Source of the DNA: a virus
Lineage: Duplodnaviria; Caudoviricetes
DNA: 34,894 nucleotides
Virus record (IMG/VR): IMGVR_UViG_3300020044_001239
Coordinates: 1-34,894 of that record
Reading direction: 5' to 3' (one strand)
The notes beneath the pieces were generated by a model. The model was not told the DNA's origin. It ran no database searches and saw only the letters and a list, made by a program, of their open reading frames with translations. Below are positions 1-34,894 of this stretch, one piece after another (position 1 is the first letter of the stretch; every line of letters starts with the position of its first letter). The translations under genes were made by a program, and so were the position numbers.

Positions 1-84
1 GCAGGTAAAGAGTGGCAACGAGGATTTGATCGTGGCTACTTTGATAACATTGAAAGACTCAATGGCTACCAAGCGGTTCGATAA
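1..84 (+). CDS. 3' end of a small hypothetical phage protein (partial)
   Basis: Frame 1 is open from base 1 to TAA at 82-84 (AGKEWQRGFDRGYFDNIERLNGYQAVR*). It overlaps the ATG at 62 of the next gene. Not in the ORF track. Confidence 0.55.
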   Translation, partial: AGKEWQRGFDRGYFDNIERLNGYQAVR

Positions 85-520
85 AGAACTTCACGACACC
101 TACGACAAGTTTGGAAGAGATATAGTTAAGAGCTATGTCTCTTCTTTTTGGGGTATGGAAGCTAGAGATAATCCTGACAGGTATGGGATTGATCTGCATC
201 TGTACAAAGACGACTTGTTGGTGGGGTATGCTGAGGTAGAAGTCAGACTGTCATGGAAAACTGTAGAGTTTCCCTATGAAGATTTGAATGTACCTAACAG
301 GAAAAAGAAGTTGTTAACACAGGACATGTTAACATACTTCTTTTCTGTTAATAAGGACGGGACAGCCTTGTTCCATTGCGAAGCTGCTACTGTGTTAGCT
401 TCAGAAGTTAAAGAGTCTAGAAATAAATATGTCTACCAAGGAGAACTCTTTTACAAGGTTCCTCTTGATAGACTATCTTATGTAGTATTACCTACGACTT
501 GCGAGGCCACCCTTAGCTAA
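62..520 (+). CDS. PD-(D/E)XK-like nuclease-fold protein (putative)
   Basis: ORF 26..520; the ATG at 62 is preferred over the TTG at 26. Motif spacing YGIDL...YAEVEVR resembles a restriction-endonuclease-like fold. It is the only well-supported complete plus-strand gene. Confidence 0.55.
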   Translation: MATKRFDKELHDTYDKFGRDIVKSYVSSFWGMEARDNPDRYGIDLHLYKDDLLVGYAEVEVRLSWKTVEFPYEDLNVPNRKKKLLTQDMLTYFFSVNKDGTALFHCEAATVLASEVKESRNKYVYQGELFYKVPLDRLSYVVLPTTCEATLS

Positions 521-3500
521 GCCAATTCTTTTCTTGTTCTCTTTATCTCTGTAGTCTCCACCTACCAAGTCTCTAATAGCATCTACTGCTTTAGTCTCAC
601 CTTTAACGGCAGCAGACATCTCAGCATTGGGACTACTTGAATCCACAGTGCTTTTACGCAACACATTAAATTGTTGTTCTAAAACTCTTAGAGCCTCAGC
701 TTTGTCTTTACTTCCTACCTTTTCCAAAGTGGAAATAACATCAGGTATAAACTTACCTAAATCAAAGTTTCTTACAAGCGAAGGTCTAGCAAGTCTACCT
801 AGTCTAGAAGCTGTGGATTGATTGCTGCTTGTGATAGGTGTGTATCCTGCTTCCATAGCAGCTTTACCACCAGTCTCTCTAAACTCATTTCTAACAATAC
901 CACGAATAAGACGATAGGCTTTCAAAGCTTGTACTTCTTCACTACCTAAACCACCTTCTTTAATAGGCTTTAAAGATTCTGGGGATAAGAAACTTCTTTT
1001 AAGCTCTTGCAATCTATCCAAAGAGTTATTAAAGATATCTTCTTGTTGGTTAAACAAAGGAGTTTTCTTCTCTGTCTCATACATGTTTCTAGAGATAGCA
1101 AGCTTTTCACTTTCTGTAAAAGCATCTTCAGACTCCTTCATACCAATAGATCTAGGAAGACCTAGAGGACGGGCCACTGTAGGAGATCCTGTAATAGATC
1201 TTGCAATGGTGTTCATGTCCCCCATATCCTCTACTCCTACTTTTTTCTTATACTGATCTCTAGACATATTGATTCGTCTAAATTCATAATCAGCATATGG
1301 GATAGTTGTTTGAACAATGTTCTCAGGATTTGTTCCACCAAAACTTGAGTTGGCATAATTGAAACGAGCATCAGAAGTAAAAGATGTTGCCCCTACTTTT
1401 AATTCTCTCTGTCCGGCTTGATCTTCTGGAAGTGTTTGAGGATCAAAGAAACCTTTAGTTGCTCTCTCTTCTGCGTTATATGGTGTACCATGATAGAGCA
1501 CCTTAGGAGGTCTGTCTTTATATTTCTCTCTAAGCTTGTTTAACTTATCTTGTAAAGGCATAGAGAAAGAAACAAAATCTTCTACAGATTTTGGATCATT
1601 AACATCCACCTCTTTACCTTTGGCTGCTCTATATTCCCCCTGAGCTACAGCAATAACATCATCTTCAACTTTACCTGCCACATTAGGCATCTCAATCAGC
1701 TTATCAAAAGCATCTGTCCTCATTTGCTTAATAGCAGTCAATGTATTCTGTCTAACCTCAAAATCTGAAATGATGTCTGAATCTTTGCTGAAGCCATATT
1801 TGGATTTATTTAAATCGCTCTCAGCTATGCCTTTCATATAAGGAGTCATAGGAGCAGGTGCTTCCATAGGAAGTTCTGTCTTAATCTCTGGCAACACCTC
1901 AGGCTCTACTTTAGGTGGTGGAGTGAATGAAGCTTCAGCTTCTGTTACCAGCTTCTCCATCTCTGCATCCACAGGCTTAGGCTGAGAGACAGGAGCACTA
2001 GCCTTACTCTTAACTTTAGGAAGAGCTTGTGTTGTTTGAACACCTGTCTCTGCTTTGTTAAGAGCACCTTCTACAGCATTGTTAATTTCATTGGCAATCA
2101 TTCCCTCAGGATTCTTAACTTTTCTAATAAGATCAAGCATTCCTTCAGCACCTGTTGCTGCAGCCTTAGCACCTGCTTTAATAATCTTTCCAGCAACCAC
2201 ACCTCCAGTAGCAAACCTAAGATCTTTAATCTTCCCTGAATACTCAGGTACTTTCATGTAATCATTGGCTTCTTCCAGTGTCTTACCATCGTGCTCAGCA
2301 GAATATCTATTGTTAATAATCTTACGAGTATCTTCAGGAAGTTTATTAAACTTCATCTTGTATACACGATTTAAATCTTCCTGCATAAACTGTGCTTCTG
2401 TAAGCTTTCTAGCCACAGGAAGTATTGCTGTAACGCTATCTTCAATAGCTTTCTTCTGTTCAATGTCAGGCAGGGATTGATAGCGAGGGCTTAACATAGC
2501 TCTTTGGATGGTAGCAATCACCAATGGATTAGCTGCTTCTACATAAGCCCTATCATATTCTTTATCACCCGATGGCTGACCAAACAGTTTATATGTATCA
2601 ACACCTAGATAGACTAGTTCAGTTTCTTCTGGTGTCTTCTGTGGTGTGATTCGAATACCAACTAAGTTGTTAAAAAATTCACCTTCTCTGTATATTGGAC
2701 CTTCTCTAACACGGGGAATAGTTTCTGGTAGGCTTTCTTTTAGCACAGGAAGTTTAGATTGAACTCTGTTCTTAGCGGCTTCTAATATTCTATCTGCTGG
2801 CTTTTCTGATGTAAGTACATTAGGATCTCTAGCAATAGAGCCACCCTCACGAATTAAATCAACAAAGTTAAAGATGTCTTTAACAATGGAGGGTGATGTA
2901 AACCTAGCACCAAAATCACCAATCACTTTACCAGTCTTATCAGCCCATTTCTCTACATCCCTCTCAGAAGAAAGAGCAGAGATGAGCTGATCCATGAATT
3001 GATTCTGTGTACCTGCTGGCATCTTTATACCAACAACAGCTTCAAAAGCATCACCAGTCTTTGCAGATAGTCCACGCTTTTGCTTCACCAATACATCAGC
3101 AACAGCTAAGTATGGACCAATAGGAAAGATGCCACGCATGTCTACAGTTGAGCCATCGTCTTTCTTGTAGTTGTTCCACTCAACATCTTGATTGCGTTCA
3201 CGATAGTCAATGGCAGCAAGCAATGCTGATGTACCTACAATGCCTTTAGCAATATTCTCTTGGCCTGTTCTGATAAGACTAGCACCACCCGCATCACCAT
3301 TGGCTAACATCTTAGAGCCTCTGAGTACATCCTCTGCACCAGACAGGCCACCTAAGGGGCTGTAGCGATACTGGAAGGCCATAGCATTGGTCATGAAGCG
3401 AGGGAAGGTAACAAACAAACTACCTCCGGGAATCTCTGCAGCCTTAACAAAGTAGTTGCCTAATTTTTCAGCACCTGCTTCCACTGTTTTGATGCCACCC

Positions 3501-5551
3501 TTAGGTATCTTAGGTGTGTAAGAGAAGGTAGCTTTCAATGTATCGTCTGCTGCTTCTTTAAGAATGTCAGCAGGAATCACCTTACCTTGATCGATAAGCT
3601 GATACATATCTAAACCAACCCCTCTAAGTTTCTTCTCTACAGCATTAGCAAAGATGGCCTTCCTAAAGAAAGCATCCTGTGCCACGTTAAGAGCGTTAGC
3701 CATACGAGCAACTTTGGACAGGTCTGTAGAGTCTTCTTGCATAGCAGAAAGAATGCTACTTCTGATGGATGGGTTATGCTCTAACAACTTGTCTGTAACT
3801 TCAGAGGCCAAGTCATTCTTACGGAGGTAGCCCCATGTACCAAAAGCATTATCAATGGTATCTCCAATGCTGGTTGTTAGTGTAGAGAATCTAGCACCCT
3901 TAGCTTCTGGTGATAGCGTCTTACCCACTGTCATTAATGCACCTTCAATAACAGAAGCGGCTGAATTAAATGTAAGTCCAACACCAGTACCCATGATGTT
4001 ACGAACAGTGGTTCCAATACCACTAACAATGAGGGCTTTACTTTCTCTCTCTACTCTATTGAATGCACCACCTAAGTAGCCAAGAGCAGATGTGTATTCA
4101 TCAGGCTTGCTATACAAAGCATCCACTTGCTTAGCAACATCAGGGTCAATTTGACGCAGACGATTCAGTGTCTTAGATGCTGTGGAATATTGCTGCATGA
4201 TTTGAGCAGCCTGTGTAACTGTCACTCTGTTAGCTTGGGCAAACTGTTCAGGACTAAGTCCTTCTTTTCTAATGGCTTGCTCTAACAGGGTGTCATCAAT
4301 AAGTCCTTGATCCATAGCAGAGAACACCTCAGCAATGGCTGTACTGGTCTTCTGTCCTGCTTTAACTTTGTAGGTAGGATCGTTCTCAATCACATTCATA
4401 GCCACACGAATGGCTCTCTGTGACAAGTCTCTACGAATGGCTGGCTCTACCAGAGCAGCAGCAGGAGAGATTTGATCTAATACTTTAGCACCTTCTTGCT
4501 TCATGAATTGCTCAGCAAGCATATCCATGTTCTCATCCACAGGTGTTAACAATGCAGACTCCACCTTAGTGGGTGGTGCTGTAGGATTTGTTGGTGTTTT
4601 CTCTCTAGACTTCTTAAGCAAGTCTTCAAACTGTTGCTTACCTGTCTTACCAAATTTAGCAGCAGCACCTTTGGCTTCTAAGTAACCACCACCACCACTC
4701 ATGACAGCACCCAAGATAATCTGTGGTGCATTTAGTTCTTCAACTTCTTTACCAATGCTACGATTAACTTCCTGATCAAGGCGTTGGCTAACAATGTTTT
4801 GACCAGCACCAGAGGTAGCTTCAAGGCCAGTGACTGCAGCAGTTACCTTGCCCTGTGTAGGCTTGAGCATAGAAGCTATCTTGCCTGTGGTAGCAGTGCC
4901 AGCAGCTACCTGTGCAGCTTCTTTAGCCACTGCTCCTTTAACAACTTGTTGACCCATCTTACCTGCACCAAAACCTAAATAGGTTAGTGGGTCTGTGGCA
5001 ATGGATGTTAATGCATTCCAATAAGGAACTAAAGCATCAGAGGTTCCATACCCTTGACCACCGGGCTGGAACACACTTCTTGTTTGTTTATATAGTTCTC
5101 TACCAAGACCCAGTGTCTGAGCATCCTCAGCCTTAGCATTACGGATTCTATTCAGTTCAGGAAGAGCACCAGTGAAAGTGTTGAATTCAACATCCCTCAT
5201 TGTTGCCATGTACTTCTTAACAAAGTCTTCGTCTGATTGACCCTTCTCAGGTTCAATGTTACGACTAACTTTCATGTAGTCTTTAACTACACCGAATAGT
5301 TCTGGATTTTTATACAACTCTTCAAAAGGAATCTTCTCTTCAATTCCTTTCTTAGTTGCTTCCTCAATCTTTGCCTTGCTAGGCATGAGGGGTTTGGTGA
5401 TGATGGCGGGTTTCTCTGCAGCCTTAAGCTCAGCTTCTGTAGGCGGCTTAACAACAGCAGCCTCCATTTGTTGAGGCGTTTGCTTTGGAATTAAATCATC
5501 AAACATACCACCACTAGATTTAGTGGGGATTAAGTCATCAAACATTCCCAT
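488..5551 (-). CDS. Large internal virion/ejection protein (1687 aa) with a C-terminal ADP-ribosyltransferase-like module
   Basis: Last and largest gene of the structural arm. It has N-terminal MFDDLIP repeats, a Gly/Ala hydrophobic segment and a helical body. The C-terminal part carries LYHGT / SFTSD / ESE motifs. Position corresponds to T7 gp16-like proteins. Confidence 0.7.
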   Translation of the reverse strand: MGMFDDLIPTKSSGGMFDDLIPKQTPQQMEAAVVKPPTEAELKAAEKPAIITKPLMPSKAKIEEATKKGIEEKIPFEELYKNPELFGVVKDYMKVSRNIEPEKGQSDEDFVKKYMATMRDVEFNTFTGALPELNRIRNAKAEDAQTLGLGRELYKQTRSVFQPGGQGYGTSDALVPYWNALTSIATDPLTYLGFGAGKMGQQVVKGAVAKEAAQVAAGTATTGKIASMLKPTQGKVTAAVTGLEATSGAGQNIVSQRLDQEVNRSIGKEVEELNAPQIILGAVMSGGGGYLEAKGAAAKFGKTGKQQFEDLLKKSREKTPTNPTAPPTKVESALLTPVDENMDMLAEQFMKQEGAKVLDQISPAAALVEPAIRRDLSQRAIRVAMNVIENDPTYKVKAGQKTSTAIAEVFSAMDQGLIDDTLLEQAIRKEGLSPEQFAQANRVTVTQAAQIMQQYSTASKTLNRLRQIDPDVAKQVDALYSKPDEYTSALGYLGGAFNRVERESKALIVSGIGTTVRNIMGTGVGLTFNSAASVIEGALMTVGKTLSPEAKGARFSTLTTSIGDTIDNAFGTWGYLRKNDLASEVTDKLLEHNPSIRSSILSAMQEDSTDLSKVARMANALNVAQDAFFRKAIFANAVEKKLRGVGLDMYQLIDQGKVIPADILKEAADDTLKATFSYTPKIPKGGIKTVEAGAEKLGNYFVKAAEIPGGSLFVTFPRFMTNAMAFQYRYSPLGGLSGAEDVLRGSKMLANGDAGGASLIRTGQENIAKGIVGTSALLAAIDYRERNQDVEWNNYKKDDGSTVDMRGIFPIGPYLAVADVLVKQKRGLSAKTGDAFEAVVGIKMPAGTQNQFMDQLISALSSERDVEKWADKTGKVIGDFGARFTSPSIVKDIFNFVDLIREGGSIARDPNVLTSEKPADRILEAAKNRVQSKLPVLKESLPETIPRVREGPIYREGEFFNNLVGIRITPQKTPEETELVYLGVDTYKLFGQPSGDKEYDRAYVEAANPLVIATIQRAMLSPRYQSLPDIEQKKAIEDSVTAILPVARKLTEAQFMQEDLNRVYKMKFNKLPEDTRKIINNRYSAEHDGKTLEEANDYMKVPEYSGKIKDLRFATGGVVAGKIIKAGAKAAATGAEGMLDLIRKVKNPEGMIANEINNAVEGALNKAETGVQTTQALPKVKSKASAPVSQPKPVDAEMEKLVTEAEASFTPPPKVEPEVLPEIKTELPMEAPAPMTPYMKGIAESDLNKSKYGFSKDSDIISDFEVRQNTLTAIKQMRTDAFDKLIEMPNVAGKVEDDVIAVAQGEYRAAKGKEVDVNDPKSVEDFVSFSMPLQDKLNKLREKYKDRPPKVLYHGTPYNAEERATKGFFDPQTLPEDQAGQRELKVGATSFTSDARFNYANSSFGGTNPENIVQTTIPYADYEFRRINMSRDQYKKKVGVEDMGDMNTIARSITGSPTVARPLGLPRSIGMKESEDAFTESEKLAISRNMYETEKKTPLFNQQEDIFNNSLDRLQELKRSFLSPESLKPIKEGGLGSEEVQALKAYRLIRGIVRNEFRETGGKAAMEAGYTPITSSNQSTASRLGRLARPSLVRNFDLGKFIPDVISTLEKVGSKDKAEALRVLEQQFNVLRKSTVDSSSPNAEMSAAVKGETKAVDAIRDLVGGDYRDKENKKRIGLAKGGLASRR

Positions 5552-6967
5552 TTAGAGGTCCTCACCATATGTGTCTTTAAATCGTTTAGCTACTGCCTTA
5601 GCGTCTGCTTTATTAGCAATAGCTGCATTAGCTTGTGCTCTAGCTGTTGCTTTATCAATAGGTGCTACTTCTGGAGTGTTAAATCTAGAGGGCATTGCAG
5701 GTGCTGTATTAGCCATAGGTCCACCACCTCTGCCAGTTCTTGGTGCTGGTGTTTTAGGTGTTTCCTCAGAAGGATAGTCAATCTTAGGAGCGTATGCCTT
5801 ACCATCCTGATCAAACTGTACACCAATAGAGGCCAAAGCAATTTGGTCTTGTTGTGACTTTGGTCTACCATTCTGGTCTGTACCAATAGCAATGGCTGCT
5901 TCTCTACCTGCTGTCTTACCCTTAGCAAACTTAACAGACTGTCCCAACTCTTTAACTTCAATATCACCCTGAGCATTCAAGATGAAAGTGCCGGGTGGTA
6001 AATAGTTTTCAATGGTAGAGTTAACAATACCTTTGTATGCAGTGAGCTTATTACCAGTAGTAATCTTCTCACCTTCTGACAATTTCTTAAGAGATGGGTT
6101 AGCCCAGATTTCTTGCATCCCTCTAATCTCTCTAGTCAGTCTAGCCTTCTCTTTAGGATCAGTAGAATTCATAATTCTCTGTGAATAATCAAGCTCTGTA
6201 TCTTGCTGTGTCTTCTTCTCATTCTTACCAAGTGTGTCCATTGCCAACACAACAGCTAGATTTTTAGACGCAGCTAATTGCTGATCATCTGTTCCACCTT
6301 GCTTTGCTTGTGTCAAAGTGACAAGAGCTTTATCTTTAAGATCTTTAAACTCTGGTGTCTTCTGCAACTTAGCATAATCCACTTCTAACAAAGTAGGAAG
6401 TGATGGTGCATTCTTAGCAGCACCCACAGAATAAAGTTCTTCTGCTGTCACTCCATATCTAGAAGCAGCATTCCTAATCTTCTTAACATTATCACCAAAG
6501 ATCATCTTGTTAAGGAAACCATCTTCTTTAGTACCAGCAGCTTGATTAAGTTGTGCAGCACTCATCCTAGCTGTCTTACCATAGGTATCGATGTAATCGT
6601 TAAGAGTCATTCCCTCTGGAATCTTACTAGAAGCTTTAATAAAATCTTTAGATAGAGTTTGTAAGCGTTCTGGATTCTCTAAAACTATTTTAGATATTTG
6701 TTTTGCTAGTGGAACATTGGTAGCAAGAGCAATCAGTTCACTATCGTTCAATGTACCATCTTGAAACTTAATAGAACGAAGAGGATCAACAACCTCTTTC
6801 ATTTCAATTTTCTTTTTCTCTACTTCTTTTCTATACTCTTGATAGTTATGATACATACTCTTAACACTATCATTAATCTGAGCAGTGTTAAGTTTCTCCA
6901 TCTCTTCGATGGATTCACCTGCACCTTTGGCTACACCACCAACAAAAGAACCAAGTCTAAATCCCAT
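5552..6967 (-). CDS. Internal virion/ejection protein (471 aa)
   Basis: Amphipathic Gly-rich N-terminus (MGFRLGSFVGGVAKGAG) followed by a helical/coiled-coil body. It abuts the 1687-aa gene (TAAATG), in a typical podovirus ejectosome position. Confidence 0.6.
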   Translation of the reverse strand: MGFRLGSFVGGVAKGAGESIEEMEKLNTAQINDSVKSMYHNYQEYRKEVEKKKIEMKEVVDPLRSIKFQDGTLNDSELIALATNVPLAKQISKIVLENPERLQTLSKDFIKASSKIPEGMTLNDYIDTYGKTARMSAAQLNQAAGTKEDGFLNKMIFGDNVKKIRNAASRYGVTAEELYSVGAAKNAPSLPTLLEVDYAKLQKTPEFKDLKDKALVTLTQAKQGGTDDQQLAASKNLAVVLAMDTLGKNEKKTQQDTELDYSQRIMNSTDPKEKARLTREIRGMQEIWANPSLKKLSEGEKITTGNKLTAYKGIVNSTIENYLPPGTFILNAQGDIEVKELGQSVKFAKGKTAGREAAIAIGTDQNGRPKSQQDQIALASIGVQFDQDGKAYAPKIDYPSEETPKTPAPRTGRGGGPMANTAPAMPSRFNTPEVAPIDKATARAQANAAIANKADAKAVAKRFKDTYGEDL

Positions 6968-7437
6968 TATGCTTCTCCTTTAGCCATTAAACCCTTACGC
7001 TCAATCTTAGCTTCAGGATTTGTTTCTACTTTTTTCTTGGCTTCATTAATAAGTTCTCTAATAATTAGAGGAGACACTCTATCTTCTTTACCCACATCTT
7101 CAGCAGTCATATGATATGGAATATTGTTAAGTTCAGCAAGTGTCTTAATAATTTCTGCAATAATAGGAGTGACTAAGAAACCAGTATCAACAGTGTGATA
7201 TCCCTTCATCAATCCCATCTTAACCATGCTGTTACAAATAGAAACAACTGGAATATTTTTTTCTAATAAGCCCATCAATTCATGAATGGCTTCAGGGTTG
7301 TTCATCTTGTCTGAATAGAAAGCAGCAACCTCATCAATAGTTATATATTGAGGGGGCTGTTCCCAAGGAAAACTACCCGGCTCAGCCGTTAAAGACTCAC
7401 CGGGAATAGGTGCTGTTAAATATGGATTACTTGCCAT
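6967..7437 (-). CDS. Hypothetical virion-module protein (156 aa)
   Basis: Overlaps both neighbours. N-terminus APIPGESLT..PGSFPWEQPPQY; function unknown. Confidence 0.7.
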   Translation of the reverse strand: MASNPYLTAPIPGESLTAEPGSFPWEQPPQYITIDEVAAFYSDKMNNPEAIHELMGLLEKNIPVVSICNSMVKMGLMKGYHTVDTGFLVTPIIAEIIKTLAELNNIPYHMTAEDVGKEDRVSPLIIRELINEAKKKVETNPEAKIERKGLMAKGEA

Positions 7438-7636
7438 TCATCAACTCCTCTTTTTGTTTTCTAATGGCTGCAATGTAGTTTGATACTTTACCAAATACAT
7501 CTGAAGATTTATCTTGAATAGAAATTTTATCTATTGGTTTAGATAACAATCCATTGCCAGTGTCTTTCTTTGGTTTAGATAGTTTGGAATTAGCCATACC
7601 ATCCACCTTAGCATAATAGTTTTTAAAGTTTTTCAT
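7427..7636 (-). CDS. Small basic hypothetical protein (69 aa)
   Basis: ATGA overlap with the 1008-aa gene and an 11-nt overlap with the next gene. Lys-rich. Confidence 0.65.
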   Translation of the reverse strand: MKNFKNYYAKVDGMANSKLSKPKKDTGNGLLSKPIDKISIQDKSSDVFGKVSNYIAAIRKQKEELMNGK

Positions 7637-10600
7637 GGTTTAATTAGTCCACCTGTTGCAACACCAACCAACACTCTGCCTACAAAGCTACCTAAAGCTG
7701 TTGAGCTTTCTGCATCTGCTTTAATGTTAGCACCAGCAATAGCAGCAGCAGCCCTTATCTCTTCAGCAGCAAGAGTGGTTGCTCTGTTAGCATCGTTCTC
7801 GGCAGAGGTCCAAGCGTGTGATACTGAATCACGATACATCTGTATCTCATTATTATATTCTGAAAGCGTCATCTGCTGTGCAAGTTGAGCATTCTGAATG
7901 TTAATTGAATTAATTGCACCGCTATTAATAGTAGCTATATCTCTTTGCCATTGAGCATTAGACTGATCAATTAACAATCTTTGTTGTGCATTAAATTGTT
8001 CTCTTTGATTTTGTACTTCAGCATTAAACTTCTTAACAGAGTTTGCTTGGTCAACTTTAAATTGTTCCATAGCATTGCTCTGTGCTGCATTAAATTGACT
8101 AACTTGTGATGTTAGACCAGCAAAGAATTGGTTTGTTTGATTTGTACTAGTAGCATTAAATTGCTTTGCTGCATTTTCAGCAGCAGTATCACTAAGAATA
8201 GTCTGTGCTTTTAGTTGTGTTTGAAGAATAGTTGATTGTTGTTCATAAGACAGGTTTGTTAAATCCATCTGCAAAGCAGATTGAGCATTAGCAACAGCAG
8301 CTTGTTGTCTGTTATTTAAATTAGCTGTCTCAAGAGTGGCTGTCTGTGCAAGCTCAGCCATGAAAGCAGCTTGTCTGCTATTAAGGTTGGCTAAGTCAAC
8401 AGACTGAGCAAGACGGGCATTCTCTAAAGCCACCTGTTGTTTAGCATTAAAGTTCATGTTGGCTATGTCAGCAACACGAGCAGCATTAACAACACGGGTC
8501 TGGAAGTTCTGATCAAACTCTTGACCTAAGAATGTAGCTCTTTGTTGTGCAGTTAGAACAGCCATCTGTTGTCTATTAGACAAATTCTGTGTAGCCATTT
8601 GTTGATACACAGCAGCATCAGCAGAAGCAATAGGCAAAGCTTTTTCTAAAGCAGCTTGTACTAAAGCAGCACCAGCCATACTAGAAGCACCAAGACCTCT
8701 AGCAGCCATCTCTGCTGTCACAGAACGCAGAGCACCAGCAGCCCAAGGCGGTGGATTCTTAGCATCAAAATCTTTAGTGAGTTTAGTAAGCTGACCTTGT
8801 ACAGTCATGTCTGCAGTAACTGTACCAGTTTCTGCTACATTCAATGCCATTGCTTTATCAATGGCAGTTTGGTCTACAGCACTACCAGCAACTTTCTCAG
8901 CTTCTGTTATTTTTCTTTCATCTACAGTGCCTACTTTTTGAGCAGTGGCAATTTGTTCTGCTCTTCCAGCAGCACCAGCAAGTTCTGTTGTTGCTAGTTC
9001 TTCTGCTTTTACTTTAGCTGCTTCAGACACAGTTCCTGAAGCAGGAAGAAACTTACTAAGTGCATCATTTAAAGATGTAAGGGCAGAAGAGGCTGTATAA
9101 GTTTCTGCAGTTATTGGCTTTACATCCGCTGCTAATACAGCAGAAGCAGGAGTAGTTCCTGTAATAGTTTGTGCAGCACCAGCTCTATTGGTAGTGCTGA
9201 TGTCTTGTATACCTTGTGCTACTATTTTTGATGGGGCTATTTGAGAAGCAGCAGCAGCTTGTGGTGTTCCACCTATTGGCGTATAAGTAACATCACCACC
9301 ACCAGTAACTTTACCTGCAGCAGCAGCATCGGCAGCAGCCTTGTCAGCAGCAGCTTTAGCATCTGCAATAGCTTTAGCAGCAGCTTCATTAGCTGCTCTA
9401 ACAGCAGCAGCCGCTGCCATGAAGGAAGCATTAGTAGCATCTGTCGCAGCTTTAGCAGCGGCAGCATCTGATGCAGCTTTTGCAGCGGCAGCAGCAGCAA
9501 CTGCTGAAGCATCAGAGGCAGCCTTGGTAGCAGCAGCAGCATCGGCAGCGAGTTTATCAGCAGCAGCCTTTTGTGCTACTGTGGTTGCAGCATCTTGTGC
9601 AGCTTTAGCAGCGGCAGCGTCAGCAGCAGCTTTATCGGTAGCAGCTTTCGCAGCAGCAGCGGCTCTATCTGCTGCAGCTTTATCAGAAGCAGCCTTAGCA
9701 GCAGCAGCTTCTGCAGCAGCTTTTTCAGCGGCAGCTTTATCAGCAGCAGCTTTTGCTGAAGCAGCGTCAGCAGCAGCTTTATCTGCAGCAGCTTTGTCTG
9801 CAGCAGCCTTCTCAGCAGCAGCCTTCTCAGCAGCAGCTTTGTCTGCTGCTATCTTGGCAGCAGCCGCAGTAAAAGAAGCATTGGCATCAATAGGTGCAGC
9901 AGCAGCATCATATCTCTCTTGTACAGCCACCAGTCCAGATCCTGTAGCTCTTGCTAAGTCTGCTGCACTAACACCATACTTATCCATCTCTGCTCTTACA
10001 GCAACATCAGACAATCCATTTGCTGCTGCTGTTTTGTAAGCATCTAAAATGTTCTTATCGTATTGTTCTTTTGTAATGCCGTTGTTTACAGCCCAAGTAA
10101 GACCAGCAGAAGCAGGGGCTGCTGCAATGTTAGCAGCATTAATATTCTGAGCAGCAGCAGAGAATGAAGCATTAGTAGCAGCAACTTGATCAGCAGCGGC
10201 TTTATCTGCAGCAGCTTTGTCTGCTGTAAGTTTAGCGGCAGCAGCAGAGAAGGAAGCACTGGCATCTATAGGAGCAGCAGGTATTGCTGCATATCTATTA
10301 GCAATGTCAGCAGCAGTGGTTTCATTAGCACCAATGGCTTTAGCAAACTGATCAGGTGTCACCTTAAACTGATCCATTGTTGCTTTAATTTGAGTGTCAG
10401 ATAGTTGTTGATTTACTGGGTTGTTCCACCAGTCAGCTATCTGTGCATCTGTAACAACACCGCCATCAGCGTACTTCTTACGCTTCATCTTAACGAGTCC
10501 ACCTTTAGCCATACGCTCAATAAACTTACCAGCGATGGTGGCATACTTCATTTCTAATGCGGGATTAGACGAGATGAATTCATCGAAGCCTTGCATTGGG

Positions 10601-10659
10601 CCTTCATAGCCAAGCTTTCGAGCAACTACTTCTCGCTGTTGTGCTGTAAAATCTTTCAT
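7633..10659 (-). CDS. Ala-rich internal virion/DNA pilot-like protein (1008 aa)
   Basis: Long AAADKAAA helical tract. The C-terminal half is Q/N/A-rich and helical, with a Gly/Ala hydrophobic patch (GLGASSMAGAALVQAAL), typical of ejected tube-forming proteins. Confidence 0.65.
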   Translation of the reverse strand: MKDFTAQQREVVARKLGYEGPMQGFDEFISSNPALEMKYATIAGKFIERMAKGGLVKMKRKKYADGGVVTDAQIADWWNNPVNQQLSDTQIKATMDQFKVTPDQFAKAIGANETTAADIANRYAAIPAAPIDASASFSAAAAKLTADKAAADKAAADQVAATNASFSAAAQNINAANIAAAPASAGLTWAVNNGITKEQYDKNILDAYKTAAANGLSDVAVRAEMDKYGVSAADLARATGSGLVAVQERYDAAAAPIDANASFTAAAAKIAADKAAAEKAAAEKAAADKAAADKAAADAASAKAAADKAAAEKAAAEAAAAKAASDKAAADRAAAAAKAATDKAAADAAAAKAAQDAATTVAQKAAADKLAADAAAATKAASDASAVAAAAAAKAASDAAAAKAATDATNASFMAAAAAVRAANEAAAKAIADAKAAADKAAADAAAAGKVTGGGDVTYTPIGGTPQAAAASQIAPSKIVAQGIQDISTTNRAGAAQTITGTTPASAVLAADVKPITAETYTASSALTSLNDALSKFLPASGTVSEAAKVKAEELATTELAGAAGRAEQIATAQKVGTVDERKITEAEKVAGSAVDQTAIDKAMALNVAETGTVTADMTVQGQLTKLTKDFDAKNPPPWAAGALRSVTAEMAARGLGASSMAGAALVQAALEKALPIASADAAVYQQMATQNLSNRQQMAVLTAQQRATFLGQEFDQNFQTRVVNAARVADIANMNFNAKQQVALENARLAQSVDLANLNSRQAAFMAELAQTATLETANLNNRQQAAVANAQSALQMDLTNLSYEQQSTILQTQLKAQTILSDTAAENAAKQFNATSTNQTNQFFAGLTSQVSQFNAAQSNAMEQFKVDQANSVKKFNAEVQNQREQFNAQQRLLIDQSNAQWQRDIATINSGAINSINIQNAQLAQQMTLSEYNNEIQMYRDSVSHAWTSAENDANRATTLAAEEIRAAAAIAGANIKADAESSTALGSFVGRVLVGVATGGLIKP
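9315..9905 (-). repeat. Degenerate 15-nt coding tandem repeat (AAA[DE]K units)
   Basis: Plus-strand units such as agcagcagccttctc / agcagcagctttatc encode KAAAEKAAAEKAAADKAAADKAAAD. Confidence 0.85.
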
Positions 10660-10964
10660 ATGTTTCTTGGTTTCTCTATTGCTTCAGTTAAATAAGCAAG
10701 CATATCTCTGTTATCTCTGAGAAGTGCTAACACTCCTACAGCTAAACAATACACTTGTCTCTCTGACAGTTTTAATTGGAAGCAGTCGTCTATAGCGTGT
10801 ATACATTCATGTAACAATGTATCTGCCTCCGCTAAGGGGTGCTGACCAGACTTTATTTTAATTGCATAATCGTCATAGTTGTATTCTCCAAGCTGCTCAG
10901 GGAATACATCTACAACTCTAATCGGCACTTCTCTGCCAATAATACTTAGAGAAGCTGGTAACAT
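10656..10964 (-). CDS. HEXXH zincin-like metallopeptidase-domain protein (102 aa)
   Basis: LGEYNY..YAIKI...DTLLHECIHAI: a minimal zincin/SprT-ImmA-like signature. ATGA-coupled to the 1008-aa gene. Confidence 0.7.
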   Translation of the reverse strand: MLPASLSIIGREVPIRVVDVFPEQLGEYNYDDYAIKIKSGQHPLAEADTLLHECIHAIDDCFQLKLSERQVYCLAVGVLALLRDNRDMLAYLTEAIEKPRNI

Positions 10965-11007
10965 TATATACCTTTATGCCTTGTCATACCACAAATAGAT
11001 GATCTAG

Positions 11008-11622
11008 TCAACCACCTAATACATGTAAGGCATGTTCGATATGCTGCTTACGATCTTCTAGTCCTATTGTGCCACCATTAATACGCTTTGTCATGGTGAG
11101 TATGTCACCACTATCTGCATACTGGTTGAGCCTGTGAGTCTGCCAGAACCAGCCAGCAGTTTGGGCAGCATACATAGGTGTACGGACCAGTTCAGGCTGC
11201 ATAATGAAATCAACTCCTAAGGCTTGTCCAGCATGGTAGAAATTGTTCATGCCAGTTAGCTGTAAAAATCCGGATCCACGGAACCTGAACCCATCCCCAC
11301 TAGCCTCATCCCTGTTGCCCATACGATTGCCATAGATTCTATTGGCTATCTTCTGTGGCTGCTTCTCATAGGCAGCAGCACTCTCTGGTGTGAAACCCCA
11401 GACCCGCTTAGGAGTTTGAGGAAACAGCTTCAATAATGTTGCAGCTTTATAATTTAAATTCTCTTCCATGATGCGGAAGTTTCCACACTCATGACCACAT
11501 TGACCAATCCATGAAGCCTGTTGTGCAGGAGTAACAATGCCAAACCTCTCAAAGGTTTCATTAAAAGGATCTACTAAAGCAGGATCAATCTTAAGTTGTC
11601 TTAGTTGTTCAGCGTTTACCAT
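11008..11622 (-). CDS. Endolysin, glycoside hydrolase family 19 (chitinase/lysozyme-like)
   Basis: GH19 motifs QCGHECGNF..MEENLNY, DGFRFRGSGFLQLTG..NF, AGWFW and TKRINGGTIGLEDR. Confidence 0.92.
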   Translation of the reverse strand: MVNAEQLRQLKIDPALVDPFNETFERFGIVTPAQQASWIGQCGHECGNFRIMEENLNYKAATLLKLFPQTPKRVWGFTPESAAAYEKQPQKIANRIYGNRMGNRDEASGDGFRFRGSGFLQLTGMNNFYHAGQALGVDFIMQPELVRTPMYAAQTAGWFWQTHRLNQYADSGDILTMTKRINGGTIGLEDRKQHIEHALHVLGG

Positions 11623-12082
11623 TGACCAATTCCCTCATTTCGTTGTAGGCTGCGACACAGGCGGTGTGCTTGGCAATGGCTTTGTCTCCTTCGGCAACGA
11701 TGTCGATAAGAGTATTAATAGTCTGTCGCTCAAGTTCGCTTGCATCGGCTCCGCTATTTCCTGTGGCAGGGGTGGAACCTGTGCTGGTTTGTACACAACT
11801 GGTGGTGGGGAGGCGCAACCTGCCAGTGTTAGCAAGCTCACGCATAGCAGACTGTTTGTTAGATATTTCATTCTTTGCCTTTCTTAATGCTGTTTCTTTA
11901 TCAGCAAGTTTAGAAGTCATGTTCTTCTCTAGCTCACGAGCTTCTTCATTCTTCTTAGCTATCTCTATTTGCATCTCAGCATCACGATCTTGCCAACCAA
12001 AATGGTAGCCACCTCGGTATGTGCCAAGTAGTGCAACCATTGCACCAATGATTATCCAAGGAAGTGGTATAGGAAACATCAA
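11609..12082 (-). CDS. i-spanin (Rz-like)
   Basis: N-terminal TM helix, coiled-coil periplasmic domain and Cys residues near the C-terminus. Adjacent to the endolysin and contains an embedded lipoprotein gene. Confidence 0.85.
   Translation of the reverse strand: MMFPIPLPWIIIGAMVALLGTYRGGYHFGWQDRDAEMQIEIAKKNEEARELEKNMTSKLADKETALRKAKNEISNKQSAMRELANTGRLRLPTTSCVQTSTGSTPATGNSGADASELERQTINTLIDIVAEGDKAIAKHTACVAAYNEMRELVNGKR
11635..11871 (-). CDS. o-spanin (Rz1-like lipoprotein), fully embedded in the i-spanin gene
   Basis: Same strand, shifted frame. Signal peptide with lipobox LAGC and a Pro-rich mature part (ASPPPVVYKPAQVPPLP), the lambda Rz/Rz1 architecture. Confidence 0.85.
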   Translation of the reverse strand: MKYLTNSLLCVSLLTLAGCASPPPVVYKPAQVPPLPQEIAEPMQANLSDRLLILLSTSLPKETKPLPSTPPVSQPTTK

Positions 12083-12630
12083 TCCACCTCTTTTCTAGCT
12101 GCTGCTATTTCTTCTCTATCTTCATCAGGGTCCATATGTTCTGGTGGTGTTGTTGGGGGTGGACCGGGAGTCCAGCTTTCATCCAACTCTGGGTTCTTCC
12201 ACACAGGCATAGCACCGAAAGGCTGGCTAGGAAGGCCATAAGCAGACTGTGGAGGGGCGTAGCTGCTGTTAGGCATACCATAGCCACCACCGCCACCATA
12301 ACCACCACCACAGCCCTGCATTGGAGGCTGTGGTCTAAAAGCATTCTGTGCTGAGTTGACAGCCCTCTTACCCACAATGCCACCAATACCACCTACAATA
12401 AGTAATACTATATCATTAAGCATCTTGGTGTAGGCTTGATCAATAGGAGCCATACTCTTGATGGGTTGTGTTACAAAAGTAACAGAATAGAGTAAGGCAA
12501 ACACAATACCAAAGAGAATAACTGTGATTGCAATAACCACAAATCCCCACACCCTTACTTCAAACTCTTCAGTTGTTAGCTTGGGTTTTGGCTGGCTTGG
12601 TGTCAGCAGGTTTATCAGCAGATCTCTCAA
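12079..12630 (-). CDS. Two-TM membrane protein with Pro/Gly-rich tail (holin candidate)
   Basis: Two hydrophobic segments (VWGFVVIAITVILFGIVFALLYSVTFV; IVLLIVGGIGGIVG). Directly upstream of the spanin and endolysin genes. TTG start uncertain. Confidence 0.55.
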   Translation of the reverse strand: MRDLLINLLTPSQPKPKLTTEEFEVRVWGFVVIAITVILFGIVFALLYSVTFVTQPIKSMAPIDQAYTKMLNDIVLLIVGGIGGIVGKRAVNSAQNAFRPQPPMQGCGGGYGGGGGYGMPNSSYAPPQSAYGLPSQPFGAMPVWKNPELDESWTPGPPPTTPPEHMDPDEDREEIAAARKEVD

Positions 12631-12802
12631 GTTGTTTCTCCATTATGGGGGCTACCAAATACTCAGGGCATGTTTGTGTAAATTGACATCTAGGTTTCTG
12701 ACATTGTTCAGCATGAAAGTTGTCTGGGTTCTGGCAGTAGTAGCGATAGCGGTCTTCACATCCCGCTAGTAACATCAAGAATAAGACAACGATATACTTC
12801 AT
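12569..12802 (-). CDS. Cys-rich lipoprotein (77 aa)
   Basis: Signal peptide MKYIVVLFLMLLAGC with lipobox; four further Cys in the mature part. Confidence 0.8.
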   Translation of the reverse strand: MKYIVVLFLMLLAGCEDRYRYYCQNPDNFHAEQCQKPRCQFTQTCPEYLVAPIMEKQLERSADKPADTKPAKTQANN

Positions 12803-13209
12803 TTCAAACGCTTGAGTTTGTACAATGTGCTTAAAAATAAGGCAACTGCCTCATCAATTAAATTCTGAATAGCTGTTTCTTCTTGAGCTACAGCGGTGTA
12901 TCGCATACCCTCAATACAATCTAATAGTCCTTGCATGGTATCAATAATAGAACCAGCATAATCATTAGGCATATAACAAATATCAATGATGCCATTCCTG
13001 CCTTGATATGCTTCAGTGATGCTATCAGCAATTTCAATAATTCCAGTATAGAATTCTTCTAGTGCTTTGTGTTCAGAGAAACTTGTTGTATTTAAATGTG
13101 CTCTATGAGCAATCTCTCTGGATAGAAACAGAGTACCAACTAGTTCACCAATAGAACCGCCCATATCTTTCATAGCACCACGTTGTGGAACCAAACCTTT
13201 AGCCATCAT
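12799..13209 (-). CDS. Ferritin/Dps-like four-helix protein
   Basis: AHRAHLNT.SFSEHKALEEFY...ADSITEAYQG matches the Dps-type H-x11-H...D-xxx-E ferroxidase pattern. Confidence 0.7.
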   Translation of the reverse strand: MMAKGLVPQRGAMKDMGGSIGELVGTLFLSREIAHRAHLNTTSFSEHKALEEFYTGIIEIADSITEAYQGRNGIIDICYMPNDYAGSIIDTMQGLLDCIEGMRYTAVAQEETAIQNLIDEAVALFLSTLYKLKRLK

Positions 13210-13355
13210 AATCCAACTCTCCCTAATAATATTTTAACAATTTTATCAGACAAGTCATTTGGTAAAAACTTTAAAAACCCTAAGAAGTATAAAGCAACGC
13301 AGCCATATACAAATATTTTTAAAGCTAAATCAAATGTCTTCTGATATTCGTTCAT
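13206..13355 (-). CDS. Small membrane protein (49 aa), missed by the ORF track
   Basis: MNEYQKTFDLALKIFVYGCVALYFLGFLKFLPNDLSDKIVKILLGRVGL*. ATGA overlaps with both neighbours and it exactly fills the gap. Confidence 0.8.
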   Translation of the reverse strand: MNEYQKTFDLALKIFVYGCVALYFLGFLKFLPNDLSDKIVKILLGRVGL

Positions 13356-13846
13356 CTACCACACCTATGTGTTGTTTGACAAAAGTCCATCAACTCATTA
13401 ATACCAATACCTACTAGCAATAATACAAAAGCAACCCCACCAATGATGATTGCCATCTCCAGTTGTTCTTGTTCTTTTTCTTTAGCCTTCTTCTCTGCTC
13501 TCTCTAAAGAGCGAAGCTCTCTTGCATCATCAACATCCATCTGTGCTTGACGTTCTTTAATCTTGTTCCAAACATCAATCTTGCCTGTTGTCATAAACAA
13601 CATCTTGAGTTCTTCTTCAAAGGCTCTAGCTTGTTCTAGTGCCATCTCAATTTGTAGGGCAGTTCCCATGTTGGAACCCTTACCCTTCTTCGCTTCAATC
13701 AGTGCCTTGGTAGCTGTACTCTTAGCATCAAAAAGCTTCCCAATCATTGGGGCTAAAGAACCTAGATCACTGGCTACTTTGCTGGCCTTCTTGACCATGC
13801 TGATTGCGTTCTGTATGCCAGCTAGGGCTGTCATCGGATCAATCAT
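13352..13846 (-). CDS. Coiled-coil protein with C-terminal TM helix (164 aa)
   Basis: MIDPMTALAG N-terminus, charged coiled coil, TM segment MAIIIGGVAFVLLLVGIGI and a C-terminal Cys pair. Confidence 0.75.
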   Translation of the reverse strand: MIDPMTALAGIQNAISMVKKASKVASDLGSLAPMIGKLFDAKSTATKALIEAKKGKGSNMGTALQIEMALEQARAFEEELKMLFMTTGKIDVWNKIKERQAQMDVDDARELRSLERAEKKAKEKEQEQLEMAIIIGGVAFVLLLVGIGINELMDFCQTTHRCGR

Positions 13847-14007
13847 CGCTCAACCTTTTTCCATTCAATGCATACAACCTTTCTGTTATATACATCTCCA
13901 GTCCATGTCCATCGGACACATCTATATTTTTCCTCCTTGGACGCAATAGGGAAAGATATGACTAATAAAAGTATTACTGATGCAACTTGTTTTCTATAGC
14001 CAGCCAT
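13843..14007 (-). CDS. Small secreted/membrane protein (54 aa), missed by the ORF track
   Basis: MAGYRKQVASVILLLVISFPIASKEEKYRCVRWTWTGDVYNRKVVCIEWKKVER*. ATGA overlap downstream; signal-like N-terminus and two Cys. Confidence 0.7.
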   Translation of the reverse strand: MAGYRKQVASVILLLVISFPIASKEEKYRCVRWTWTGDVYNRKVVCIEWKKVER

Positions 14008-14219
14008 ATGGCTCCACAGAAAGCACCAATAATTAAGACAGGCTTCACTGCTCTAGCAAGCCATTCAAGCACAACGAATGCACCAGCGGCTGCGTTGAAG
14101 GCAACCACCACTGCTTGTGTGTTTTTATCTAGTTGGTCTACCTTAGCTTCAACAGCACATAGACGTTCATAGATTTGTTTGTGGGTTACTTCTTCGGTCA
14201 TGGTGTTTGCTTCGCTCAT
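13974..14219 (-). CDS. Small coiled-coil plus hydrophobic C-terminus protein (holin/antiholin-like candidate)
   Basis: IYERLCAVEAKVDQLD coiled coil followed by hydrophobic segments. First gene of the lysis cluster. Confidence 0.55.
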   Translation of the reverse strand: MSEANTMTEEVTHKQIYERLCAVEAKVDQLDKNTQAVVVAFNAAAGAFVVLEWLARAVKPVLIIGAFCGAIWLAIENKLHQ

Positions 14220-14476
14220 GGTGTGTCAGGCTTTGGGTACTTAGCTTTAACAGCAAGACACGCATCAATGTATGCTTGTATTTGTGCTTGGTCACCTTTG
14301 ACTACGCCATCAATGTAGTCTGTAATTGATGGGTATTCTTTTGCTCTGTCACGTTGATATTGAGTTTTTGCAAGTTCAGCTTGTTTTGCTTGGTAAGCAA
14401 TTGCCATTGCATCAAATTCTGCTTCTTCAGCTTCAGTAAATGCAACTATGCCATTGTCAGTTGTTTTGAATCTCAT
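14216..14476 (-). CDS. Tail fibre assembly chaperone-like protein
   Basis: YQRDRAKEYPSI..YID......IDACLAVKAKYPKP motif typical of small genes following fibres. ATGA-coupled to the fibre gene. Confidence 0.65.
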   Translation of the reverse strand: MRFKTTDNGIVAFTEAEEAEFDAMAIAYQAKQAELAKTQYQRDRAKEYPSITDYIDGVVKGDQAQIQAYIDACLAVKAKYPKPDTP

Positions 14477-15948
14477 TTCTGTACCCCAAAAAGTTGAATA
14501 GTGCCACTTGCAATTTGAAGCCCACCATCGGGTTCAAAAAATTGTATTGCGTTATTTGCTTCTTCATTTTTTCTAAAAGCACCACCAACATAAGCATTGA
14601 AATCGTATGAGTCAGCATCATTAGCTGATGCGTTTCCCCAAAATTGTGTTCCTAAACCGCTATTCAATGGGGCAGCCATATACAAAACACCATTAAAAGA
14701 TGATTCTGGCGGGGCGAATGTATTACCAACATTCACTGGGTCAAAAACACGTATGGAAGTTGATGAATTACTGTAAAAAGAACTACTTCCACTAGCAGCC
14801 CGCATTATTTGATATGCGTAACTATAACTTCCTGCTGCCGATATAAAAGTTGCCCCATTGTCAGTAGACACTCTCAGAGCTAAACCTCTATTGTGATTCA
14901 CAAATTTTATACTATTGAAAACAAATAAATATAAATCGTAAGTTGATGTAATACTTGTATTTGTAAATGTTAGTGTTGTTGAATTAGATGCGGTTAGTGT
15001 CGTGATTAAAGTTAAACCACTTGCGGGGGTTGCGGGTGTAGCCCAAGTAGGAGCAGCACTAGCACCACCAGATGTTAAGACTTGACCTGATGTGCCGTAT
15101 GTTGCACCACCAACACCAAATTGACCAGCGGAGCCGATGCGGAATCGTTCGGTTGGGGTGGTGTCTGTACTTACACTCCTAGTTGCAAAATACAAATCAC
15201 CATAAGTGTTGTCAGTGCCAATTGTTTGCACATAGCCAATTACTGCTGGCGTATATGTTTGCGCCCCCGGTATGCCATAACCCATACCAATTTCGGTACG
15301 CATTCCAGTACTACCAAAGCTATCGTTTAATCGCAAGTAAACAGCATCACCAATAGTGGTCGCTGAACTTCCTGTGCGTGTTGCAATGATTGTAGGATTT
15401 GCGCTGGCTTTATTAACCTGCAAAATACTGTTGGGCGAACTTGTTCCAATACCAAGTCTGGTATTAGTGTTGTCCCAAACAAGATTAGCAGAACCAGCAA
15501 ATGCACCTGCATTGTTATATTGCAATTGACCTGTAGAGCCAGCAGCAGAAGTGGCTGGTGCAGCTACCCAAGTGGGAGCAGAGGCTCCATTGCTTTGTAG
15601 CAATTGACCTGATGTGCCAGCACTTGAATAAGCAAGAGCAGTTCCAGTTCCATAAGGGATAGTTCCTGCCGTTGGTGTGGCAGTTGAATTTGTACCACCG
15701 TTTGCGATTGGTAATGTACCTGTAACACCTGTTGTCAAAGGCAACCCTGTAGCACTGGTTAGCGTACCACTAGAAGGCTGACCTAATGCACCACCATTAA
15801 CTACTGGAGCACCTGCAGAGCCTACATTAACAGCTAACGCTGTAGCCACTCCAGTGCCTAGCCCAGATATATCAGTGGCTGTAATGGTTCCATCAGACAG
15901 AGGATTCCCTGTGCTTACAAAATTACCTAGTGTTCTTGCTTTAGTCAT
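14473..15948 (-). CDS. Tail fibre / receptor-binding protein (491 aa)
   Basis: Fibre shaft motifs (TLPIANGGT, GTSGQLLQSNGASAPTW / GTSGQVLTSGGASAAPTW, RLGIGTSSP, TERFRI) and a C-terminal beta-rich head ending IASGTIQLFG. AGGAG RBS upstream. Confidence 0.8.
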   Translation of the reverse strand: MTKARTLGNFVSTGNPLSDGTITATDISGLGTGVATALAVNVGSAGAPVVNGGALGQPSSGTLTSATGLPLTTGVTGTLPIANGGTNSTATPTAGTIPYGTGTALAYSSAGTSGQLLQSNGASAPTWVAAPATSAAGSTGQLQYNNAGAFAGSANLVWDNTNTRLGIGTSSPNSILQVNKASANPTIIATRTGSSATTIGDAVYLRLNDSFGSTGMRTEIGMGYGIPGAQTYTPAVIGYVQTIGTDNTYGDLYFATRSVSTDTTPTERFRIGSAGQFGVGGATYGTSGQVLTSGGASAAPTWATPATPASGLTLITTLTASNSTTLTFTNTSITSTYDLYLFVFNSIKFVNHNRGLALRVSTDNGATFISAAGSYSYAYQIMRAASGSSSFYSNSSTSIRVFDPVNVGNTFAPPESSFNGVLYMAAPLNSGLGTQFWGNASANDADSYDFNAYVGGAFRKNEEANNAIQFFEPDGGLQIASGTIQLFGVQK

Positions 15949-15962
15949 CTATTACTCCTTAT

Positions 15963-16223
15963 TTACACAGTTTCTAAATCAGGCACTTTTATATTTGCCA
16001 TAATAACTGCGGTTGAATTATCTCGATCAATAGTCAAGTAACCTTGACAAATGATATTGTAGTCAACTCCGTTAATATCTTTTTCGCTTTTAATTGGAAC
16101 TGTTATGTCTAAATTCTTAAACAAAAACTCTTTTCCATTTTCAAAAACTCTCCAGACATGGTCCATTGAACCACGCCCAGCTTGACCCCTGCTTTTATTA
16201 AATCGAATTTGATATGTGTTCAT
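15963..16223 (-). CDS. Hypothetical protein (86 aa)
   Basis: ATGA-coupled to the oxygenase gene; beta-rich, function unknown. Confidence 0.7.
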   Translation of the reverse strand: MNTYQIRFNKSRGQAGRGSMDHVWRVFENGKEFLFKNLDITVPIKSEKDINGVDYNIICQGYLTIDRDNSTAVIMANIKVPDLETV

Positions 16224-16927
16224 ACAATTTCAGCGGCTGGTGCAGGGCATGATTGCTGTGGAGCAGGGATGACAGTCAAATTAAAATGAACAAACTTAAT
16301 TGGCATCTCTGCTGCATGGCGAGTAAACGAATGCATCAACCATGAGTTAGCAAAGATCATCATGCCGGGTTTAGGCGTGAAGTTAATCATTTTGCTGGCA
16401 GGTGTTGCCCTACCCATGTCTTGCTCTGGTAAATCAATCTGAACCTTAGCCGCACGGGGATCATGAAACACTACGTTAGAGCCATCCTCTGGAGTCTCAA
16501 GAAAATAAAAGCCTACAATCTGTGAGCCATATCCGTGAACGTGTGCGTCCATAGCAGAATGCTTATGGTGCTCTTGTGTCCACATCTCTGTAAACGACAC
16601 TGCCATGTTTTGCATGTCATACCCCTGCTCATTGAGAATGTTCCAAGCAGTTGCACCAACAAACTCGGTAAAACTTGCCATGCGAGGATCAGCAAAATAA
16701 TTGTCCGTCATGTACACTGGATAAATGTCATTTAATGGATGGGCTTTTTTAACCACTTCCAGACCTTCCTCAGACACAGTATTAACAACTTCTAAAAAGT
16801 CAGTACGCTCAATGATGTAGATTGGGCAAGGGAAATGATATGCAACTTGAAGCTGTGTGTTCTTGACCACTTCAGCCACTGACTCAGCGGCTTTGCATAC
16901 CTTTTGTTTTTTAGCTATTTTGCTCAT
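16220..16927 (-). CDS. 2OG-Fe(II) oxygenase superfamily protein
   Basis: FPCPIY...W....DAHVH...IVGFYFL...VFHDPR...PKPGMMIFANSWLMHSF...VHFN, the double-stranded beta-helix oxygenase pattern common in aquatic phages. Confidence 0.8.
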   Translation of the reverse strand: MSKIAKKQKVCKAAESVAEVVKNTQLQVAYHFPCPIYIIERTDFLEVVNTVSEEGLEVVKKAHPLNDIYPVYMTDNYFADPRMASFTEFVGATAWNILNEQGYDMQNMAVSFTEMWTQEHHKHSAMDAHVHGYGSQIVGFYFLETPEDGSNVVFHDPRAAKVQIDLPEQDMGRATPASKMINFTPKPGMMIFANSWLMHSFTRHAAEMPIKFVHFNLTVIPAPQQSCPAPAAEIV

Positions 16928-17445
16928 GGTGTAAACTCAATCCATTGCCAAGCAAGGAAATCAAAAATGTACTGACCCTCTGGGCGAACTGGAGTATCTT
17001 TCCAGTTATTTTCTGCACCACACCACATAGTAGAAATACCAGCGTCAATTTTAGACTGGTCTTTTTCAGGGCGTGGTATTGGTGGATCGTATTCAATAGT
17101 CTCTTCGTTTAACACCCATGCTGACCAGTTTTCAACTTGAGGTCGTGCTGCCCATGCTTCCTGAAGATCTTTAATCTCAGCCTGTTTTTTAGATTCACGT
17201 TCTTCGGCAGTCATATCACGCTTATGCCACACATCTTTGTACACACCATCAATTAGTTCATAAGTTGAATCTTTAGATACCATAACTTCGTACATACCAA
17301 GCACAGGGGGTTCAACACGCTCAAACCTCGCAAACTCAGGAGGTAAGTTATTAACGTCTATATCAGGAAATACCTGACGAAAGTTCTCCCCAAAAATTGG
17401 ATGCTCAAACGGCTGACCATCTTTGATACGAATAAATAGTTCCAT
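16924..17445 (-). CDS. Fibre-associated/chaperone-like protein (173 aa)
   Basis: Follows the Gly-rich fibre gene. Motifs W..RDMTAEE and WVLNEET..YDPPIPRP occur in fibre-assembly-type proteins. Confidence 0.5.
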   Translation of the reverse strand: MELFIRIKDGQPFEHPIFGENFRQVFPDIDVNNLPPEFARFERVEPPVLGMYEVMVSKDSTYELIDGVYKDVWHKRDMTAEERESKKQAEIKDLQEAWAARPQVENWSAWVLNEETIEYDPPIPRPEKDQSKIDAGISTMWCGAENNWKDTPVRPEGQYIFDFLAWQWIEFTP

Positions 17446-18590
17446 TACAGATCACCTGTGTTTGTTGATGGGAAACTTCTAGTATTTCCGGGCCAAATAA
17501 TTCTAACAGCACCAACACCATTACCGCCCCTAGCTCCATAATAAAACTGGCAACAAAAAGAATCATAAGACCGACCTCGGTCACCACCCGCACCTCCGTA
17601 ATTACCCCCAGCACCACCACTTGCACCAGAATAATTACTACTTGCGCCCCCCATGCAACCTGTAGCCCCACCAGAGCCGCCACCGCCACCATTAGCTGCC
17701 ACATTTGTTCCTTGAGGAACACCCCCAGCACCAGTTGATCCTTTTCCTAGAATTCCTACACCGCCACCGCCACCGCCACCAGCAGTATTAAGAAATCCAC
17801 CAATAAAACTACTTCCCCCAAGAGCCCCGCCACCTCCAGCACCAGAGCAAGCCTGCCCTGCTGTATTCGCTGCACCACCATTTCCACAGTAACCTCCAGC
17901 ACCTCCACCAGTTCCACCCCCCCGTCCAACGCTTACACTATTAGTAACCTTTGTACCTCGGCAATATGCTTGCCCAATATAGTGTCCCGACACCAAATAA
18001 TAATTAAAGCTTCCAAAAGCTTCACGAATGTAAGTATCAGCCGATGTACAAGCATTTGAGTTACCTGAAACACGGACAGTATACGAATTACCCGGTGTGA
18101 CAGCAAAATTGTTAGCATACTGTAGATCACCCGCATAGCGAACACCACAAGGGGACGCACCGGGGGATACTGCAACCGCACTGACAGAAGTAACTCCTGT
18201 GGGAGCAACCCAAGTATATGTTGAAGCTGCGCTTGTACCAATGTATGCGTTTTGTCCAGTAGCTATATAAGAAACACTATTACTTGCCGCACTAGCTGGC
18301 CCAGTACCTACAGCATTTGTTGCTGTTACTGTGAATGTGTAACTAGTACCACCAGATAATCCACTCACGCTGATAGTTCCAGAGCCAGCTTGATATATTG
18401 TTCCCGTAATACCACCGGGATTTGATGTGGCTGTATAGCTTGTAATTACTGCACCACCATTACTTGCAGAAGCAGTAAAAGGTACAGACACTACACTACC
18501 TGCTTGCACAGCAGTCCCAATAGTAGGCGCAGTTGGAACTGTTGCAAACTGTCGTTGATTAGCAAATACAGAAACTAAAGCACCACTCAT
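17445..18590 (-). CDS. FN3-domain plus glycine-rich fibre/adhesin protein
   Basis: The ATG at 18590 overlaps the upstream stop (ATGA). FN3 signature ([11 protein letters not shown]...[21 protein letters not shown]) is followed by a poly-Gly domain ending GAVRIIW. Confidence 0.75.
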
Positions 18591-21292
18591 GTCAAAGCAC
18601 TCCCTGAGATAAGCCAAATACCAGAAGAAGAAACACCAGAAACTTTAATTGCTGTTGCGGAACCATACTGAGCTAATGTTCTAGTGCCAGTTGTACCATC
18701 TTTAGCCAAATACATTGTGTCTGTTGTAATTGCAATACTAATTGATGTTGAAGATAAATTAACAAAAGTTATTGCTGTTCCCAATGGGTATGCAACAGAA
18801 GATGCAGCAGGAATTGTATAAGTTGCTGCTCCATCACCAGAAGCATGGTATATATGCTTTCCAGAATCAGCTAACACCATTGTGTAGCTTCCTGCTTGTG
18901 CGTTCTGTGGAATATTTTTAAAGCCTACAGCATCAGTACCATCTACTGTGCAATTGCTTAATGTTCCACTAGATGGCGTACCTAAGACAGGGGTTGTCAG
19001 CGTTGGGCTTGTCAGTGTTTTGTTTGTTAGTGTCTGAGAATCTGATGTGCCTACAACAGTACCTGATGGTGCAGTTTTAGTAGCCCATGTGTCAAGGTCA
19101 GCATCCCATGCTTGTACATTAGTACCAATAGCCAAACCAAGGAATGAACGAGCAGAAGAACCACCAGCACCTAATGTAGTTAAGTCAGCATCATATGCCT
19201 GTACTGTTGTACCAATAGCAGCAGCTTGCAAAGCTGAATCAGCTAACGCACCCTGAGCAGCAGTGGCATAAGCTGAACTAGCTGTAGTGGCTGCTGTGCC
19301 TAGTCCTAAGTTTGTTCTAGCTGTAGCAGCATTAGCCAAGTCAGAAAGGTTGTTAGAGATTCTTAAGAATCTAGCATCTGATTGTGTTTGTGTATAAACA
19401 TTAGCAAGTTCAAAAGCAGCATAAGCAACAATGTCAATAACATCACCAGTGGTGGCTCCTGTTGATAACACAACAGACACACCATTATTGGCTGTAAAGT
19501 CTGAACCAGCCACTAGCTTAGAACCATTCAAATAAACATCAACATAACCAACATCATATGTTGATGAGAATGTTGTCTGTCCAGATGTTGCTGTGTATAC
19601 AACTCTCTCTGAAGTGCCATTGACAGCAGAGCCAGCAGCAGCCCAAGAAGAACCTGTGTAAACATACATCACATTACCAACAGAGTTCCAATACAGAGCA
19701 CCTGTTAGTAAAGCATTACCATCATTATCTAATGTAGGAGGTGATGTTTTACTACCTAAATATCTATCATCAAAAGCATCATAACTATTAGCAGCATTTG
19801 TAGCTGCTGTAGAAGCTGTGCTTGCTGATGTAGCTGCATTGCCTTCACTGGTAGCAGCATTAGAAGCTGATGTAGCTGCAGCAGCAGCAGAGGTGGCTGC
19901 AGCAGTTGCAGAGCCTAAGATGCCATCAACATAAGTTTTAGTGGTGGCATCAGTTCCTGCTGTTGGAGTACCCAAGCCTGTAATCTTGTTAGTACCCATA
20001 GCAATGGCTCCAGACATTGTGCCACCTGTTAAGGATAACTTCAATGCAGAAGCAGTGTCTACATAGTTTTTAGTAGCTACATCTTGATTAGCTGTAGGTT
20101 CTCCAACACCTGTAATCTTGTTTGTTCCCATAGCAATAGCACCACTCATAGTGCCACCAGCAAGTGCTAGTTTAGTTGCAATGGAATTTGTAAGAGTGGT
20201 GGATAAGCTTGCATCGTTACCTAAGGCTGCTGCAATCTCATTCAGTGTGTCTAATGTAGATGGAGCAGAGGCTACTAAGTTGCTGATAGATGTATCAACA
20301 TATCCTTTAGTGGCTGCATCATTAGTATTGGTAGGGCTGGTAAGATTGGTGATGGTGGCAGCAGTGCCAGCATTCATGTTCAATCCACCATTGATGGTGA
20401 CATCATTGAAAGAAGATGTACCTGTAGAAGCTGTAACATTACCTGTTAAATTGCCTGTGACATTGCCTGTAACAGCACCAGTATGAGTACCTGCAGTATT
20501 ACCAGTGACATCACCAGTAAGACCGCCAACAAATCCTGTAGTGGCAGTGATTGTAGTTCCTCTAACAGTTTGAGCAGTGGTTGCACCAATAACTGTATTG
20601 TTAATAGTACCAGCACTAATTGCAGCAGTGGCTGCTGTTAAAGAAGTGTTAGCTGTAAGTGCAGTGAATGTACCAGCAGCAGGTGTTCCTGTGCCAATGG
20701 CAGCAGGTGCAGCCCAGTCAGCACCATCAAGTAGGTCTGAATTAAGATTGGCTACCTTAGTTGTAGAAGCAACAACAATAGGAGCAGTGCCTGTAGCTAG
20801 AGTAGATGTAATAGCACCAGAAGCACTAACTGTTGTGAAATTAGCAGCAGCAGCTGAGCTACCACCAATCACTGCACCATCCACTGTGCCACCATTAATG
20901 TCAGCAGTGTCAGCAACTAAGCTGTCAATGTTTGCTACACCAGTGATGTAAAGGTTTTTAAACTCAAGAGCACCTGTGCCTAAGTCAATGTCATTATCTG
21001 TCACTGGTACAATAGCACCATCTTGAAATCTTACTTGTTCAGTAGATGTTCCAGTGACATTAACAAAGACACCAGCCCTATGGTTTGTTCCATCAATAAC
21101 AACTTTATCTTTAGCAGTTGAGTCTGCAACGAGAGGAATGTAATCACCCTCTGCTGCAGTACCATCATGCTTGTGACCACCAGACTGAGCAAAAGCATCA
21201 CGAAGAGCATTGAATTCGTTATTAACAGGTGTAGCACGGATAACTGCCGTTGGCAAAATATCCGCTGATGATTGTCTTACATATCCACTCAA
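18587..21292 (-). CDS. Main tail fibre/spike protein (901 aa)
   Basis: N-terminal anchor (MSGYVRQS...NNEFNAL...GHKHDG), neck repeats DAATKxYVD, an AATSA heptad tract and [17 protein letters not shown]. Follows the nozzle gene; AAGGAG RBS. Confidence 0.85.
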
Positions 21293-21304
21293 GGTGTGTT
21301 CTCC

Positions 21305-22864
21305 TTATCGCCTGTCATTCATAGAATAATTCAAGACCAAACCTTGAATTGTATGACTAGCATTTGTATCATTGGTCACATATCTAAACGAAATTGAGAA
21401 GCCTGAGCCTTCAATATTTGTCTTTGCCACTGGCGATGGATTACCATCATAGATGGCTGCTGCATCATATAACGAAACATTATAATAAGCAGCAGCAGCC
21501 GCTGTACTAATAGTAGTGTTCTTAGGATTAAATACACCTACACTATCGTCAAAGTCATAAGAGATACCCATAAGAATATAGGAAGCTCCTTCACTTTTCA
21601 AGAATGTACTTATATTATAAAAGTTCTTTCTAATAGTAGGATCTTGGAAATAAAAATAAGGTGTTTGATAAACACTCAGTATTTCACTTCCATTAAAAGA
21701 AGTTCCAGTTTCTTGCTTATGAACTTTACCAGCAGAGTCTCCATGAATAACTACTTCGTTTATTCCAATGTATCCACTGGCTGCACAAGTAACAAAGAAG
21801 TTAAACAACGAACTAAATTCAAAAGAAAGTCCACCATTATCATTCTGTCTCAAACCACCTAGTATTCCAGTAGTTCCTTCAATAGGTGACATCAGTCTAA
21901 ACTGAGACTTCTTCCTAATAAGAACAGTGCTTAATGTTTCAGGATCAATAGACTCTGTAACAATATCATTAAGTAATGAATTAACAGTAAACTGAATCTG
22001 TCTAGAAATAGTTTCTAGTTCTACGTCACCAATCTTATTAGTACCAGAGATTGGTCTAAAGCCATCTGGACCTAAGAACAATAAGCTACCACTAAACTCA
22101 ACAACACTATCTGGAACTAAACAACCAAGATTTGTTGTAACTTCAGACAATACAAAATCAGCTACATTGGTTCCTGTCAAACTCTTGATAGCACTCTTAC
22201 CAAATATGTACAGCGTATCACGAAACTGTTTGATCTGAACAATATCAAATCCAACATTAATAATACCAGCACCATTAGCAGGACTAAAGTCTGTCTCCGA
22301 TAAAGGAGAAGAGAAGTATAAATTGTAGGGATCTGTAGGATCACCAGCTAAGAATAAATGATTCTTAAATGGTGCAGAATACTTAGGACTGTTAGGTGCA
22401 TTTGCATGCGTCACCTGTGTATAAGTTGTACCATCATAGATAGCTGCTGGATTGATACCATCAGTTAAAGCTATCTTTGTAGTGCTCCAGTTATATTTAG
22501 AAAACCTAACCTTCTTAACACCAGTCATTGTAATTGTACCGGGTGTAGTAATGGCTGACCAAGTAGAACTACTATTTACCCACTTATAGAAATAGTTAGT
22601 TCCTGCTGATGCTTTGCGACAAGCAAAGATACCATCATTCAAACCCTCAGCAACCATAACACCTAGAACACTTCCTGTTCCAGTTACAGTTCCATAACTG
22701 TTACTATATCCACTAATCCGTCTATATCCACCAGTAATTGATGGTTCATAATTAATAAGTAATACAGCAGATCCGGGTGTAATTTCTCCCTGAGAAAGAA
22801 CATCTCCATTGGTGTTCAATCCACCAATACAGGAAACCTTAAACCCATTAATCTTATCTGCCAT
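21305..22864 (-). CDS. Tail nozzle / tubular protein B-like (519 aa)
   Basis: N-terminal GGLN motif and beta-propeller-like repeats; directly after the adaptor gene. Confidence 0.75.
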   Translation of the reverse strand: MADKINGFKVSCIGGLNTNGDVLSQGEITPGSAVLLINYEPSITGGYRRISGYSNSYGTVTGTGSVLGVMVAEGLNDGIFACRKASAGTNYFYKWVNSSSTWSAITTPGTITMTGVKKVRFSKYNWSTTKIALTDGINPAAIYDGTTYTQVTHANAPNSPKYSAPFKNHLFLAGDPTDPYNLYFSSPLSETDFSPANGAGIINVGFDIVQIKQFRDTLYIFGKSAIKSLTGTNVADFVLSEVTTNLGCLVPDSVVEFSGSLLFLGPDGFRPISGTNKIGDVELETISRQIQFTVNSLLNDIVTESIDPETLSTVLIRKKSQFRLMSPIEGTTGILGGLRQNDNGGLSFEFSSLFNFFVTCAASGYIGINEVVIHGDSAGKVHKQETGTSFNGSEILSVYQTPYFYFQDPTIRKNFYNISTFLKSEGASYILMGISYDFDDSVGVFNPKNTTISTAAAAAYYNVSLYDAAAIYDGNPSPVAKTNIEGSGFSISFRYVTNDTNASHTIQGLVLNYSMNDRR

Positions 22865-23577
22865 TAGAACACTCTGGCAGTTGATACTGTCTGCGTAATA
22901 GCAGTAGACCTCATAAGATTTGTTTCACCAATCAAAAGCCTACGCATCACTTTAATTCCTGCTTCAAAATTGGCTTTATGAATAGTAGCACTCTGCTCAT
23001 TAGACCTAAAGATCATCATGTACATCATTGCACCATCAATTAAAACATTCTTAAAACGATCAGGAACAACACACACATCTGTGGCATTAGTTAAATCATT
23101 TGGAAAGTAGTAGTAGTTATAGTCAATCTTATATGCATCATTAGGAAGTGGAGTCACACCAAATGAAAGATTGTTAGGAACATCATAAACATAAAGAGGA
23201 GCAGCCTGTCCCGCTGTACCAGTCTGATCTTCCTTTGGCTTTTGTGTTTCAATATAAGCCGTGTAAGTGATATAAGGTATCTTCTTAGGAACATTGTTCT
23301 GAGCAGGAAGTTGCTGCAAATAAAAACTATCCCAGTCAATACTAGACATATTAGTAGGGAAAGTATATGTCCCTGTACCAGCAGTTAATGTCTGTGTGTA
23401 AGAAGCAGAAACAAAAGGCCATTCTTGGACCGAGTGCATAAGTTCTCTAATGGATGAATTGACAGCATCTTTAGCAAGACTCTGTACATTTCGTGCAGCG
23501 TCAAACTCAGTGGAGTCCATCTGGACTTCATTAAGTCTGCGTAGCAATTCATTCGTTAAAGAAAGGTATGTTGCCAT
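22864..23577 (-). CDS. Head-tail adaptor / tail tubular protein A-like (237 aa)
   Basis: MATYLSLTNELLRRLNE N-terminal helix and a WPF motif. First gene after the capsid terminator. Confidence 0.75.
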   Translation of the reverse strand: MATYLSLTNELLRRLNEVQMDSTEFDAARNVQSLAKDAVNSSIRELMHSVQEWPFVSASYTQTLTAGTGTYTFPTNMSSIDWDSFYLQQLPAQNNVPKKIPYITYTAYIETQKPKEDQTGTAGQAAPLYVYDVPNNLSFGVTPLPNDAYKIDYNYYYFPNDLTNATDVCVVPDRFKNVLIDGAMMYMMIFRSNEQSATIHKANFEAGIKVMRRLLIGETNLMRSTAITQTVSTARVF

Positions 23578-23583
23578 AATATT

Positions 23584-23624
23584 AAAATAATAAAAGGAGA
23601 AGCCCCTTTTGAGGACTTCCCCTT
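23584..23624 (-). terminator. Rho-independent terminator after the capsid/decoration genes
   Basis: Minus-strand hairpin AGGGGAAGTCCT-CAAAA-GGGGCTTCTCCT (12 bp including 3 G-U pairs) followed by TTTATTATTTT. Position is analogous to T7 T-phi. Confidence 0.85.
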
Positions 23625-23630
23625 ACGGAC

Positions 23631-24122
23631 TTAGATTTGAGTACGAGTCACAGAAGCAGGGCCAACACGATCTGTTGCGTCAACGATGACAGCAAAGACA
23701 CGGATTGAACCAGCACTCAGTGTAGTGGTTTCAGTAACCAACAACAAATCCAATGTATCAGCAGACTTTGTTACGATAGGATATCCGGCAGTGGCTGGTG
23801 TTGCATAATCACCCACAGCAAGAGAACCAGTCACACCAAAGGCAGACACATAAGCAGCGGCTGTTACGCCAGTAACGCCCAAGCTAACTGTACAGCTACC
23901 TGTGACAGCACCAGTGATTTCAAAGCCAGCAGCCAACACAATAGATTGTGCGGGAATCTGAAGAGCTTCAATCACATCAGCAGCAGCTAAGGCAGAACCT
24001 TTTGCTGTTACAGCAGCAGCTAAGTTAATGGTGTTTTCCACAACATAAGGCATGTTGCGAAGAGCACGGCTAGGGTGAGTACCTGCACCAACAGCATTAG
24101 AGAGAGTAGTAATAGTTGCCAT
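23631..24122 (-). CDS. Capsid decoration/cement protein (putative, 163 aa)
   Basis: Lies between the MCP gene and the terminator. Strong RBS (TAAGGAG); beta-sandwich-like Ala/Thr/Val-rich sequence. Confidence 0.65.
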   Translation of the reverse strand: MATITTLSNAVGAGTHPSRALRNMPYVVENTINLAAAVTAKGSALAAADVIEALQIPAQSIVLAAGFEITGAVTGSCTVSLGVTGVTAAAYVSAFGVTGSLAVGDYATPATAGYPIVTKSADTLDLLLVTETTTLSAGSIRVFAVIVDATDRVGPASVTRTQI

Positions 24123-24133
24123 TTAGTTTCTCC

Positions 24134-25204
24134 TTAAGCAGCGTTGTATTTAGCAGTGACCAATGCCTCAGGACGCAAGATTTTGCGACCATAGAGATGC
24201 ATACCACGCACGATGTCAGCAAAGCTGTCAGGGTCACGATAGGTTTCAGTCTTAGTGATCTGTTGGGCAGTTGCCACAGCAGAGTCATGACCACCAACGA
24301 TAACACCGAAGTTGCTGTTTTGGTTAGCTGTACCAGCAGTACCAGCACCAGTACCAACCTTAGGCAAGTTGTTAGAAACAAACACACGGAAGCCGTGCAA
24401 GTTATCTACCACCAAACCATTTTGCAGACCAGCACCACCGAACAAGTTATTGAACAAGCGTGAGTCTTCGTCTTTCAACAGTTCGATGAAGATGGGATCA
24501 ACCACCAACCAACGACCATTTGTATCAACAAATTGTTGATCCATCAAACGACCCATACGAGCAATCACTTGCAATGGTGTAGCTGTTGCTGTTGGAGCAG
24601 CAGTAGCACCGGGCAAACGAGGAGCCAAAGGAATGGAATGATCACCAGCGGAACCAGTGGTAATGTTACCAAAGTCGCCTTTCTTCAATTTCATTGTAGA
24701 CAACAACTCATCAGAACCAGCGGCAGTAACTGCCTTAGTACCGGGAGCAGTTGTACGAGCAGTGTCAGGTGTAACATGCTTGGCAGACTGATAGTAGCCA
24801 GACAAGTAACCCAAGACATCTTGATCATACTGGTCACGCAAACGATATGCTGCACGATCAGAAGCCATCTGCATGAAGTTCACATGTGAGTGAGCAGCTT
24901 CAATGTCATCAATCTTGAATGCATAGTAGTTAGCCTGATCAACAACCAATGTGAAGTCTTCGTCATTCAGGTCTTGTGCTGTGATTTGTGTACCACGAGC
25001 ATAGTTCTGAACAGAAACTTCTGGCTCTTTAATGATCTTGACAGAGTCGCCCATGTTGGCGATTTCACCGAAGTAGTCATTATTAGTAATGGCTTCGACA
25101 GTGGACGATTTACGGAATGCAAGTTGAACTTGCTTGGAATAGATTACGGGGCTAAAATTACCATTGGGTAAATTGCCGTAACCTACAGCTTTTGGAAATG
25201 CCAT
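24134..25204 (-). CDS. Major capsid protein (HK97 fold, podovirus type)
   Basis: 356 aa after the scaffold gene. Motifs FSPVIYSK, GEIANMGDSVKI and DIVRGMHLYGRKILRPEAL. AGGAGG RBS. Confidence 0.92.
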   Translation of the reverse strand: MAFPKAVGYGNLPNGNFSPVIYSKQVQLAFRKSSTVEAITNNDYFGEIANMGDSVKIIKEPEVSVQNYARGTQITAQDLNDEDFTLVVDQANYYAFKIDDIEAAHSHVNFMQMASDRAAYRLRDQYDQDVLGYLSGYYQSAKHVTPDTARTTAPGTKAVTAAGSDELLSTMKLKKGDFGNITTGSAGDHSIPLAPRLPGATAAPTATATPLQVIARMGRLMDQQFVDTNGRWLVVDPIFIELLKDEDSRLFNNLFGGAGLQNGLVVDNLHGFRVFVSNNLPKVGTGAGTAGTANQNSNFGVIVGGHDSAVATAQQITKTETYRDPDSFADIVRGMHLYGRKILRPEALVTAKYNAA

Positions 25205-25440
25205 GATTTATCCTCCTAAGATATAAGGGCATATAATTAAATACGCTTTACATCACTTCAGAGGCTGTGTCTAATCGGGTGTGTACATAGTAGGGATGCC
25301 TCCCTAAAACATACAGGCCAATAAACTGCAGGTAATTCTGATAGCTTACTGTTTGCGTTAACTTTTCTAGAGCCTAAGGTGGTTGTTGCAGCAACGGCTT
25401 AGGCTCCAGAGGAAAAGGCCACAATGTGACCAATGATAAA

Positions 25441-25468
25441 GTTATATCAGCAATATAACTTTTGTCAA
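25441..25468 (-). promoter_or_regulatory. Sigma70-like promoter upstream of the major capsid gene
   Basis: Minus strand TTGACA (25468-25463), 16-nt spacer, TATAAC (25446-25441), at the start of a 267-nt intergenic region. Confidence 0.65.
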
Positions 25469-25471
25469 TAC

Positions 25472-26338
25472 TTATCGAGCGTTACCACTCAAATCATATA
25501 TAAACTTACCAGATTTCATGGCTTTAGCAATGGCTTCTTGGTTAGCTTCATACTGGTGGCTAGTCATCTTATTTACATCAGACTCATAGAAAGTACCATT
25601 TGTATCCTCAGAAGCAGGGGTAGAACGAGCACCTCTTGTTCCTACACTTCTTGCTGCATCTTTAGGATTGCTTTCTTTCTTAGTCCTAATTCCTTTGTCA
25701 GCCTTGTACAAATCAATGGCACGAGAGGCTGCTCTAGCATCAGTGTCGTTTTCATACAACGCTTGTTGCACCCACTTAGGTTGATCTTCAACCCAGTCAT
25801 GGAATGCATCATCATCACGGATAGAGTTAAAGTCTGGATGCAAACGCATCAACTCAGCTTCTGCTGATTCTTTTGCAGTTTGTTGTTCTCTTTCATCAAG
25901 CTGACGAAACCTATCTTCAATTTCTTTAGATTGTTCCTTTGCCTTCTTCATAGCAATGGTTTCAACAATCTTGGCAACATCAGGATATTGTGCTGCCCAT
26001 TCATTAAGTTCATCTTCTGTCTTAGGGAACTTAATTTGTTTAGTAGTGGACTGCTCCAGTTGAGACTTCAATGCATCAATCTGGCTTTGCAGTTGCGTTT
26101 GTTGCTGCTGAGAATGTCTACGAAGATCACCATAACGCTTCTTAAAACTCTTCTCTTCTGCACTCTCTGGCTCAGCACCAGAGTCTGAGTTAGATTCTTC
26201 AGAGGGATTGTTCGCCTCTTGCAGTTTCTTCAACTCTTCTTCGTCTTCCTTAATACGCTCCTCAGTAGAGTTTCGTTTACCGAAAGGAGAAAACGCTTTT
26301 ACTTCTTGCTTTTGATCAAGCACTACTTCTGTTGTCAT
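25472..26338 (-). CDS. Capsid scaffolding protein (288 aa)
   Basis: Acidic/charged coiled coil (FKKRYGDLRRH, HPDF..I..DDAFHDW) immediately upstream of the MCP gene. Confidence 0.8.
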   Translation of the reverse strand: MTTEVVLDQKQEVKAFSPFGKRNSTEERIKEDEEELKKLQEANNPSEESNSDSGAEPESAEEKSFKKRYGDLRRHSQQQQTQLQSQIDALKSQLEQSTTKQIKFPKTEDELNEWAAQYPDVAKIVETIAMKKAKEQSKEIEDRFRQLDEREQQTAKESAEAELMRLHPDFNSIRDDDAFHDWVEDQPKWVQQALYENDTDARAASRAIDLYKADKGIRTKKESNPKDAARSVGTRGARSTPASEDTNGTFYESDVNKMTSHQYEANQEAIAKAMKSGKFIYDLSGNAR

Positions 26339-26456
26339 AACATACCTTTAAGTTGGGGCTAACTGTAGCTGCAGATGCAGGGAGATAGGTAGCCATATGG
26401 TGGGAAATTGTTGACACTCACCAGCCCACCTCTGGTATGAGTATGCTAATTATATA

Positions 26457-27557
26457 TTACTTTTTAGATTTCTTAGATCTTTTAGTTACTAAGCCACCTT
26501 TGGCAAAGTCTCCTACACCCACACCATCACCTTCACCACTAACACCATCAGTAGTAGAACCATCATCCACACCCAATGCAGCAGCATTAGCTGCTAATCC
26601 TTCTGGAGAAGCGGTTGTTGCGCTAGTAACCCCCTCAGAAATAGAAGCATCATCAATACCTAAGGCAACAGCATTAGCTGCTAGACCTGCTGCATTAGCA
26701 GAAGTAGAAACTCCTGTTGTAGTTACAGCATCTGAAACACTTACTGGAGTTCCAATAGTATTGCTTGTAATACCATCAATAGCATTAGCAATAGCTCCAA
26801 TGGCAATACCAATTGCAGAATTGCCAACGGATGTACCAGAAGGACCACCAACACCTGAACCAGTGCCTACAGATGCACCACCTGCTGGTCCTGTTGGTCC
26901 ATCACCACCACCTCCTTGAGTTCCGTCTAAGGCTGTTGTAGTAGTATTTATTTTTGTTTCATCTGTCTTCTTAACTTCAGCTAAGAATTGACCAGCAGAT
27001 CCTGCAAATTCATATCCAGCAGGAATCTGAATAGAGGGTTTATCATTAAAGAAAGTAATGTACATCACTCTACCTTCTTTATTCTTATATGCTCTAACAT
27101 CCAATGCTGGGTTGGTAATAGATGTTTTAGGAATGTTGTATTTAGCTAAGTAGTCAGTGCCGGGTTCATTGAAACCACCAGCAGCAAACTGTTTAGTACC
27201 ATCACCACTATCTACCTCAGCCATGATGTCATCAATCTCTTGACCAAACTCATCACCATGTAGAGCCTCTGGATCTTCCACTTGATCAGCATTACCCATC
27301 TGACCAATCTCACTCATACGAGAAAGACCTGCTTTAGCTTCATCACGAAGCTTCATCAATCGTTCAAGACCAATGTAACGAACAACGTCAGCAGGAATAA
27401 CAAACTCACCCTCGCTTAGTTGAGCAGGAATATCATCTCTCACTTCATTCTGCATAGCTCCCGGAGGTACTTCATTACCACTCACTGGATCTGTAGTACC
27501 ACCCTGCTGATTAATTCCTCCATCAGCGAAGAGCTTGTTCATTTCATTGTTCAGCAT
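26457..27557 (-). CDS. Head-module protein (366 aa) with a DDIPAQLSEGEFV domain; candidate processing/packaging factor
   Basis: Lies between portal and scaffold. N-terminal FADGG...RDDIPAQLSEGEFVIPADVVRYIG domain, a Gly/Ser/Thr/Ala linker and a basic C-terminus. The CDS is well supported; the function is inferred. Confidence 0.6.
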   Translation of the reverse strand: MLNNEMNKLFADGGINQQGGTTDPVSGNEVPPGAMQNEVRDDIPAQLSEGEFVIPADVVRYIGLERLMKLRDEAKAGLSRMSEIGQMGNADQVEDPEALHGDEFGQEIDDIMAEVDSGDGTKQFAAGGFNEPGTDYLAKYNIPKTSITNPALDVRAYKNKEGRVMYITFFNDKPSIQIPAGYEFAGSAGQFLAEVKKTDETKINTTTTALDGTQGGGGDGPTGPAGGASVGTGSGVGGPSGTSVGNSAIGIAIGAIANAIDGITSNTIGTPVSVSDAVTTTGVSTSANAAGLAANAVALGIDDASISEGVTSATTASPEGLAANAAALGVDDGSTTDGVSGEGDGVGVGDFAKGGLVTKRSKKSKK

Positions 27558-27765
27558 TTACTTCATCTCTCAAATATTTAAGATGGCGCAAAGCAGCAAT
27601 AGCCCCTTGTGCCTTAAAAACATCACTCATCTCTACAGCTTGTTCAAGCTTTCTCTGTTGCTGTGCTACATTGTAGTCAAGCATTTCACAGAAGGCTTCC
27701 CACTGTAGGTGGTTACTAGCAAGCTGTTTAAGCTTGGGGAGGAACGGCTTGTTGCTGTTGGACAT
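27544..27765 (-). CDS. Small helical protein downstream of portal (73 aa)
   Basis: The ATG at 27765 (after GCAGGTA) is preferred over the longer start in the track. KAQGAIAALR motif; overlaps the portal 3' end and the next gene. Confidence 0.65.
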   Translation of the reverse strand: MSNSNKPFLPKLKQLASNHLQWEAFCEMLDYNVAQQQRKLEQAVEMSDVFKAQGAIAALRHLKYLRDEVNAEQ

Positions 27766-29821
27766 TACCTGCAAATCCTTGTTCACCCGGCACTGGTGCA
27801 GCACCAACGCCAATATTACCACCACCGCCACCCGTCATATCTTGTACACCGGGAGCACCACCAGCAGCAGGAGGCGTAGTGCCTGTAGCTTCCTGATTCT
27901 GTCTAAGTAGATAGGCTTGCAATGCAGCCTCTTCCATACTGTTAGTCACCTTGTCTGGATCTAAGTCCATGCTCTTCGCAATTTCTTTGATGATGTAAGG
28001 AAACTTAGCAAACGGCATCAAAGCTGGAGAACTAGCAATCTGCAAGAACTGCATCAAGCGTTGACTCCTCACTTCGTTAGCCATCAAGCTCTCTGTACCT
28101 TTAGCCTTAACTTCCAAATCACCTCTGATTTCAGCATCAAAGTCAAACTGCATATTGAAACTGAAGAAGGCTTTACCCAAAGGCTCAAGCAAGTAGTCAT
28201 CAATGTTCTTGATAACAGTTTTGATGTTGCCTGATGCAGCATTCATCAACATGCTAATACCAGCAGCAGTACGGCCTACACCAGAGATACCTGTTTGTCC
28301 ATGAGAGAACGAAGGAATACCTGTGGACTCATCAGCAAGTTGTCTTGCTTTGTCAAACAGTTGCAAGTTCTCAGCAGCCACGTTAGGAAACTTAGTTCCA
28401 AACAAGCTTTGACCCGGAGCACCACCCTGTCGCCTAAACACTTTGCCGGGATAGACAGAGAGTTCTTGACCGGGAACCATATTGGTTTCATCAATCTCAA
28501 ACACTAAGTTACCAGACAACACAGCATTGTCTACAGCCATACGCATGAAACCATTCATGAGCATCTGTGTATCACTCATGTTCTCACCAATACCAATACC
28601 AGCAAGTGAGTATGGATTGAGTTCATACGGAGCAGCATGATAAGGAATCTTTGCTGGCTTGAATGGATTGAGAACAAGACGCAAGATGGATCCATTGCAA
28701 TACCAAATGTTGGCTTGCAACTCTTCCATGTCTTCCAACTCTTTAGGAATCTCTACATCATTCTCTTTGAGCAAGTCAATAGAAACATTACCCCAATATT
28801 CCAACACTTCATATCTGTTAACACCAAAGCGAGGAGCATAGTCTCTTAAGTCATCTTCCCAATACTTCTTGATGTAGCCTTCACCACCTTCAACAACTTG
28901 ATCAATCACATTACCACGGAAGAAAGGTCTACGCTTCAACGCATACATTTCTGTTCTGCTCATCTTATGACGCTCAATGACATACTGGCATTGATCCATG
29001 TTCACTGCATCTGGATCCCAATAGAAATTCCAAATAGAAACATGTGATACTTCAGGAACAGTTTTTATTTCAGGATTGTACTTACCTGTCTCATCCCAGT
29101 TTGGATATTCTTTGTTAATGGCAAACGGCCCCTTCATAACGCCTGTACCAAACAAGGCCATCTCAAAGGCAGTGGAACGCAAGTGCTTATTAGCACCACT
29201 CTCATCCAATTGGTCATGTATCTTCTTCTCCATCTTCTTAGCTGCAACAGCAGCAGGATGGAATGTGATACTAGTGGGAGTAGCCCCCGGTCCTTCTTTG
29301 ATGTTCTTAACATCTTTAAGTTTATTCTTAAGAGGACCAAGGTTGTATGCTGTAGTTCCGGGAGGTAATTCTTTACCATCACCTTTATAACCAAAAGGCA
29401 TAGAAGGTAAGTCTAGTTCTGTATCTTCCATTCCGGGGGGTTCTGTTGGATCGAAGTGAACAGAATCAGAGACACCATCAGGAATAGGTGTAGGATCTAC
29501 AGACAAAGGAAACTTATTATTAGCAAACAAGACATCTGTAATCTGACCATATGCAGCCAATGTCTTTGTCTTTGTCACTTTAATGAATACACGAGACTTC
29601 TCTGTCTCAGTAAATTGAACATCAGGACCATACAAGCCACGATAGTTTCTATATGCTTTTAACCAACGAGTTTCGTCAGTGATGCGGCCTTCTTCAGACT
29701 TACTGAAAAGCTGCTGAATATATTTAACAAGGGAATCCGCATAGAATGTGTCATCCCCATCTTTCTTAATATCTTCTAATGAAATAGGATTGCTATCCAT
29801 GAAAGATTGTTTCTCTGCCAT
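27728..29821 (-). CDS. Portal (head-tail connector) protein
   Basis: 697 aa directly after TerL. Motifs ALFGTGVMK, GIGIGE, ADESTGIP..SHG and RTAAGISML; Gln/Pro/Gly-rich tail. Confidence 0.9.
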   Translation of the reverse strand: MAEKQSFMDSNPISLEDIKKDGDDTFYADSLVKYIQQLFSKSEEGRITDETRWLKAYRNYRGLYGPDVQFTETEKSRVFIKVTKTKTLAAYGQITDVLFANNKFPLSVDPTPIPDGVSDSVHFDPTEPPGMEDTELDLPSMPFGYKGDGKELPPGTTAYNLGPLKNKLKDVKNIKEGPGATPTSITFHPAAVAAKKMEKKIHDQLDESGANKHLRSTAFEMALFGTGVMKGPFAINKEYPNWDETGKYNPEIKTVPEVSHVSIWNFYWDPDAVNMDQCQYVIERHKMSRTEMYALKRRPFFRGNVIDQVVEGGEGYIKKYWEDDLRDYAPRFGVNRYEVLEYWGNVSIDLLKENDVEIPKELEDMEELQANIWYCNGSILRLVLNPFKPAKIPYHAAPYELNPYSLAGIGIGENMSDTQMLMNGFMRMAVDNAVLSGNLVFEIDETNMVPGQELSVYPGKVFRRQGGAPGQSLFGTKFPNVAAENLQLFDKARQLADESTGIPSFSHGQTGISGVGRTAAGISMLMNAASGNIKTVIKNIDDYLLEPLGKAFFSFNMQFDFDAEIRGDLEVKAKGTESLMANEVRSQRLMQFLQIASSPALMPFAKFPYIIKEIAKSMDLDPDKVTNSMEEAALQAYLLRQNQEATGTTPPAAGGAPGVQDMTGGGGGNIGVGAAPVPGEQGFAGNVQQQQAVPPQA

Positions 29822-29830
29822 AATTTACCT

Positions 29831-31426
29831 TTAATATCCCATCACTGGATCAGCAACTTTTAAACCTACAGGTTTTGATGTGGCTGGATTATAGTCCCAA
29901 ATACTACTTCTGGGTCTACTCATAAGACCATACCTAAGAGCATCATATAAGTGATCCTCTGCCTTCGTATCAATGTCTTCTGGATTTCTTTTATCCAAAG
30001 GAATGATAGGAAGTTGTGCAATTGTATTAATACAGTTGCTTGTTATAACCATTCTTGGCTGTTCTGTAAAGGGATCAATCTGAAGTCTACGATGAACTTC
30101 ATTTTTACCAGAGATACGGCTACCAGCACTGCGGTCTGCCTGTCTCCACCTACATCCCTCTAAAATCATCTGCTCAGCCAAAGACGGACCCGTGTCACCA
30201 CGCTTATGCCAGCAACTACTATCAAGAACACCATAGCGGATAGTCCCATCATTCTCCTCTGCTCTCATAATCATGTGGGCTAAGTCCTTAGCAAGCACCT
30301 TGCTGACGTACAACTCACGATAAACTACCAATTGTTCGCTGGGAGACACAGCAAACCAGACAACCGCACTATAACTACCATATCCGTAGTCCCCAGCCCT
30401 GAATCTAGTCCAGCTTTTGGGGATGTCAAAGGGTTCAACCACATGAATCTGCCTATTAAACTCAGGAAATGCAGCACCTTCTGCAATATCCCAGTTACCT
30501 TCTAACAATTGCTTGCGTTGATGCTCAGGAAGAGACAACAACATCGTCTCATAGTCACCTGTCTGCATCAAATAGGGGTTATCCGACAACATAGCAGGGA
30601 TAAACCTACGCTTAAACAGTGCTTGCCCCTCCTTGCTGTGTCCTTTGGGATACACTAAGGTGGTTCCACTCTCAATATCAGTGGCATCAAAGGCTTTACC
30701 CGCTGGAGAAGGGTCAATAAACATCTTCTTCACCCAAGCATGACCCGGTCCACCCGGATTTGTTGTAGCTCTCATGAAGATTGGTAGGTCTGACGCTGCT
30801 GTACGCAGTCGAGAACGCATATAGTTCCACGGAAATGGCGTATGCCACTGCGTCAACTCATCAAAACCAATCCAGCTAAACGCCAAACCCTGATATCTCA
30901 ATACATCTTCGTCTCTATCAAGGTAAGACATCCATAGTCTAGCCCCTGATGGTGCTTCCCACTGCATCTTTCGCTCACTCCACTTGATGCCGGGGTAAAT
31001 CTTTGGATAAAGCTCTTGGCTTTTCCAGATAAGTTCTCGAAGTTCTTCTGTTGTATGACGCAGAAGCAACCCAGAAAACTGAGGATGCACCATATACCTC
31101 AGTGGATCAGCCAACATAGCGTAGCTTTTACCACCTCCAGCAGCACCACCATATAAAACTTCCCTCTCTGAGGAAGCTAAGAAGAATGTTTGAGGCCCAG
31201 CATTGGGCTTAAACAATACTTCCCTATCATCAGGTATCGCTAGAGGAGTCTCTGGCGAGTTTACTATCGATATATTCGGAGAGCTTGCTGTACTGCTCTG
31301 ACTCGAAGTATCCTGTTTGGTCTTCCCTGCCGAGCCTCTTGGATTTTTCTTCGTACCTTTCCGCTTGCTCAAGGGCTTTTTTGAGCCTTGTGGCAAGGTT
31401 GCGGTAAGTAGCGGATTTTCGTCCAT
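29831..31426 (-). CDS. terL: Terminase large subunit
   Basis: Walker A YGGAAGGGKS, Walker B WIGFDEL, coupling motif ATTNPGG, and nuclease acidic motifs GDYG and DHLYDALRY. Start codon uncertain. Confidence 0.95.
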   Translation of the reverse strand: MDENPLLTATLPQGSKKPLSKRKGTKKNPRGSAGKTKQDTSSQSSTASSPNISIVNSPETPLAIPDDREVLFKPNAGPQTFFLASSEREVLYGGAAGGGKSYAMLADPLRYMVHPQFSGLLLRHTTEELRELIWKSQELYPKIYPGIKWSERKMQWEAPSGARLWMSYLDRDEDVLRYQGLAFSWIGFDELTQWHTPFPWNYMRSRLRTAASDLPIFMRATTNPGGPGHAWVKKMFIDPSPAGKAFDATDIESGTTLVYPKGHSKEGQALFKRRFIPAMLSDNPYLMQTGDYETMLLSLPEHQRKQLLEGNWDIAEGAAFPEFNRQIHVVEPFDIPKSWTRFRAGDYGYGSYSAVVWFAVSPSEQLVVYRELYVSKVLAKDLAHMIMRAEENDGTIRYGVLDSSCWHKRGDTGPSLAEQMILEGCRWRQADRSAGSRISGKNEVHRRLQIDPFTEQPRMVITSNCINTIAQLPIIPLDKRNPEDIDTKAEDHLYDALRYGLMSRPRSSIWDYNPATSKPVGLKVADPVMGY

Positions 31427-31712
31427 GCTTTCTTTCAGTCTTTATTCTCTTTAACAAACCTACATGGCTTATAGGTCTACCTGTTGTAGTGGTAAGCCAA
31501 GCTGCTACCTGCCTAGAGCTATATTGTTTTAAATGTTTCTTAGCTAGTTCTAACGCTTCAAGCTCTGTAGGAATTGGCTGCAGGAGGTTAGGATCTTCTT
31601 CATCTTGTCTATAACCAAATGGTATAGTTTTTCTAATTTTTGGAATAGGTACATATGTTTCCTTTGCTTTCGGTTGGGGAAGTATCCAAGCCCCTAAATC
31701 TCTATCACTCAC
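31230..31712 (-). CDS. HTH DNA-binding protein (recombinase-domain-like IPFGY motif)
   Basis: IPFGY...SSRQVAAWLT...ISHVGLLKRI resembles the DNA-binding region of serine-recombinase-type domains; no catalytic domain. Confidence 0.6.
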   Translation of the reverse strand: MSDRDLGAWILPQPKAKETYVPIPKIRKTIPFGYRQDEEDPNLLQPIPTELEALELAKKHLKQYSSRQVAAWLTTTTGRPISHVGLLKRIKTERKHGRKSATYRNLATRLKKALEQAERYEEKSKRLGREDQTGYFESEQYSKLSEYIDSKLARDSSSDT

Positions 31713-32073
31713 CGCTGTCTTTGGCTGGCAAAATCATAATGCCGTTAGGTGCTGACACCTGAACCTTTTCTGTTTTTACCAAACCAGCCCTGTCTAACAA
31801 ATCCTTAGCAGCATTGAGCTTCTCTTTCAAGCCTAGCTCTGTAGGATCGGCAATGCCACTAACAACAGCCATAGCTGCACGAGGAGCATTCATAGCAATA
31901 TAAAGCTGTGTAGCCTCAATCACTTCTTCCTTGAGAGTATCCATAATCATCTTGGTAGCATAGCCTTCGCTGTAGCCAGCAAGCTGCCTTGCCTTAGCTG
32001 GATTGCCCCCAGCCTCAGCAAATAACACCTCAATGAATTTCTTCTGTTGTTCGTTAAGTTCTCTTTTAGACAT
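31705..32073 (-). CDS. Terminase small subunit (putative)
   Basis: LNEQQKKFIE...GNPAKARQLAGYS HTH typical of TerS, plus LNAAKDLLDRAG. Located upstream of TerL. Confidence 0.75.
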   Translation of the reverse strand: MSKRELNEQQKKFIEVLFAEAGGNPAKARQLAGYSEGYATKMIMDTLKEEVIEATQLYIAMNAPRAAMAVVSGIADPTELGLKEKLNAAKDLLDRAGLVKTEKVQVSAPNGIMILPAKDSGE

Positions 32074-32081
32074 AATGTTCT

Positions 32082-32417
32082 TTATAAATTAGATACAGCA
32101 TATTGTTCTTTAACTCTAATAGTGACAACAATGGAAGTACCAGCACTTGCTAGTCCTCTGATTTTATCACCAGCTTCTAGATATAACGCATCAGTGATCT
32201 GTAATATGCTATTAGGTTCCATCCTCACAGTGGTAGCAATCGGGTAGTAAGTTGTATTAGACAATTTATACCAGTCTAAGTTAAAAGTAATTGCCGAAGA
32301 TGTGATATTACTGATGAGGATGGAATCGATGGTGGCTTTAAAACTAGTAGGCACAGTGTATACATCTGCGTTACTGGTTGTTAGCGTTAACCCTAAGCTT
32401 CTATTTTTGCTGGTCAT
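32082..32417 (-). CDS. Small beta-sandwich protein, probably structural (111 aa)
   Basis: VYTVP..FKATIDSILISN...LYLEAGDKI pattern; Thr/Ser-rich. Confidence 0.6.
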   Translation of the reverse strand: MTSKNRSLGLTLTTSNADVYTVPTSFKATIDSILISNITSSAITFNLDWYKLSNTTYYPIATTVRMEPNSILQITDALYLEAGDKIRGLASAGTSIVVTIRVKEQYAVSNL

Positions 32418-33655
32418 TATGTTAAGTCATAAAAAGAAAGAGAACCTATACCACCACCAGTTGCTGATACTGTTCTAGCAGCTAGTGTATAAATATCACT
32501 CACACTTGCTAAAGTTCTACCAAGTTGTAAATCCCAATTGTAACCAGACCCTGTAGCTAATGGGACTCTTCCAGATTTACCTGTAGTGTACTCACTATAT
32601 ACAATTGTTCCACCAGCCATAGATGTAGAAGCTATGTCTTGTTCTACATTGTTAGTAGAAGAAACTGTTGTCCATGTTGGTGTTGTCAGTGTAGCATTTT
32701 TAAACAAAGCCACCTCATAATTGTCGGAGGTAGTGGGTAAGAAATTTAAATTGTAAGGAAGTATTACAGCATCTAACGAGGCTGATGCTAGTCTGATGGA
32801 CACCAGCGGTTTAAATGTTGTTGTTAGATATGAACCCGATGTAGCAGACACCATTCTGGCTGAGTGTTCTTGCGACACTGCTTCATATCCACCCTCAGAC
32901 ATAACAGAAGAACAAATCTGTTTCATTGCTGACGAAGAAGCTACAGTGCCTGTATTGGTAATTTCATAACGCACAGGAAGAATGGCTGTAGTCATATATA
33001 CAGATGTTTGTATATTGGCGTTGTGGAATGTATGGGCAACAATGAATTGACCATCAATAACAAATCCACATCTAACACTACCGACACCAAGCCATTCAAA
33101 ATCTAAGAACAAGATTTGTGTCTTGGTCAGGTCTAATGTGATACCGCTAGTACCTGTACCATCCAGCTTATCACCATTCCAACTAGCCTTAGCTACATAA
33201 CGTGCATCGCTAACACTACCACTGGTAGATGTTCTTAAAACAAAGGTAATACCATTAGCACCTTGTTCTAAGAACACACCATTGGCTGTACCAAAGTAAC
33301 CAACCCTTTGTCTTAAATTGGTCTTAGCTGCATCCATCTTGAATGTAGCTAATAACAACAAGCTCTTACCCGGCTGATAAGGAAACACTCTAAATGTCTG
33401 TCTCACCACTTCATCACCTGAGGTGGTAGACACAGCCATACTTACAGAAGACTCATTAGAAAGATGAGTAGCAGCTCCAGAACCAGCAGTGGAGGTACTG
33501 AATTGATTATCAATACCATACCTATTCTGGCTATCAAACAATGTATAAGGCTGACTAACCCTTATCCTTCCAAAGGCATCAGTGTTAGTTCCACCAATGC
33601 TAACAGTGTTTCCACTGCTAGTTATTTGTATCTGGCTTGGATAAGAATATATCAT
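32417..33655 (-). CDS. Beta-rich, probably virion-surface protein (412 aa)
   Basis: DAFGRIRVS.P.TLFD N-terminus; Thr/Ser/Gly-rich lectin-like beta composition. Confidence 0.6.
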   Translation of the reverse strand: MIYSYPSQIQITSSGNTVSIGGTNTDAFGRIRVSQPYTLFDSQNRYGIDNQFSTSTAGSGAATHLSNESSVSMAVSTTSGDEVVRQTFRVFPYQPGKSLLLLATFKMDAAKTNLRQRVGYFGTANGVFLEQGANGITFVLRTSTSGSVSDARYVAKASWNGDKLDGTGTSGITLDLTKTQILFLDFEWLGVGSVRCGFVIDGQFIVAHTFHNANIQTSVYMTTAILPVRYEITNTGTVASSSAMKQICSSVMSEGGYEAVSQEHSARMVSATSGSYLTTTFKPLVSIRLASASLDAVILPYNLNFLPTTSDNYEVALFKNATLTTPTWTTVSSTNNVEQDIASTSMAGGTIVYSEYTTGKSGRVPLATGSGYNWDLQLGRTLASVSDIYTLAARTVSATGGGIGSLSFYDLT

Positions 33656-33822
33656 TACTTCTTCTTCATCCGTGAAGCTTCAGACAAAGCAATGGCAATG
33701 CCCTGCTTTGGGTTCTTAACAACCTTGCCACCTTTGCCAGAATGCAGAGTTCCTGTTTTGAACTCATGCATCACTTTACCAACTTTGGCTTGCTGTTTTT
33801 TAGAAAGCTTAGTTGTAGCCAT
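33655..33822 (-). CDS. Small basic protein (DUF6496-like from recall)
   Basis: ATG at 33822 preferred. KVGKVMHEFKTGTLHSG...VKNPKQGIAIALSEA. Confidence 0.7.
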   Translation of the reverse strand: MATTKLSKKQQAKVGKVMHEFKTGTLHSGKGGKVVKNPKQGIAIALSEASRMKKK

Positions 33823-33823
33823 A

Positions 33824-34048
33824 TCAGCACTTCTTCTTAGCCATGCCACCTTTAGCCATAGCAGTTTTACCCTTTGGCTTACCCATACCAATCATAATGG
33901 CAATAGCTGGCTTCTTAGCCATGCCACCCTTAGCCATCTTCTCTTCAGCCTTCTCTTTTTTCATAGGCTCTTTTTTCTCATGCTTCATCATTGCACCTTT
34001 AGAAGCGTAAGTTTCTTTACCTTCTTTAATCATTTTGTTCATAGCCAT
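33824..34048 (-). CDS. Small Lys/Met-rich protein with two MAKGGMAKK repeats
   Basis: ORF coupled to both neighbours, with a 27-nt internal duplication. Confidence 0.7.
   Translation of the reverse strand: MAMNKMIKEGKETYASKGAMMKHEKKEPMKKEKAEEKMAKGGMAKKPAIAIMIGMGKPKGKTAMAKGGMAKKKC
33833..33937. repeat. 27-nt direct repeat (1 mismatch) encoding MAKGGMAKK
   Basis: cttcttagccatgccacctttagccat at 33833-33859 and cttcttagccatgccacccttagccat at 33911-33937. Confidence 0.9.
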
Positions 34049-34398
34049 TATTTTTTCCCTTTAGTACCAAACACATTATGGGGCTTCATAGAAGCACCCA
34101 CACCACTATTAACCACCATACCACCCTTTGCCATCATTGGTGTTTGCATAGGCATAGCATAACCACCACCCATCATCTTCTTCTCTTTGTTAGTGGCTGT
34201 ACGGCTACCTCTAACAGGCATACCACCCTTAGCCAGTTTAGCTGGAGGAGTAGAAGGAGTAGGAGCTTTAGTGGCTTCATAAGCCTTACGCTCTAGCTCA
34301 TTAGCTCTGTCCAAATAGGTGTTACGCACCTCTTGAGGAATGCTCTCATCTTTAGCCTTCTCTCTATACATCTTTACTTTCTCTGCATCGGTAGCCAT
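34048..34398 (-). CDS. Small basic protein with LAKGGM/MAKGGM motifs (116 aa)
   Basis: AAGGAG RBS; helical N-terminus and a disordered, motif-bearing C-terminus. Confidence 0.75.
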   Translation of the reverse strand: MATDAEKVKMYREKAKDESIPQEVRNTYLDRANELERKAYEATKAPTPSTPPAKLAKGGMPVRGSRTATNKEKKMMGGGYAMPMQTPMMAKGGMVVNSGVGASMKPHNVFGTKGKK

Positions 34399-34413
34399 AG
34401 TTTCTCCTTTTAG

Positions 34414-34683
34414 TTACCACTTAACCTTGTCTGCCCAATAAGCAGCAGACATCTTACCCTTGTTAATGTTCTCAGCATGACGAGCTTTGAAGCTCTTCTG
34501 TCTAGCTTTCTCTTTCGGTGTAGATGGATTTGCTCCAGCACCACTAACACCCTGCTGTCCAAACCTAATAAGCTTCACTGTGTCACCCTCTTTAGCTAAC
34601 ACAGCATGACTCTTCGTAGGATGCTTAGGAGTAGCCTTAGGCTTGTTATACCCTGAAAACTCTTCACTACCTTTTTTAATCAT
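34414..34683 (-). CDS. Small basic phage protein (89 aa)
   Basis: KLIRFGQQG...RQKSFKARH...SAAYWADKVKW; ATGA-coupled to the upstream gene. Confidence 0.75.
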   Translation of the reverse strand: MIKKGSEEFSGYNKPKATPKHPTKSHAVLAKEGDTVKLIRFGQQGVSGAGANPSTPKEKARQKSFKARHAENINKGKMSAAYWADKVKW

Positions 34684-34894
34684 CTGAATTTGCTCACTTT
34701 CTTAGCAATCTCTTTTGGTTGTTTAACAAACTGCTTACCAGCCTTTGTGCCTTCACGCTTAGCCTTGGTGGTAGCAGCATACTCAGCAGAGCTTAAAGAC
34801 TTAATGGCAGCTTCAGGAAGATAACGCTCTCCTGTTTTAGAAGAAGGTTTACCAGACTTAGTAGTCCATTTCTGGGCTGTCCAATCTTTTAAAG
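34680..34894 (-). CDS. 3' part of a small basic protein (DUF5872-like from recall), partial
   Basis: Open frame to the window edge: LKDWTAQKWTTKSGKPSSKTGERYLPEAAIKSLSSAEYAATTKAKREG...KFR*. Not in the ORF track. Confidence 0.75.
   Translation of the reverse strand, partial: LKDWTAQKWTTKSGKPSSKTGERYLPEAAIKSLSSAEYAATTKAKREGTKAGKQFVKQPKEIAKKVSKFR

Follow-up and report, generated by a model that had tools for sequence, protein, structure and literature searches.

The question raised by this locus is what a small protein encoded between the portal and scaffold genes of a podovirus does with three copies of a short AxGG tag and a module that resembles the C-terminus of siphovirus tape measure proteins. 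The window, i.e., the whole stretch of 34,894 nucleotides analysed here (IMG/VR record IMGVR_UViG_3300020044_001239), is the late region of an HMO-2011-type podovirus, and its named late genes, all on the minus strand, encode the terminase, an SU10-type portal, a putative scaffold, the capsid, an adaptor, and a nozzle-like protein. A sequence-only reading of the gene had noted that it occupies the slot in which head-maturation proteases usually lie, and had proposed that its N-terminal domain is a peptidase, or a peptide-binding domain, acting on the tags.

The slot itself is well conserved: portal, small gene, and module gene follow one another in all related loci long enough to include the portal (73/73), with the scaffold coming next in 58/58. 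The intervening small gene has no known family. The three tags and the residues D41, D42, S48, E49, and E51 named by that reading are where it had put them (Table 1), and among phages the module is matched best by HMO-2011 gp49 and by proteins of the Roseobacter CRP phages. The motif of the module can be written DDIPAxLSEGEFV and lies N-terminal in the 366-aa protein; the GG of the first tag is conserved in 99% of 150 sequences. A membrane-channel reading of the C-terminal half was considered and not adopted, since its hydropathy peaks at 1.34 and a value of 1.5 is reached by 22/122 homologues.

Table 1. Features of the window; residue numbers refer to the protein named in the row or, for parts, to the 366-aa protein.
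Feature	Position	Strand	Basis or remark
Gene of the putative tagged cargo/processing protein, 366 aa, HMO-2011 gp49 orthologue	26457..27557	-	ORF, homology, kept position
Tag 1, FADGG, residues 10-14; predicted cut before A11	27516..27530	-	
Conserved module, residues 10-89, made of the tag, a family insertion, the DDIPAQLSEGEFVIP core, and two helices	27291..27530	-	
Core, D41-P55, with conserved acids D41 and E51	27393..27437	-	
Tag 2, FAAGG, residues 124-128; predicted cut would release a 12.2-kDa acidic module	27174..27188	-	
Small predicted beta domain, residues ~150-187, without family	26997..27110	-	model pLDDT ~90
Gly/Ala/Ser/Thr-rich variable region; weakly hydrophobic at 247-265 (mean hydropathy 1.34)	26508..26960	-	
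Tag 3, FAKGG, residues 351-355, with Lys-rich tail (net +7)	26460..26507	-	
Portal, SU10-type; possible docking site of the module	27728..29821	-	family profile match
Small untagged gene, 95 aa, between portal and module gene	27544..27831	-	conservation in loci
Putative scaffold gene	25472-26338		ORF listing and family profiles
Capsid gene	24134-25204		ORF listing and family profiles
Probable internal virion protein, 1687 aa; tags at 1113 and 1678	488..5551	-	role inferred from size and position
Probable internal virion protein, 1008 aa; tags at 50 and 63, variant at 1000	7633..10659	-	
Basic protein, 74 aa, two MAKGG tags	33824..34048	-	
Basic protein, 116 aa, two tags	34048..34398	-	

The tags exceed what shuffled sequences contain. 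In the 366-aa protein FAxGG occurs three times against 0.027 expected, with a maximum of two in 10,000 shuffles. Across the 38 ORFs of the window, the strict pattern [FYLM][AN]xGG, which was picked after sequence inspection, occurs 11 times against 2.4 +/- 1.5 expected (maximum nine in 1,000 shuffles), and the loose AxGG pattern is much weaker, with 23 occurrences against 11.3 and a shuffle maximum of 24. The 11 strict tags lie in five genes, namely those of the 366-aa protein, the two large probable internal virion proteins, and the two small basic proteins. In 80 related loci, the module gene holds 252 tags against 34 shuffled (80 ORFs), compared with 12 against 24.4 in the portal, 0 against 0.8 in the scaffold, and 3 against 8.6 in the capsid, and no excess is found in the terminase, adaptor, or nozzle either. 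This confinement to the module gene argues against a classical prohead protease, the role that the position of the gene had brought to mind. Regarding the predicted cut, the residue behind it is Ala in all three tags of the 366-aa protein, and in its family the residue at that position is frequently N, Q, E, D, or K.

Several observations concern the tagged genes and their surroundings. HMO-2011 gp25 carries a pair of N-terminal tags identical to that of the 1008-aa protein, and lacks the long Ala/Lys/Asp repeat (AAADKAAA type) present at residues ~140-460 of the latter (gene at 7633-10659, minus strand). The two small basic proteins (33824-34398, minus strand) are Met/Lys-rich and encoded upstream of the terminase; comparable tag-rich small genes occur in HMO-2011 (gp67, gp68) and in four other genomes (G006, G008, G010, G043), and, if cut at their tags, the two proteins of the window would yield basic peptides of 1-6 kDa. 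Just upstream of the 1008-aa protein gene lies an ORF (10656-10964, minus strand) for 102 aa with an HExxH motif, belonging to phrog_1233 (unknown function), possibly a small metallopeptidase. A GH19 endolysin (11008-11622) and a 2OG-Fe(II) oxygenase (16220-16927), both on the minus strand among the tail-fibre genes, are ordinary for such a phage. In addition, some podovirus-type modules have a degenerate upstream tag of their own, such as FSGSG or FPRKTG (L213, L216, L231, L248, L272, and others), as does gp79 of Pelagibacter phage HTVC103P, with intact tags elsewhere in such proteins.

Tag and module also occur together in genomes picked by the tag alone. Among 120 contigs selected only by the string MAKGGMA, 49 were searched by profile (nine of at least 30 kb among the first 80, and the last 40), and 15 of them gave a module match. 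Six of the seven contigs that are at least 90% complete matched by profile, and the module of the seventh, which is divergent, was found by eye. The module is present in 7/7 near-complete genomes of this sample, which is small and made of genomes that are not independent; the sequence-only reading had expected tag-rich phages to carry the domain, and these do. One 71%-complete contig with the tag and no tag excess showed no module in the 80 kb searched, and neither tag excess nor module was found in phiEco32 (48 of 77.5 kb) and HTVC010P.

In the homologues, the tags bound swappable payload domains. A profile-free search returned 3,158 representatives at 50% clustering, the family of the window protein is found in ~7,200 stored IMG/VR stretches, and homologues are up to 1,594 aa long. 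An upstream tag is present in 146/149 representatives and both flanking tags in 121/149; N-terminal extensions occur in 66/149, and 54 of these 66 end with a tag right before the module's own tag. The extension domains, identified in 45 mostly long homologues and in some cases by matches under the curated cut-off, are tail lysozyme (5), L5-gp82 (5), LPD23 (4), ART-PolyVal (4), and a methyltransferase (1). By rough rules, the C-termini of the 149 representatives are a tag, mostly with a basic tail, in 93, a Cys-box in eight, and Hint-like in five; profiles confirmed one CFI-box-CTERM and one intein C-terminal match. P0138 and P0208, P0142, and gp25 and gp49 of HMO-2011 have C-terminal domains of these kinds (Hint-like, CFI-box-CTERM, or a related Cys-box) that stand beside the last tag or replace it. 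Moreover, large phages encode tape-measure-like proteins of 1,700-2,600 aa (L220, L235, L257-L259), in each of which two to three modules are accompanied by numerous isolated tags.

The module is related to one near the C-terminus of tape measure proteins. The gpH segment of lambda that the sequence-only reading had cited is real (FATGG at 733, HRGEFV, YATGG at 778), and profiles were needed to reach it, as BLASTP against gpH left the module unaligned. A profile built from the family only aligns with residues 732-774 of the whole lambda gpH at E 5.9e-4, and with 12 scanned modules at an hhalign probability of 97.3% and E 1.7e-11, a value that is partly circular because these partners were motif-selected. 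With lambda among its members, a mixed profile retrieves the tape measures of Douge (E 8e-23) and JBD30 (E 1.8e-7) from the PDB; the family-only profile found no tape measure there at E 10, and phmmer with the window protein returned nothing relevant from the PDB. Among the tblastn matches listed (60 of 84 records), 41 of 50 weak ones carry a tape measure annotation; the tape-measure rows come from phages of Burkholderia, Gordonia, Rhodococcus, Corynebacterium, Thermobifida, Nitrincola, and Vibrio, many of them mutually close kin. A motif scan gave 135 distinct modules, with a tag upstream in 88 and downstream in 74, and a Pfam tape-measure match in 9/38 module host ORFs scanned. DxIPA- and GExGPE-type motifs are estimated to occur in ~7,700 and ~20,000 stored IMG/VR stretches.

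In lambda gpH (732-786, inside TIGR01541; the lambda loci compared are near-identical), JBD30 gp46 (1019-1087), and Douge gp16, the order tag-core-helix-tag is that of the window, but there the module is C-terminal in a long helical ruler, whereas in the window it is N-terminal in a protein of 366 aa from a phage with no long tail. The window protein is not itself a tape measure, being of that short length, with no TMP domain, and accompanied by podovirus-type adaptor and nozzle genes. The JBD30 stretch is described, in the available part of PMC11445458, as a predicted hook with no peptidase motif.

A precedent for cutting at such a tag comes from the T5 tail protein pb2. In the accessible text of Linares 2023 (PMC10038345), pb2 is cut after R1127, and intact masses of 121,683 and 9,702 are given for whole tails without trypsin. 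Residues 1128-1131 read AEGG, one of just two AxGG in 1,219 residues, and are followed by MGEHGTEVV; a cut before A1128 computes to 9,701.7 Da and the neighbouring cuts to 9,857.9 and 9,630.6, so that only A1128 fits 9,702. R1127 is a trypsin-type site, and an older MALDI value, for a cut after V1148, is still cited against it in the portions of the literature available. In T5 (PMC10038345; PMC11937500) the chain is cut directly before AxGG, with a Gly/Glu module behind, and the module side stays in the particle; the tag is also present in the window. T5 pb2 differs in being of the GExGxE subtype, with a single site in a tail protein, where the window has many tags on head cargo. The accessible T5 pb2 papers do not describe this site as a shared motif.

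The T5 stretch belongs with a wider set of tape-measure modules, matching their GExGPE profile at E 4.9e-5. These modules have a tag at most 25 residues upstream in 90/114 cases, against 16/114 control windows, with a modal spacing of 14 that T5 shares; the residue after the predicted cut is Ala in 84/90, and all five PDB matches of the profile (5/5) are tape measures. Between the window core and the T5-type core only the tag aligns, at an E of 0.0045 at best, which is not significant. The DxIPA and GExGPE subtypes appear to be akin, judging from the shared tag, the Gly/Glu turn, and a place 90-140 residues from the tape-measure C-terminus.

Regarding lambda, the available part of PMC12617516, a 2025 paper, places the gpH cut between tail assembly and the joining of the head, and states that site and catalyst are unknown. 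A cut at A734 would give 12.5 kDa, against a quoted ~14 kDa. The T5 pb2 cut occurs in capsid-less tails, which came from a capsid amber mutant that possibly still makes the head protease, as far as the accessible sources go. The timing in lambda and the cutting in capsid-less T5 tails suggest that the shared element is the module and not a head protease.

A further likeness is the crAss001 cargo protein C1, gp45 (PF25725), which is punctuated by about seven tags, has a basic tag-bearing C-terminus, and contains a VEQGEVV look-alike of the core. Its portal-bound density, residues 425-552 in 12 copies (PMC10172136, in part), has A425 of an AFGG tag as its first residue, and the piece seen in the tail barrel, 214-245, is bracketed by the tags at 207 and 261. 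The ordered domain that begins at a tag may simply begin at its first strand, and the authors, in the text available, model gp45 as a single uncut chain through the portal. The protein also has a predicted membrane helix, which the window protein does not clearly have. At a cut-off of E 10, the PF25725 (crAss_CARG1) model is matched neither in the window nor in HMO-2011, lambda, or two relatives, and the window core compares with the gp45 domain at an hhalign E of 0.08-0.09, not significant. The gp45 cluster was the nearest named one in two ESM Atlas queries (0.85), which has the level of a lead, and a search for diverse crAss homologues gave just copies of 98-100% identity. As the window core aligns significantly with neither the T5 nor the crAss core, what ties these precedents to the window is the tag and the shared architecture.

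No mapped tape-measure cut was found in the accessible literature on F-pyocin, Douge, TP901-1, and marine proteomics, and no naming of the AxGG tag as a shared cut site was found in a literature base from which subscription papers were mostly absent and which further included the available parts of PMC11937520, PMC10713586, PMC5099701, PMC13033339, PMC12874032, 10.64898/2026.02.24.707460, and PMC12014285.

The conservation of the module singles out two acids. In a mixed alignment G50, E51, and F52 are invariant and D41 is nearly so, which is partly a selection effect; in modules found by profile E51 is kept and G50 may be D or N. Among the residues that the sequence-only reading proposed to mutate, E51 and D41 are conserved, and the other three are not: E49 is free (P in 62, D in 56, and N in 10 of 135 modules), D42 is often S/T, and S48 can give way to T, N, Q, or H among related modules, with no conserved His/Lys partner. 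This replacement of S48 makes a serine-nucleophile mechanism unlikely.

The two conserved carboxylates are split between tandem copies where the module is duplicated. A second copy occurs in 22/54 VPAMV[ST]PGE modules, with a few more missed by the rule; copy 1 has the Glu, which was imposed by the search pattern, and the Asp in 0/22, whereas copy 2 has the Asp in 22/22, at a position left free, and lacks the Glu. The Asp is missing in 13/32 single-copy rows as well. These natural two-copy modules (L656, L663, and 20 more of L622-L701) are C-terminal in Gln/Gly-rich ejection-type proteins. The split suggests an acid pair formed between copies, i.e., one site built from two hairpins, for which single-copy proteins would have to form an oligomer. 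Two AlphaFold2 models (pTM 0.29 and 0.42) have a core of high pLDDT with no sheet in the monomer, and a core that is confident yet unpaired would fit the oligomer reading.

No conventional protease was recognized, as the sequence-only reading had reported. The 366-aa protein has no family match in Pfam, PHROGs, or NCBIfam, nor any match to the S14 (ClpP), S78 (HK97), and S80 (T4 gp21) families or known catalytic motif. Foldseek and VIA searches with the two models gave generic helix or weak MbtH-like matches and no protease fold, the crAss gp45 chain being absent among the structure matches listed; a viral structure library returned orthologues and, weakly, tape measures. Autoprocessing of the Ntn/Hint type is not indicated, since Ala, and not Ser, Thr, or Cys, follows the predicted cut in the three tags. 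The proposal that the tags are cut sites gains by analogy with T5; its companion, the module as a protease, finds no family or fold to join. None of the three outcomes that the sequence-only reading had named as contrary to it was observed. In T4 (gp21) and in SPN3US and phiKZ (gp245 and gp175), many internal proteins bear a short motif that destines them for cleavage as the particle assembles, and the enzymes, serine proteases of full size, process capsid and scaffold as well, cutting after Glu. The window resembles these systems in its short motif on several probable internal proteins; it differs in having no such enzyme, in an untagged capsid and scaffold, and in a cut predicted before Ala.

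The reading that we favor, tentatively and with somewhat less than even confidence, is that the AxGG tags are maturation cut sites, cleaved before the Ala, and that module 10-89 is a small oligomeric peptidase with an Asp41/Glu51 pair drawn from two copies. This estimate follows from its two parts: the tags are probably cut in the window phage, and, given cutting, the chances that the module is the cutter are slightly better than even. Tags that recur in five late proteins bound the module and, in homologues, exchangeable payloads; the chain would be cut before the tag Ala, as published for T5. The prohead would gather the tagged precursors, perhaps via the basic tails that follow the last tag. 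The module would dock close to the portal, in the manner of the crAss001 gp45 domain, and the assembled copies would cleave their own tags as well as isolated ones on other cargo. The freed payloads would be ejected and the module left behind, as pb2C and gpHC are in the tail tip; the tagged proteins are likely packed into the head and injected. Self-cutting is a matter of parsimony, the module being the only element found in common between the lambda and T5 tails and the window phage, and the size of the core, 30-60 residues, is very small for a peptidase and counts against the module as cutter.

That smallness, and the lack of any protease match, speak for an alternative that we consider possible if rather unlikely, in which the tags are cut by another protease. 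This could come from the host, from the tail tip or head, or from the small neighbouring gene or the HExxH gene, and the Glu of the module would only hold on to the tag or the newly made N-terminus and so keep the fragment attached to the portal or tail tip. The T5 and crAss precedents serve this explanation equally: the crAss domain is visible, in its 12 copies, as a structural element bound to the portal, and the T5 amber mutant could still produce a head protease (both from partly available sources). However, no protease is evident in common for T5, lambda, crAss, and the window phage, and the split Asp/Glu fits a shared active site better than an anchor, with which it is still compatible. 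For the HExxH gene no match turned up in the 43 kb of HMO-2011 compared (12-55 kb), and it was set aside as a general cutter.

It is less likely still that the tags are not cut here and serve as beta-strand docking or packaging signals, bound by the module for cargo loading, the T5 coincidence not being transferable. The variable predicted P1' residue, the cores that do not align, the uncut-chain model of crAss, and the contested T5 site (as presented in the accessible sources) agree with this, but the T5 mass matches the tag exactly, the tags sit at payload boundaries, and the Hint-like (5/149) or Cys-box (8/149) C-termini at the place of the last tag point to processing there. Finally, it is very improbable that the protein is a prohead protease of the conventional kind, with capsid, scaffold, or portal as its substrates, since its constant place between portal and scaffold is outweighed by the missing S14/S78/S80-type match, by the three supposed substrates having no tag excess, and by the module occurring, in other podoviruses, on ejection-type proteins elsewhere in the genome.

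Returning to the module as cutter, a broader and more doubtful extension is that tag and hairpin module together are undescribed miniature acid peptidases, activated by assembly and distributed over siphovirus tape measures, crassvirus cargo, and podovirus ejection proteins. Brought close together in the tail tube or around the portal, the copies would complete the Asp/Glu site and cut before AxGG. If so, the module would supply the catalyst still sought for the maturation of lambda gpH and T5 pb2, gpH would be cut at F733/A734, and crAss001 gp45 would be a polyprotein that is already cut in the virion. The tag reading predicts an exact site in lambda gpH and, for both lambda and T5, singles out two residues as targets for mutation. 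Moreover, a cut-site code would make the mature products of cargo polyproteins, among them injected ADP-ribosyltransferases and cell-wall enzymes, readable from sequence in abundant marine, freshwater, and gut phages.
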